This document shows, in pieces, positions 1-64,000 of a stretch of 64,000 bases of DNA. Made by a program: the position numbers and the translations under genes. Every line of letters begins with the position of its first letter. Within the stretch, counting starts at the first letter, position 1. The stretch lies in the IMG/VR virus record IMGVR_UViG_2706796725_000001, positions 1 to 64,000 of that record; one strand, written 5' to 3'. The DNA comes from a virus. Taxonomy: Duplodnaviria; Caudoviricetes. Below the pieces are notes generated by a model. It did not search any database and had not been told where the DNA came from. It saw only the letters and a program-made list of their open reading frames with translations.

Positions 1-576
1 ATGAGTTTGATTAAAGACCTTCCCCAAGACATTGATGATGACCTTATCAACGAACTCTATACGTATGCAAAACAAGCAGTTAAGAAATATCGCAGCATGA
101 TTATCAAGGCTAATGTTGACAAAGAAGATATTGTTCAAGACGTTGTGTTAAGAGCATTACGTTATTACCCAAAGTTTCGTGGGGATTGTAAGCTGCGTTC
201 ATGGGTGTTTCTGATTGCACGATCCCACTTAGTCAACTGCACCAATCGTAGACGGTTTGATCAGAACGCTGAAATCACCACCTCTCTGTACGATACCTTC
301 ACCTTTGATGATGGTGGTAGTGTTGGTTCGTATGAAGAATACCTTGCCTCAGAGAATCTTGAAGATGAATTAATCAGAGAAGAGGCAATGTTAATCCTTG
401 AGAAAGTTGAGTATATGAGCGATTCAGGGTCTATACCCTTGAATGTTCTTGCTGAGAGTGTTTTGAAAGGAGATTCTTTCAAGGATATTGCTAAAGAACA
501 TGGCGTACCTGTAGACGAGGTTAAACATTTATTCAATCAAGTACTAGAACATATTGGAGAGATACACAATGCCTAG
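1..576 (+). CDS. Phage-encoded RNA polymerase sigma factor (sigma70/ECF-like)
   Basis: Region-2-like segment 'EDIVQDVVLRALRYYPKFRGDCKLRSWVFLIARSHLVN' and C-terminal HTH 'GDSFKDIAKEHGVPVDEVKHLF'. Confidence 0.75.
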   Translation: MSLIKDLPQDIDDDLINELYTYAKQAVKKYRSMIIKANVDKEDIVQDVVLRALRYYPKFRGDCKLRSWVFLIARSHLVNCTNRRRFDQNAEITTSLYDTFTFDDGGSVGSYEEYLASENLEDELIREEAMLILEKVEYMSDSGSIPLNVLAESVLKGDSFKDIAKEHGVPVDEVKHLFNQVLEHIGEIHNA

Positions 577-1012
577 ATATATCACCCCCAAACCTGGACG
601 AGATAAAGGGATGGGGTATGCAATCAAGAATGCTGTAACAGATTTAGACCGTACACAAGCTTTCAGCCTGCTTGCTGATCAGATTATTGGTGAGATTAAG
701 CTGGCCCTAAAGAAACACCCAGAAGGGATTATTTACGAGTACAACGTGAATGAGAGACGTTACGTTAAAGGGAGCATGGGTGCAATTGTTGAGCCAATCC
801 TGACCACCTTTCAGAGTTTGTGGTATGTAGATGTGAAAATCTCTTCACACTCTATTAATCATAAGTCTGTTGATACACGCCTGATGGTTATTTCATTAAG
901 GCTTAAACCAACCAGTACAGAGAAAGGTGTTAACTGGGTGTTAGCAAGACATACCGATGTGTATGTTCCTGAGTATTATGGAGGTAAGGTAGATGCCGAA
1001 GATTCTGAATGA
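569..1012 (+). CDS. Hypothetical protein
   Basis: ORF with GGAG RBS at 556-559 before ATG 569; overlaps the terminase start. Confidence 0.6.
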   Translation: MPRYITPKPGRDKGMGYAIKNAVTDLDRTQAFSLLADQIIGEIKLALKKHPEGIIYEYNVNERRYVKGSMGAIVEPILTTFQSLWYVDVKISSHSINHKSVDTRLMVISLRLKPTSTEKGVNWVLARHTDVYVPEYYGGKVDAEDSE

Positions 1013-1229
1013 CGCACCTGATCCCGTTGTAAGGGAATTGGGGAAGAAGCTGCAAAGGCTTAGGCAAGAGAATCCAGCAGAGTTAAAGCGAATACTAACG
1101 CAAATGTCGCCTGAAGAGGCTCAATCAATACTGTATGACGAGGATTATTGGCTTAGGGATGCTCAACGTCTTCGTTTCGATAATCCAACATTGAGAATAA
1201 TATTATTGCTCACAGGGCGTGGTTTCGGT
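993..1229 (+). CDS. terL: Terminase large subunit, exon 1
   Basis: Ends in LLLTGRGFG, the first part of Walker A; joins in frame to AAA ACC (KT) at 1479 to give GRGFGKT. Confidence 0.9.
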
Positions 1230-1478
1230 TAAATGGTAGCCGCTTCAGATCGTGAGGTCTGTCGAATAACCCCGTTAATTCAGGGGAAGTCTCTCTGAGA
1301 TAATCCTGAGCCTAGGATCACTAATCTGATTCGGGTGCAACGACTAATTGTAGGGTCAAGTGACTCGAAACGCGGGGAATCTCTTAGGAGATTGTGATAT
1401 AGTCTGATCTGCATGGCGACATGTAGCTGCCAAAAGGATTGGCGGGGAAGGAATTAACGACCCTTCTTGAACATTATG
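1230..1478 (+). mobile_element. Group I self-splicing intron (249 nt, no internal ORF)
   Basis: Exon ends in U and intron ends in G. P4 TTCAGG(1279-84)/CCTGAG(1305-10); P7 GACTA(1342-46)/TAGTC(1400-04); P9 CTGCATG-GCGA-CATGTAG(1409-26); IGS GCCG(1239-42) pairs with exon CGGU. Confidence 0.9.
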
Positions 1479-2669
1479 AAAACCTATACCATGTGTGCAA
1501 ACTTGAAACGTGCCGTAGAAAGGCACAAAGTCACAAAGATGATGCTAATAGCACCAACGCAGAGGGACATACGTGCAAATATCTTTCCTCAGCTTGTTGC
1601 TATGTATCCTGAAGGTCATCCTAACATGCCTCAGCTAAAGATTTCAACGATTCTTTGGCCTAAAACGGGGGCAGAGTGTGTGCTTGTACCATCATCAGCA
1701 GGACCAGATGCTGTACGTGGGTATAACAATGAAATGTTGATCGGTGATGAGGTGTGTTTCTGGGAGAATGAGGAGGAAATCCTAACACAGGCAATGCTGA
1801 CACTACGTTCCAGCCCAGCAATCTGTATGCTTGCAACAACACCAAAGGCTACACCGAACTTGTTGAATATTCTGAATGATTACAATAGTGGTGATAAAAG
1901 CATACATATCGTCAGGGGTAAAACCTCAGATAATGCTGCCAACTTGAACGAAACATTCTTAAAGACGATGTACAGCAAATACGAAGGGACAGCATTAGGG
2001 AAGACGGAGCTTGAGGGGGAGTTGATCCTGACAAACCCAGATGCCTTGGTCCAACGTGCTGATATTGATAGGAATATGTGCAGCAGGGAAGACATGCCAC
2101 AATTTGAGGAAATTGGTATTGGCTTGGACATTGCCTTGATTTCTGATAAGAATAGTATTGGGAAGGCCAAACACGGACGTAAACCTGACTCAACAGGTAT
2201 TGTGGTATCTGGTGTGGATGAACATGGAGTGATATACACCTTGGATAATTTCTCAGGAAGATATACACCTCAAGATTGGGCAAGGAAAGTTGCCACCTTG
2301 TATGATCAGTATGTGCTTACAGGTCATCGTGTTAAGGTGTATATCGAGAGTAACCAGGGTGGTAGGGAGCTGATTGAGAATGCCTTCGATAATGTGGGTA
2401 GGTCTGATGTGGGAAGGATTGCTAAGTATGTGTTTAGTAAAACAAACAAGATGCAGCGATTGCTTCCTTATGCCCTTATGATTGAGCAGGGTAAGATCAA
2501 GTTTAACAAGGATGGAAAAGACTTAGAGCAGCTATACCTTGAGTTGACATCCTACACAGGAAAAAGTGGGCAGAAGTCTCCAGATACATTGGATGCGGCT
2601 GTGTTCAGTTGGAGCTTGATTTCACCGATCAAGAAGAGTTATTCAAGGGAGTTTGAATTGTTGTTCTGA
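1479..2669 (+). CDS. terL: Terminase large subunit, exon 2 (spliced product 475 aa)
   Basis: Walker B 'LIGDEVCFW'; RNase H-like nuclease motifs 'IGLDIA', 'PDSTGIVV', 'IESNQG', 'SPDTLDA'. Confidence 0.9.
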   Translation, partial: KTYTMCANLKRAVERHKVTKMMLIAPTQRDIRANIFPQLVAMYPEGHPNMPQLKISTILWPKTGAECVLVPSSAGPDAVRGYNNEMLIGDEVCFWENEEEILTQAMLTLRSSPAICMLATTPKATPNLLNILNDYNSGDKSIHIVRGKTSDNAANLNETFLKTMYSKYEGTALGKTELEGELILTNPDALVQRADIDRNMCSREDMPQFEEIGIGLDIALISDKNSIGKAKHGRKPDSTGIVVSGVDEHGVIYTLDNFSGRYTPQDWARKVATLYDQYVLTGHRVKVYIESNQGGRELIENAFDNVGRSDVGRIAKYVFSKTNKMQRLLPYALMIEQGKIKFNKDGKDLEQLYLELTSYTGKSGQKSPDTLDAAVFSWSLISPIKKSYSREFELLF

Positions 2670-2743
2670 ATGCTTGACAGGGACAACTGGGATGTGCAAC
2701 TATAAGCCTGACAGAATTGTTGGGCTTAATTTTTATTGGAGAT

Positions 2744-3175
2744 ATGAAAATGAATACATTTAAGAAAGGTGATCGGGTTAAGAAGATTAGTGGGTGTTAT
2801 TTTAGTAATGGAGAGCTTACAACACTCATAACCGGTATTTCAGACGGTAAAGTCTTCTTTGAAGATGGGATGTTCGATCATGAGGAGTATATGGGAGAAT
2901 ATTGCTTGGTTGAACCTGAAACCGAATACCCAAACCCACCCCACAAACATCGTGATGTAATCATTACATGGGAGAATGGGGCTAAGGTGGAGTTTTGGAG
3001 TGACATTAATTCAAAGTGGGTTGCACTTACAAACCCATCAAGAGCACATTGGGATAGAGAGCATTACCGAGTCAAACCATCTGCAACGTCTCAACAAGAA
3101 GAAATTGAGAAAATTGAATCTGAGATGCGTGGGTTGGCTGAACGTTTGAACAAACTTAAAGGGGAAATATTATGA
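2744..3175 (+). CDS. Hypothetical modular protein (PHKH-x-DVI-x-x-W module plus C-terminal coiled coil)
   Basis: ORF with GGAG RBS; shares a module with 48981..49427. Confidence 0.6.
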   Translation: MKMNTFKKGDRVKKISGCYFSNGELTTLITGISDGKVFFEDGMFDHEEYMGEYCLVEPETEYPNPPHKHRDVIITWENGAKVEFWSDINSKWVALTNPSRAHWDREHYRVKPSATSQQEEIEKIESEMRGLAERLNKLKGEIL

Positions 3176-3387
3176 GTGTTCTGATCATATTATTGGTGAT
3201 ATTTAGTGCAATATCTGTGATGAGTATCTTTTATTGCTTTGCAGATGATTTCTCTGGAGGAAGCCTTGTCATCTTAATGGGGTGTATTCTTATGTGTGTT
3301 CTAATCACATTTGCGATGTACGAGGTAAGTACTAAGTATGTTCTGAAGGGTCAGTGTGCTGAAATTATTGTAGAGGAACTCAAATGA
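3172..3387 (+). CDS. Small membrane protein
   Basis: Two hydrophobic segments; ATGA-type overlaps with both neighbours. Confidence 0.55.
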   Translation: MSVLIILLVIFSAISVMSIFYCFADDFSGGSLVILMGCILMCVLITFAMYEVSTKYVLKGQCAEIIVEELK

Positions 3388-3851
3388 CAATCTTCAACGA
3401 CTTAGCTACCTCAATCATTGCATCAGTCCTTATGTCAGGAACACCTCTTGAATCTTCCCTCGAAGATTTAACCTGCATGACTGAAGCAATCTATCACGAA
3501 GCGCGTGGAGAAGACCTCTACGGACAAATGAAGGTGGCTAATGTTATCATGAATAGGGCTGAGATCGCCTACAGAGGCCGTACAAGCGTTTGTGATGTGG
3601 TGGTTGATCCTTATCAGTTTTCCTACAGAAATGGCCGTAGAAGCGTTCCTGTGAAGCCTCAGAGTCATGAATCGGATAACTTCAAGCAAATTGTAGCATT
3701 GGCTAAGTTGGCTGTAGACGGAGGTTTGCCAGATTACACAAATGGGGCTTTACATTATTATGCTCAGGATGTAGTATATCCGAAATGGTCTGATGAAGCC
3801 TCATTTGTAATGGTTTATGGTGGGCATACGTTTTTGTCGGGGGTAAGATAG
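3384..3851 (+). CDS. Cell wall hydrolase, SleB/Hydrolase_2 family
   Basis: 'CMTEAIYHEARGE...VANVIMNR...VCDVVVDPYQFS...GALHYY...YGGHTF'. Confidence 0.88.
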   Translation: MTIFNDLATSIIASVLMSGTPLESSLEDLTCMTEAIYHEARGEDLYGQMKVANVIMNRAEIAYRGRTSVCDVVVDPYQFSYRNGRRSVPVKPQSHESDNFKQIVALAKLAVDGGLPDYTNGALHYYAQDVVYPKWSDEASFVMVYGGHTFLSGVR

Positions 3852-3871
3852 GAAATATTCTCATAAAGTGC

Positions 3872-3900
3872 TTGACAAAATAAACGTTGTCTGAAATAAT
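3872..3900 (+). promoter_or_regulatory. Sigma70-type promoter upstream of the RNA cluster
   Basis: TTGACA(3872-77), 17 bp spacer, AATAAT(3895-3900). Confidence 0.65.
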
Positions 3901-3952
3901 TACTAGGCTTATTTATAAACACCGCGCCCCATCAGTCGGTTATCTGGTGGGA

Positions 3953-4081
3953 ATCTTGGAAGGCTCTGGTACATGGAGCAGTATGAGGTTCGATTCCTCT
4001 AACATCTATAAGATGTTCCGATCTGGAGACGGATTAAGACTTACATTGTTGGTTCAAATCCAACCCAGAGCCTTCCAAGAT
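3953..4081 (+). ncRNA. Structured tRNA-like RNA with two T-loop arms
   Basis: Perfect 17-bp closing stem 3953-69/4065-81; T-arms GAGG-TTCGATT-CCTC (3985-99) and GTTGG-TTCAAAT-CCAAC (4048-64); CCA at 4075-77. Confidence 0.65.
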
Positions 4082-4370
4082 GCAATACGGGTATGATAGA
4101 CCCTTATGGAGGTCTTGATCACCTATTAGGTATCTGTATTAGTTTTAATAGAGGCCGTATTTAGTGCAGTCCAATCTTATGCGATGTTAAACCAATATAG
4201 ATATTAACTTTGCATCATCGTTGATACCAGCATTCAACGTGGCGGATGGCAACCGGCGATAAACAAACGTTACGGCAGGGATAAGCTGGGAACATGAAAG
4301 TGTTCTCCCTGCCAGCTTCAACATGACCCAGCCCTCTTCCCTCATTTGGGTACGGTTGGGTTTTTAATAA

Positions 4371-4471
4371 GGGCTCGCATACGGCAGCACTAACTGGTGG
4401 TTTTCTTGACAGAAGTGGTTCATCCTTTGCCCCAGTTGGCGTGGTAGGTGGAAATCCTACAGAGTCCATCA
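4371..4471 (+). ncRNA. tRNA-like RNA (about 100 nt) with acceptor-like stem and T-arm
   Basis: GGGCTC/GAGTCC end stem, CTAACTGG/CCAGTTGG internal stem, T-arm GTAGG-TGGAAAT-CCTAC. Confidence 0.5.
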
Positions 4472-4479
4472 TTTTAAAT

Positions 4480-4566
4480 GCCCTTTGTTCCTGACAGCAG
4501 TCTTCTAAACTCCTCCCTTAAAGTTAGGTGGATGGTGAGAGGTTCGATTCCTCCAAAAGGGGGCCA
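4480..4566 (+). tRNA. Atypical tRNA-Arg(UCU)-like gene lacking a D-arm, with long variable arm
   Basis: CCCTTT/AAAGGG acceptor, anticodon loop CT-TCT-AA (4502-08), T-loop TTCGATT, encoded CCA at 4564-66; only 10 nt between acceptor and anticodon stems. Confidence 0.6.
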
Positions 4567-4568
4567 CT

Positions 4569-4645
4569 GGGCGTATAGCACAACCGGTTAGTGCATCGGA
4601 CTCATAATCCGGAGGTTACAGGTTCAAGTCCTGTTGCGCCCACCA
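4569..4645 (+). tRNA. tRNA with CAU anticodon (elongator Met or Ile2; not initiator)
   Basis: Full cloverleaf: GGGCGTA/TGCGCCC acceptor, loop CT-CAT-AA, GGTTCAAGTCC T-arm, ACCA end; G1-C72 paired and no GGG/CCC anticodon stem. Confidence 0.93.
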
Positions 4646-4662
4646 TTCCTAAAACATTCCCT

Positions 4663-4691
4663 TGACTTCCCCACAAAACTTCCATACACTC
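4663..4691 (+). promoter_or_regulatory. Sigma70-type promoter
   Basis: TTGACT, 17 bp spacer, TACACT upstream of the macrodomain gene. Confidence 0.6.
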
Positions 4692-4722
4692 AACTCTGAA
4701 CAATTAATCAGAGGAACTAGAA

Positions 4723-5202
4723 ATGGAAACACGTAAAGGTTGTATCATCGAAGCACTAAAACAAGGTGAAGTAGACTACATCATCCACCAAGTAAATTGC
4801 CAAGGTGTTATGGGTAGTGGTTTGGCTAAGAGTATCAAGAGAGAATTCCCTAGACACTTCAAAACCTACATGAGTATTTGTGAAGGTGCGGAACACGTAC
4901 AAATCCTTCTGGGATCATCTTTTTTAAGAGATCGTGTTATTGGGGTTTTCGGGCAAAACTTCTATGGAACAAGGTCAAGACATACGAACTATGCAGCCCT
5001 TTGTAGCGGCATTGCTCTGGCACTAAAAGCATGTAATGAAAGAAAAGACTACGAAAAATATTCTATAGGCATTCCTTACAAACTTGGCTGCGGACTTGGA
5101 GGAGGAGACTGGGAAGTGGTAGCACTACTTATCAACGACATCGGTAAGATGTTCCCCAATGTTGAATTTGTTGTATACAATAACGAGGGAAAACGATCAT
5201 GA
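4723..5202 (+). CDS. Macrodomain protein (ADP-ribose hydrolase, DarG-like)
   Basis: 'IIHQVNCQGVMGSGLAKSIK' and 'IPYKLGCGLGGGDWEVV'. Confidence 0.85.
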   Translation: METRKGCIIEALKQGEVDYIIHQVNCQGVMGSGLAKSIKREFPRHFKTYMSICEGAEHVQILLGSSFLRDRVIGVFGQNFYGTRSRHTNYAALCSGIALALKACNERKDYEKYSIGIPYKLGCGLGGGDWEVVALLINDIGKMFPNVEFVVYNNEGKRS

Positions 5203-5982
5203 AAATCACAATAGAAATACCACCAGAGGAAGTATCAAGCATCCTCTCTTTCAATACAGAGTTTGCCGCAGTTATCACAAAAGCTGTAACAGAGCAATGT
5301 GTGAAGCAGAGCATGGAGATTAATCAGGGAATTATGGGAGAAATGTTCCCTTGGTTGAAAGGAGGTAAGGTATGATTAATAAAAACAAATGGCAACTTAC
5401 AGAAGAAGAGAATAGTGCATTCATTTGCCAACTAAACTCTAAAGGTTCTAATCGTTGGTTTTGTGGTGTTCAAGCTGGTTGGGAAGATGATGGATTAAGA
5501 ATTTCTGAAGGAGAACTTCACAAGATTGCCTTGAAAATGGCTGCTGCGGAAGAACTCTATAATGCGATTGCAGACCTTCTACATGATGAGAGTGAAGACT
5601 GTATTCCTACAAGTTTTTGGAGAAATGCTTATGATGCCTACATAAAGGCAGGGGGTGGAGGGTGACATACAAAACAACACCGAAGCATGAGAACCTAATT
5701 CTCCACATGATTAAGCCTGACAAGTATGATGAGGAAGAATATCACGACCACCGTTTCTTTGAAGATTTGATGCAACACTACTTCCTGTATGCTGATTGGA
5801 AAGGATGCTGGCACAAAGATGATAAGAAATACCAGAAGAAAATGCTGAAGAGTTTGTTCTTCGTAATTGAGGGCTTACTGAAGGGTGATGATTTGGCTGT
5901 CATGCAACGGTTTCATGTTATCGTGATGAAACATGGGTATGACGGGTTGAATAAGTTCTTGGATGGAGAAGATGCTTACTAG
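5199..5982 (+). CDS. Three small overlapping hypothetical ORFs (5199-5375, 5372-5665, 5662-5982)
   Basis: Coupled start/stop overlaps with GGAG(G) RBSs. Confidence 0.6.
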
Positions 5983-5985
5983 AAA

Positions 5986-6010
5986 AAGCCCCTTAATTGG
6001 GGCTTTTCTT
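5986..6010 (+). terminator. Intrinsic terminator
   Basis: AAGCCCC-TTAATT-GGGGCTT followed by TTCTTT. Confidence 0.8.
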
Positions 6011-6066
6011 TGCCTACAATTCCTGCTAATATCCTCACAACACAATCTTAAAACGGGAAACTTAAA

Positions 6067-6513
6067 ATGACTCGTATCAACTTAATTGACCCATCTCTTC
6101 TCACAGATCAACACCTGTTGGCTGAACACAGAGAAACCACACGTATCCCGAATACAATCAAGTCTGGAAAGGCGAAGGTTGATAAGGTATCTCTGGCTAA
6201 AACACCTTACAAATATACGCTTGGAACAGGACATATAAAGTATTTCTATCGAAAATTATCATGGCTGAAGAAGCGTTATGAGGATGTTACAGAAGAGTGT
6301 ATACGCAGAGGATTTAATGTAAAGAATATTTGGCCTGAAGGTTTGGAACAAGATTTTCCACACTTATTCTTGGATAGAGATGTTGTGACAGAGGAATCCT
6401 TAAAGATTAATGTTGAAAGAGTGTTGCTACGGTTCCCTAAGTCTGCTAGGATGCGTGGAGATAGAGTTACATTTGATGAATATTTGGAGGTGTTGGATGG
6501 AAAATGCGTTTAA
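6067..6513 (+). CDS. denV: Pyrimidine-dimer DNA glycosylase (T4 endonuclease V-like)
   Basis: N-terminus 'MTRINLIDPSLLTDQHLLAEHRETTRI' matches the T4 DenV pattern; 'YTLGTGHIKYFY'. Confidence 0.9.
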   Translation: MTRINLIDPSLLTDQHLLAEHRETTRIPNTIKSGKAKVDKVSLAKTPYKYTLGTGHIKYFYRKLSWLKKRYEDVTEECIRRGFNVKNIWPEGLEQDFPHLFLDRDVVTEESLKINVERVLLRFPKSARMRGDRVTFDEYLEVLDGKCV

Positions 6514-8381
6514 ACCAGATTGGGAAAATATGCCTGAAGGGGCGGAGGTTTGGATTGAGGACTTGAAAGAAAAATCAATGTCAGGTTGGTACTGGTATGA
6601 CTCTCATGAGGGATGTTACAGACATGTAGATTTCAACCAATCTATTAATTACGAGTATACGACTAAGTATCCAGAAGAGTTCATCATCACTCTCCCACCA
6701 AACCACCCTTCAAAAGGGTTTGCCCTCAATGACCGTGTAGCAACCTCTGTTGGGGAAGGGTTTATCAAGACATTCGTAGTGAACACCTCATCAGAATCTG
6801 AGGCAATTGTTCAGCTTGCTGATGGTTGGTTGGCTGTTCCGATTAGTGAGCTGAAACGTCCTGTTGAGGTGGGGAAGGTTTTTGGTAGTTTTATTAGAGA
6901 GTCAATGTGCAACGTTATGACAGACAGTGCTGTGAATAATTGGTTTATTGAAAACCTGACAGAACAGCAGAAGAAAGATTTCATTGAAGTGTTTTGGGAG
7001 GAATATGGGGATGAGTAGCAATATAGCAGATTTATATGAGCAACTATTTGGTGAAAAACAGCAAAAGGAAGCTTACAAAATGGAACACCACCAATTTAAC
7101 GGAAGGGTTGGAGGAAAAGCCTATTGCACACGTTGCGGATTGGTATCTCTCAATAACAGTTTCACCAGATGGGCTGCTGACAAGGGTTGCCTTAATGAGT
7201 TACATCCAAGTTATAAATCTCAAAGGAATAAGTCTGGAGGAATTTGATGAGTAAGTCTGGAGCAAACCACACTGAATCTAAGAAAGCCTTACTTGAGGAA
7301 ATAAACAGACTTAAGAAGAAAGTCTTTGACCAGAATAGAGAGATACACAGTCTCAAACAAGATATTTACTTCAAGGAGAGGAGTATTAAACTTCTTAGGG
7401 AAGCTATCGTGACCAAGGTGAGGGAGGAATTTGATGGGTAAGTTTGACAGTTACAATCTACTTGAGCTTAAAGCTAGACATGAATACTTGAAAGAATGTG
7501 CTAAGGCGTATCTGAGCAAGTATCGTCAGGAAATGCTTAATGTTGCGCAGGTTGAGGAAGAGATTGAGAGACGTATTCAAGAGGGGAAATTGGAGGGGAG
7601 GTATAAATGAAAATTCTTAAATTTGTACTGTTTTTACTGGCGTTGACTTCAATAACGATGGGGATATTTCAGGCACAGTCTGGATTCGCTTTAGTGTATT
7701 TTGCATTCTACTTGACCTATTGCCTAATATTGGTGACTATCTATATCATAGAGTGGATTATCTACGAAGTCTTATCAGAAGTTAAGAAGGAAACTGAACT
7801 ACAAAGAGGAATTAAGAAATCTATAGAGAGTCTGAGAGGACTGGGAGAGGATAAATGAAAACAAACATCTATTTCAAAGAACTGGATAAGCAAGGAAATC
7901 CAACTCTACGTATCTTTGAGTCTGAAGATGTTATCACGCAACCTGAAGCGTTGGTGTTAATACAAGAACAGGGACTAAAAGTGGTGGATAATCGTTTGAT
8001 GGTGACGTATGAAGGTGAAGAAGGATGACTAAAAGATATGATCCGTGTGAGGTGACATTGAGGGCAATCAAACCTAACCCTAAGTTGTTGGCTAAAATGG
8101 GTATCCCAGATTATAAACAAAAGACTATGCAGGATTTGTATTCACACCTAACCTCTGTTTTGAACAGACCAGATATGTTCCCCAATCCTGTTGAACAGAT
8201 TGAAGCATTAGAATACGCCATACAGATTCTTTGGGGATTTGATCCAGATAGAGGCAAGCACACATACTGGCACAGGATTGAAGGGTGTAGTTGTGGTGGA
8301 TCGGACAGTGATGATATGTTTGGGACAGGGTTGAGGTGGATTGATAGTGGGTGCAAATGGCATGGAGGGTGTAATGAGTAG
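6497..8381 (+). CDS. Run of small hypothetical ORFs (6497-7018, 7011-7247, 7247-7441, 7607-7858 membrane, 8025-8381 Cys-rich)
   Basis: Tightly packed co-oriented ORFs with purine-rich RBSs. Confidence 0.55.
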
Positions 8382-8994
8382 TTATCTAGTATCAGATATT
8401 CACCTCTTCCACAAAAATATCCTGAAATTCACTAAACGTCCTTATAACAGTTTGGAAGAGATGCACGAAGGAACTGTTGAAGAATGGAATAAGGTGATCA
8501 AGCAGGGCGACATTGTGTACCACTTGGGTGATCTGAGTTTCTTAGGTATGAAACACTCACAGGAACCCCTTTACAACATCTTAAATAGCCTTCAGGGGAC
8601 GATTTACATGCTTAAAGGTAATCACGACTACAGCGATCTTTGGAAGGCTCACAGGGCAGCACAGGAGGACGGAAGGCTACGTAGAGGGATATTCTTTGAG
8701 GATTCTCCTTACAGAGAGGTTAAGCATAACAAGAAGAAGATCATTCTATGTCATTATCCGATTATCTGTTGGAATGGGCAACACCATGGGACACTCCATG
8801 CTTGGGGTCACTCACATAACAACTTACAGCTCAACCTTGGAAAAGCAATGGATGTTGGGTGGGATGCCTTGTGGGAGAACTATGAAATGAAAGCCCCAAT
8901 CCTTATGGATGAGTTTATTGAGAAGGTTGATTGCAAGGAGACTGTTTGTTACGATCACCATAGTGATATAAAGAATCGGAGAACAGAAACATGA
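8374..8994 (+). CDS. Calcineurin-like metallophosphoesterase
   Basis: 'SDIHLFH', 'HLGD', 'GNHD', 'LCHYP', 'GHSH' motifs. Confidence 0.88.
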   Translation: MSSYLVSDIHLFHKNILKFTKRPYNSLEEMHEGTVEEWNKVIKQGDIVYHLGDLSFLGMKHSQEPLYNILNSLQGTIYMLKGNHDYSDLWKAHRAAQEDGRLRRGIFFEDSPYREVKHNKKKIILCHYPIICWNGQHHGTLHAWGHSHNNLQLNLGKAMDVGWDALWENYEMKAPILMDEFIEKVDCKETVCYDHHSDIKNRRTET

Positions 8995-9380
8995 AAATTG
9001 ATATTGACAACCCAAGCCAATTATTATCGCACATCATGCTCAGTGACCGTGAAATTTCAGAGAAAGTTGCGGAAACTTCTAACTGGAAAGAAAATGGAGC
9101 TATAGACGCCAAAGCATCTTTCAATGGTGTTGAGGTTGATGGAAGTGTTCTTGAGAAGGTTCTTCAAGAATTCGTGAAACAGATCGAAGACTATTTCGTT
9201 GAAAAGTATGATGCTGATGAATTTGATCGTAGAGTAGAGGAAAAGGCCGAAGCAATAATTAAAGAACATGCTGACAACGCTGCTGAGAAGTTGAGTCAAC
9301 TATCAAGAGTGCTTGAAGAGCATGAAAGACTACTTAAACCTTATTGGCAGCGTGACAGTAATAGGAGAACAGAAACATGA
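8991..9380 (+). CDS. Hypothetical protein bracketed by a 19-bp direct repeat
   Basis: 129-aa acidic ORF; GGAGAACAGAAACATGAAA at 8978-96 and 9364-82. Confidence 0.6.
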   Translation: MKIDIDNPSQLLSHIMLSDREISEKVAETSNWKENGAIDAKASFNGVEVDGSVLEKVLQEFVKQIEDYFVEKYDADEFDRRVEEKAEAIIKEHADNAAEKLSQLSRVLEEHERLLKPYWQRDSNRRTET

Positions 9381-10532
9381 AACACAATATGAACAGCATT
9401 AGAATACGTTAAGCGTGGTCTACTGACGATGAAGACAGACGGGGAAGTGGAATTATTCTGCTACACGCAAGACTGCTTCTTTGGTAAGGATACATGGGAC
9501 GACATTACGATTACACACCGAGGTAAGATGTATGAGAATGGTGTTCCTGTAAACGACCCATTCAAGAAAATCTTCAACATAGGTGAAGTGGAGAGTGTAT
9601 CAGAAGAGATTGTGATGCGACGTATGCAGGAGGAACCTTACCACGTTCTGCATAAATGTAATGGTCATTTGTTCATTGCATCTTGCTTCAAGGATGATGG
9701 GGAATGGAAGATTAAGTATTCCACTAAAGGTGGTTTACCCAATGAAGGTAATGATCTTCTGAATGAAGATATTGCAATCTTCCGTGAGAGAGGCTTTGAG
9801 CAGAGTATTGAAGAGTTGCTTGAGAGTTCAGTCGATTATGCAGACCAAGTTACACTCATGTTTGAAGCAATAGTTAAGCATGACCCTCATACTTTGTATA
9901 GTATGGAAGTGAGTATGTTTGGTGAGAATACGTTTGTTTTGTTAGGGTGTAACGGTGTGGTTGGGACACTCCCAGGAATAGCACACACCATAGGATGCCC
10001 TGTAACACCTGTTATGACCTTAGAAGGGGTTCCTAGGGATTGGCTCCACCACGAAAACGTTGAAGGGTATGTTATCTGGTTTCCTGTTTCAGATGATCGT
10101 GTTAAGATCAAGACGAAGGATTATTGGCTTGCACGTTCCAAGAAAGACCTCACACCTGAAAAAATCATTGGGGCATTTCGATCAGCAGGATATGACCGTC
10201 TGTTGAACAAGTTTCCAGAGGAAGTTGCTGAACAGTTTTGCATGATTGTTAAGGAAGAATTTCTGTATTGGCTTGAGGAATATGAATGGCAGGTTGAACA
10301 CATCTACGAGCTAGATGAGCTTCGCCTGATAGGCGATACAGATAAAGAGATTGCAACATCTAAACACTTAACACAGGGCATGAAAGAGTTCCTCCTTAAT
10401 GATCCTAACACATTGGAAGTGAAAGCAGCTAAAAGCAGAGATAAGCGTAAACGTTTCTATCAATGGTGGCTGGAGTCTGGTCGTGATGTAACTGTTAAGG
10501 TGAAGATTCAGGAAGTGATTGAGGCCATGTAA
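9377..10532 (+). CDS. RNA ligase (Rnl1-like), with an apparent frameshift near the 5' end
   Basis: 'ELFCYTQDCFF..WDDITITHRG', motif I 'HKCNGHL', 'EGYVI', 'VKIKTKDY'; the frame extends upstream as TALEYVKRGLL but is out of frame with ATG 9377. Confidence 0.7.
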
Positions 10533-10661
10533 TGCTGAATAATATTCTAACCTCCTACACAATAGTCTGTTTGATGATCAGCTCAAGTGTTTTTGCTTGG
10601 GCTGTTTACACCACCCTATCCTGTGTGTTACATTATCTAAAAACCAAATCAGGAGATAAAT

Positions 10662-11090
10662 ATGAAACTCTTAACCCTAGTACGAGGCGTAAGTGGTAGT
10701 GGCAAGTCTACCCTTGCATCAATCCTAAACCTGTTCCATTCAGATGCCTTCCACTTTGAAGCAGATGACTTCTTTCTGAATGAAGAGGGGGAGTACATCT
10801 TCAACCCATCTCTTCTTCCTAAAGCACACAAACATTGCCAAGACAGTGTTCGTTGGGCTATGCAGGAACACAAATATCCGATTATCGTTTCCAACACGTT
10901 CACACGTAACTGGGAAATGCAGGCATACATTGATCTTGCAAATGAATACAAGTATGATGTCCAGATCATCTCTGTTCAGGGATTCTTTGAGAACGTGCAT
11001 GGCGTTCCAGAGGATGTTGTAACTAAACAGAGGGAACGTTGGGAAGATGTTCAGTTAATTAAAGAGAGGGGTAGTTGGAGGATTGTATGA
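10662..11090 (+). CDS. P-loop kinase (AAA_33 / polynucleotide-kinase-like)
   Basis: 'LVRGVSGSGKST', 'IVSNTFT', 'NVHGVPEDVV'. Confidence 0.8.
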   Translation: MKLLTLVRGVSGSGKSTLASILNLFHSDAFHFEADDFFLNEEGEYIFNPSLLPKAHKHCQDSVRWAMQEHKYPIIVSNTFTRNWEMQAYIDLANEYKYDVQIISVQGFFENVHGVPEDVVTKQRERWEDVQLIKERGSWRIV

Positions 11091-12459
11091 TATATTTATT
11101 GGTAGTAGTATTAATAGTTGGGTGGGTTGTTGGTCTAGCCTTCTTGTTCGACAAGTCTTTCGGCAGTAGGGGCTGGATGATGGTTTTGATCCTCTATTGC
11201 ACCCTATCTCTTGCAGGTCTGTTAATGTTCCTTGGAAGTCAAGATTCTAAACCCTGCGCTAGGTATGAATCAATCATGCAGTACAATCCAGCAACAAAGA
11301 CAATGATGCCTATGAAGGTATGTGTGCAATATGGGGAATGGGAGGAATAGGATGGCGGTCATAGAAACAAAAGCAGCTAAAGCTCAAAGTATTGGTAAAT
11401 CTTCTTTTCGAGGACATACAATAATCTGGGCAGGTGATAAATGGTTGTATGAAGACAATCAACAACCTATTCCTGGATATGGAGGAGAGATGAGGCCCTG
11501 TAAGAAATGTGGATCAACACTCTCATCCAATGATGGCTTCCCTGATGAATGCTTAGGGAGCATTAAAGGTGTAACAAATGCTTGTTGTGGGCATGGAGAT
11601 ACAAGTGTAAGCTATATGGTGTTTGATAGCGGGTTGGTCATAGAGGGTTTTGAGGTTACCACCGAATGTCGTGGTGGAATGATTGGAGGAACGGAATGAA
11701 TATCGAAAACACCAGAGATAAAATCAGACGAAACATTGAAGAAGGATATGAGCCTAAGATACTATCTGATTACAGGCGGATCAGAGATACAGAAGAACAG
11801 AGACATGGAAGGGTTGTGGAAGAATTGTTAGAATACATTCTGTGGTTGGAGCGGAAGGAGAAATAGAATGAACAACATTAACTCATTAACACCTGTAACA
11901 CTAACACAGCAAGACTTCGATGCAGCTAAACAGCTTCTACAGAAGCATGAGGAATTTGTTAAGGGGTGGGATTGGAAGGATTGGGTTACAGTAGTGGAGG
12001 AAGAGCAGAAAGGGTGGTTTGGTAAAACCAAGATAGTGAAGAGGCAAGTTAAAAAGAAATTGCCAGTAGGTTATGAAATGTACTTATGTATGGATTATAA
12101 TGATGACGAAGGGTATACCACTGATTGGACTTTATCTACCTCTGGTGGAGTGGATATAAAACTCGAATTCTGTAATTGGCTAATATCCTGTGAAGGTGTT
12201 GTGGAAGAAACTTATTTATCGGATGTGTGGTTTAAGTTGTTGGTTGAGATGAGGGGAGAGTATGAACATTAACCAGAAACAACATAGGTTCAAATACATC
12301 TATTACGAAACCTCTAAACGGATCACCAGCTCCTATGTCATGGCAACAGATTTCAAAGAAGCCTTTGATAAGGTGTATGGGGAGATTGGGGAGAGGTTGA
12401 TTAGGATTGAGTATGAGTTTAAGAGGGAAGGTGTTGACAAAGATGGAATGGGGTTGTAG
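11087..12459 (+). CDS. Run of small hypothetical ORFs (11087-11350 membrane, 11352-11699 Cys-rich, 11696-11866, 11868-12272, 12262-12459)
   Basis: Tightly packed ORFs with RBSs. Confidence 0.55.
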
Positions 12460-12491
12460 GATGTTGGGACAATAGATACAGGAGAATAGAA

Positions 12492-12854
12492 ATGAATATT
12501 TTAATTGCAGGAAGTCGTGGGTTTAAAAATTACAAACTCCTAAAACGTACAATACTTGATTGGATTAAAGAGAATTACACAGGTAATATTGAAGATTTAT
12601 GCGTAATCAGTGGCAGAGCAAGGGGTGCAGATAGGTTGGGAGAGCACTTTGCTGAAGAGATCGGTTGCAACGTCGATCTCTACCCCGCTGATTGGGAGAA
12701 GTATGGTGGGAGTGCTGGTTATATCAGAAATGCTGAAATGATTAAGGTGGCAGATGTGGCGTTTATTTTCTGGGACGGTAAATCGAGAGGAACTAAACAT
12801 TCAATAGATTTGTGTAGGAAGAAAGGTGTTCCTGTATGTTTGGTGGAGTATTAA
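12492..12854 (+). CDS. SLOG-family protein (YspA/DUF2493-like)
   Basis: 'ILIAGSRGF', 'VISGRARGAD', 'AGYIRNAEM', 'FWDGKSRGT'. Confidence 0.8.
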   Translation: MNILIAGSRGFKNYKLLKRTILDWIKENYTGNIEDLCVISGRARGADRLGEHFAEEIGCNVDLYPADWEKYGGSAGYIRNAEMIKVADVAFIFWDGKSRGTKHSIDLCRKKGVPVCLVEY

Positions 12855-12855
12855 A

Positions 12856-13100
12856 ATGACTGAAAGTATTTTCTATTTAAGTTGGCCTATAGTTGGTCTA
12901 GTATGTGGGGTCTGGCTATTCTTCTGGGCTAAGGGGAGACGGTTGGGGATTTGATTATTACATCTGTTACAGGGATGGTACTGGGACATTTGTTGGCAGC
13001 AATAATCTTCATAGGATGGCTGATTGAGAGTGTGCCGAAGATTCCTAAGCGTATCCCATTTTGGAATGTTAAAATTAGGGGTAAGAAAGAGGAGAATTGA
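12856..13100 (+). CDS. Membrane protein, apparently frameshifted at the G-run 12933-36
   Basis: MTESIFYLSWPIVGLVCGVWLFFWAKG continues in another frame as ETVGDLIITSVTGMVLGHLLAAIIF; not in the ORF track. Confidence 0.45.
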
Positions 13101-13343
13101 AAATGGATAAGTGTACTAAAAACATTAAACAAGTACCAAGCAATGAAGAACTGTTATCATGGGCTGAAGAAGAGCAATTCTTTCTTTTCTGTGATGAAGA
13201 AGAATTCTTGCAAATTGCTAAGGCTGTAATACAGAGGTTTTGTTTGACTGAGAGTGCTGAGGATGAATTATTTTGGTTGACAAGCACCTAGCCCTCAATG
13301 TAGTATCGATCATGTACATATAAACACAAATGGGGAACACACC

Positions 13344-13928
13344 ATGAAACCAGAAGAATTACGTAGAGAATATGCAGGTAGGGATGTAGATGGCGATCTT
13401 GGGTGGACAATGCATGTATCCACTGTAGCCAATCTCCTTAAAGAGAAAGATCAGCAGATTAAAAAACTGAAAGAAGATAATGAAAAGTTGAAACTTGATT
13501 TAAAAGAGGCTTACACATGCCTAAACCTAAAGTATATACCACCAAAAGGAGTTATTGGTTATGCCAGGAAGGAAGATATTGATACATTATTGAACGATGG
13601 TTCCAGTCATTTTCACATAGGGTTGGATCACCCCTCACTTTGGCAAGATGAGGCTCCCTACCCTTGGTTGGTTGCGGTATGTTTGGTTGATAGTATTATC
13701 GAACATGACGCTCAAGTGATTGAACAGTTTAGTGATGACCTCTCGAATATCACCAATGAAATGAAATCACATTGCATGGGTGAGTTTAGCTGGGAGGAAT
13801 ACTCCCCTTGTTATGATGAGAATGGTGAGATTTTTGATCAGGAGGTTACAAGGACAGTTCCTTGGGATTTGTGCAAAAAGATTTACAAGGAACTGTTATC
13901 AGTGAAGTTGGGGCAGCGGGATGATTAA
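13344..13928 (+). CDS. Hypothetical protein (last + strand gene of the block)
   Basis: 194-aa ORF downstream of TTGACA(13277-82)...TAGTAT(13301-06). Confidence 0.6.
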   Translation: MKPEELRREYAGRDVDGDLGWTMHVSTVANLLKEKDQQIKKLKEDNEKLKLDLKEAYTCLNLKYIPPKGVIGYARKEDIDTLLNDGSSHFHIGLDHPSLWQDEAPYPWLVAVCLVDSIIEHDAQVIEQFSDDLSNITNEMKSHCMGEFSWEEYSPCYDENGEIFDQEVTRTVPWDLCKKIYKELLSVKLGQRDD

Positions 13929-14004
13929 ACTGATGACAAAATAATTTGGAGAGGGTCTTGTTGAATAGTGGGTGGGGGGGGTGATATTAGTGGGGGGGTA
14001 TGTG

Positions 14005-14118
14005 TAAAATTGAGTTTCAGGGATTGGAGCAAAATTGTATGGGAAGATATTGTTAAGAACGCCGACTAATATTTTATCGTAAAATTCAGTTTTAGGAATT
14101 GGGGCAAAATTGTATGGG
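14005..14118. repeat. Imperfect 39-bp direct repeat, 75-bp period
   Basis: TAAAATTGAGTTTCAGGGATTGGAGCAAAATTGTATGGG (14005) vs TAAAATTCAGTTTTAGGAATTGGGGCAAAATTGTATGGG (14080). Confidence 0.8.
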
Positions 14119-14457
14119 CGGTCCCACCCCCACTCATCACCCTCCCATGGGGGATTGCCCGGCCCCTTCATGTATACCCCTGAGGCTTCCTATTTGCCCG
14201 TATAAGCGACGATATGACCTAACCAATACCATTGCCTAACCTATCCCTGACACGCCGTACAGGAGATTATACAGCCTCCTAGCCTTATACAAGAATGTAG
14301 CAGATAATACCTGGCAGTATAACCAAACAGAATATAATCCCCTATACTTCACTGGGGATTATCAGTCAATAATGTGTACAAGGATATTCGAATATACGTA
14401 TAGGCTAATATATGCAGGCAAAATAAAGCCCCTTAATTGGGGCTTATGTTATGTCTG

Positions 14458-14679
14458 CTAACCTTTGGCGTAACGTATCAGGCTTTTAAAATACGCTTGC
14501 TTGTCTTTATGTCCTTGCATATTTCCTCTCCATGCCACCACCTTTGTACCACTCTTCTTAATACCACACCAACGGCCTTTGTCAGCGGGGTTCCCAGCAT
14601 ACACCCACTGGCCCGGCTGTATCTTGCACATTAACTCCTCTGGAAATTCCCAGATGTTAAACGCTTTGCAATATTTCAT
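14458..14679 (-). CDS. Early hypothetical protein
   Basis: Own promoter TTGCAT-17-TAGACT (minus strand, 14743-14715) and downstream hairpin 14426-45. Confidence 0.65.
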   Translation of the reverse strand: MKYCKAFNIWEFPEELMCKIQPGQWVYAGNPADKGRWCGIKKSGTKVVAWRGNMQGHKDKQAYFKSLIRYAKG

Positions 14680-15026
14680 AAGTCACCTATTAAGTTTTGA
14701 TTGATTATGGGTTAAGTCTATCAGATAAAACAGGGAGATGCAAACAGGAAATCATTACAACAATTCATCAATCATTAGAACAATTCATCATAGTAGATTG
14801 TAAATAACCATATATTAGGTTATATAGCCCTATTTAAAGTAATTATTAAAAGTCAAGTGGTCAGGAAGGCCTAGAAATGGCCTTGTAAGGTATTTTAGAT
14901 TCACCCTATACAATCATAACACCCTATATGCTAAAACCTCGTCAGCAAGAAAAGGCTATTTTTGGCACGAATCCTGCAAATAATAAAGCCCCAATTAAGG
15001 GGCTTAGATTGTGTTAGGTGTGTTGG

Positions 15027-15110
15027 TTAAATTGGTTGTAGCATAATCAGGATGAACACAGTTAGAGCTATGATAAGCTGAATCCAGTCTGTCATAGAAT
15101 ACTTTGGCAT
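15027..15110 (-). CDS. 27-aa hydrophobic micro-protein MPKYSMTDWIQLIIALTVFILIMLQPI
   Basis: GAGG RBS, single TM-like stretch, followed by terminator 14986-15005. Confidence 0.55.
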   Translation of the reverse strand: MPKYSMTDWIQLIIALTVFILIMLQPI

Positions 15111-15122
15111 AATGTTCGGCCT

Positions 15123-15179
15123 CTATTTAACCGCATAAATGATTGCAATGATTGTTATTACTATCTCGGGAATAGTCAC
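15123..15179 (-). CDS. 18-aa hydrophobic peptide MTIPEIVITIIAIIYAVK (copy 1, GTG start)
   Basis: AAGGGG RBS; paralog at 15406-15462 differs by synonymous changes. Confidence 0.7.
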   Translation of the reverse strand: MTIPEIVITIIAIIYAVK

Positions 15180-15188
15180 AGTCGCCCC

Positions 15189-15380
15189 TTATGCATTAAT
15201 GTCAATTACATAATACCGAGTAGTCCAAGCAACAAAACTTTGAACTACCATCACCCGACAACCTAATACTAGATTGCTGTAATATTCTTTCCTGCAATGC
15301 TCTAGTTCATCCACCTGATCACAGGCCGTGTCAACAGGGATTAAATGGCGGAATGTTTCTTTTGTTATTTCTGAGTACAT
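15189..15380 (-). CDS. Early hypothetical protein
   Basis: 63-aa ORF lying between the two peptide copies. Confidence 0.6.
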   Translation of the reverse strand: MYSEITKETFRHLIPVDTACDQVDELEHCRKEYYSNLVLGCRVMVVQSFVAWTTRYYVIDINA

Positions 15381-15405
15381 GATTAAAGCCCTTTATATTT
15401 TTAGA

Positions 15406-15462
15406 TTATTTAACCGCGTATATGATTGCAATGATTGTCACAATTATTTCGGGAATAGTCAT
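15406..15462 (-). CDS. 18-aa hydrophobic peptide MTIPEIIVTIIAIIYAVK (copy 2)
   Basis: AAGGGG RBS, ATG start, TAA stop. Confidence 0.7.
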   Translation of the reverse strand: MTIPEIIVTIIAIIYAVK

Positions 15463-15471
15463 GTTATCCCC

Positions 15472-17105
15472 TTATACATATAGATTGTTTGGAATTAATA
15501 ACCCCTCGATTATCTCTTGATTAATCATCTGTATATAATAATCCAGATACTCAAAATAGGAATCAACATAAATCTTATATACGTTAGCAGATACACGCCT
15601 AACGTCACCAGAAAACCGAGGTTTACAGTCTGTGTTGTGAATAGAAAATTCTAACCACATTGTACGTTTATTGCTGTGCAATGACAGATCAATATGAATA
15701 GAGTCAGCGCCCTCAACATGATACGTCATGTAAGGGTTAACACCACGCTCAAGCATGTTGTCCCATTGCCCCTGAATTTTTTCTTTAATTTCTTTTTTGA
15801 GATTCATTTTAAAACCCTTTATATTTCGAATTAATTTTATACAACGTTAATGTAACGCTGATAATCAATGCCAGCATACAAGCAAGCCAGATTAATACAG
15901 GCATTAGAACACCTGATACACAATACTTTCACCGTCACCAGTGACACCAATAACAGTCGTATTATCCTGCAAGTATTCCTGCACCTGCTCTGGTATATCC
16001 TCTTCAGGATCAACGTCGATGCTATAATTGTCGATAATTTCCTGCAATGTATCTTCGGAGTAATCGCAGCAGATGGAAATAATATCAACTTCAAATTGTT
16101 CACCCGTACCCTGTTCCATCTCTTCAAAGTGATCGAACAACAAATCCCGTGCTTCATGGCTAAAGGTTGTTTGAGCGGTTATATTGATCGAACAGGTTAG
16201 AGAACTCATAACGGTCAAGTGTATATTTCATTTTAATTTTCCCTTTAAGTTTTGACTATTTACTTTATACATTAGTTTCTTTTAGTAAACAAGGTGGTTC
16301 ACCCCATTTTTCCAGCTCTTTTGATAAATTCTCCTCTTCAACTATGCATAGACATACACTTCTGATATAACCTCGTCGTAGGAATTGATCAGGTTATATT
16401 CACATACTAAGTATATTTTCATTTTAATACACCCTATCAATTAACCACAAAATAAATAACAAAAGGGTTATACAGGATACTGGCAATAATACAGCCGCCC
16501 ATAATATCCTGTTTTAATACATTGAGCATATTATGCCTCTCCTTCCATCACTAAATAATAGTACCAGTCATCAAACTGGCGCTGAGTCATGCCAGCACAA
16601 TACACCGATTTAAGCTGTCGCTTAGTAATTGCAACAGGATAGCGATTATATTTATGGTTAAACGTATTGCAAAACTCATCTCTTGCTTTACGGCTGTTGA
16701 AGCAATAAGCATCACCCCACATATTATAACGGCCTGTTAACAGGTGCGGATTGCCTGTTGTGGCGTTGCTGCCGACCCAGGCCAGATAGTTGCGTTTAGC
16801 TTTCATTCTACTTCATCCTTTACAATAGTTAATGATTCAACCACAAAACCTTCTTTATAATATTTCCACCATACAAAATGCTCAATGATGTATTGCAATA
16901 AAACATTATCAGTGAAGCTTTCAGCAGAAACATACTCTTCAGGTTCTTGCAACTTCAAAGTGTTCATTTCATCTTGCTGGAAAATATCGTCAATGATGTG
17001 GATGTTAAACCATTCTCTGTCCTTAACAACAACACACTGAAAGTTTCTCCCGTCAAGTTTTGTTGAATAGTGAGCTACAACTGTTTTGTTGAATTTGCGT
17101 TTCAT
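15472..17105 (-). CDS. Early-region ORFs (15472-15807, 15809-15904 hydrophobic, 15904-16218, 16437-16529 hydrophobic, 16531-16806, 16803-17105)
   Basis: Co-oriented with coupled starts and stops; promoter TTGTAA-16-TATAAT on the minus strand at 17172-17145. Confidence 0.6.
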
Positions 17106-17563
17106 GTTTGTTACTCCGTTTCTTTTTCGTTTCGATATGGTTCCATTATAAACATAACAGGATTAATTACAAGCTTAGTAACAGATCATTTTGTTATATA
17201 GGTTTTATGTTTTGGTTATAACGGGGTATAAGAGACTGGGAAATTGTATTGACTATATAAGTAGCCAGAACGTCTGGGAATGGTTCTTGTTAACATATCT
17301 TGTTGATAATCATTAACATTATCGTTTTGATTAATGCTTGTGAGCATTAGCTTGCACCATTGTAGTACATAGTAGATGAGAATGAGTGTTATTTGCAGGT
17401 GAGAATGGGACGCATTTACCGAATTTTTGAAAAATTTTGTATTTTTCTCTTATATATCAAACATCTATAACCAACCCTTACCCAACATCTATCCAAAACC
17501 TTTACCCAACCCTCATCCCCAACTTTCCGCCCAATCACCTTCTACCATCACCTGCACACATAA

Positions 17564-18325
17564 TCCAACACATTGATTCAACAAGACTTTTCAACAATTC
17601 ACCTTCCCCACACCTTCCTCCAATTCCCCTCTCCAACACCTTCCTCCACCTGATTTACCCCATTCTACATCCACCACACATTAGCCACAATTTTCAACAC
17701 CACCTATTCCGTCAATATTCTGGCACACTAATCCCTACCATTCTAAATAAGCGTCAATATTCTGGCACAATATATTTCCAATATCCTCCAACCCCACTAC
17801 CTGCCAGTATTTATGCACCCTCTGCCTACCACACCCCCCAACAAGACATACAACATATAGTGTTCAACAGACGATTTCAACACAAGATATAGTCCCTATT
17901 CTTACCAGTATCTTCTTCCTATACAAATCAAATCTTTATACAAACATGTATACAAGAAATATACAAATTACCACTATTTTCTATCAATTTCCCACTACTA
18001 CAAACCCCTATACAGACGAGACTACCGAGCTACGCTCAGAATTGCCGTCTAAGCCTCTTTCCCCAATACCCTACCCAACCTATTCCTTCCACTATATCTC
18101 CCCGTACAGAGCCTTACAGACGCTCTCAGAGGCATATCTCAACAGGAGTATCCAACAATAAATTCCAACACCACATTTCAACAGACTATTTCAACAGAGA
18201 ATATTGAAAACCTGAGTGAAAATTACATCTCCAGTGAAAATCATATATGTGATGGGGTAGGGGTATATTTGGTAGGAGGGATGTTGAGAAATTTCAACAG
18301 GGGTATTCAACAAGCTGTTTCAACA
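17564..18325. repeat. Arrays of YYCAACA heptamers with 13-bp period
   Basis: Heptamer starts at 17564/17577/17590; 17863/17876; 18138/18151/18164/18177/18190; 18293/18306/18319. Confidence 0.85.
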
Positions 18326-18864
18326 GGTATATTTAGCAGGGTAATTGAATTATAGAACACATGTACAAAAAAATAATACAATCAAATACATGATTATTGA
18401 ACACAATCTACAGCCTATTATATATATATATATATCTGTGCAGGAATATGAGCTACGCTCAAAAGCATTTGCACACACAAGAAAGCTACTTAACAGTAGA
18501 AGAATATTGCAAGGAATAAGAAACATACAATAAGTAATTGTTATACAATAACAGGGCTAAGAAGAGTTGCAGATACTGGGTCAATATAAGCATAACAGCA
18601 ATTACATCTTCAGTGTTCTTTCTTCTATGATTCCCTATTACATATCTTGTTTCTGCAACAATACTTGTCAGAATGATGCTTACTACTGTGTGCATAACTG
18701 TGTGCGAAGCATAGAAGTCTTGCACAGTAATCTAAGCAAATAGTGGTGACATACCATCCTTCCACAACAAACATAAATCAACAATGATCTTTATAAGAAA
18801 TACATAATTACATGTTCTATCCTTGCAAGATGTGTTGACCCCATCCCCTGCATGTTATTTTCTC

Positions 18865-18995
18865 TATATAATAATTCTATAAGAAATTTAACCAAAAAAG
18901 GGGACATCCATGACCCCCTACCTTGTGTGATCTTTTCTTTATATAATATTTATATAGGAAATTTAACAAAAAAGGGGACATCTATGTCCCTCCTA
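18865..18995 (-). terminator. Tandemly duplicated terminator unit (about 75-bp period)
   Basis: Minus strand GGGACATAGATGTCCC+T-run and GGGGTCATGGATGTCCCC+T-run, each followed by a near-identical AT-rich tail. Confidence 0.65.
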
Positions 18996-18997
18996 TC

Positions 18998-19648
18998 TCA
19001 AATCTGACCTCTAACTTTAGCTATCCATCGCTTAATTGTACGAACAGACACCTGCATAACCTCAGATATTTGCTTATTTGTTAACCCCTGTTCCTTCATT
19101 AGGAAGGACTGAATCTCCTTGTTCTTACCTAATCCTTCCTCAATCATAACTTGCAATGCGTGAATCTTGGCACTCATCACCTTATGTTCTTGTTCCAACC
19201 TATCTACCCTGATACTTTCATGATATTTCATCTTAGAACTCCATACTGTATTTATGTGCTGTTTAGGTGTACGAGATTTCTTCAATGTCCTCTTGGATAG
19301 CATTTTCTTCCTGCACAACATTTTCTGAATAGGGTGATCCTGTAACCTTTCAAAGACCTCTTTTGAGAAGTTATGTGGTAGGCTTATATTACCTGCTTCA
19401 GCATACAAATCCAAACCACTACCATGTTCAACCAACACTTCTTCCACTATATCCAGCAACACCACATCTGGGTCTTCTATGCTGAGGTATATCCTTTCGT
19501 TTATATCTAACAACATTTCAAAGGTGATGTATTGTTTGTCTGGGTCTCTAAACTGAGAGAACAGTTCTCTATGCAATTTCTCACCCTTGCAAATATACCT
19601 ATTCCCCTCTCTGTATAATTGTCTTTGTTCATCTGTAAATTTTGGCAA
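18998..19648 (-). CDS. Hypothetical protein with C-terminal HTH
   Basis: 'GLTNKQISEVMQVSVRTIKRWIAK'. Confidence 0.65.
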   Translation of the reverse strand: MPKFTDEQRQLYREGNRYICKGEKLHRELFSQFRDPDKQYITFEMLLDINERIYLSIEDPDVVLLDIVEEVLVEHGSGLDLYAEAGNISLPHNFSKEVFERLQDHPIQKMLCRKKMLSKRTLKKSRTPKQHINTVWSSKMKYHESIRVDRLEQEHKVMSAKIHALQVMIEEGLGKNKEIQSFLMKEQGLTNKQISEVMQVSVRTIKRWIAKVRGQI

Positions 19649-19649
19649 A

Positions 19650-21133
19650 TTAATCTCCCCAATATATGTTCATATCTATAATCTTGCTAGGCATCTGTAA
19701 TACATCAATGGCACGTGTAGTTGCTACATAGAACAGATTAACCTCTTGTGGAGGCATATCTTCCCATGTAATTGACTCAGGAATTGCGAAGTCATCTGCT
19801 AGGATCACTTGGCTCCATTCCCTACCCTTACTCTTGTGTGCTGTAGTTAATAAAATATCTACACCGGTTGGGCTGTTAGATAAGTTTTCAAGACTGTCTA
19901 CGAAATCCTTAACACTACCATCCATCACTATCTTAAGCAACACGTTTCAATTCACCGCCTTCCTTAGCTTCCTCCATCAGTTCTGCCCAACTGCTGTAGA
20001 GTGCTATGTCTTCATCCTTAACCTTCTTCAAATCCCCTTTATACAGGAAATATGCACTCCATAGCATATTGATGAATTTCTTAATATCCACTTCACAATA
20101 CACACTCCTACCTTGCTGAACATAATCCACTGCATCATAGAACAGAGTAGAGTTGAGTCTGTATATCTTAGTGAAAGGTTTGCTTTGATCTATTTCCCCC
20201 ACCTTACTATCAATATGTTCAGACCCTTTTACATCAATCGCACCACTAATAATCCATTTAGCTGCTGCTGCTATCTTCTCACCATACCTGAAACTCTTGG
20301 TTAAAGTTTTACTGGGTGCAGTAATAATCTCCATAGCATTCACAGCACCTCTGAATTGGTAGATGGATTGGTATTGATCCCCTACATAGATTATCTTGCA
20401 AGATTGCCTTTGAATAATATCCAGTACACAAGGGTTTGTATCTTGTGCTTCATCTACATAAATAATATCGTAATTCAGTTTAGGCTGAGAGAGCTGCCAT
20501 AGTTTCAATACACCATCAAAACCCACTAGAACGTCTGTGTGAGGGTTTATCTTGTCAGCCCACATCTTAATAGCTGTTTTGTGAATGAGGCTCACAAAGG
20601 CTTTCTTGTCAATCTCAGGGTGTGTTTTCCCCTATGGCTACAATCTCTTGATATGGCACATGCTTCTGGGATAACTCCATATCTGCTGAATTCTCAAAAC
20701 GTGTTATTGTACGCTTAACCAAGCTGGCAATAGCATTAGGGGTGATTAGGTCATCATACCCTGCTGGGAAAGGTTTGATCTTATAATAGATTGCAATCTC
20801 ACTGGCTGTACCTGCACAATTCTTATACTTACCTTTAGGTCTAACACACTTTCGAGTGATGCTGTAATCTATGGAAGAGAATGCCATGGAGTGAGATGTT
20901 CTACAGTCTACATGATCAGGAAATTTAGACTTAGCTTCATCTGCGATAGCCTTGTTAAAGCATAGATATAAACTACTTTGTGGATTAGCATCTGCTAGTA
21001 CTTTCAATGTACTACTCTTACCTGACCCTGCAACAGCATTAACCTTCATTACCCTTGTGTTTGTGAATGTTTCCAGTATGTCAAGCTGTTCTTGTGTTGG
21101 ATTAAATTTCATTATCTTGTCCTCGTTTCTCAT
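19650..21133 (-). CDS. UvrD/Rep-like SF1 helicase (one gene, split by two apparent frameshifts near 20630 and 19946)
   Basis: 'AVAGSGKS', 'YVDEAQD', 'VGDQYQSIYQFRGA', 'SFRYG', 'TAHKSKGREW', 'YVATTRA' spread over three consecutive ORFs. Confidence 0.85.
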
Positions 21134-21145
21134 AAATGAGAAGTT

Positions 21146-21174
21146 AGTGTATCATAGTAGAGAACATCAAGCAA
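21146..21174 (-). promoter_or_regulatory. Sigma70-type promoter for the helicase gene
   Basis: Minus strand TTGCTT, 17 bp spacer, TACACT. Confidence 0.55.
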
Positions 21175-21249
21175 CACTTATATGGAAAACAAAAAAGCCC
21201 AGTGAAAACACCAGGCCCAAATAATCAGTCCCTATTTATTACATAGGGG

Positions 21250-22074
21250 CTATTCTGTAATATAGAAACTTTTTATCACTTCACCATCGTCGTATATTTT
21301 AGCTAAACTTTCATGTTCCAATTCCTCAAACTCTATTTCACAAAAGCTTCCACAATCAGGCATAATTATTTTTAACCCTCTCCCCCTGTTTGGTTCTAAA
21401 TCTTTAAGAGGTATTCTTCCGTTTTTATCCTTCAAACAAGTTGCACCAATCTTCTCTTCGAGATGTGCCATCTTCTCAAATACTTCAGGGAAGTCAACCC
21501 TAATCTTATTCCAATACCCAGCACCCCCCTTAACACAACCAACACAGTTGTTGTTACTGTAACCTAATGTGTACATTTCAGGACGTTTGATACCCACTTT
21601 CTCTAAGTAGTGTAGGCAGGCTGCTTTATCCATCTTTTTCTCAATCAATGGGAATATAGGAGAGGCTTGAGGGTATTGCTCCAAGAACCGTAATGCCCTG
21701 TTTATTTCTTTTTTGCTAAACTCAAACCCAAAAACTTGATGCTTGTAATCAATCTCTTTTTCCACACTGTACCGTACAGATTTCTTCAACTCCAGTGTAC
21801 ACCTTGCCCCACTTGGGCCATTTATATATCTGGTCTTTTCTATCACATCGAATTGATCTAGATACTTATCAGACCTTCTAACATGTATAGGAAGACTATA
21901 CCACTCTTCACACTCCTTTTTGAACCTGTCATTATCGGAGTGGGCACTATCTATTTTAAAGTAGATTAGTTCTATGTTCTCTCTACCATAAGCCTCAATA
22001 GCCAACTTACAGGCTATTGCACTTGTAACTCCTGCTGACCACCAGCAAAGGATTTTACCATCAGATTTCAACAT
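21250..22074 (-). CDS. PAPS-reductase-like / PP-loop Fe-S protein
   Basis: 'CWWSAGVTSA', 'CTLELKK', 'NNCVGCVKGG..YW'. Confidence 0.7.
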   Translation of the reverse strand: MLKSDGKILCWWSAGVTSAIACKLAIEAYGRENIELIYFKIDSAHSDNDRFKKECEEWYSLPIHVRRSDKYLDQFDVIEKTRYINGPSGARCTLELKKSVRYSVEKEIDYKHQVFGFEFSKKEINRALRFLEQYPQASPIFPLIEKKMDKAACLHYLEKVGIKRPEMYTLGYSNNNCVGCVKGGAGYWNKIRVDFPEVFEKMAHLEEKIGATCLKDKNGRIPLKDLEPNRGRGLKIIMPDCGSFCEIEFEELEHESLAKIYDDGEVIKSFYITE

Positions 22075-22336
22075 TCTTCATCCTCCAGTATACCATACGT
22101 GTCATTCCGTGTTTCAATCCACACCACAGCACCACAACTAAGTGGCTTGTCTGGTCTGTACACAGTCTGCAACCTCTTTCCATTTTCATCCTCATACTAA
22201 CTGAATTAGCATAACTATATCTCCAAATGATTTGATGTGATGCAGTCTAAATCCCACAGTCTACGTCTCATATGCTATGTTGTCTCGTTACATGTATAAT
22301 TTCGTCATCAGCATTCTCCTATATTATATTAATAAA

Positions 22337-25300
22337 CTATGTCCACAAACTCCGATAATACTTCCCAAACAATCTCAGCCCCTCCTGTATCCGTTCCTCA
22401 TATTCCTTCATCCCTTCATAATCCACCTTGTATGTATCTTTATCTGTTTTCTCCATACGATACACTAAGGCTTCATCCTCACTACACACTTCTCCCTGCC
22501 TATCCATTGCAATAAATTTAATATCAGGAGTTCCTTCTTGAAGAAGATCCTTCCAGCTATCATCAAGAATACTCTGGAAAGAGAAGATCATGCAATCCAA
22601 TACATAATCCCATCTTTCAAAGAACCTATCATCTGTTGTTCCGTCCCTATTGTATGCAGCAATCTCTTCTTGTGTAGTCTTCAGGTAATCTGGAACATCA
22701 TTACAATCCACATTAGGTGCTCCATGTTTCTGTTCCTTTAGCTGTAATAACATTGGCAGAATAATATGGGCTAATGTTGTATCCATGCTCCATGTATCCC
22801 AATCATCAATCCTCACCTCTATTTTCTGCTCACGTCTATCGAAGATCAGCCGATTCAGCTTGTTGTATACACATTGTATACTGTCTTCCAGTTTCTCTAG
22901 CCAACGTTCTTTCCAACCCCAATCCTTCTTAGCAGGCCACCTGTAGGAGTATTTTTCATCCATGTAGTTTGAGAAGATATTGCAGGTGAGTCTGCTTGGA
23001 TATTTGCCTATTTTAACTTTCATCAGTCTCTTCCTTCCTAATTGAGAATTTTAAGGTCGTAATATCGTAACCCCTTTCTACTAAGAGTTCTCTAAGGGAT
23101 TTACCTTAAAACAAATCTACACGTTCAAAAGCCATCATCAACAACCTGCTGTCCCTTTTCATATCACGGTTACTACTACCTTCACCATTCCAGCAGTAGA
23201 ATAAGTCTCTCTCCCCATATTCTTGCCCGTATTTAACTAATAGTTCATTAGGTTTGGCTTGCGGTTTTCTATATCTTTTAACCCTCATTACCACCCCCTA
23301 CCTTTGTTATATCCCTGTTTAGTTCTTTTTCAATATTTTCAATCCAAGCATCCAGCTCCTTAATATGCTTTTTATGGGCAAGGATTGCTTTTTGTTTACA
23401 CTGCCATATATGTAGTATCTGGGTCTCCAGTAGGTGTGGTTTTAATCTCTTTCTTTCAGACGTAGGTAAGTCGTTCCACAAATTGTTGTGTTTATTTGGT
23501 GGTGTGTACATAAATCCCTCCCAAAGATTCCTCTAAAGAGTTTCCTGTAGCAATATTAGGAGTAACCTTCTCAGGATCATACCCACTAATAATTGCCCGT
23601 AGTTTGTGCATATAGTCGAAACAGGGGTTTTCACCATGCTTATGTTCCAATCTCTCATGTAACCATATTAAGAATTCTTTATCACGCATACTTACCCCCT
23701 TTAGGCGTTACATTCCCACCGAGAACACGTTCAAGGCGTTTACCTCTAACACGAACTCCCGTCTCTTCAAATTCAACCTCAACGTCTTTAACACCATGGT
23801 AGGCAACAATCTTAACCCAACCATGTCTAACGGTTTCATGTCGAGTACCAACCAGCTTCTGTGCATTACGGTCAATCCTTGTATTGTTAGGCTTCCATGT
23901 GAAACGTTTTTTACTCCTAAACCTTTCAAGAGGCTTACTGGTAAGTATACTATGTGAAATCTCTCTTACGTCACCATTCTCCCACTCTACTCTGTAATAC
24001 CTGTTACCACTCTTAACGCTTTTCATATAGGAATTAGTAATTGTAGCTTTCCCATCCACTGTATCAAATGTATAACCTGTTTCTAAGATCATAATTCACC
24101 CCTACTCAAATCATGAAACGTCATTGCTGAAATTAATGTAAGCTCGACATCTCTCCCCATCCTAGTATCCACAAACTCTAGTAATGACTTTTTGTAAGCC
24201 ACTACTTTTGGATCTTCTTGCAAACCTCTTTCATGAAGTTCTTGGTAGAGTGTTTGAAGACTGTATTCTATGAAGTTATCATTGTGGAAACTCATTTAGG
24301 AAAACCTCCCACAAAATACAATGGATCAATACGGTAGTATTCATAATCCCATTCATGTTTGAGTTGGGCTTTAAGTGGATCATCCCATGTAAGGGTTTCA
24401 ACCTTCATGTAAATAAACCCATCATTGATAAATTGGTATATTCCCACCACCTCACGTTCAGAAAAATAGTTTCTTGTTGATAACTTCAAAGACCTGTCTT
24501 TCAACATAGCTGAACGTATCACTCTTTTCCATTTACGGCGTGATATAGTCCGCTTCAATGGTTTCTTTGATGAATATCCTGTGTAATCCCTTCCTGTACA
24601 AGTCATACCGCCTCTCCCCGAATCTCTACATCAACAACTCTAACACTATCCTTTCCACCTTTTCTCTCACGATATGTCTCAAAATCAACCCCACTCAAAC
24701 ATACGCCATGTTTGTTGTAAACCTCATAGAAGGCATGTTCCATGATTTCTCGGATGGAAGTCTTTTTGATGTAGTCTACATTCAGTTCGCTCATCTTCAT
24801 CTCCTCCGCTAATTTCTTAAACTCGGCTACAGTGCCAACTGAGTACCAATCCTCTCCCCCATCTGACCAATGTGGATTCCAAGCATTCCATGTACTATCA
24901 GTGCAAACAACTTCATGGTGACCCTCCACCTCAAAACTTGAATCTCTTTGGAAATTCTCCAAATTGTTCAAATCACCTTTCAATTCAATTACAGCATCTT
25001 TCATTGTTTTCATGCCACTCTCCTTAACCTTTAAATGGTATTGTTTGACTTCGTTCTAAGTATTCCCAGTATAGACCTTCAATAACCTCGTCAGAAGCTT
25101 CTCCGTCAACACTAAAAATAGGACCTTTAAATTTGAACCGCACCACTACATCCCACATGCGCGATTTACGTTTGCACTCCAGTAAGGCTTCAGCTAAATC
25201 TACATCGCCCGTGAACCCAACCTCAATGAACATTTTCGAATTACTCATCTTCATCTCTCCAACAATTATCAATCAAATTTTGTGTCTCAACAGCCTCAAC

Positions 25301-26285
25301 ATTACCTCACCCGACCCTCTCTGTCAACACTAATCACAACAATATTGTATTGAGCAAAGATTCTCACAATAAACGTGATTTTAAGGGATTATGAGCAGAA
25401 ATATACACAAAACATAGGATGGGCGAGAAGGCTTCAAAATGGCTCTCTGAGACGCTTTAGGAAGAAGGTATGCAATGGTACTGGGAAAGAGAGAAAACCC
25501 CTCAGAACGCAAAATAGAAGCTCTCAGAGGGGTTTGTGGAGAGAGTATTCAGGAATCATGTGGTGGTATCAACAATCTTCCCATATTCTGCCACCAAACG
25601 TTCCATCATGTTGTCCCGACTACTAATTAAGGCATTCAAGGAACAGGCCAGAACTAGGTTGGCTGTATCACCTTCGATAGTGATATTGTTCCTACCATTA
25701 CGTGCAGAGGTGAGAACAATATCACTCTCTTGCTGGAGAGTTTGTAACAGTTTGATGTTGGTGTTTAGCGTATTGATTTTAGTGATCAGTTTTTGGTGTT
25801 GTCCGGTCATGTTGTTCCCTATTTCTTGGTCAAAGCGTTAAACAAAGCTTGTCGCAGAGCTGCTGTCTGCACTTCATGCTCAATAACACTGCAAGCTGTC
25901 TTCAGAATTTGTTGCTGCTCAAGCTGATCATTTGTGATTGTATCCACTCTCAAGAGTATTTCTGTAACAGCTTGCATGAATTCTTTATCTGTGATTTTCA
26001 TGCACCTTCTCCCACAACCAAATACTCCTCTCCACCCATCTTCAACATTTCCAGACGGTCAATATCGAATGAACGATACCCACGGTCATTGTTGCTATAC
26101 ACTGGGATAACGTGATCATTCTTCTTGGCTGTCCCTGTCCCTTTGATGTCGGATTTCATTACACGCTTACAATTCATTGTGCGTGGTGAGCCATCTTTCT
26201 TCAGGAATCGTACACCAAAGAATTTACCTTTATCGTTTTGAATTAATTGTTTAGCTTGATTTCGTGTGATTGTTTTCATTTTCAA
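22337..26285 (-). CDS. Run of hypothetical ORFs (22337-23023, 23106-23294, 23278-23511, 23492-23689, 23682-24092, 24089-24295, 24292-24606, 24603-25013, 25024-25272, 25556-25810, 25819-26001, 25998-26285)
   Basis: Co-oriented overlapping ORFs; 25998-26285 resembles WYL_2/SH3-like phage proteins ('VRFLKKDGSPRTMNC..GYRSFDIDRL'). Confidence 0.55.
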
Positions 26286-26724
26286 TCCCCTTATAATATT
26301 GCTTCAATGTCTGAACACCACTCTGTTCACACAACTCTCCATACACATATCTGTTATAATGCTCCCATTCACTTACAAACAGATCACCTAGCCCAAGATA
26401 ATCATTCACCCACTTAGCAACAGCACCTGAACGACTAATCCCCATTAAACAATGTACCCAGATTTCTTGTACGCCTACTCTGTGGCAGTTGTTTACAAAC
26501 TCGATAATACTGTCTGCTTTATCCTTTGTAAAGGCTGATTGTGAATTATCTACATCGTAAAACACGTAGCAACGGAAGTGATCTACACGCCCTTTCAGGA
26601 TGTTTCGCATAGCACGTTTGTGTGTATTTGAGTCACTAATGCTGATGACGGATATTCCTGTGAGGTCTGTGGCGTTCAAGACGTTGTTGCAGAGTTCTTG
26701 TCTGGAGAAGAATCGGATTTTCAT
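26251..26724 (-). CDS. Dual-specificity / protein-tyrosine phosphatase-like protein
   Basis: Active-site motif 'VHCLMGISRSGAVA' (HCxxGxxR). Confidence 0.8.
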   Translation of the reverse strand: MKIRFFSRQELCNNVLNATDLTGISVISISDSNTHKRAMRNILKGRVDHFRCYVFYDVDNSQSAFTKDKADSIIEFVNNCHRVGVQEIWVHCLMGISRSGAVAKWVNDYLGLGDLFVSEWEHYNRYVYGELCEQSGVQTLKQYYKGIENENNHTKSS

Positions 26725-26725
26725 G

Positions 26726-27573
26726 TTAGCCTCCAACAATCTTCTGATAAGCAGCCATAGAAATCTCTTTCCAGTCTGCACGATTAAACCCAACCATCCC
26801 CACCATGCAAAGCTGCTCATCACCATTCTCCAACACTTCCACACACTGCTCAATCTCACAGGATAATACCTCTGAGAAGCCGTTGTAGTCGTCTGGGGAA
26901 GCGTCTGAATAGGATGGCTGTTGTGACCCAATCACCACTTCAACGTCCAGCAGAAAGGTTCTGAGGACGCCTTGGATGTAGGATTCGTGTTCTATTGTAA
27001 CGATGTGTGTTTCTTTCATGTTTGTTTCCTCTTGGTTATAACGTTATTTTGGTCGGCTTAGTAGGGTATAACGAAGTTTTTGCATGTGGCATCGTGATGC
27101 CAACCATTTGATGCTGTTGCAGGCTGGCAGCAGCGTGTCTCTGGGCAAACTTCGTGAACAAAGAGGTCAACCCCGTGTCGTTCTTTTATGTCTGCGACCA
27201 TATCTTCGGTTTGATCTAACCTCAAATTATTAACCTCGGTCCTTAATTGATATATAGCCATTTTCAATTACCTCAAATGTTTCGTTGATTTGTTAAGCAG
27301 ATGATTACACAAAAAGAAGCCTCAATCAAGAGGCTTAAAGGGGGAACGTTTATACTTGTTTGCTGTATAGATGTACATATCCTATAACAGATTAGGTTCT
27401 AAAATAGGAGTGCCGCAGCATGGGCAATTCACATAAGGTATGAAATAATCCCCATCCCATGCATACTCATTGTCAGGATATAATTCATCCCCAGAACTTC
27501 CACAGGGGTCAGGAAACTTCATTTTGGAAGCATCCAGCACAATAGCACAACTGTTGCAACTTATTAAGTTCAT
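26726..27573 (-). CDS. Small hypothetical ORFs (26726-27019, 27058-27267, 27382-27573 Zn-ribbon-like)
   Basis: ORF track; CxxC pairs in the last ORF. Confidence 0.5.
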
Positions 27574-28652
27574 TCTACTACCTCCCCATCCACAACCTCT
27601 CTCAACCCAATTCCCACAGGTTTCAGTGGCTTACCAGCTTTAGAAAGCGTTTCATACTCTACCTTCAACCACTTCCCAATCCAACTATCAGCCTCTTCAG
27701 CAACCTGCTTACGTTCAGCATCTGTTCCCTTCATCTTCACTTCAAACGTACTGCCTGATTCAATCTCACAAGTGAATACAGCATGACCCTTCTTGTCAAT
27801 ATTGTAACCAACAATCTTGAACTCAGCATCTTCTACGTCTTTTAGCTTCATAGCTGTTGAGGAACGTACACCATATTCGTACTTATCATCCATGTTTTTG
27901 ATGACTAAGCCTTCGTATCCCATCTTAGATAACTCGATATGTTTATCGTGGATTTGTGTTTCGTCATACACTACCCAAGCATCAACTGTACGAACAAGTC
28001 CAGAAGTGTATCCATTAAACATCTTATTCAGTCGAAAGTGGTAGTCAATATGCCCTAGTTCAGGCAATTCGAACACATAGGCTTTCAACCGTGGTGTCAG
28101 CTCGTTATGCTTCTTGACAGCAGATTGAATATCTTGTAGGTGTTCCCCATGCTTGTACAGCTCAACGTTGATTTCATTCACACCAATTGAATCCATGTAT
28201 GTGTGAATATCCTCTACAAGATGTTCCATCACAGGATATAGCTCACCACCTCGGCTAATAAACTTCAGGTCATGTCCTGTACGCTCAATCAGGCAATTCA
28301 CACCATTCAGCTTAACAGAAGCAATACAAGGATATTTCAGACGATGTTTAATCTTCTTGAAGTCGCCAATCTTACCTGGGAGTTTCCGTGCAGACTTCTC
28401 TCCGATTTCTTCCACATATCCCTTCTTCAGTTGTTTCTCCCATTTAGCCTTGGCTTCCAATACAGCCTGTTCCTGTGCTGTAGTTGCGTTAGAACGTCCT
28501 ACATTCTTAGGAAAGGCTTGATAGGATTCTTGTTGGAGGTTTCCATTAAGCTGTCCCCACTCAACTGTCACAACATCACCTTCAACAAACACAGACCAGA
28601 TATTTGTAGCACCAGTTTTGGTTTGCTTGTATAGCGTAGAGTTAATTTGCAT
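27570..28652 (-). CDS. ATP-dependent DNA ligase
   Basis: 'SVKLNGVNC', 'YEGLVIKN', 'YGVRSSTAMKLK', OB-fold C-terminus. Confidence 0.88.
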   Translation of the reverse strand: MQINSTLYKQTKTGATNIWSVFVEGDVVTVEWGQLNGNLQQESYQAFPKNVGRSNATTAQEQAVLEAKAKWEKQLKKGYVEEIGEKSARKLPGKIGDFKKIKHRLKYPCIASVKLNGVNCLIERTGHDLKFISRGGELYPVMEHLVEDIHTYMDSIGVNEINVELYKHGEHLQDIQSAVKKHNELTPRLKAYVFELPELGHIDYHFRLNKMFNGYTSGLVRTVDAWVVYDETQIHDKHIELSKMGYEGLVIKNMDDKYEYGVRSSTAMKLKDVEDAEFKIVGYNIDKKGHAVFTCEIESGSTFEVKMKGTDAERKQVAEEADSWIGKWLKVEYETLSKAGKPLKPVGIGLREVVDGEVVE

Positions 28653-29186
28653 TAGAGGTTTCTCCTTCATTACAATGACGAACCCACGCACAGATTGGAC
28701 CATCCTCTGTATCTGTTATAGAGTAGATGAACCACCCAGAGCCTTCCGGCTTAGTTGGTTTCCAGTCTGATACGTTAGGATCGCCTGTGTCCCAATAATG
28801 ATCCTGTAGAGATTCCGGGGCATCATATTCAAAGGAAATTATTCTAATTTCAAGACCTTGATCATGGAACCAACTGAAGGGTATAAACTCATCGTCACCG
28901 AAATTCTCTAAAGATGAGTGCCCCCAATGACCTAATTCGTCTCTAATGACTTTCTCTTCTAATACTCTCATTTAGTTTCTCCTTCATGTTCATCTACAGA
29001 TGCAACTATCTTACCTCCATTGGTTGTAACATTCAAGCAGTAATCAATTCCTGCTGAGTTCAGGTCAGGGAATACATGATTACCTTTTGAGGACTCTGAA
29101 CGCAGAGCAATCATCAGCATTGTCAGTACCTCCAGATCAGTGACTGTAGATGTGTTATTTGTGATAATCATTTTCTTGTATGGCAT
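28642..29186 (-). CDS. Two hypothetical ORFs (28642-28971, 28968-29186)
   Basis: ORF track, coupled overlaps. Confidence 0.5.
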
Positions 29187-29198
29187 GTATTTCTCCTG

Positions 29199-29706
29199 TC
29201 AGTAGTCTGCACGCAGCTCTCGGAAATTATGGAAGTGTACTACAGTTTCATCGTTAAGGTAGCGCACTAGGGTCATAGGGGCATAGTACATGTTGTAGAA
29301 TATGCTCTTGGGTATGTAGGTAGGGACTCCCTTAGTTATAGGCTCACCTATCATAAATTCAGTGATATAAGCCCCATCTATTTCATCACAAAGAACCTCA
29401 AACGTTTCGGCCCCACCCGCGACGAATATATCTTCTGTAGAATTATGTATTAGTTCAAACACCTGGATCCAAATCCATCGCTTCATCACACTTATCATTC
29501 TGATAATCCTCCTGCCTTGTCAAGCAGATAACGTGACGCCCGTCCAGCTTACGTGGCAAGGATTCCACTGTAGTACGTCCCATAATAACCTTCTTCCCCA
29601 TTGTCTTCTCACGGAAGAATTTGAGGTCTTCTGGGTCATGTTTGAGTAGATCACCATTCACACCAATGATGCCTTCATAATGTGAGAATATCGCGTATAG
29701 AGCCAT
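29199..29706 (-). CDS. folA: Dihydrofolate reductase (apparent frameshift near 29470)
   Basis: 'GIIGVNGDL..PEDLKFFREKTMGKKVIMGRTTVESLP' then, in another frame, 'IFVAGGAETF'. Confidence 0.85.
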
Positions 29707-30013
29707 AATCAAAACCTCTCAATCAAATCAATATCGTCGTAGTTGAATGTGGTTGCTCCGCACATTGCATACTTAACATGCGGCTCTTCTACATAGGCAT
29801 AACTAACACCACCAACCCAAAGGTAGTGTTCCATATTTTCGCAGAAAATAACACCTAAAGCCTCAGCCCATTCTGGGGCTTGTGTAATGTCTATCGTGTG
29901 TTTCTGTTTCATCAATGTCTCCTGTTGCTGTAGCAATTTATGTAGTGAATGTAACATAGAATTTAGGCAAAGAAAAGCCCCAATTAAGGGGCTTGTTTGG
30001 TTATCTATATAGG

Positions 30014-30919
30014 CTACACAGCCATCTTCACACCATACCCTTTTCGACCCTTATTAAAGCTATCTAAGGTTACATCCCCCCATTCAAGGGATAACATATC
30101 CTCAAACGTCTCCAGAGGCTTCAAAATGGTCATCTTAGGCTGAAACAGGGGTAATCCATCTGATCGTACACCCTCTTCCTCAACAACGCTTAGAAGGCGT
30201 TCTACGACCTCCAGTTGGTTAGCATACAAGTGAGCATCTGTTGCTGTGTACAGGATTTCTCCTGTAGTGTGGCCCAACAATTCTGCCATCAATATCAGGA
30301 AGATACCTGTGAAGGCTAGGTTATACGGAAGTCCTAAATACACATCATTAGAGCGCATGTGTACGTGTAGGTTGAGTTTGATCTTTCCATCCTCATCAGG
30401 CACACACATAAAGGTGTAGACGAAATGGCATGGGGGTAAAGAAGCTCTGTGAAGGCTCGAAGCATCCCACAGATTGATAATATGTCGTCTACCATAAGGA
30501 TCAACCTGAAGACTTTCTACCACGTCCTTTAACTGGTCTGCACCTCCAAAATTACGAAACTTATAACCATACCCCTCCCCAATAGTTCCTACTTCAATAC
30601 CAGTTCCTTGAAGGAATTCTTCTGAGGTTTGTGCTGTCCAGAAGTTAACCCCACGATCAACAAGGTATTGATTATCAACTCTTCCATTCATCATCCACAT
30701 TAGTTCAGTGAAGGCATGTTTAGGCTCAAACCACCGACATTGAATGAAGGGAAGGTTTCGATAGATTCCGTTCCCCAAACTTTCAACACGGTGTTTGATT
30801 AAATGTCCGAACACAGACTTACTTGACCCTACATCTGTACGGTCAGGCTTATTAACACCATTCTCAAGGATGTATTTAAGGGTGTTTAGATATGGTTGAT
30901 CAATTAGAGTCATGTTCAC
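30014..30919 (-). CDS. thyA: Thymidylate synthase
   Basis: 'DRTDVG', 'PYGRRHII..W', 'LPPCHF', 'MRSNDVYLGLPYN', 'DAHLYANQ'. Confidence 0.93.
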   Translation of the reverse strand: MNMTLIDQPYLNTLKYILENGVNKPDRTDVGSSKSVFGHLIKHRVESLGNGIYRNLPFIQCRWFEPKHAFTELMWMMNGRVDNQYLVDRGVNFWTAQTSEEFLQGTGIEVGTIGEGYGYKFRNFGGADQLKDVVESLQVDPYGRRHIINLWDASSLHRASLPPCHFVYTFMCVPDEDGKIKLNLHVHMRSNDVYLGLPYNLAFTGIFLILMAELLGHTTGEILYTATDAHLYANQLEVVERLLSVVEEEGVRSDGLPLFQPKMTILKPLETFEDMLSLEWGDVTLDSFNKGRKGYGVKMAV

Positions 30920-32167
30920 CTCTTGCTTCGGCTAGAATCAGTTTCGCACTTTTGATTAGAGGCTCCCACACTGTAGGGTAACGCCAAGCTTCATTCTCAT
31001 TTGCCTCTATGAGCATATTAAGTACCTCATAGAGATCAGGAGAGGATGCAATTAGATGTGCGTTGGCTCTGGTCTCTACTGCTTCTAGTGAAGAAACACC
31101 TTCATAAACGGGGGTGAGAACATTAGCTATCTTAAATCTACCACCCAACACCGTTCCACGTATTTTAATATAACCCTCATCAATTTCAAAGGATGATGCA
31201 TTAGACCTCCACGGACCTTTAGTGAACCTAACGTCACTACTCATCTGATTTCTCCCCACCTTTCAACAGAGTGTTGTCAATAATCAAATCCAAAGGATCA
31301 TCTACAGCGTGAGCCTTGCATAAGGACTCCAACCAATCACTTCTATGGAATGGGTGTGACTCGTTTTCAGATAGTTTATCTTGTTCGCCATTCATGCCCA
31401 ATCCCCCTTCTTACTACGTTTGCGATCACGCATCTTCTTGCTCACTTTGCGCTCATACCGATCAGCATATTCACGCTGCTTCATTTTCATTGGTTTTTCT
31501 GACCGTTCAAATCCAGTGTTTGTGTGCATAGCTATTTCCTATTATGATCCTGGGTAAGGTGTTGGGGTTTTTATGGTTCATGTAAAAGTCAATATCTTTT
31601 GCAACCTTTACCAACGAGGTAGAGCCATCATACTGTTCAGGGAAATATAAAAACTTACCGTCATCAGCAATAAATCGTGGGGCTTCTGGAGCGCCGTAAC
31701 CATCTGAAAACTCTTGATCTAGCAGTTGGTCAAGTAACCTCGAATCGGGAAGGGTGATGTTCCACAGTTGAAATTTAAAAGAACTTTCAGGTGTGCCCCA
31801 ACCAGGACTGTAATCATCTTCTCTACAAGTCTGAGCTACAATACTCATATTACCCCAATCTGCACCAGCTTCGTCTAACCACTTTCTCAATGTTGCCATC
31901 GTCTTATCCTCAATTAAGTTTATTTTTGCTTACAACCGATGTATCTACATTACTACAAATAATTGCAGCATACAAGTATTCTCCGTGAACATCTCCAAGA
32001 ATTTCCATGTTAGCTGCTACCAGCTCATAGTTGCTGTATGGGAAGCACAAAAAAGATTCGTCAGGATAAAGTGCTACAAGGTTGAAGAGTACACCATCCT
32101 TTTCAAGGGTTTTATACTTGAAATCTTCAGCACCTTTGATTTCTTCGTCAATGTATTCGTAGGTCAT
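30900..32167 (-). CDS. Hypothetical ORFs (about 30900-31244, 31507-31899, 31910-32167)
   Basis: ORF track; the first has the common phage motif 'FTKGPW...ANAHLIASSPDLYE'. Confidence 0.5.
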
Positions 32168-32333
32168 TTTGAAGACCCCTCACAACCATTATTTCCATAG
32201 GAGATGTTTTGATACACCTCCGAGTTGAGTGAACTCCAGCCGTGAACACCTTTGCTGATTAAGTAAGCATCTGAAATCATAAACGTAGATGCCACGATTG
32301 CAAAAGAGATCATGAACGCACTAATAGGATTAA

Positions 32334-32594
32334 TCATAACAAATTCCCCACAACATGATCCTTAACCTGATCATACCCACCGACATATTCACCTGTCTGG
32401 TAATCCCCACCATAATAAATCTGAGGTACTGAACGAAAACCCTTCTCACGGAAGGCCGTAAGAATCTCAGGCTCATCTTGCAGATTGACATACTCAAATG
32501 GTACACCATATCCAGTCAGCACATCTTTAGCCAAGTTGCAGTATGTACAATTAGGCATTCCGTAGATAGTGTAGGGCTTGATAACGTCCGTCAT
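32334..32594 (-). CDS. Glutaredoxin (NrdH/Grx-like)
   Basis: 'YGMPNCTYCNLAK', 'FRSVPQIY', 'YVGGYDQ'; own GGAGA RBS before ATG 32594. Confidence 0.88.
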   Translation of the reverse strand: MTDVIKPYTIYGMPNCTYCNLAKDVLTGYGVPFEYVNLQDEPEILTAFREKGFRSVPQIYYGGDYQTGEYVGGYDQVKDHVVGNLL

Positions 32595-32599
32595 TATTG

Positions 32600-33627
32600 T
32601 TTCTCCGTTAAAAAAGATTTCTGAACCAGAGCTGACAGCACCAACCAGATAGTTCAACACCTCTTGTGCAGCACTCTGAACAAGACGGATGTATTCCATG
32701 TAGGGAATAGGATTGTTCAAGATCAATGATTTGTCTCCCCAATCCAATCCAAGGTAATCGTAACAAGGTTTGGCAATGTAGTAAACATATTCTTTCAACA
32801 GAGTTACATTCAGCCCTAACACCCGACCTCTGAAGATGTACGCCCACTTGACTTCCTGTACAATCAAGATAGTCTGCATCTCCACAACTTCCATCTCTTC
32901 CTGATAATCTTCTTTGTGAAGCATTGCATTGAAGATTAAACGATCCCCCGCATGTAGCACTTTGAGGATAGCCCCAACTGTCCCAATACCTTGATAACGA
33001 CCTGTCACCAATGCAAAGGTGCAAGCAAACGAAGCCATAAAAGAGATAGCTTCCAAACCATATAACACGCCCATATTCTTCAGAAGTTGTTTCTTCAACT
33101 CTGCTGGAATATACCCCAAGGTATACGCACCCATACGGTTTGGTTTTAAAAATTTCCCCAATAATTCCTGTACGGTATTGCACCATCACATTATGCTTAC
33201 CACGTTCAAGAATCTGATTACCATCTGTGAAGCAATTACGGAAGATGTGGCTGTAGCTGATAGCGTGAATACCTTCCATCATGGATTGCCACGTAAGCAG
33301 GTTCTGTACTTCTGTGTTTGTGATAAATGGGCCAAACGTCTCGATAATACCTCTTGAGGCAACACTGTCCAGCAAGTGTTGAGCAAGCAGGTTGAGGATC
33401 ATCACATCCTTCTCTGAGTCAGGCGCAACAGCCAAGTCCTTACGATCCTGATCCAAGCTAAACTCAGTCTCAACCCAATACTGGGCACGTTGATCCAAGT
33501 ACATCCTTTCAATTTCTGGGTAGGTTACATTAACCGTATCTGCAAACCCAAGGTCTTCCCCAAGGAATACAGGGTAATGTCCTCGGAGGTTATTGTTGTT
33601 ATTCACATTCATAATGCTTTTAGTCAT
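32600..33627 (-). CDS. nrdB: Ribonucleotide reductase class Ia beta subunit (frameshifted; C-terminal half looks degraded)
   Basis: 'YWVETEFSL', 'LLDSVASRG', 'EGIHAISYSHI', 'GLEAISFMASFACTFAL'; frame change near 33150. Confidence 0.85.
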
Positions 33628-33951
33628 ACAAGTTCCTCATCTTAAATAAAAAGGAGGCCGTTAAGCCTCCTGTGGGCAGTTGTTAGGTTAACCTCTCTGG
33701 CTGAATAAAATCCCAACCCCAACAATCTTCTAAGTCTTCCTCGTCAACCCCAGAAGCTTTAGATACAAATTTGAGGACTTTCTCTTCAATTTGATCTTCA
33801 GTCAACCCTGCACTGACCTCAAGGACTTCCTCATCATTGTTTCCACCAAAAGAACCATTAATATCATACTCACACCAAACTCTTATAAACATAGTATTTC
33901 TCCTATTTAGGTTTCACACTTATTGAACCTCAACTATAACAAATTAAATAG

Positions 33952-36579
33952 TCAAAGGGAACAGCTTTCACACCCTGATTCTTCAATTTGTGTAACAGTT
34001 TCTTCCTTACGTTTGTTATCCTTCATCTTGAAGTTATGGTAATACCACGTTTTCATTCCTAATTTAGCTGACAGAAGCACATCACGGATAATATCAGCTT
34101 GCTTCAGATCACCCTTATTGTAGTCATGCCAGAAGTCTGCTGAGATAGACTGCCCCATCCACTTTTGCACAATCGCGTAAACCTTAATCATCTCCTGTGA
34201 AGGAATATCCCAAGCTGATTGGTAATGCAGTGTATCCATGTCTGGAGCACGATAGTATACGCTGCCCTTACGACTATTCTTGTATAACTCCAAGTTACGT
34301 ACAGGGTAGATTGCATTCGTACTGTTTGTGACCAAGCTAGAGGACTCTACAGGCATCTGTGCTTCCAATACACTAAACCGTACACCGTGCTTGAGGATAT
34401 CCTGACGTAATTCTTCCCAAGGATATTGGTTGTCAACGGTGATAAATTGATCCACTTCCTTCTTGTATGTATCCAGTGGAATCCACCCATCCTTGTATTT
34501 GCTACGATCAATATACTTGAACACACCTTTCTCCTTAGCAAGACGTACAGATGCCTTGTGTAGGAAATAGGAATGACGTTCAGCCAGCTTATGAATCTCA
34601 TTACGTCCAGCCTCAGAATCAAATGCAAGCCCTTTAGAAGCCATGTAATGAGCCAAGTTAGTCATGCCAACACCAATGGACCGATAACCCTTAGCTGTCT
34701 CTTCCATGCTTGCATAAGGGTATTTCGTATCACCAATAGTGTTATCGATGATCTTGCACAGTGTGTAACACAACTCCTCGTATTCTTCATCTGTGTAGTC
34801 CTTCAAGACGATTGAGCCTAAGAAGCATAGGGCGATAGTTCCATCTGAATGTTTCTTGAACAGATTCTCTACACTTGAGAAAGGCTTGGTTGGTAGGGCT
34901 ATTTCCTGACATTGACCTGTCAGAATACCATTGAACACCCCCATATTACGTAGAGGTTCATTGAAGCAATAACTGTCTTGAGATTCAACAGGCAATAGCC
35001 CCATAACCTTGTGACGTGTAACAACACCTTCAGAATCTTTCCACACCAACAGCTCATTGCCACGTTCAAGTTGGAATGTTCTCAACTCGGTGTAATCCTT
35101 CAAATACCATTTGTGGTAAGGTGTGCATGTAAGGTAGTCAGCTTGTCCCGTCTCCATGTTCTCAACATAAACCCTGATCATTTCTTGATCTATACCCGTT
35201 TTCACCACTTGAACTTCAGACCACTCTGACCCATTCCACACAGTAACCCACTGACCCTCCATCTGACCTATTGGCAGGGAACCTTCATCGGTAAGGATAA
35301 GTGTGCCACCAGCCACGCACAAATTACTCAAACGAATAGGCTCATTGAATGGTGTGTGCTGGTTCATATTATCAATGAATGTAATGTAGTTACGTCCTGT
35401 ATCAGCACGACTTGAAATCCATGCCTGCATTACATCACGCGCCTTAACAATCTTTTTGGGGATAAAGGATGACAATACAGACTGGTACTCAGCTTCAAAT
35501 GCTCCTACATCACCTGAATAGAACAAATCCCACAGAGTGGGTGCATAATATACACTCACCAGCATCCAGTCCTCATTCTTAGCCATACGTCTCAGGAAAG
35601 ATGTATTTACTTTGAATGAATAATCAAGTGTATCAATGCGATAGTTCTCAGGTGTACGTTGCTGCTTCATTGTTAGCAAACCTTCAATCTCAGGATCAAG
35701 TACACAATATGATACTGTAGCACTACCACCTCTAGTCACCTGGGAATTTGCTTTAACCGCTGAGTCAATATGACTGTAGTAAGAATGTTTCCCACCGTGC
35801 CTCACCAGCCCACCTTTAACAGGATCATTAGGCCCACGGGTGGTTAGCTCAATACCAATACCTGCACGTTGAGCTGTCATAGTATAGGCAACGTTTATGG
35901 CAGCATTAATGCTGTCAACGGTATCTCCTCCTGAGATAACTACACAGCTTGGAGAGGATTCAAGTGATGTACGTGAACCGTTTAATGTTGGTGTTGGTAG
36001 ATTCAGGTTTAGGTTACTCAACCCCTGATACGCAGAGATGACCTTTGACAGTTTATCATCTTCATTGCGCATCTGATTCATAGCAATCCCCATAAACGTC
36101 ATTTGGGGAGACTCAACAGGATGTCCTGAGAAGTTCAGCATATATTTATCATACATCTGCTTCAGGGTGGCATAGGTGTAAGTGAAGTCTTTAGTGTGAT
36201 CTATAACTGAATCAAGCTGTTCAAGCTCATAGTCAGTGTATCCCATATCAACCCACCGGCCCTCTTCTACAGCTTCCTCGTAGAAGTCTTTCAGGGATGG
36301 GATGGAGAAGCAGCCATAGGCTTCCTTGTAGATTTGCCCTACAAGAAGACGTGCAGCCATCTTTGTATGTCCTTCTGTACGCTTGCTGAGGCAGGCATTA
36401 ATTAAGGCTTGGTGTAATTCAGATGTAGTACATTCTTCAGGTAGGCTGCGTACAGCATCAAATACGATACTAGACCAATCCACACCACACTCACTGCTCG
36501 CCCAATCACTCCAACGGTTAATGTTATCTACATCAAAATCTTCAACAGTTCCATCACGTTTTGTAACTTTATTGATCAT
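33952..36579 (-). CDS. nrdA: Ribonucleotide reductase class Ia alpha subunit with intein
   Basis: ATP-cone 'VTKRDGTVEDFD', 'NLPTPTLNG', 'SSCVV', 'SNL|C', 'AQMPVESSS', 'QSISAD', 'GMKTWYY', C-terminal 'CESCSL'. Confidence 0.93.
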   Translation of the reverse strand: MINKVTKRDGTVEDFDVDNINRWSDWASSECGVDWSSIVFDAVRSLPEECTTSELHQALINACLSKRTEGHTKMAARLLVGQIYKEAYGCFSIPSLKDFYEEAVEEGRWVDMGYTDYELEQLDSVIDHTKDFTYTYATLKQMYDKYMLNFSGHPVESPQMTFMGIAMNQMRNEDDKLSKVISAYQGLSNLNLNLPTPTLNGSRTSLESSPSCVVISGGDTVDSINAAINVAYTMTAQRAGIGIELTTRGPNDPVKGGLVRHGGKHSYYSHIDSAVKANSQVTRGGSATVSYCVLDPEIEGLLTMKQQRTPENYRIDTLDYSFKVNTSFLRRMAKNEDWMLVSVYYAPTLWDLFYSGDVGAFEAEYQSVLSSFIPKKIVKARDVMQAWISSRADTGRNYITFIDNMNQHTPFNEPIRLSNLCVAGGTLILTDEGSLPIGQMEGQWVTVWNGSEWSEVQVVKTGIDQEMIRVYVENMETGQADYLTCTPYHKWYLKDYTELRTFQLERGNELLVWKDSEGVVTRHKVMGLLPVESQDSYCFNEPLRNMGVFNGILTGQCQEIALPTKPFSSVENLFKKHSDGTIALCFLGSIVLKDYTDEEYEELCYTLCKIIDNTIGDTKYPYASMEETAKGYRSIGVGMTNLAHYMASKGLAFDSEAGRNEIHKLAERHSYFLHKASVRLAKEKGVFKYIDRSKYKDGWIPLDTYKKEVDQFITVDNQYPWEELRQDILKHGVRFSVLEAQMPVESSSLVTNSTNAIYPVRNLELYKNSRKGSVYYRAPDMDTLHYQSAWDIPSQEMIKVYAIVQKWMGQSISADFWHDYNKGDLKQADIIRDVLLSAKLGMKTWYYHNFKMKDNKRKEETVTQIEESGCESCSL
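34912..35319 (-). mobile_element. Mini-intein (136 aa) in NrdA, C-terminal Gln
   Basis: Starts CVAGGTLILTDEG after SNL; block B 'LTCTPYHKW'; ends FNGILTGQ, followed by the extein Cys of 'CQEI'. Confidence 0.9.
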
Positions 36580-36676
36580 ATATTTTCCTTCTACTTCAAA
36601 CAAAACAAATAAAAACGGGAAGTAAGTATGACAGCTTCTTCCCGTATGTTACACCCTGTTCGTTGATTAATTTATC

Positions 36677-37306
36677 CTATGAATCTTCCGCAAAGGACTT
36701 AATAAAGTCAATCAGGTGATTACTCTGCATAGATACGTAATGGCTGTAGCGGTCAGAGCATACAGCAGGGTTCACTAGGAATTCCAGTTCAAGGGAGGTG
36801 TGATCAAGCCAACTTGAAAGGATGGTCATTCCATAAGTGCTTGTTGAGGATGCAACCCCATCAATAACTCTAGGAATAAACTTGCCAACAACAGTCATCA
36901 CGTAGTTTTCGTAAGCGTCTACGGTGGGGTATTTCTTACGTGTGTGGTGGTTGTGTTCGTAGATAAACTCTACAGCTATTCGCAATTGTGTTGAGTCGTA
37001 CATGACTTCTACTGGAGTCACTTCACCTTTAATTGTTTCGGCTGTGGCGGGTTTTAACTGCTCTGCTTCACCAATCTTTACAGGATACCATGTGTTAGGG
37101 ATGCTGTCCTTACCTTCACTAACTATTCCACCTGTCCTGAAAGAGCCTATTATAGTGGAAGCAAAACTCTCAGAAATATCTAGTCTGGATTTAGTACATG
37201 TGTCGTCATACCAATTGCCTGTAGCCTCTGGAAACACTTCCCACAACATACCACCTTTCTTCAAGGCTTCATACTCTTCATAACCTAATTCATGTAATTT
37301 CTTCAT
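36677..37306 (-). CDS. Hypothetical protein
   Basis: 209-aa ORF. Confidence 0.55.
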   Translation of the reverse strand: MKKLHELGYEEYEALKKGGMLWEVFPEATGNWYDDTCTKSRLDISESFASTIIGSFRTGGIVSEGKDSIPNTWYPVKIGEAEQLKPATAETIKGEVTPVEVMYDSTQLRIAVEFIYEHNHHTRKKYPTVDAYENYVMTVVGKFIPRVIDGVASSTSTYGMTILSSWLDHTSLELEFLVNPAVCSDRYSHYVSMQSNHLIDFIKSFAEDS

Positions 37307-37310
37307 TTAC

Positions 37311-38368
37311 TTAACCCCTTGTAATGTTTTTGGGACCAATCCAGCAACCATCCTTGCCTAAAATCATGGGTTCCAATATTGGCTTACCCTCAATGATTAA
37401 GGCTGTACCTATAATCGGCCTCTTTATGTTAACATTGTTATAGCTAAAAGCATAACTATCATCATCAATCAAACATCCCACTTGAAGGCCCCAAAATAAT
37501 CCCATAGGGTTCCCCCAATAATCTGCCTTAACTTTTCGTGATAGTGTCCTTGTATGGCACACATCCCCATCTGTTGGCTGAGCTTGAGAACATCAGAAGA
37601 CTTGCCATGATGTAAGTAACAAAAATTCCCACCAGGAAGCCTAATGGTCAGATCAAAATGCCATTTCCAACCCCTACCTACACCCAACACGTCATTGTAT
37701 GATCGGATGTAGTGACGAGGTATTCCATGAGTTTTTGCCTTCCTCCAAACCAAGCTACCGTGATTGCTCTCAAGTATATCCATCACAGGAAACATTCTTT
37801 CCAACTCTTTTATTACGGGGATAGACTTCTCAAGCTCCTTTCCAGCACTGTCCAAGTCTGGATCGCTATCGTGATAAGATAGTGCATGTTTGTCCAGCTC
37901 GTCCCCCATACAAATAACCCTTGTAGGGTTATACTTATCCTTCAAGTGTTGTAAGAACTTTAAAGTATCCTTATGATGGTAGGGTATATGCATGTCCGAA
38001 ATAAGAAGCACCCGACTATTATCTACGAAAGAACTCTCATATACCCCTCTGAGAGCTTCTATTTTGCCTTCTGAGGGGTTTTCTCCTACACCCCTGACAT
38101 TGCCCCATGTTTCAGGTAAAACCTCACCAGCAGCATTTTTAGGGTCTTCTGAAGGCTCCTTCATATCTCTCAGACCTAGTGAATTGATAATGTTGTTCAC
38201 AGAGGACTTCAAAGACTTACTGCCAAATAATTCCTTAGCAATCTCACGACTACTCTTCCCAGCGAAAAACGCATCTACAACATTACGAATATCATTTTCG
38301 GTGTAGGGGTAGGTAGGTGGTTTGTGCATTAGGAACAAACGGATAATATCATCAATATGTGTATGCAA
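37311..38368 (-). CDS. Metallophosphoesterase with N-terminal HTH-like segment (apparent frameshift near 37530)
   Basis: 'ISDMHIP', 'MGDELD', 'SNHG', 'HHG', 'QGHYH'; the C-terminus continues in ORF 37311-37562. Confidence 0.78.
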
Positions 38369-38668
38369 TAGTTTTCTCCTTATAGTTCTACATTGAAATT
38401 AGGCTCAAGTAACTCCACATTACCTGAGCGTATCAGGAAAATTGGATGTTCGGCCTGTTTAAATGCCTCGAAGCAAGCAGACTTGATCTTCTGTTCTGTC
38501 CCATACACGGTTGCAAGGATGTTGGGCGTAGTCACTATCATCCTCATCTTGAGGGTTATTGATCAAGTCAATCACTTTCTCAACCGTGAGGCAATCATAG
38601 CTTGTGGTTTCTACTTCCACGATCAGGGCTAGAGAATGGGTCATACATTTCCCTCCAATACTCTCCGT

Positions 38669-38995
38669 TCAGTTTTCCAAGTCGCGCACTTCAGCATCAT
38701 ATTCAGTGAACTTCTCTGGATAACGTGCACGAAGTTTATTGATAACACGTTCTTGTTCAGCTTCAAAGTTGGTCCCTAAAGCATCAAACAGGATGGCAAG
38801 ATACCAAAGAATATCTCCAGCTTCCTCTTTGATGTTAACCAGATCAAGTTCTTTTCCATAGAATATTGATTTCTTTAATGCGTCAAGCATTTCCCCTGAT
38901 TCCGTCACACAACCAATAGCTGCATGGAGGATTCTTGAATCAACTTGATAGAAGTTTGGTGATTCTGTACGTATGGCTTGTTGAATGAAATTCAT
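38669..38995 (-). CDS. MazG-like nucleotide pyrophosphohydrolase
   Basis: 'ESGEMLDALKK', 'EEAGDILWY', 'NKLRARYP'. Confidence 0.85.
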   Translation of the reverse strand: MNFIQQAIRTESPNFYQVDSRILHAAIGCVTESGEMLDALKKSIFYGKELDLVNIKEEAGDILWYLAILFDALGTNFEAEQERVINKLRARYPEKFTEYDAEVRDLEN

Positions 38996-39197
38996 TCTTC
39001 TTTCTCCTTTTCGATTGGAACAACTAACATTGAAGGGTCTTTCTGAACAAGTCTTAGGAACATCGTCAAGAAAGCAAACCCAAGATATTGCATGTATGTC
39101 CCTTGTATAACACCTAACAGTATTGCTCCTTGGAAGCCTAAAAAGGCTACGAACAATACGGCTAAGATGTACACAAGGAACCTGTTAAGGAAGTTTA

Positions 39198-39740
39198 TCA
39201 CTGGTCTAACATCTCCTCATATTTCTGAATACGTTCCTTTTTTGTCTTGCATTTCCCTACAATGGCTTCCTGATCATACTGTGATAACTTACCAAATGCA
39301 ATCACTTTCTTACGCCTAATTGCTTGTTCGTATGTAATCCCTTGACGATCTGCTAATGATAGTGCGTTGTTACACTCTTTGCAAACAGGTCTTAGGTCAT
39401 CTTCTGTCACAAGGAACAGGCGTTCAATGAAGGTTTGAATATCTTTGAGAGAGTTAAGCTGTCCCGCTGCTTCAATATGATCCACTTGTAATTGCGATGT
39501 GGGAAAGTCTTGTTTACACATTGCACAAGTAAAACCCCACACTGTAGGTTTGTTTCCTCTTGGATTGGGGTTCTTAATCTGCTTCCTGATCTTCTTAATG
39601 AAGATGTGTTTAACAGGATGCTTGTTCCATGCTGAACGTAAACAACCCCTCAAATAGCTCATCAATTTAGCAGGGGAATTCCATACGTCAGGATAGAGGG
39701 CGAGCATCTTGTTGAACTGTTCTTGTGAGTCTTTAGGCAT
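39198..39740 (-). CDS. HNH-type endonuclease
   Basis: 'CAMC...VDHI...VCKECN'. Confidence 0.72.
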   Translation of the reverse strand: MPKDSQEQFNKMLALYPDVWNSPAKLMSYLRGCLRSAWNKHPVKHIFIKKIRKQIKNPNPRGNKPTVWGFTCAMCKQDFPTSQLQVDHIEAAGQLNSLKDIQTFIERLFLVTEDDLRPVCKECNNALSLADRQGITYEQAIRRKKVIAFGKLSQYDQEAIVGKCKTKKERIQKYEEMLDQ

Positions 39741-39980
39741 TAAACACTTCCTCCTTGATAGCAACAACTTCAACCTTACCGTGCAGTGTTTCAGTGTCAA
39801 CGTCACCACGATTCAAAACTAAATCACCTTTCGCGTCTCTCTTATACTTGATAAGGTATCTTTCTTCTGTATCTAACTCAATAACATCTGCCACTTCTTT
39901 TTCGTCCAGAAGTACACGAACATTACCGAGATTGTATTCAGGCAAAGGTTCTCCTTTTAGAAGGGATTCTACTGTCATTT

Positions 39981-40415
39981 TCATAGTTCACCATCCTTTA
40001 TACGTCTACGTATTTCCATCAGCATCCTTCCTAGATAGTTTTCACCTTCACCAGTCTTCAAACAAACTCCCCAGAACTTATCGCCCCACCAATTCCCCTC
40101 TTGAATGAATTCGTCACCAGTCTCTAACAATTTTGATCTTAGAGGCTCTATACTGTATTTTCTTTTCAGAATATTCCACATGACCTTTTTCTTGTACTCA
40201 TCCCAGTCCTCTTTAATATCAACCTGTCTTGACTTCTTTTTTATTAGGTATGGGTTATCTTCAGAAGCACACCAGTCTTTCCAATTTTCATCACCACTTT
40301 TAGCTGACTGGTATGCTGCCTCTGAAGACTTGAAAACCCTTCCCTTATATAAAACCTCACAAGGATACATATTACTTAGAAATGTATAAGGTTCTTTCTT
40401 GAATGTTTCTATCAT
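39981..40415 (-). CDS. NADAR-family protein
   Basis: 'FLSNMYP', 'SEAAYQSAK', 'KLLETGD..EGNWWGDKFWG', 'GENYLGRMLMEIR'. Confidence 0.88.
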   Translation of the reverse strand: MIETFKKEPYTFLSNMYPCEVLYKGRVFKSSEAAYQSAKSGDENWKDWCASEDNPYLIKKKSRQVDIKEDWDEYKKKVMWNILKRKYSIEPLRSKLLETGDEFIQEGNWWGDKFWGVCLKTGEGENYLGRMLMEIRRRIKDGEL

Positions 40416-41455
40416 GATAATTCCTCCGGCACATATTGCATAATCAATTCTCCTTTATCGTGTTTGTTACGTAGCATCCACAGGAGCCTAAGACTCTCTT
40501 CAAACACCTCTCTCCACGTCTTAGAGGTTTCTTCTCCAGTGTAACAGTGGGTGTAGGTGTGAACATCTCCATAATGCTTCTTATATTCCTCTGCAACGTC
40601 CTGTACAGCCTCTGGAAGATGAGATATACAAGCACCAGAGTATTTATCAAGGAGTTTGAAAGCCTTCGCATCACCCCATTTAGGAAGCCCTATAATACCA
40701 TCTACATTGTCCCCTTTAAGCATTTGGAACAATAGGAACAAAGCACCTGTCCCAACCACCTTCTTACCATTATTCTCAAGCCTTCCTACAATCTTCTTAG
40801 AAGAGAATATGGGACTTGTCATTTGATCTAATATCATCACATAACTTCCCATAATTTGCAGGCTGTCCTTGTCTTGTGAAATCAATACAGCCTTATGTTT
40901 CATCTTCTCTGTATTAGCTACAACAATATCATCTGTCTCAATGCTACCCCTTGTTGTGATTATCTTGGGGTTTTGTAGGGCATACCGTCTAACAGCTTCC
41001 AGATGATGTGGCTTACGCGTATCACCACGATTACCTTTGTAGGGGGATAATGTGGCGATATCATATCGGAAGTTTTTCAATCCAGAAGCCTTACTTAAAT
41101 AACACTTCCAATCCGATACACCAGATTGTTTCAAGTATTTCTTCAAAAGTCTGTCGAATTCTTTGTAGCAAGCATTTACAGGAAGTATTTCGTATTCAAC
41201 TTCTCGTATAAGATTATCGGGATCACCTTTGTAATCAAATGAAAAACCCTCTTTCAACTCCCATATCCACCGTTCATATTCTTTAGCAGATGTAAATTGT
41301 TGAATCTTCTCCCCTGTAGGTGTTTTAGCAGAATACCACACCTGCTCACCCACAGAAGCACTTGCCATGAATATGAGACTGTCACCATCAATGTAGGCAA
41401 ACTCAGGAGGGGGTGGTTGTTTTAGTGTTGGGTATATCAAGGAATCTTTCGTCAT
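40412..41455 (-). CDS. 5'-3' exonuclease (PolI N-terminal / T7 gp6-like)
   Basis: 'IDGDSL', 'YKGNR', 'ETDD', 'DKD', 'GDNVDGIIG'. Confidence 0.85.
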   Translation of the reverse strand: MTKDSLIYPTLKQPPPPEFAYIDGDSLIFMASASVGEQVWYSAKTPTGEKIQQFTSAKEYERWIWELKEGFSFDYKGDPDNLIREVEYEILPVNACYKEFDRLLKKYLKQSGVSDWKCYLSKASGLKNFRYDIATLSPYKGNRGDTRKPHHLEAVRRYALQNPKIITTRGSIETDDIVVANTEKMKHKAVLISQDKDSLQIMGSYVMILDQMTSPIFSSKKIVGRLENNGKKVVGTGALFLLFQMLKGDNVDGIIGLPKWGDAKAFKLLDKYSGACISHLPEAVQDVAEEYKKHYGDVHTYTHCYTGEETSKTWREVFEESLRLLWMLRNKHDKGELIMQYVPEELS

Positions 41456-41520
41456 AGAGTCTCCTCAAATGAAAACGCCCACCATAATTGGCAGGCGTTG
41501 TGTTATGGATTAATTAGTCG

Positions 41521-42171
41521 TTAGAACGGATCGTCATCGTCGTCCACGTCATCGAAGTCGGCAGCAGGATTTGGCTTGCTTTCTTCAACTTTAGGACGTT
41601 CAATATCCAGACCCAGTTCATCGTCAACGATACGACCACCAGCGCCACCTTCATACGGCACATGCTCCAACACTTGCACCAGATCAAGGGATACCACCAG
41701 CATATCCTCTTTGTTACGGTAGCCCCAGCAACGAATATTCACCTTAGTCATGTTACCAAGGTCTTCCTTAAATTCGTTACCGTCTTTATCAACAACGACG
41801 ATCTTGACTGGATCACCATTATTGTTAAGGGACTTACGGGTGATAGTGAAGCCATGCATACCCTTTACAGGCGCATACAGCTCATTACCTTTATCATCTT
41901 CCAAAGGGAATTTGATCTTACGCTTCTTGTTCTTATCCTTGCCAACTTCGAACAGGGTTTTGTTCAGCAGGATTTTATCCTCAAGCATGTCCCGTGTGTC
42001 TGAATCAACAAATACATTCACAGAGTATTCATGAGTTGAGGGGTTTTTAGCGTTTGGGTCAACCTCAAACATCTTCTTTGGCTTGTGCACACAAGCGTAG
42101 AACACTGGCACATTTTTTAGGTACAAGTATTCAAATTTACCATCTTTTTTAACTACAGCTTTAGTTGCCAT
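41521..42171 (-). CDS. Single-stranded DNA-binding protein (T7 gp2.5-like)
   Basis: OB-like body and acidic tail ending in Phe (DFDDVDDDDDPF), in a replication context. Confidence 0.7.
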   Translation of the reverse strand: MATKAVVKKDGKFEYLYLKNVPVFYACVHKPKKMFEVDPNAKNPSTHEYSVNVFVDSDTRDMLEDKILLNKTLFEVGKDKNKKRKIKFPLEDDKGNELYAPVKGMHGFTITRKSLNNNGDPVKIVVVDKDGNEFKEDLGNMTKVNIRCWGYRNKEDMLVVSLDLVQVLEHVPYEGGAGGRIVDDELGLDIERPKVEESKPNPAADFDDVDDDDDPF

Positions 42172-42291
42172 AAGTGGTATCCTCTATCTATATTATCGTG
42201 TGTCGGGAACATTCCCAGTTATTTCTCAAATATTGCGTCAACCTATTTGAACAAATTAACGTGTAGGTTGAATCCACGTTGTTGTTGGGGA

Positions 42292-42564
42292 TTAATTCCC
42301 TTTGATCGTTTCAATCAATTCAGCTTTAGCCAGTGTTGTTTCACTCGCCTTACCTTCCTTGTATTTCAGATCATATTCAATTGCAGCATAAGATGCAAGG
42401 AATTTAGGGCAAAGACCTTTCTCCTTGGCTGTCTCTTTAATTTCTCGGACCAGCTCCTTGAATCCGTCAATCTGAATCATTGCATCAACGATTTCTGTTG
42501 AAGAGTTTGTCAGAACTTTCTTCAAAGCTGGATCATTTGGAATATCTGTGATTAGGTCTGTCAT
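42292..42564 (-). CDS. Small dsDNA-binding protein (T4 DsbA-like)
   Basis: 'IDGFKELVREIKETAKEKGL' resembles the DsbA pattern. Confidence 0.5.
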   Translation of the reverse strand: MTDLITDIPNDPALKKVLTNSSTEIVDAMIQIDGFKELVREIKETAKEKGLCPKFLASYAAIEYDLKYKEGKASETTLAKAELIETIKGN

Positions 42565-42827
42565 TTCATTCTCCTATATTGTTTAGGCTGATTTCTTGGT
42601 ATCACGATTTAAGTACAAGGCACAGTCATTTAGGAATTCTGCCTTCAGGCATGTGGTGCATTCCCCACCTGAATCCAGCATGATAGATTCCCCATCAAGG
42701 AAATCCTGTATCACTTCATTTGCTTCTTCAAACGTGTCGAATGCTGCCCGCACCTTGAAGTCTGTATTAACTTTGATAATTGTCATTGAGTACATCTTCA
42801 TCTCCTGTTTCCGTTGTTTGTTCAGCT

Positions 42828-42856
42828 ATTGTATTGGGTGGTTGGTTGGGTGTCAA
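42828..42856 (-). promoter_or_regulatory. Strong sigma70-type promoter
   Basis: Minus strand TTGACA, 17 bp spacer, TACAAT. Confidence 0.7.
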
Positions 42857-42871
42857 GCGATTCACTGTATT

Positions 42872-44965
42872 TTATTCTGTATACTCAAGCGGATCAACCA
42901 ACTTCTGAGCAGCCTGAATGTAATATTCATAATTAAGATCACCATCATAATCCTTCATGTGATTACATGTCTTCACCTTCCATTCCTTATCTATACCTAT
43001 CTCCCGTTCATCCTGCTTGTCAGGTAGAGGTGGCATAATTTTAATCAATGAACCCCCTTCTTTTGCAATGTAGTATCTACAAATATTTTGTTGGGGTTCT
43101 TCTCTTAGAATATTACCATCTTCATCATGATACCTCAACACCAACCTAGAGGAACGTGGAACTTTCGTTCTACCAATGAAATCCATACGTTCCTTATGTG
43201 AGAAAATGAAATCTTCAACAGTACCTCGACCTAACAACTCATGTTCAGCAGCCATGGGTATTACTAAGAATGACTGATTTTGATGCCACCCTAATCCGTC
43301 ATACTCGTAACACCCTTTACGTTTAATCTTACCGTTAACATCTACCGCGATGTAATTGTTAACGTTCGCAATGCACATCTTACTGTATTCAACACCTTCC
43401 AGCGTAAGCTTAGTTAATGCCTCCCACTCTGCACAAACACGCTCTGCTTGTTCTCTGTAAGCCTTATCCACTGTGAACTCACACCCATCAGTATTGACCA
43501 TCACCATCTTTAAAGTCGGAACTTCAAGTAACCATTCACTCAACATGATCAATGAAAGTTGACCGGAAATAGTGATAGTCATTGTATATTTAGAATCATA
43601 GAACGGACTGTACTTACTGTTGCTATCACCATACACGCTGTTCAATGCCAGTTTCATCATTAAGTTTTCAGGCTGATCCTTACTGAAGGACTTGCGCTGG
43701 TTGAATACATCTTCATAAATATCACAAAAAGTCTCACTCAGATGTTCAGGGTATATACGATTCTTAATAGCCAAGTTAGGGTAATAACTCGCTACGTCAT
43801 ACGATAAAATTACCCTATCCTTCGTTGTCTCAAATATACTGTTGCTGATTGCACCATGCAATCCTCCTGTTCCGAAGTCATACTTAAACCCGTCCACAAC
43901 CACATTTAAGTTATCAGCAATGTTCCAGCACAGATAGTAACTCTTCTTCTTAGATTTAAGAATTCGCTCCTCAACCCAAGCTAGAGGAAGTTTTGCTTTA
44001 ATTTCAGCAAGTTCCTCATCTGTAGGTTTACCCTTGAGTTTCTTCTGCTTCTTCGTCATTGCACAATATTTCGCCAGTTCTTTGCCGAGTTCATGTTCAG
44101 GAATATCCGTAAGACTCCCTTTTGTCTCGGTGATAACCTTACGCTTAAACCATTCATGTACAGCCTTGAACTCAGGACGCTTGAACTTGATGTAGGGAAC
44201 CAAGCATTCACCCAAATTGATCTGCTTACGGATCGTCTGATTTAACTTACGACCTTGTTTAGTTTGGGTGTAACACATCCCTGGTTTTTCACTTTCTAGC
44301 TTCATTATGAAATATTCTTTACCGATCTTACCATCGTTAAAGTTAGTGAAGTCTCGCTTATACTGCATCGAAAGTTTTTCACGGAATTGGATCGCATTAA
44401 TTGAACCTTTATAAAACTCTTCTGTTGCAAAAACATCATGCTTGTTGTAGAACAAAACCTCATCCATTTGAGGGAATGTGAGCGGTATTGCAGGATCATA
44501 CGGTAAGTCCTGAATATCTTCCATTCGCATGTTGAATTCAATCATCTTCAAACTTGTCGATCTAGCCTTGTTATCGAAATGATGAACCTTGAATAAATCA
44601 AGCTGAGGTATCAACCATTCTTTTTCAGGCACAGTGTTCTTGAACTTATCTTCATCTTTGAAAGAACGAATGATCGACATAGCTTTATCATAAATATCAT
44701 CCACCGTGCAGTCTTGGTTTTTAAGAATGTAATGTAATACGGGGTAATCAAACCCAATAGAATTGAAGCCTACTAACCGACCATCATTCTTAGCAATGAC
44801 TCTCAAGAACTGAATCATTTTCTGTCTTTCATCTTTCCTATCTGAAATCTCAAACGACCAACGCTTACGTTCAACAGGATAACTCACTACCATACTGAAG
44901 AAGTTTTTATATGTTTCTATATCCCAAACAAAATCCTTATAAACTTTAGGCTTCTTACGTCCCAT
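42872..44965 (-). CDS. Family B DNA polymerase
   Basis: Exo 'WDIET', 'GFNSIGFD'; pol 'YDVASYYP', 'KLALNSVYG', 'NTDG', 'KRKG'. Confidence 0.88.
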   Translation of the reverse strand: MGRKKPKVYKDFVWDIETYKNFFSMVVSYPVERKRWSFEISDRKDERQKMIQFLRVIAKNDGRLVGFNSIGFDYPVLHYILKNQDCTVDDIYDKAMSIIRSFKDEDKFKNTVPEKEWLIPQLDLFKVHHFDNKARSTSLKMIEFNMRMEDIQDLPYDPAIPLTFPQMDEVLFYNKHDVFATEEFYKGSINAIQFREKLSMQYKRDFTNFNDGKIGKEYFIMKLESEKPGMCYTQTKQGRKLNQTIRKQINLGECLVPYIKFKRPEFKAVHEWFKRKVITETKGSLTDIPEHELGKELAKYCAMTKKQKKLKGKPTDEELAEIKAKLPLAWVEERILKSKKKSYYLCWNIADNLNVVVDGFKYDFGTGGLHGAISNSIFETTKDRVILSYDVASYYPNLAIKNRIYPEHLSETFCDIYEDVFNQRKSFSKDQPENLMMKLALNSVYGDSNSKYSPFYDSKYTMTITISGQLSLIMLSEWLLEVPTLKMVMVNTDGCEFTVDKAYREQAERVCAEWEALTKLTLEGVEYSKMCIANVNNYIAVDVNGKIKRKGCYEYDGLGWHQNQSFLVIPMAAEHELLGRGTVEDFIFSHKERMDFIGRTKVPRSSRLVLRYHDEDGNILREEPQQNICRYYIAKEGGSLIKIMPPLPDKQDEREIGIDKEWKVKTCNHMKDYDGDLNYEYYIQAAQKLVDPLEYTE

Positions 44966-44982
44966 TAGTATAGACCTCCGCA

Positions 44983-46764
44983 TCATTCAGAATAACAGTT
45001 TCGATGCTTGGTAGAGCATCGTCGGAATACCCGAAAGCATCTTCCATTGATGGAGCCAATTCGTCTAATGGCGGCATCCTCCAATCGTTTGTGTGCTAGA
45101 AAGCAAAATAATACCCAAATCGAAACAATAACGTTACACGCGCCGTGCGCAGAATCTCTTTCTCTGTACGACGCTGAATACCCCACCCGTAATGACTCCA
45201 TTTCTCCATTGCGCGTGAACCTGTGAACTGTGATGATAATACATCGCCTCCAGCATCGTGTGGTGTACCACTCTTTACAGGAACGTGTGAATACATAAAG
45301 AAAGTAACTTGCAGTTCCATCGCCATACTTGCTGCTCTCATAAATGAGTTCAGAATGGCTCCTGATGAATGTTCTGCAACTAGAGCGGTCAATGGGATGA
45401 TAAATAACCAAATACCTGATGCCCAGTAACGAACAGTAGCAAGAATCTCTTAACGCACACCAGAAGAGTAGAACATCTCTTCTAACAGATTGAAAGCCCT
45501 CTCCATCTCTTCTATGGTGTAACCGCCAATCGGTGGTTTGGTGAACTGTCCTGCATATCCAGCAACCTTCTTCAATGTCACAGGGTTTTTCCTCAAGCGA
45601 CATTACCCCAACCATTTCACCATGCACTTCTGTGAAGTGTTTGATCAACTGATGTTGATGTTCGGTCTTGCCTATTTTGGGGGCAGCACCAATCACATGA
45701 ATCTCACCACGTCTGACCCCAAGAGTCGCCCTTGTAGCTGAAGGCCAAGGTAACGAAATACCCATTTCTGGCATCTTCATGGCACGTTCATAAATATCAC
45801 GCACAGTGAGAACCTGTGAAGGACGCTTAGGCATTGCTGACCAGAACAACTGGCGTAACTGTTGTGCGCCACCTTTCGTCTTCAAATATTCACAAGGGTC
45901 TTTAAGTGTTAGATTCGCAACAATCACCTTACCATGCCCGAACATCTTACTGATTGCAGCAGCCGCTTCTTGACCAGCTTCGTCATTATCAAACATCAGT
46001 ACAATGGTCTTGAAGCTATTCACCCATGCAAAATTTGCTTGAATCTGGGAAGCAGAGTTACCACTCCCTACATGGGGTGAAACAACAGGGGTTTCGTAAT
46101 CATCTTTTTTCAGAGCCTGATACACTGCCATGCAATCTTCTTGACCTTCAGTGATAACCAAATATTTACCACCTTTAGTAAACAAAGACTGTCCGAACAA
46201 TTCTGACGTAGCACGTACACGTCCGATAGGGAAGAACGGTAAACCTTTGACAGTCTTATCCTTCTTACGTGCTTGCTTAATTTTATCATTACGCACATGG
46301 TATCCTGAGATTGTTCCACCTTCAGTACACGGATAGTAACGATAATGCACAACTCCATCTTCATCAAACTTAGTGTATACACCGTACTTCTCACACACTG
46401 CACGAACAATACCTCGTTCACGCCAACCTCTCATCTCCATGGACTGAACAGTTTGGAGTTCTTCATCTGTAATCATTTTTGATTCTCTCTGCACTTTTTT
46501 CTCCTTAAAATTTGATGTATCGAAATTATCACTAATCATTTGTGGGTGTATGTATCCGCAATTAGAATAGCAAGTTCCGTCATAAACCAACTTGTCTTCT
46601 ATTTTCTTTTGGTAAATCGCTAATGAGTCACTACTTCCACACTTAGGGCAAGGTAGATCATATTCAACCAAAACCCCTTTTGAATTTTCTTTCTTCAACC
46701 CCTCAATCCCTCCTAGTGTCTTTACACATATCTTTACACATGCACGTAGCATTACAGCATACAT
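44983..46764 (-). CDS. T7 gp4-like primase-helicase (C-terminal third frameshifted or degraded from about 45590)
   Basis: Zn finger 'CPKCGS..C', TOPRIM 'ITEGQED', 'FDNDEAG', helicase Walker A 'GAAPKIGKT', later 'QFTGSRAMEKWS' in another frame; true start probably near 46700. Confidence 0.85.
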   Translation of the reverse strand: MYAVMLRACVKICVKTLGGIEGLKKENSKGVLVEYDLPCPKCGSSDSLAIYQKKIEDKLVYDGTCYSNCGYIHPQMISDNFDTSNFKEKKVQRESKMITDEELQTVQSMEMRGWRERGIVRAVCEKYGVYTKFDEDGVVHYRYYPCTEGGTISGYHVRNDKIKQARKKDKTVKGLPFFPIGRVRATSELFGQSLFTKGGKYLVITEGQEDCMAVYQALKKDDYETPVVSPHVGSGNSASQIQANFAWVNSFKTIVLMFDNDEAGQEAAAAISKMFGHGKVIVANLTLKDPCEYLKTKGGAQQLRQLFWSAMPKRPSQVLTVRDIYERAMKMPEMGISLPWPSATRATLGVRRGEIHVIGAAPKIGKTEHQHQLIKHFTEVHGEMVGVMSLEEKPCDIEEGCWICRTVHQTTDWRLHHRRDGEGFQSVRRDVLLFWCALRDSCYCSLLGIRYLVIYHPIDRSSCRTFIRSHSELIYESSKYGDGTASYFLYVFTRSCKEWYTTRCWRRCIIITVHRFTRNGEMESLRVGYSASYRERDSAHGACNVIVSIWVLFCFLAHKRLEDAAIRRIGSINGRCFRVFRRCSTKHRNCYSE

Positions 46765-46794
46765 TGCTTAAAATTACAATAAGGGATACATGAC

Positions 46795-47448
46795 ATGCCT
46801 AAGAAAAAAACCGTTGAACACAAGCTGGAAGATACACTGGATAATGACCTTTCCAAGACCCTTGATGAACTAGAACCTTTACCAAAGGAAGTGTTGGATT
46901 CATTGCCTGAGAAGACCTTGCCAAAACGTCCTACACGTAGCAATGGTAAGCACCCCAATTCACGCACAAAGAATCGTCTGAAATATACGATGTTCGATGT
47001 GAACAAACAACGAGAATTCCTTCGCCAGCTCTCTATGCACGGCAACCTAACTACGGCAGCATCCTCTGTAGGGATCGTCCGTCAGACTGTGTACGAGCTG
47101 ATGAAACGTGACCCAAAGTTCTCTGCACGTGTTGATATTGCCCGAGCTAAAGCTGTTGGAGGATTGGAGAATGAATTGTATGATCGTATATTCAATGGGA
47201 ATAAAGTGAAGGTGTATGATGGGGAAGGTAACCTAATCACTGAAACCGTCAAGCATGATAATGCTCTGTTGTTGAAGGCATTGGAAGCGAATGATCGTGA
47301 ACGTTATGGAAAGACGCCTTCTGGTGGTGTTACTGTGAATGTAGATACAACCTCAAATGTAGCTAATAAACTGAGTCAGCTATTGGGGGTGGATGTGAAT
47401 AGGGAAGACTTTGAAGGGGAGTGTAAGGATATTACACCTGATCAATAA
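46795..47448 (+). CDS. Terminase small subunit-like HTH protein
   Basis: 'FLRQLSMHGNLTTAASSVGIVRQTVYELMKRDPKF...LENELYDRIFNG...DNALLLKALEAND.ERYG'. Confidence 0.65.
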   Translation: MPKKKTVEHKLEDTLDNDLSKTLDELEPLPKEVLDSLPEKTLPKRPTRSNGKHPNSRTKNRLKYTMFDVNKQREFLRQLSMHGNLTTAASSVGIVRQTVYELMKRDPKFSARVDIARAKAVGGLENELYDRIFNGNKVKVYDGEGNLITETVKHDNALLLKALEANDRERYGKTPSGGVTVNVDTTSNVANKLSQLLGVDVNREDFEGECKDITPDQ

Positions 47449-47453
47449 AAATA

Positions 47454-47545
47454 AAGGGGCTGTAATGCCCCCTATTTTGCTTTCTAAGCCGTTTTAACCT
47501 CAGCCCATCCTACCACACTCCTTAACCCAGAAAACGGCTTAGAAA
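47454..47545. terminator. Terminator hairpin plus adjacent 15-bp perfect inverted repeat
   Basis: GGGGC-TGTAAT-GCCCC+T-rich run; TTTCTAAGCCGTTTT(47481-95)/AAAACGGCTTAGAAA(47531-45). Confidence 0.7.
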
Positions 47546-47566
47546 CGATTCTGGAGCGTTCTAGGA

Positions 47567-48232
47567 CTATTCAATTCCCATCAACTGAAGCTTACGTGTT
47601 AATGTATCCCTTGCTTCCTTAATATCCTTCCAAGCAGGCTTACCACCTGTACGTACACCTGATAACAGAAGCTTCTTGCTTGCATGTTGAATGCAGCCAG
47701 ACGGATCGTTAATAGGGAACAGGTCATGTACAGCATATACATCAATCTCTGATAAGTGTGATACGTCCTTGTAGTATTCTGGGTAGAGGTCTTTCATGGA
47801 AGTTGGTTTAGGGGTTTCTTCAATCTTCTTTACCTCATGTAACCATAAAGAATGTTTGTTACCGTAATCATCGGCAAACCAAGGGGATCTACTATTTGTG
47901 TCCGATGTTAAGGTTACTAAGGTGCCAGCAGGTACAACACCCTCATCGTCACTGATTACCTCAAACTTATCCCCAATTTCATAACCGAGTTTCTGACAAT
48001 GTGTTTTCTCTCCTTCAATTTTCTTGACATTATCCAATTCCAAGTAAGTGCCCTCTTCACCGTCACAATGCTTATATTGTGAATTTAACCCCTTAAAAAT
48101 GGGGCAATCAGAACCATCATCCTCATACAACTCTATGATTGCACCTGGAGTGAAGCCTGCACTGCTTTCCAACACCTCAAACTTATCTCCAACTTTGTAT
48201 CCTAATTCTTCACATGGCGTCATCTTAGTCAT
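47567..48232 (-). CDS. Modular protein: two SH3-like repeats plus DUF3310-like C-terminal domain
   Basis: Repeats 'PCEELGYKVGDKFEV' and 'HCQKLGYEIGDKFEV'; C-terminal 'IDVYAVHDLF..QHASKKLL..G..KDIKEARDTL'. Confidence 0.55.
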   Translation of the reverse strand: MTKMTPCEELGYKVGDKFEVLESSAGFTPGAIIELYEDDGSDCPIFKGLNSQYKHCDGEEGTYLELDNVKKIEGEKTHCQKLGYEIGDKFEVISDDEGVVPAGTLVTLTSDTNSRSPWFADDYGNKHSLWLHEVKKIEETPKPTSMKDLYPEYYKDVSHLSEIDVYAVHDLFPINDPSGCIQHASKKLLLSGVRTGGKPAWKDIKEARDTLTRKLQLMGIE

Positions 48233-48233
48233 T

Positions 48234-49717
48234 TCAAATTACTCCCAATTCAATTGATTTTTGCTTGATTGTATCCGCTTCACTCTGTGTAAGCGAAACA
48301 CCTTCAGACATTATCTTGTTCAATAACATTCTTGTCAAGTTTTTCAACTCAGCATTTTGCATTTCCACTTTGACAGCATGTAACACCAGATCATTCAATC
48401 CATCTTCTACACGCTCACCATATCCGATTGCATCATTTAGCATCTTCTTCCACCACTTTGTTCATTATCATTTTCAGGGAATGATTGGCAAACCCCACAG
48501 AAGATATGATCTGATCAACTTCTATGGCAAGACGTTCTTCGCCTAAATCCGAATACTCACATGCTGCAAATATCATATCGTCCAATGCAATCACTTTCGT
48601 ATCCCCGATGAAGTAATTAGGGAGCCAACCAGATACATTCCCATTCATTCAACAACCTCACACAAAACCTTAGTGTGATACAGAACCTCAGCTTCTGTCC
48701 GAGTAGGGTTATCGTAGATATTATTTGTAATAGAATACATCATTTCAACATTTCGTCTAGGCATCTCACCTTCCCATTCATTTGCAATAAAGTTTAATAC
48801 AAGACGTTCTGAAACACCTCGGTCATGTAATCGTTTAACAGACTGAGAAATATTCTTCCAATAGGAGCATTCAAGACCCAACATCGAATGTGTTTCAGCA
48901 ATAGCTGATTGTGTGGGAGTTAGGTTTATAGCTGCTGCCACGATAAGTGTTTTGATTGTTAGGCTGATTGGTTTCATTTTTCATACTCCAAGGTTATTGA
49001 TTTTTTCTGTGATTTTGTTCATTTCTTCTTTCAGGGATTCAAGTTTAGCTTGTAGTTCTTGTTTCTGTTGTTCAGCTTTGGTACGACTGACGAGTTTGTA
49101 TTCTCTATTTTCAAACCAAGATGGGTCTGGAGTTTCTGTCCAAGTTTCTCCATACTTAACCATACAGATAAGGTCTGAATCATTAGCCCACTGGATGATC
49201 AGGTCGGCGTGTGGGCGGCGGTTTGTAGATTCTTTTTCGATCTTCTCAACTTCAAACAGATGGATACGGCTACTGCACCAAGAGTCTTTTACCTTGAAGT
49301 ATGGCATATTGGTTCCATCGTCTTCATCAAGTGTTACAATATCTCCTTTCGAATAGTGGTACTCAGTGTCGGCTACAATCACAAACTTGTCCCCAACCTT
49401 ATATCCCAATTCTTCACATGGTGTCATTTCTATTTCCTCTTCATTTGGTCAACAATGGCCTCAGACTACTTCAATCAATTCCCCTTGTCAACATCTCTAC
49501 CACACAAATATTCATCAAATTCCTCCAGCATATCCCACGCATCATCATTGAGCAGGTAGTGTTTAGGTAAGTCTTTGTGTGTAGATAGTTTGATAGCAGT
49601 CTTACCTGCTTTGATTGTAAAGGGGTTCTTCTTGGATGTGTTGCTGGAAAGTGTGTAGGACGATTGTGAGCAGAAGTCTTCAAGGGAGTCTAATTGAGAC
49701 TTTAGGATGTATGGCAT
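48234..49717 (-). CDS. Hypothetical ORFs (48234-48443, 48433-48648, 48645-48977 secreted-like, 48981-49427, 49475-49717)
   Basis: ORF track; 48981-49427 starts with the same MTPCEELGYKVGDKF motif as 47567-48232. Confidence 0.55.
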
Positions 49718-49837
49718 GATTGTTCCTCTTGTTTGTTGTGTGTTTAGTTGCAGACAAGAGTGTAGAACATAATAACCCACAGATACAAAAAAAGGGGGGG
49801 GCGTATAAGCCCCTTATTCCCTTTCACAGATTCTTTT

Positions 49838-50600
49838 CTATTCAGCCAAACCAACATGCTTTCTTCGATCTTCACAACAACTTCCTGTAAAACCAACCCA
49901 CTGCAACCCTACACGTATTGATGTAATCACACAAATGTAACAGATAACATTCATGTAATCGAATATAAGCCATAACACACTATTGGATGTTCCTACAATC
50001 TCATTCTTATCTGTTACAATCCAATCCCATTGTAGGAACAGGAAGATTATACACAACCTAATAATACTCACCAATGTCACACGTATCACTTTGCAAATGT
50101 CAGCTCTGGAATAGTCTGTATGCCGTCTCATCTTAGGATGAGGTTTGAACAGATTCTTTTCAGAGAACGTGAACCACAACAGGCGTAATGCCATCAATGA
50201 AGCAAACACATACAATACAAGATTAACTGTGTGGAAGATGTACATGCGATTATCAACACCCAGTAATTTATAGAATATCTCTAAATAATCCATATCATCC
50301 TCCGAATAGGTGTAGTAACACCATCCCTATCCCAACACTTGCAATCAACATAGCCACACTCTTAACAGCATTTATGATCAGGGAATTGTTGGATAGTTGC
50401 CTCTTGATTTCCCCTTGTTCCTTTTCCAATTCTTTAATACGGGGATGGATGTCATCTGTTAACATCTTCAATGTTAGGTTGATTAGCTGTGTATTGGTTA
50501 CGAGTTCTTGAAGTGTTTGTTGCATAGCTACATCTGCCTTACGTAGCTCACTGTTTGACTCTTCCAATCGTTCTAATCTGTGGTTAATGTCCTCACTCAT
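49838..50600 (-). CDS. Two membrane proteins (49838-50293 multi-TM; 50295-50600 coiled coil plus C-terminal TM), holin/antiholin candidates
   Basis: Hydrophobic segments; directly downstream of the spanins. Confidence 0.5.
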
Positions 50601-50650
50601 TCCATCCCCTTAATAATTAAATGTTATAATAATGAATAATTATATAGACA

Positions 50651-50899
50651 TTATCCACCCTTCTTGTATTCGTTAATTGCATTGATTAAGCCTTGCTTGC
50701 TTACCCTGCATTCGTTGTATAAACCGTAGTCTTCAATACCTTGCAGGATGTAATCTCCTAAAGATATTTCACCATTGATTAGGGTGAGAGGGGGACATGG
50801 CTGCATCAGAGAAGCATCTATGTTCAATACTCTTGTCTGTTGTGTGGTGGAACAGGCTGTTAGCAGTATCGCTACAAATAATATTAATACAATTTTCAT
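50651..50899 (-). CDS. Outer-membrane spanin (o-spanin, Rz1-like lipoprotein)
   Basis: Signal peptide with lipobox LTA-C, Pro-rich 'MQPCPPL', 'YNEC'. Confidence 0.8.
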   Translation of the reverse strand: MKIVLILFVAILLTACSTTQQTRVLNIDASLMQPCPPLTLINGEISLGDYILQGIEDYGLYNECRVSKQGLINAINEYKKGG

Positions 50900-51216
50900 C
50901 CTCCAACCCTCGCTCTATTGATTAGATTAATCCCCTCTATTGGAATAATACATTCGTTGTAGATTGGCTTCTCCAATATCTCTGTACGTGTTTCATTGTA
51001 TATGTTTCTATTCTCTATACGGATATTAGAAATAGCCTCTTGTGTTTGCATGGAGATATCGTAGAGGGCATTATCAATACGTCTCTGAGCTTCTATTTGC
51101 GTCTCTAAGCGTATCCTCTCATCATTCCCTAGTTTCCATTGGGATACGGTGAAACCTCCTATGAAAGCTGCTATGAGGGCTGAGACGTATATGTATGGCA
51201 TGAATTTCTTAAACAT
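50896..51216 (-). CDS. Inner-membrane spanin (i-spanin, Rz-like)
   Basis: N-terminal TM, coiled coil, C-terminal Cys; 4-bp overlap with the o-spanin. Confidence 0.75.
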   Translation of the reverse strand: MFKKFMPYIYVSALIAAFIGGFTVSQWKLGNDERIRLETQIEAQRRIDNALYDISMQTQEAISNIRIENRNIYNETRTEILEKPIYNECIIPIEGINLINRARVGG

Positions 51217-51304
51217 GGTTATCTCCAGATTGTTGATAATATTTCAGACAAGAAAAAGCCCCGATTAAGGGGCTTGCTGAGTACCCAATTAATTATCAAC
51301 ACCT

Positions 51305-51412
51305 TTACAGTGGTACTGGTTTGCACCCTGATTCGTCGTTCCGGCCCAGCAGCAGCGCGGCATTGACGCCGCAGCTGAGCCAGTCGAGGATGGTTAGGAT
51401 GTAGGTGAGCAT
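51305..51412 (-). pseudogene. Truncated GC-rich homolog of the 53926-54249 gene
   Basis: GGAG RBS, MLTYILTILDWLSCGVNAALLLGRNDES then an unrelated tail; compare RQIFIAVDQLVNCLIY...ADETISAR. Confidence 0.55.
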
Positions 51413-51413
51413 G

Positions 51414-53534
51414 TTAGTCTCCTAGCGTAATACCAAGCACATCCGCATACGCCGGGATTGCGTAATCTGCGATCTGAGCAAAACCAGTCTCACTGGGATG
51501 CACTCCATCCAGCGTGTCGATACCAGCCCATTCCGATGTATCAATAAATATGACGTTCGGATCATCCAGCGCTGTCACAATTTGCTCAATATCTCCGTTT
51601 TGTGATGGCCATGTCTCAGACCCCTCAGGCAAGACGCCACGGCAGAGGACGGTTTTATACTCAGCCAGCAGCAGATTGATTATCGCCAGATAATTGTCTT
51701 TTTTGGTTTGATCCCAGGCTGAGCCTACATCATTGCGTCCAATTGCCAGCACAGCAACGTCAGCCTGATCGTCAGGGATGCGTTGAGCCAGTGCGGCAGG
51801 CAGGCGAGTCAGTAAGTCGGCAATGGTATTACCAGAGACCCCTGAGGTTGATCCTGCATATCCCAGTCGAGCAGCAGCGCGCATAGTATCCACGCGGCCC
51901 AGATCGCCTGTAGACTGAGTAATAGAGTCACCGTACTGGTCCATACGTCCTATTGCATCAAGCGGTAGTAATGACTGATCAGGCGCAACTGCAAAGCCCA
52001 TGCCGCTAGGCCTAGCTGAGTTATCGAGCCACACATTGTAGCTATGCTGGCCTGCTGGAAGTCCTGTAATTGAAACAATCTGTCCAGCCGCAACTGTCTG
52101 ACCAGTCTCAATTTTATCTACTATGGTGCCATCAACTGAGTACCAGACTGTGGGTGCATGTGTGTAGACCTTGATCTCGCTTACATTCTCAGACGTGAAT
52201 CGAATTGTAGGTACTGATGATCCGTTATCTGACGTAGTACCTCTCAGTATTGGCTGGCGTTCAAACCCTGCCACACTACCAATGACCGCTGATGTGATCC
52301 AGTTTGTATCGTCGAATGCATTCAACCAGCTCGGAATAGCGATAGCCGGATCTACACCCGTTACCTCTAGGCACGGCCCTGATTTTGGGAATCCTGAGTT
52401 ATTGCCGTAGGCGTTACCAATTCGGATTTTTACCAGTCTGCGGGACTGTGCGCCTTCAAAAATTTTGAACTTGTTGGGATCAACAACCTCCGGCAAAAAC
52501 TCTGCACCGCCGTCGATTGAAATCAGTAGACGGTTATGGTCAGACGCAGATCCTCCTGCGTATACATACGCCTCAGTGCCGTCGATATAGCCGATCCATG
52601 CAGAGCGTCCGCCAGCCATCAAATATACGCGATTAGCATCCCTGTCGAGATCGACCGGCCCGACAATACCCGACTGAAAATCATCAATGCTCATTGTTAT
52701 AGTTGATGGCTCGGCTGGCTCTTCCGCCTCATTCGTCCGCACAGTCAACGATCCCCACGGCGACCAGTTACCCTGGCCGTCACCAGCACGGACTTCGACC
52801 AAATAATCGGTGTCCGCATCCAGCCCGGTAAACTCAGCCTCAGTGACACTGCTGGTGCCAGCCTCGCCGCCGTTGATGCGTACCTCAAACAGCTCCAGAT
52901 CGTCTGGGTCATCCCAGGACACGATGATCGTCGTATCCGTCTTGCTAACCTCGGTCAGTGTCGGTGGGGTGTACACTGGTATAATAACCTCATCCGTCCT
53001 TACCACCAACACCAAACTCATAGGAGACCAATTCCCTTCACCATCACCAACTCTGGCTGCAAAGCTATACTCCGTATCTGCTTGCAATCCAGTCAAACCC
53101 CAAGTGAACAAACTTCCCTGACTAATCAGCTCGCCATTTTGATACAGTTCAACCTCAGACATACCATCTGGATTAGTTGAGGCTAAGTTAATAGTTGTAG
53201 AAGTCTTGCTAACAACAGATAATACGGGACGTGTTAATCTGCCAGTTGTAATACCAATCGTAGCAAACCGACTCTCCTTACCACCACCTTCAGCCTTAAC
53301 CTGAACACTATTAAGCTGCCCAGACGTTAATCCTGTGAATGTATATTCAAAAATGTTTCCAGAAGCCACTTGAACACCATTACGAAGCACAACATAATTT
53401 GTTGCCCCAGCTACGGCATCCCAAGCAATAGTCGCTTCCGTAATACCTCGGTTAGTGATCCTTGGAGAAGGTCTTGCCAATTTATCTACAGGGAATACTT
53501 GTGGAAATCCCCCTTCACCATAAGGGAATGTCAT
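51414..53534 (-). CDS. Virion-associated FN3-repeat protein with C-terminal SGNH/GDSL esterase
   Basis: Repeated FN3 units ('ATIAWDAV..YVVLRNG', 'SWDDPD..FEVRING..FTGLDADTDYLVEVRA'); SGNH blocks 'YGDSIT', 'GVSG', 'IGRND', 'DGVHP'. Confidence 0.8.
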   Translation of the reverse strand: MTFPYGEGGFPQVFPVDKLARPSPRITNRGITEATIAWDAVAGATNYVVLRNGVQVASGNIFEYTFTGLTSGQLNSVQVKAEGGGKESRFATIGITTGRLTRPVLSVVSKTSTTINLASTNPDGMSEVELYQNGELISQGSLFTWGLTGLQADTEYSFAARVGDGEGNWSPMSLVLVVRTDEVIIPVYTPPTLTEVSKTDTTIIVSWDDPDDLELFEVRINGGEAGTSSVTEAEFTGLDADTDYLVEVRAGDGQGNWSPWGSLTVRTNEAEEPAEPSTITMSIDDFQSGIVGPVDLDRDANRVYLMAGGRSAWIGYIDGTEAYVYAGGSASDHNRLLISIDGGAEFLPEVVDPNKFKIFEGAQSRRLVKIRIGNAYGNNSGFPKSGPCLEVTGVDPAIAIPSWLNAFDDTNWITSAVIGSVAGFERQPILRGTTSDNGSSVPTIRFTSENVSEIKVYTHAPTVWYSVDGTIVDKIETGQTVAAGQIVSITGLPAGQHSYNVWLDNSARPSGMGFAVAPDQSLLPLDAIGRMDQYGDSITQSTGDLGRVDTMRAAARLGYAGSTSGVSGNTIADLLTRLPAALAQRIPDDQADVAVLAIGRNDVGSAWDQTKKDNYLAIINLLLAEYKTVLCRGVLPEGSETWPSQNGDIEQIVTALDDPNVIFIDTSEWAGIDTLDGVHPSETGFAQIADYAIPAYADVLGITLGD

Positions 53535-53788
53535 TGTATCACCTCCACCTCTGTAACTATCAGGGCCACTTTATCCGCCAAAGAACTCGGCAACACTTTA
53601 ATATAAACATTATCTTCACCCGGATAGGCAATATTACCTTTCTCCAAATGTACTGCGGCATCTGGAGTTGGAGCTGTATCTGAATAATGTGCCAATACGC
53701 CATCATTGTTGGCAATTTGAATTCTACCCGGTCCTGATAAAACCAGATGAAATTCATCATCTTTTGGTATTACAACTTCTGTAGTCAT
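53531..53788 (-). CDS. Small hypothetical protein (probably virion-associated)
   Basis: ORF with GAGG RBS, overlaps the FN3 gene start. Confidence 0.55.
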   Translation of the reverse strand: MTTEVVIPKDDEFHLVLSGPGRIQIANNDGVLAHYSDTAPTPDAAVHLEKGNIAYPGEDNVYIKVLPSSLADKVALIVTEVEVIQ

Positions 53789-53925
53789 TAGGAATTCCTC
53801 TAATATGTTGTGAACGTTCAAGCGAATAGGACAATATTAGGGAGAGGACTGTATATACCTGTAAGGCTCTGTATTGTGTTCTGTGACGATTTAACACCAC
53901 CCCATACAATCTCCCTAATTGGCCC

Positions 53926-54249
53926 TTAAAACCTATCAGGAGGCATTCTGAGGGCTTCTGGAGCATCTTTATAATGACTAGGAAGCTGATGCTTATCCCA
54001 TTCAGCCATATAGGATAAATAGCAATGTAATCCCTTATCCCAGAAGAATAGAATATCCAATGCTTCCTGCATCCCTCTCCAAAACCATGTCGTCTCACGT
54101 AATCGCCAACACCTTGCTGAGATTGTTTCGTCAGCATATCCCCAACCATACCCATAATGCTCTTTATCATGTGAAGAGTAGATTAAGCAATTAACAAGCT
54201 GATCTACAGCAATAAATATCTGTCTCAAATACTTCAGGAATGTTCTCAT
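53926..54249 (-). CDS. Conserved phage hypothetical protein next to the lysin
   Basis: 'IAVDQLVN...DETISAR.WR...ID.LFFW..HC' pattern typical of lysis-linked phage ORFs. Confidence 0.6.
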   Translation of the reverse strand: MRTFLKYLRQIFIAVDQLVNCLIYSSHDKEHYGYGWGYADETISARCWRLRETTWFWRGMQEALDILFFWDKGLHCYLSYMAEWDKHQLPSHYKDAPEALRMPPDRF

Positions 54250-54259
54250 CAGAATTTCC

Positions 54260-54949
54260 TCAGCTATTGTAGGCAAGTGCCTTCAGTTTGTTATATTCAG
54301 ATAACGCACGTTCAAATCGTATGCGTCTATCTTCCAGTCCTATTGTACCACCATTAATCTGACGTGTAACTTGAACAATATCTGTTCCCTTAGTCCTTAC
54401 AGAAAAATACCAGCAGGCGGCTTTCATTCCTACATATTTATCTGTAGATAGCAGAGATGGGTTATTGACTAAATCTTCTCCAATAGCTTCACCGCATACT
54501 TGATAATTGTATCGTCCTGTGATCTGCTTTGGGCCTTGTCCACGGTAATCCCAACCATCATTGGGGTGAATGTTTCCTAGATTACGTCTGCCCCAATCTC
54601 CACCGTAAAGGATGTTGGCAAGCATTTGTTGGTTGGCTGGTTGCCCAGCCTTCCTTCCGTATTTATCGGCATCAGCTTCCGAGATACGATGTCTCCCAAA
54701 CAATGATAGTAAAGCCTCTACAGAGTAATTCAGATTCTCTGATAGTCTGTTCATATCATTTGATTCGTGGGCTATCTGAGCAAGGAACATACAGAAACGT
54801 TCATCGTAAATATTCCACTCACGTGTAGACGTGATGATTGGGTCACGCCATTCTTCAATGTTGATACGTGGGGCTGCTGCAAGAATAATCTTATCAATAT
54901 GTTCGTGCATTGGGATCAGGAAATCTGGGGAAGGGGTTTTGTCAGTCAT
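54260..54949 (-). CDS. Endolysin, glycoside hydrolase family 19
   Basis: 'FLAQIAHES', 'ENLNYS', 'DGWDYRGQGPKQITGRYNY', 'VTRQINGG..GLEDR'. Confidence 0.9.
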   Translation of the reverse strand: MTDKTPSPDFLIPMHEHIDKIILAAAPRINIEEWRDPIITSTREWNIYDERFCMFLAQIAHESNDMNRLSENLNYSVEALLSLFGRHRISEADADKYGRKAGQPANQQMLANILYGGDWGRRNLGNIHPNDGWDYRGQGPKQITGRYNYQVCGEAIGEDLVNNPSLLSTDKYVGMKAACWYFSVRTKGTDIVQVTRQINGGTIGLEDRRIRFERALSEYNKLKALAYNS

Positions 54950-54989
54950 AAATTTCTCCTATATCTTATATAGGAGGATTGACAATAAT

Positions 54990-55256
54990 TTAGGGACGTT
55001 TGGTTACATCATCATACGTGGCTAAACCTAGATAGCCTAGAATGATGGAGAAATTCCCACCAATAATCGTGATAGCAATAGAATTGAATTGCTGAAGTAT
55101 TTCTGCCTGAGATGGGTCAAGAAAGAAAGCCGACAGCATGTAGAACAGGATTATCGTTGTATTTGTAATAACGGAAGATATAGTTATTCTACGTCTGACA
55201 TTCCAACGCTTATAATCTCGTTCTAATTCTAATCGGCTTCTTTCTTCTGTGGTCAT
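54990..55256 (-). CDS. Holin candidate (2 TM)
   Basis: Two TM segments, immediately upstream of the endolysin. Confidence 0.6.
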   Translation of the reverse strand: MTTEERSRLELERDYKRWNVRRRITISSVITNTTIILFYMLSAFFLDPSQAEILQQFNSIAITIIGGNFSIILGYLGLATYDDVTKRP

Positions 55257-55844
55257 TATTCAGGCCAGCTTATATTGTCCACCTCTTCTTTAGAGATGGC
55301 GGCAAGAATAGCATCCTTCATCATTCTACCTTTGAATATACATTCACGCTTATGTTCTGCAACCTCTTTAGCGAAGGTGACAAATTCTTCTGGAGCGAAT
55401 GTTATTACAGAATTATCAGCAGCAATCCAACTAACATCTTCATCTGAACCCAGTGATATTTCCAAGGCTTGCCCTAATATATTTTCACGATCTTCTGGAC
55501 GAGTTTGGAATTCTACATCATTGTAGGTGAAGGTGAGCAGTTTGGAGTCACGTAGACTATTTACAGTAGATATTTTAATCTCTTTATACTTGTCAAGGTT
55601 TACACCTATATTAAAACTCATTCGATCTGCCTCCTACACCATCTTTCAAATCGTCATCATCGACTTCCCAAACCTCTTGAGGAATACCTTGTGGGAGGTC
55701 AGAAATGTTTACAATGGCAAAAGGTTTACCTTCTGGGACGTCTTTAACACCCACTTCGAGAATGGAATGATGCTCCAGTGATTCCGATGTAGGAGATAAC
55801 ACTGCTATTTGTCCGTCGTCTTGCTTATAAATTACAACCTTCAT
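55256..55844 (-). CDS. Two tail-fibre assembly/chaperone-like proteins (55256-55621 DUF4376-like; 55611-55844)
   Basis: 'WIAADNSVITF..EEFVTFAKEV..HK...KDAILAA' and 'KDVPEGKPFAIVNISDLP'; downstream of the tail fibre. Confidence 0.65.
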
Positions 55845-55853
55845 ATATTCCTC

Positions 55854-57818
55854 CTACCTGATAACGGTCAAAAGACCCGATCCGTCTCGGAAAGAACTAC
55901 CATTAGTATCATACATCCTAACCTGTACCGATGACGTGGATTGACTTTGAACAGCCGCATCAGAAGCTGTTGTACTTGATGGTAGAACCAACCCTGCTGC
56001 AACTAGAGTGGTGTATGATGTATCTTGCATGGGAGTTATGAAATTAACCGTATAATCCCCTGTACCATTCCTCACAACACTGCTCACATTCCCACTAGCT
56101 CTAATCGTAGGAGGTGTAGTTGTCCCATCAAAATTTACCCATGCCCTACAAGCATATATCGGTGCATCACCTGTAGCATTTAGCGCGGTTTTGACCTCAG
56201 AGCTATTTGCGGTGTTTATCTGTCCGCGTTGCAAGGCTTCAGAATTATTTGTGGCGGAGGGTATAATGGGGGATTCTGTAAATGTTTTAATTCCACCAAC
56301 AGTCTGATCCCCTGTCAACAACACAGCATCAGAAACCGTCCCACCGATCTCAACCCAACCATTTCCATCATATTCTTCAATATATCCGAGCTGAGAATTA
56401 CGCCGGACCATCCCTTCAGATGGCGTTGCGGGTCTTTGTGCGGTGTTTCCAACAGGTAATTGCGCTGCACCTGTTGCGGAAGTCTGTCCAACAAACTCAT
56501 CAGCGTCCCTAGTGACAATATCTCCTAGGTCTGTCTGGTCTGATACATCACCTTGAATATCTCCCCAACTAACCGTTGTCCCAGAAGGATCACCGAAAAT
56601 TAATCCATTACCTGAAGGATTAACCTTAACCAGCTTACCTTCTTGACCGGAGTAATCGGCAGGTGTATCTATTAATGACAAAAAGCTATTAGGGATATTT
56701 TCAAATCGTCCTTCTGTGCTGTTGTAAACTAACGTATCGCCACTACTAAGAGTCTCCAATTCCACCAACTCATCATCATCAAGATTACTTCCCTGACTTA
56801 CCCTCACTAACACTGTACCAACTTGGTGATGGCTATTGATAACAATGGCTACAAGGGTTTTGGTGGCTGGAGCTTCTGGCTTAACATTTGTCAAAGCACC
56901 ATTTCCAGCAGGGCTTGCCCATAGAATATCCCCTTCAGTCCACATGGATGTATTGATGCCCCGCACCTTGCCGAAATGTGTAACATACCCATCAGCACCG
57001 TTGGGAATATCTTCTGTAGCTAGCCCCATAATACGCTTAGATGGAGATGTCCCATCATAAGGAGCTACAAGGATTCGTCCAGAGGCTCCCACTGTACCAA
57101 CAGCCATGACAAGCATACCATCAGTAATAAGAGAGCCGGAATTGTTTGTAACTCTGTAGACAGTTTCTTGACCAAGTTGTAGGGTGACGTTACCACCATT
57201 AAGCCCTAGATCGAGAGTTCCCTCATCATCATTCCAAGCAAATTCTCCCTTGGTAACTTCTTTGGTGGTGGTTGTATCAAAGGCTATGTGGTCAAAGGTT
57301 TTAGTGCCAGTGATGGACTGATCACCTGTTAGCTTGACCACTTCATTATCGTTTGCTTTAAGGTTTATTTGACCTTGTAGGTCTGATACTTCACCTTCTA
57401 CAAAAGATTGATTTGCTTTAGCATTCAAAGCATTCTGCAAGTCTGTTTGGTTAGACAAGCTGCCAGAAATCTGTCCCCAAATAGCCGTCTGATCTGTAAG
57501 CTGCACATACTCAGCACCAGACCAACGGTACATATAACCTGTATCCTCAGCAATATACACTTTCTGAGATTCACCTGTAGGTGGGAAACTTGCAAAGTCT
57601 GGGAATACCAATACTTCCTCAAGAACAGATAAGTCAGGTTTATTGGTTAAGTCATTATAGTCGCCAGATGTGGCAACAGGGGCTAAGGAAGATATGTCAG
57701 CCTTTTCACCCAACATATCTGGTATTGCATCAAAATTATCATTGATAGCGTCCCCACCAGCTTTAATCGTCTGTGTGGTGGTTGGGCTCGTATCGAGTGG
57801 CCTGTTTATGTAGGGCAT
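55854..57818 (-). CDS. Tail fibre / receptor-binding protein
   Basis: Internal repeats 'WG.I.G..S.QTDL' and 'V.LTGDQ...G.KTF'; C-terminal 'ACRAWVNFDG...SGNVSSV...GTGDYTVNF'. Confidence 0.8.
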   Translation of the reverse strand: MPYINRPLDTSPTTTQTIKAGGDAINDNFDAIPDMLGEKADISSLAPVATSGDYNDLTNKPDLSVLEEVLVFPDFASFPPTGESQKVYIAEDTGYMYRWSGAEYVQLTDQTAIWGQISGSLSNQTDLQNALNAKANQSFVEGEVSDLQGQINLKANDNEVVKLTGDQSITGTKTFDHIAFDTTTTKEVTKGEFAWNDDEGTLDLGLNGGNVTLQLGQETVYRVTNNSGSLITDGMLVMAVGTVGASGRILVAPYDGTSPSKRIMGLATEDIPNGADGYVTHFGKVRGINTSMWTEGDILWASPAGNGALTNVKPEAPATKTLVAIVINSHHQVGTVLVRVSQGSNLDDDELVELETLSSGDTLVYNSTEGRFENIPNSFLSLIDTPADYSGQEGKLVKVNPSGNGLIFGDPSGTTVSWGDIQGDVSDQTDLGDIVTRDADEFVGQTSATGAAQLPVGNTAQRPATPSEGMVRRNSQLGYIEEYDGNGWVEIGGTVSDAVLLTGDQTVGGIKTFTESPIIPSATNNSEALQRGQINTANSSEVKTALNATGDAPIYACRAWVNFDGTTTPPTIRASGNVSSVVRNGTGDYTVNFITPMQDTSYTTLVAAGLVLPSSTTASDAAVQSQSTSSVQVRMYDTNGSSFRDGSGLLTVIR

Positions 57819-57883
57819 CTAGGTGTTCCTCTATTGTCCTGTTTATATGTTTGGTAGGACAATAGAGGGGTGTGGATGGGGGG

Positions 57884-58986
57884 TTAAGTTATATCATCAA
57901 AATTTAAGTAGTAAACCTTGGGAGGCGTTATATCATAAACGTTAACTGTAGAAAAAATCTGTAACCAGTTTGGGTCTACTGTAGTGGTTATTCCAGACCC
58001 CCCGCTATCTATGTATTCGGTCCAGAAATATATGGAATTATTTCGTATAAAAGGTATTACCCCTAATGTGTAACCATCTTTAGTGAAATCGTTATCATGT
58101 ATTGTCCCCCCCATCATATATAATTTATTACTAATACTGGGTATGGGGACTATGGTCGGATAACCTTGGTAATTACTGGTAATACTCCTTTGAGGATAAA
58201 AAACAGTTAGAGAGTCTTCTATGGTTATAACCCTATAGTTTGTTGAAAAAACAGCATCGCCCATATTATTGAAAACATTTATCCCATAACCAAAATTAAC
58301 ATCAGATTCGGATGGAATCCTTCCAAATATATACAGCTCAATAGTATTGTACAAGCTGTAGTTACCATAAGTCGAAACCCCAACACTTGTACCATTAAGG
58401 TAATCCTCTCCCCGTGCAGATGACACTGATAAAAAAGGCAACGGTTTGTGGAAAATTAACACATCATCGAAACCTGATAACTCGTCCACGCCTTTAGGGT
58501 TTGTCCCCGGTATAATACTTAAAAATCTTCTCCTGCTATTAAGAGAACCGACCATTTGAAGGTTGTTCACATTGATATTAGATATGTCCACAACAACTTT
58601 AGCTATATAATTAACCATATTTTCATCAGAGGATGATAGAGAAGTCCTTCCATTACCCTTGGTTAAATTTACACCATACATATTAATCATGAACTCCTTA
58701 ATATAAGTAACTCTAAGGTTCTACCAATCCCCACATTAAGTATAGTGGCCGAACTGCCTGAGTAAGTTATCTCAAAACCACCACTTGTCCCTACAAAACC
58801 TATTGCTAAAATAGCTGTAGTAAGTATGAAGATTTTATCTGCTTGAGGGTCATAAGAAGATAGATCAATAACTAAGTCATTACTTGTGGTTGTGAAAACT
58901 TCCCTCCCCACTATTGCATAATTGGTCACTGTCTCCCCCAACATGACACTACCACTGTCATCAAAAACTTGTAAACCGTAGATCAT
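57884..58986 (-). CDS. Two tail-tip accessory proteins (57884-58690, 58687-58986)
   Basis: 'YGLQVFDDSG' and 'YGINVFNNMG' motifs typical of genes following the siphovirus central tail fibre. Confidence 0.6.
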
Positions 58987-58988
58987 TC

Positions 58989-59390
58989 TTAAACCTTATT
59001 TTTTTTAAAACGATAATATTTGATGTTAGGGTTTCCATCAAAATCATTGACTCTTCTTACCAGCTGAAAAGCTGGACAAAGGTCAACATAATATTGGAGA
59101 TACTTAGGGTATAAATGTTTCATTCTTCCTAAATACTTACCTCTGTTATAGAAAGAGACTGCTAAAACACACTCCTCTGGAGTGCAAACCTCCATGAAAC
59201 TATTTATGGTTCTTTCTAATTTGTCTATAGCTTCTAACCTACTGTGCGTGGTCGTGTTGGAGTACCCTACATTTTCCTCCTTTGGTAATTTTTGTTTAGA
59301 ATTCAAATATCTAAATAAGCCGTAACAATCTAGATAAGGGTAATCCCTACCACACTCTTTAAACCTTATATTTTTTAAATCTTCAGGCAT
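58989..59390 (-). CDS. Degenerate NlpC/P60-like protein
   Basis: 'GRDYPYLDCYGLFRYL' matches the start of the gpK-like gene at 63.6-64 kb. Confidence 0.5.
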   Translation of the reverse strand: MPEDLKNIRFKECGRDYPYLDCYGLFRYLNSKQKLPKEENVGYSNTTTHSRLEAIDKLERTINSFMEVCTPEECVLAVSFYNRGKYLGRMKHLYPKYLQYYVDLCPAFQLVRRVNDFDGNPNIKYYRFKKNKV

Positions 59391-62300
59391 TAATCTAACC
59401 TCCCCAACCTAACCCTTAAAACATTATTAGCGTCGTAAACGTCAATTCTCTCATCTGTTATTTCCAACCTACCACCTGTCGCAGCAGACCTCAAAGAGAA
59501 ATTTGCATTATCTAAATCTAACTCTACCAGAGGTTTGTTCTTTGAGTCAACTTGTTGAGACTCAATCTTACCAGCAGTCAGTATCCCCATATTACCAGTA
59601 ATGGCGCTCAGCTCTGTAACATCAAGTTTATCAGCCGTCACAGCCCCTGCTACAATCTTTTCAACCGTTACAGCATTAGCATCCAGCTTATCTGTTGTGA
59701 CAGCATTTGCTCCAATCTTATCGGCTATGACAGCCCCTGCTGCAATCTTACCAGCAGTGATGGCGTTAGCAAATATTTTGGGTGTAGTAATAGCATCATC
59801 CGCAATCTTTGTGGTGGTGATACTGCCATCTTCTATGTCTGCTATAACGCCTTCCCACGTAGTGCCTGTACTATTGAACAGCTCTCCATGTGGAGCTAAG
59901 GATACAATCGCCCCAACAGGGTATAAAGGATTAGGTAATTCAGGAAGTTCTGTTACAAGACGTACAGGAAATACTCCACTAGCCACATCGAACTGGTCAT
60001 AACCTATCTGGTTCAGCAAATCCTGCTTCAAAACGTCTGCATTCGCAGGAGTGGTAACAGAAGCACTTGCTGAGAAATTACTGGGTGTTCCTGTGACAGA
60101 GATGTTCCTAATGAAGTAGTAAAAAGTGTCGCCACCATCAACGGCATCTACAAAGTAATTACCAGTTGTATCCCCAACCTTTACAGCATCTCCTATATCA
60201 TTCGTAAGGCTGCGATATATCTCGGTGAAATCGTGTCCGAAATATGTTGGTTGATCCCAATTTAACTGAACACTTCTGAACAAACCTGTTGCCACCAATC
60301 CTGTAGGTGTGCTGGGAGACAGTATATGCACCTGATTTGTAACATAATCAGAAATATTACCAGCAATATCCTTAGCCCTTACCCAATAAACATATTCCCC
60401 AGCTTCTTCTGAAGCTATTTCAAACAGGGTGGTTTTTATTGTGGTCAATAGAATACTATTCTCTAACCCAGTTCCTGTTTGTGGTGTATTCTTACGAACA
60501 TCGTAATCTTCAATAGGATAGCTGCTAGAAGGTGTTTGCCAAGTGATTCTGGTTTTATCCCTGATCAGCTCAATATCAAGACTTGTAGGTGTACCAACAA
60601 CAGGACTACTTACATTGATCTGTGTAGGCGTATTGCTGTACACACCAAACCGAGTCTTGGCAGAAACATAATACGTCTGACCACCAAGCAAATAACCTAC
60701 ATTGAACACATTACTTGTTGTTCTTGTAACTAACCCAACATCATCACTGAAGTTAACATTGGTACGCAGCTCATAATATTGGAAATCGGCATCTGTTGCC
60801 TGATCCCATTTAATCAATGTGCCATCAAGAGTATGATCAAAGCTGACACCAACGATCTGCTGTGCAGGCAATCCTTCTGGAACCTCTACTGTAGAAATCG
60901 CCGTGAAGGGGCTAAATAGCCTGTTAGAGCCGATTGTTCTGGCTCTTAGCTCATAGGTATCTCCTCTCGTAACATCGCTCACAACGAATTGTGAGGCGTT
61001 CTGAGGCACTTCATAATCAACCCAATCTAATGTTATCTCTGGGTCATCGCTTACACGTCTAACTTGTAACTGATAACCTGTAACCTCATTAATATCAGGA
61101 ACAGCACCAATACTCACGTACATCAGCCCACGGGCAATATCAAATCCAGCCAAACCTACTTGGAACTCAGGTGGTGTTGGAACTTTATAATCAGGACGTT
61201 CTGTTAATCCCGATTCAAACTCGGGGATAAAATCGTCATCAAGTTCAAAGATTTCATTGGCTGCATTGATTAAGGTAAGAACACATACCAAGTCATTTTG
61301 GTATTCAATGTTATCAACGATGCAGTCAAGTGTTTCTCTACCAGCTTCTCCGTAGACGATTAAGTCCCCAACATCTGCACATACAGGAATTGGGTCAGAT
61401 GTTCCCCATGTGTTATCACCTAAGTATGTAGCTGTAATAGTGGAAATGGTTCCATTGGAGCAGCGAATCTGGAAACCATATACCACAACATCGTCGCCAT
61501 TATTCCAAAAAACTTCATCACTATTAAATAGTATAGTTGAGTTGTTCCAAAACACAGTCTCTGCGATTTCTGAAGGCAACCCTTCCATCTCATCTATAAC
61601 TATTTGATTCCCTGTAATAGCCTTAATACGACCACTACCTAATCCAACATCAATCACGTCATTTTGAATACGTACAAGATCACCACGTGTGGCACGTAAA
61701 CCTTCGAAGTCTGTCGTCAGCTTATACACTTCACGTCTTAGCTTGGTTTCATAGTAACCAAACCGTGAATGTTTGTAGGCTAAATCTCTATCAGCAACGC
61801 CCCAGAAATCTACACCTGTAAATCGTCCCCTACGTTCATTTGTAGGGATTGTCAGGTCATAGAATATATCCTCGTCTTTTTGGTAATCTTTCTCTCGGTT
61901 ATCAAACTGAAATTTTATTCCGTCTGTTACTTCTGGATAAGTTCTTGCGGAAGAGAAGTCTCGGCTGTTCTTTGGTGTAAATATTTGAACAGGTGTATAC
62001 CGTGCAATCTTTTCAACCACACCATACCTACCATCAATAAACCCAAACTCAGCACGTCCTGTAAATGCAACTTGCCCCAACTCTTTCAATAAAGTTGATT
62101 CATAATCAATAAGGCTAGAAATCTTCCAACCATCTTGAATGTTTCGATTCCGCCATACAAGCATACCCTCAAGATCTAGTCTGGCATTACGTAATGGGGA
62201 AGCATTCATTGGACCTTGCAGCAGCCAACGATATGCATCAGCAGGATTCTCTGATGGAGTTAGAGTTTTATTCGTCCAGTCTCTCCAATCAACATTCCAA

Positions 62301-63586
62301 TCAGACGGAACACACATTGTCGCATCAACGTTCAGGTTATCAATAATACCATTAAGCTGATCTGTTGCCTTAATCTCTAAAGCAATGATAACGGGACGGA
62401 ATACTTTAACAGGCTGTCCATCAATATATCTTGGTGGAACTTTATCACCAATGAGATTGAGGAACTGTTGTTCAGATGTATTTCGGATAGAACGTAGTAC
62501 GCTCCACTCTACACTATCTTGCAGCTTGGTGTCATCAGGGGTGTCTTGAGGGCTTACCTTACGTGATCGAACATTGATAGCTTGTGATACATTAGGGACT
62601 TCATAAGTAATGTTGCTTCTACGCTGTCTGGCAGTTGATCCAGAACGTACAACAGAGTTAACCAGACCCGTATAACCTTTGATATAACTCACACCATCAA
62701 CCGTCTTGAATACAAACGGTAGGGCTGCTGAAGGTACGTTTCCTGAGTGTGCAACAATAACCCATTCATTATCAGTTGGGTCTTGGTATTCGTGCATCAC
62801 TGCAACCGTCCTAGATTGCTCTCTGCCAGTACTTTCGTTAATACGGTATATTCCCCTAGGATAGAAGAAATCTACGCTTACACGGTCAATTTGGGCGACT
62901 GTAGCCCTGTTTACGATGGTACGTGTGCCTTCAAAGGCTAGGGGAACGTTAACAGTCTCCTGAACAATATCAGCAGGCCAAATCTGACGTAACGCTGAGA
63001 GACTTGTATTCTGGTAATGATCCACAATCGCCATACGGTGTTCGTAGTTGGTAATAGGGGCATCACCAATTCGGATGTTCTCAATCTGCATAGGACCATA
63101 GCCTACGCACAACAACATCTTAAACCACTCATCTTCACCACGTATCTCTGTATAGGGTGTTGCTTGATATGCAGGAACAACCTGCCGCTTGCCTAATACA
63201 ACAGGAATAACATCATAGGCTCTAGCCTCATTACGTGCGCCACGAATACGTGAAAGTTGTTTATTCTCGCCCACTTCTGGACGGGTGAAGTCAGGAATAC
63301 TTGGCTTGAATAAGAGGAAGCCTGCCACAAAAGAAATAGCAGCAGTGACTAATGCCCATACAGGCACAACAGCCCCTTGAGGAGTCAAGCAGACATGAAC
63401 CACATCTTTGTTAGTAGGTTTGTAGGAAAGGTCTTTAACCATGTTCCCATTCACCCACACCTGCATCTTATCATGATGAAGCGGGTGGACAAGTTCATCT
63501 GCAACTTCTTGTAGAGTAATGCCTTGCTGAACTTTATATAGATCGGGGGACATTATCGGGGCTTTCTGATAAACCACCGAAAACAT
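59390..63586 (-). CDS. Central tail fibre / tail-tip host-specificity protein (lambda gpJ-like, with gpI-like N-terminus)
   Basis: About 1400 aa; 'YDVIPVVLGKRQVVP', FN3 domains, 10-aa '(A)IT..KI' repeats, C-terminal 'NVLRVRLGRL'. Confidence 0.85.
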   Translation of the reverse strand: MFSVVYQKAPIMSPDLYKVQQGITLQEVADELVHPLHHDKMQVWVNGNMVKDLSYKPTNKDVVHVCLTPQGAVVPVWALVTAAISFVAGFLLFKPSIPDFTRPEVGENKQLSRIRGARNEARAYDVIPVVLGKRQVVPAYQATPYTEIRGEDEWFKMLLCVGYGPMQIENIRIGDAPITNYEHRMAIVDHYQNTSLSALRQIWPADIVQETVNVPLAFEGTRTIVNRATVAQIDRVSVDFFYPRGIYRINESTGREQSRTVAVMHEYQDPTDNEWVIVAHSGNVPSAALPFVFKTVDGVSYIKGYTGLVNSVVRSGSTARQRRSNITYEVPNVSQAINVRSRKVSPQDTPDDTKLQDSVEWSVLRSIRNTSEQQFLNLIGDKVPPRYIDGQPVKVFRPVIIALEIKATDQLNGIIDNLNVDATMCVPSDWNVDWRDWTNKTLTPSENPADAYRWLLQGPMNASPLRNARLDLEGMLVWRNRNIQDGWKISSLIDYESTLLKELGQVAFTGRAEFGFIDGRYGVVEKIARYTPVQIFTPKNSRDFSSARTYPEVTDGIKFQFDNREKDYQKDEDIFYDLTIPTNERRGRFTGVDFWGVADRDLAYKHSRFGYYETKLRREVYKLTTDFEGLRATRGDLVRIQNDVIDVGLGSGRIKAITGNQIVIDEMEGLPSEIAETVFWNNSTILFNSDEVFWNNGDDVVVYGFQIRCSNGTISTITATYLGDNTWGTSDPIPVCADVGDLIVYGEAGRETLDCIVDNIEYQNDLVCVLTLINAANEIFELDDDFIPEFESGLTERPDYKVPTPPEFQVGLAGFDIARGLMYVSIGAVPDINEVTGYQLQVRRVSDDPEITLDWVDYEVPQNASQFVVSDVTRGDTYELRARTIGSNRLFSPFTAISTVEVPEGLPAQQIVGVSFDHTLDGTLIKWDQATDADFQYYELRTNVNFSDDVGLVTRTTSNVFNVGYLLGGQTYYVSAKTRFGVYSNTPTQINVSSPVVGTPTSLDIELIRDKTRITWQTPSSSYPIEDYDVRKNTPQTGTGLENSILLTTIKTTLFEIASEEAGEYVYWVRAKDIAGNISDYVTNQVHILSPSTPTGLVATGLFRSVQLNWDQPTYFGHDFTEIYRSLTNDIGDAVKVGDTTGNYFVDAVDGGDTFYYFIRNISVTGTPSNFSASASVTTPANADVLKQDLLNQIGYDQFDVASGVFPVRLVTELPELPNPLYPVGAIVSLAPHGELFNSTGTTWEGVIADIEDGSITTTKIADDAITTPKIFANAITAGKIAAGAVIADKIGANAVTTDKLDANAVTVEKIVAGAVTADKLDVTELSAITGNMGILTAGKIESQQVDSKNKPLVELDLDNANFSLRSAATGGRLEITDERIDVYDANNVLRVRLGRLD

Positions 63587-63597
63587 ATCAACACCTG

Positions 63598-64000
63598 CTA
63601 CTTCATGTTCTTGTGACGGTAGAAGCCTTGTAATCTGCTTTTCCATTTCATCCCCTTATAATTCTCAATAGAACAACCTGCTTTATCATCCATGTGAATA
63701 AACTGGTTGTCTGCTAAAACAATTCCTACGTGTATCGGATGACCTGCTATTGTAAATAAGGCTATGTCACCTTTTCTTGGATCATCTACTTCAATAAAAT
63801 CTGTATCTTTATCTTTCTCTAATTCAAATTGTGTTGAACATTCTTTATAACTGTTTTTTGTAGTTATTCCTGTAAAGGGTGGTAAGGTTATGTTGAATTT
63901 ATCCTCATAAATCTTTCTAACCAATCCCCAACAATCTAAGCCACCATCTTTCCTAACATCCCTTCCACCTGTTTTCCAAGGGATTCCTATATAACCAATT
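63598..64000 (-). CDS. NlpC/P60 tail-tip assembly protein (lambda gpK-like), 5' end outside the window
   Basis: 'YIGIPWKTGGRD..GLDCWGLVR...GDIALF..HPIHVGIVL..QFIH'. Confidence 0.85.
   Translation of the reverse strand, partial: IGYIGIPWKTGGRDVRKDGGLDCWGLVRKIYEDKFNITLPPFTGITTKNSYKECSTQFELEKDKDTDFIEVDDPRKGDIALFTIAGHPIHVGIVLADNQFIHMDDKAGCSIENYKGMKWKSRLQGFYRHKNMK

Follow-up and report, generated by a model that had tools for sequence, protein, structure and literature searches.

Hydrophobic micro-proteins encoded in phage accessory operons and cassette slots form an already recognized class. In bacteria, the small membrane-protein regulators KdpF, AcrZ, MgrB, MgtS and PmrR (reviewed in PMC12648545) and the 27-aa YohP (bioRxiv 10.1101/2025.05.06.652344) consist of one short apolar helix with few polar end residues; such proteins comprise 27–49 residues, possess a full TM helix and have known partners or effects. 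The toxin IbsC has 19 residues, almost all of which lie in the TM helix (PMC12648545), and the Ibs peptides of E. coli are 18–19 residues long, nearly entirely hydrophobic, multi-copy and missed by gene callers. Among phage products, PhiNM1 Gp11 is an early small membrane protein that binds the host proteins MurG and DivIC, as determined by experiment (PMC11237401). Cassette (‘moron’) slots of phage accessory regions are sites where unrelated small ORFs replace one another at a fixed position flanked by conserved genes.

Two 18-codon phage genes, pep1 and pep2, share with the bacterial regulators the predicted short apolar helix with few polar end residues, the lack of catalytic potential and a likely action by contacts inside the membrane, whereas their products are phage-encoded and shorter, with an apolar core of ~12 out of 18 residues. 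The Ibs peptides are matched in size, hydrophobicity, multiplicity and absence from gene calls; however, neither sequence likeness nor a Sib-like antisense RNA or promoter was detected, and pep1 and pep2 are coupled phage cistrons rather than stand-alone genes. With PhiNM1 Gp11 the genes have in common a neighborhood of small genes, a probable early or accessory operon and a hydrophobic product expected to act on the host membrane; the partners of Gp11, by contrast, were demonstrated experimentally. As in known cassette slots, each relative has zero or one cassette at the slot described here, but the conserved right-hand border is an 18-codon gene, which in the genome under study is duplicated around the cassette. 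Pfam, NCBIfam and PHROG contain no model of the pep1/pep2 family, which has been traced so far in two lineages.

The window, i.e., the whole stretch of DNA analyzed, is the first 64 kb of a single phage contig of 82,438 bp. The genome encodes a terminase, ribonucleotide reductase, family-B DNA polymerase, primase-helicase, ligase and tail genes, and the nearest records, 45–49% identical in DNA polymerase, are Pakpunavirus-like, Acinetobacter BS46-like and Curvibacter P26059A-like myoviruses. Up to ~14 kb the genes lie on the plus strand, and past that point on the minus strand. The convergent junction of the two gene blocks carries two 40-nt direct repeats (14004-14118), 75 nt apart and 90% identical. 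Close by, a 73-aa ORF at 14458-14679 (minus strand) forms its own short transcription unit; it matches phrog_21585 (E = 1e-41) and shows 44–51% aa identity with proteins of Pakpunavirus-like, Pseudomonas, Cronobacter, Salmonella and Escherichia phages. A UvrD/SF1-like helicase at 19650-21133 (minus strand) apparently spans three consecutive ORFs of 172, 220 and 91 aa, recognized as Pfam and PHROG fragments, and could represent an intron, an intein or a genuinely split gene. The hairpin AAGCCCCTTAATTGGGGCTT or its loop-inverted form, with the core CCAATTAAGGGGCTT, occurs at least seven times genome-wide (Table 1), and this recurrent element looks like a bidirectional intrinsic terminator.

Both micro-ORFs lie in an operon with the cistron order 100 aa, 91 aa, 30 aa, 104 aa, 31 aa (TM), 111 aa, pep2, 63 aa, pep1, 27 aa (TM) and terminator, where they occupy what would otherwise be puzzling gaps between coupled small cistrons. 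When SD-preceded hydrophobic micro-ORFs outside long genes were collected, those with an ATG or GTG start clustered in this 1.5-kb operon stretch. The distance from the upstream stop to the micro-ORF start is 9 nt in both cases, and the next start follows after 25 and 12 nt. The SD sequence AAGGGG also precedes several undoubted genes of the phage at a spacing of 5–8 nt, e.g., the gene at 63657 for a 1418-aa product; it makes up 5/114 ribosome-binding sites in a crude gene set, and AGGGG another five. Each micro-ORF has its own SD, which overlaps or adjoins the stop codon of the preceding ORF, and this arrangement shows it as a predicted separate cistron, translationally coupled to that stop. 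A PADLOC search returned no match.

Table 1. Coordinates of the pep1/pep2 locus, its operon neighbors, the recurrent hairpin and the orthologues in related contigs
Feature	Sequence	Position	Strand	Remarks
pep1	window	15179..15123	minus	18 codons, GTG start, TAG stop; paralogue of pep2
pep2	window	15462..15406	minus	18 codons, ATG start, TAA stop
Shine-Dalgarno AAGGGG of pep1	window	15190..15185	minus	5 nt before GTG; overlaps TAA stop of 63-aa ORF
Shine-Dalgarno AAGGGG of pep2	window	15473..15468	minus	5 nt before ATG; overlaps TAA stop of 111-aa ORF
73-nt repeat, copy 1	window	15124..15196		end of upstream ORF, SD and pep1
73-nt repeat, copy 2	window	15407..15479		end of upstream ORF, SD and pep2
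104-aa, 30-aa and 91-aa ORFs	window	15904..16806	minus	upstream syntenic operon genes
30-aa ORF	window	16437-16529	minus	
31-aa single-TM micro-ORF	window	15809..15904	minus	upstream of 111-aa ORF
111-aa ORF	window	15472..15807	minus	upstream of pep2; anchor for orthologue search
63-aa ORF	window	15189..15380	minus	between 73-nt repeat copies
27-aa hydrophobic micro-ORF	window	15027..15110	minus	last cistron; GAGG SD overlaps pep1 stop
Intrinsic terminator hairpin (predicted)	window	14986..15005	minus	operon end
Hairpin AAGCCCCTTAATTGGGGCTT	window	5972-6010, 14412-14450, 14982-15014, ~29986		
Hairpin AAGCCCCTTAATTGGGGCTT	genome (G000)	~64922, 77352, 82318		
Orthologue	L045	2864-2920		
Orthologue	L055	2254-2310		
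Orthologue	L056	2437-2493		
Orthologue	L057	678-734		
Orthologue	L058	751-807		

The first-pass annotation had described two hydrophobic micro-ORFs with AAGGGG ribosome-binding sites; both were confirmed with exactly the translations it gave, and every difference it listed (synonymous changes, GTG/ATG start, TAG/TAA stop and a VI/IV swap) is present. The 73-nt repeat that contains them is the longest direct repeat of the 64-kb window. Its copies are 82% identical, the similarity ends at the stop codon, and the flanks agree at random level (9/42 positions upstream, 19/60 downstream). Nine differences separate the two ORFs over 57 nt, namely the start (G/A), the stop (G/A), five third and two first codon positions, with none at second positions; the third-position changes in codons 5, 14 and 15 are synonymous, and the V-I/I-V swap accounts for four nucleotide changes in codons 7–8. 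The SD-to-start spacer, by comparison, diverged at 4/5 positions (versus 9/57 in the ORF; Fisher p = 0.006). For this pair pS is 0.36 and pN 0.07. When nine random substitutions with the observed transition/transversion mix were simulated, start, stop and frame were kept with two or fewer residue changes in 0.2–0.3% of trials, and with only the seven internal substitutions the observed BLOSUM score was equaled or exceeded in 0.03%. A degenerate back-translation pattern matches exactly two sites, pep1 and pep2 (0.00 expected from shuffles), and no third copy turned up when the complete 82-kb genome was scanned in six frames at high sensitivity.

The 111-aa ORF, used as query in an exhaustive HMMER search, led to the relatives. 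Its best match, a protein of 122 aa with 46% identity by HMMER on contig L045, and four other members of its 90% cluster are located on contigs L045 and L055–L058, all from ENA assembly ERZ27266020. An 18-codon ATG..TAA ORF of the pep1/pep2 family is found near the operon 3′ end in all five contigs. Homologues of the 91-aa, 30-aa, 104-aa, 31-aa and 111-aa ORFs occur there in the same order; tblastn aa identities to L045 and L056 are 57% for the 91-aa, 48–54% for the 30-aa and 60% for the 104-aa ORF, while the 31-aa TM ORF is 56–62% identical in L045, L055, L056 and L057, and the 111-aa ORF 43–44% identical to its five closest homologues. Conservation of the 31-aa and 30-aa ORFs in these contigs makes both likely to be real unannotated micro-genes. 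Of the two window copies, pep2 is the closer to the metagenomic orthologues (11–13 of 18 residues identical). SD-like purine tracts precede all seven copies despite unrelated upstream flanks. Downstream of the micro-ORF the relatives carry either a 28-aa hydrophobic ORF (L045, L056 and L057), the positional counterpart of the 27-aa ORF to which homology was not demonstrable by sequence comparison, or a terminator; predicted terminators lie downstream of the micro-ORF region in L045, L055 and L058. Past the operon terminator, a stretch of ~450 nt with no called gene is conserved at 83–85% nt identity (L045:3064-3509, L055:2347-2714, L058:848-1292) and may have a regulatory role or encode a small RNA.

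Since a single metagenome assembly supplied every orthologue, the family is documented in two lineages. In the phage collection, neither the region nor the peptide had a close relative by megablast and tblastn. Pattern scans of viral, metagenome and genome contigs returned nothing or chance N-termini of longer proteins (e.g., SecG-like); the first degenerate patterns demanded apolar codons at positions 8 and 10, where the orthologues have Ala or Ser. No micro-ORF copy was detected in three records at ~46% DNA-polymerase identity or near the more distant 111-aa homologues (L046–L054), and the loci reached through a PAPS-reductase-like gene had only that gene in common with the window.

Variation among the seven copies follows the codon structure, with 8/17, 2/17 and 16/17 variable sites at codon positions 1, 2 and 3, respectively (chi-square p = 9e-6; position 3 versus position 2, p = 2e-6). 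All seven retain the 18-codon length, the start and the stop; residues M1, T2, P4, E5, I6, A12, Y15, A16 and K18 are invariant, and the remaining positions exchange only I/L/V/F/A/T/S. Comparison of the window copies with the metagenomic ones gives a pS of 0.73–1.05, i.e., saturation, and a pN of 0.13–0.26; in the comparison of pep2 with the L058 copy, 12 of ~12 synonymous versus 5 of ~39 non-synonymous sites have changed (p = 4e-8). Cross-lineage identity of the peptide is 61–72%, compared with 43–62% for the operon’s proteins and 43–44% for the 111/122-aa neighbor, while 33–40 of the 57 nucleotides are identical. The sense frame is the sole one open with start and stop in all seven copies. 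RNAalifold predicted no base pairs on the micro-ORF alignment, single-sequence folds were no better than shuffles (z-scores near 0), and Rfam, including Sib, gave no match at E up to 1. Considering the orthologues, the saturated synonymous sites, the kept residues, the single open frame and the lack of an RNA fold, the micro-ORF is very probably a protein-coding gene, as far as sequence can establish, and in both phage lineages the substitution pattern shows purifying selection on the predicted protein sequence. The earlier claim of real peptide genes under purifying selection is therefore supported by five syntenic orthologues, synonymous saturation and residue conservation. Loss of frame in homologues, which had been named as an observation that would speak against it, was looked for, and frame, length, start and stop are kept in all five.

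These data bear on several readings in which the peptide itself has no role or a different one. In the first, the 73-nt unit matters as DNA or RNA, be it as protein-binding site, structured RNA or recombination linker, with the ORF as a mere by-product. Such a unit would suit the bracketing of the cassette, the homology island between differing flanks and the 8-nt palindrome within the repeat; nevertheless, variation with 3-nt periodicity (8/2/16), the absence of conserved pairing and of Rfam matches with folds at shuffle level, and a peptide that is still kept at 33–40/57 identical nucleotides leave this reading hardly credible. Plus-strand antisense ORFs at 15139-15213 and 15422-15520 were also considered and rejected: they are without an SD, differ at 5/18 residues and lack the start codon in the relatives.

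Alternatively, translation of the micro-ORF could act only in cis, handing on ribosomes or shielding the mRNA end, with the peptide irrelevant. The tight stop/start spacing (9 nt; 25 and 12 nt) and the overlap between the SD of the 27-aa ORF and the pep1 stop are what such a coupling ORF would predict. Yet residues are kept while synonymous sites are saturated, and in L055 and L058 just a terminator, with no cistron, follows; both points argue against a purely cis-acting ORF, which we regard as very unlikely. An attenuator leader of the ilvL/thrL type was rejected on separate grounds: the next starts are 25 and 12 nt away with no hairpins, the terminator ends the operon in L055 and L058 with no gene after it, and the conserved residues include P4, E5, Y15 and K18, not just Ile, Val and Thr.

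In a further reading, ribosomes read through the TAA stop of the preceding gene, so that its protein acquires the micro-ORF product as a hydrophobic C-terminal extension. Both window copies do begin 9 nt past that stop and in its frame, but the in-frame stop is part of the 73-nt repeat, so the two cases are not independent. The frame relation is lost in the relatives: the L045 copy starts 5 nt past the upstream stop and out of frame, and the L055 start overlaps the upstream stop as TAATG. In addition, the start codon stays a start (GTG/ATG), the SD is kept and no suppressor tRNA was found in the genome. Given the non-conserved frame relation and the missing suppressor, read-through is rejected, with a probability close to nil.

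The likeness to Ibs and type I toxins suggested by the first-pass annotation did not hold up in the same way. On this account the product would be a membrane-depolarizing peptide restrained by an antisense RNA, as in the IbsC/SibC pair, and its length of 18 codons, its GRAVY of 1.4–1.9 and the presence of several copies per genome, which is typical of Ibs, agree with it; toxic depolarizing activity without an antitoxin RNA is also conceivable for a lytic phage. However, a consensus scan, which an atypical promoter would escape, revealed no opposite-strand promoter-like site reading through either window copy or those of L055 and L058, and no antisense promoter or terminator was seen beside the micro-ORFs in the window or the relatives. 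The flank from which an antisense promoter would act differs per copy, being the 63-aa ORF, the 27/28-aa ORF, a 51-aa ORF or a terminator. The micro-ORFs are coupled operon cistrons that have neither their own promoter nor a long structured 5′ UTR masking the SD, folds being at shuffle level. No family match was obtained in Pfam, NCBIfam or PHROG at E up to 10 (in Pfam and NCBIfam with 21-residue in-frame references spanning each peptide; the HMMER filters and short length limit sensitivity), nor in Rfam at E up to 1. An Ibs-like toxin is therefore an unlikely, though not far-fetched, identity for pep1 and pep2.

The seven peptides follow the family pattern M-T-[IL]-P-E-I-[IV]-x-x-x-[IL]-A-[FI]-[IL]-Y-A-[IV]-K, and core residues 6–17 have an average hydropathy of 2.5–3.1. 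The apolar run comprises residues 6–17 (12 residues), or 3–17 with P4 and E5 inside; it is as short as in Ibs and below a typical TM segment, a bilayer-spanning apolar helix being taken as about 18–20 residues. A chain of 18 residues is never out of the ribosomal tunnel before release, so any membrane entry would be post-translational. Other very small membrane proteins also enter the membrane post-translationally (PMC12648545). We hypothesize that the peptide, once released, enters the host inner membrane and folds there into a single short helix with a T-x-P-E N-cap, ~12 apolar residues and a C-terminal Lys. It could then act by helix–helix contacts through the A12-x3-A16 small-residue face, a motif reading based on the invariant A12 and A16, and the partner, a host membrane protein or the co-encoded 27–31-aa membrane peptides, would be modulated early in infection. 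The best explanation of pep1 and pep2, and the one we moderately favor, is that of a genuine conserved gene whose product is a small membrane helix modulating host membrane function; for the membrane-helix mechanism itself, given that the gene is real, the balance is even. The most plausible functional reading, we infer, is that of a membrane-protein-regulating micropeptide.

The 111-aa protein was analyzed as the neighbor of pep2. A word-based protein search returned only the ORF itself, while the exhaustive HMMER search identified 76 remote homologues, which belong to an unnamed phage and mobile-element family of ~100–120 aa; no usable entry for the neighboring proteins was obtained from the ESM Atlas, and no relationship was found between the 111-aa and 63-aa proteins. 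AlphaFold2 modeling from a 58-sequence alignment produced an alpha-beta5-alpha fold with pLDDT 95. Foldseek returned no match to this model at E <= 0.001; with VIA-align, at least 12 of the 25 best matches were T3SS class I chaperones or YbjN-like proteins at Z 4.7–6.2, values below 8 being the range of common arrangements. The modeled protein thus weakly resembles the T3SS class I chaperone/YbjN fold. Distant relatives of the 111-aa protein adjoin ArdA (L052) and a T7 gp0.6-like gene (L054), a neighborhood that fits an early, host-directed operon. Together with sigma-70-like sites upstream at 17.1–18.0 kb, whose number is no higher than in shuffles, these neighbors make an early-region placement of the operon plausible.

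The fold raises the idea that the 111-aa protein acts as a chaperone that binds one or both of its hydrophobic neighbors, the 18-residue and the 31-aa peptide, and keeps them bound until they are delivered. The confident model, its chaperone/YbjN-like best matches and the position of the 111-aa gene between hydrophobic micro-ORFs in both the window and L045 are in line with this idea. Against it stand the Z scores in the common range and the empty Foldseek search, the distant family members without an adjoining micro-ORF, and the cassettes that separate the two genes in four of the five relatives. We consider a chaperone–client relationship improbable.

The slot directly upstream of the micro-ORF is empty in L045, where the micro-ORF comes straight after the 122-aa gene, and holds unrelated ORFs of 61, 160, 70 or 73 aa in L055–L058. 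In contigs that are 86–90% identical elsewhere, the micro-ORF is a homology island between swapped flanks. This comparison shows the site to be a predicted cassette slot. The window joins both layouts in the order 111-aa ORF, pep2, 63-aa cassette and pep1, with the cassette bracketed by the 73-nt repeat. A word-based protein search, tblastn against the relative contigs and the ESM Atlas found no homologue of the 63-aa ORF, which is read as an inserted cassette. Considering the slot and the repeat-bracketed cassette, the duplication is best read as a by-product of cassette recombination; in the simplest reading, recombination between variants each bearing the micro-ORF left one copy on either side of the cassette. 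Of the two, pep2 has the family residue I7, and pep1 the derived order V7-I8. The initiation regions of the 63-aa (15383-15411) and 111-aa (15809-15837) ORFs carry a common 29-nt motif with 79% identity and the core AAATATAAAGGGYTTTAA, which suggests that cassettes may move together with a common initiation region.

A bolder combination of these elements, in which an 18-residue effector, held by the chaperone-like 111-aa protein and handed over to the host inner membrane, blocks a specific host membrane machine and its gene doubles as a recombination border, is a speculative outside chance. If it were true, the border role would explain both the unusual conservation and the duplication of the micro-gene, and the 18-residue peptide would be one of the smallest dedicated phage effectors, perhaps acting with the 27–31-aa peptides.

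To our knowledge, genes of 18 codons fall below the cutoff of every gene caller, and we know of very few proteins of 18 residues with evidence of selection. Here, such a micro-gene has been kept in two phage lineages whose neighboring proteins are only 43–60% identical, one genome bears two copies of it, and it serves as the border of a cassette-exchange slot. The pep1/pep2 pair accordingly offers a concrete and cheap target for learning what the smallest phage proteins may do to the host envelope.
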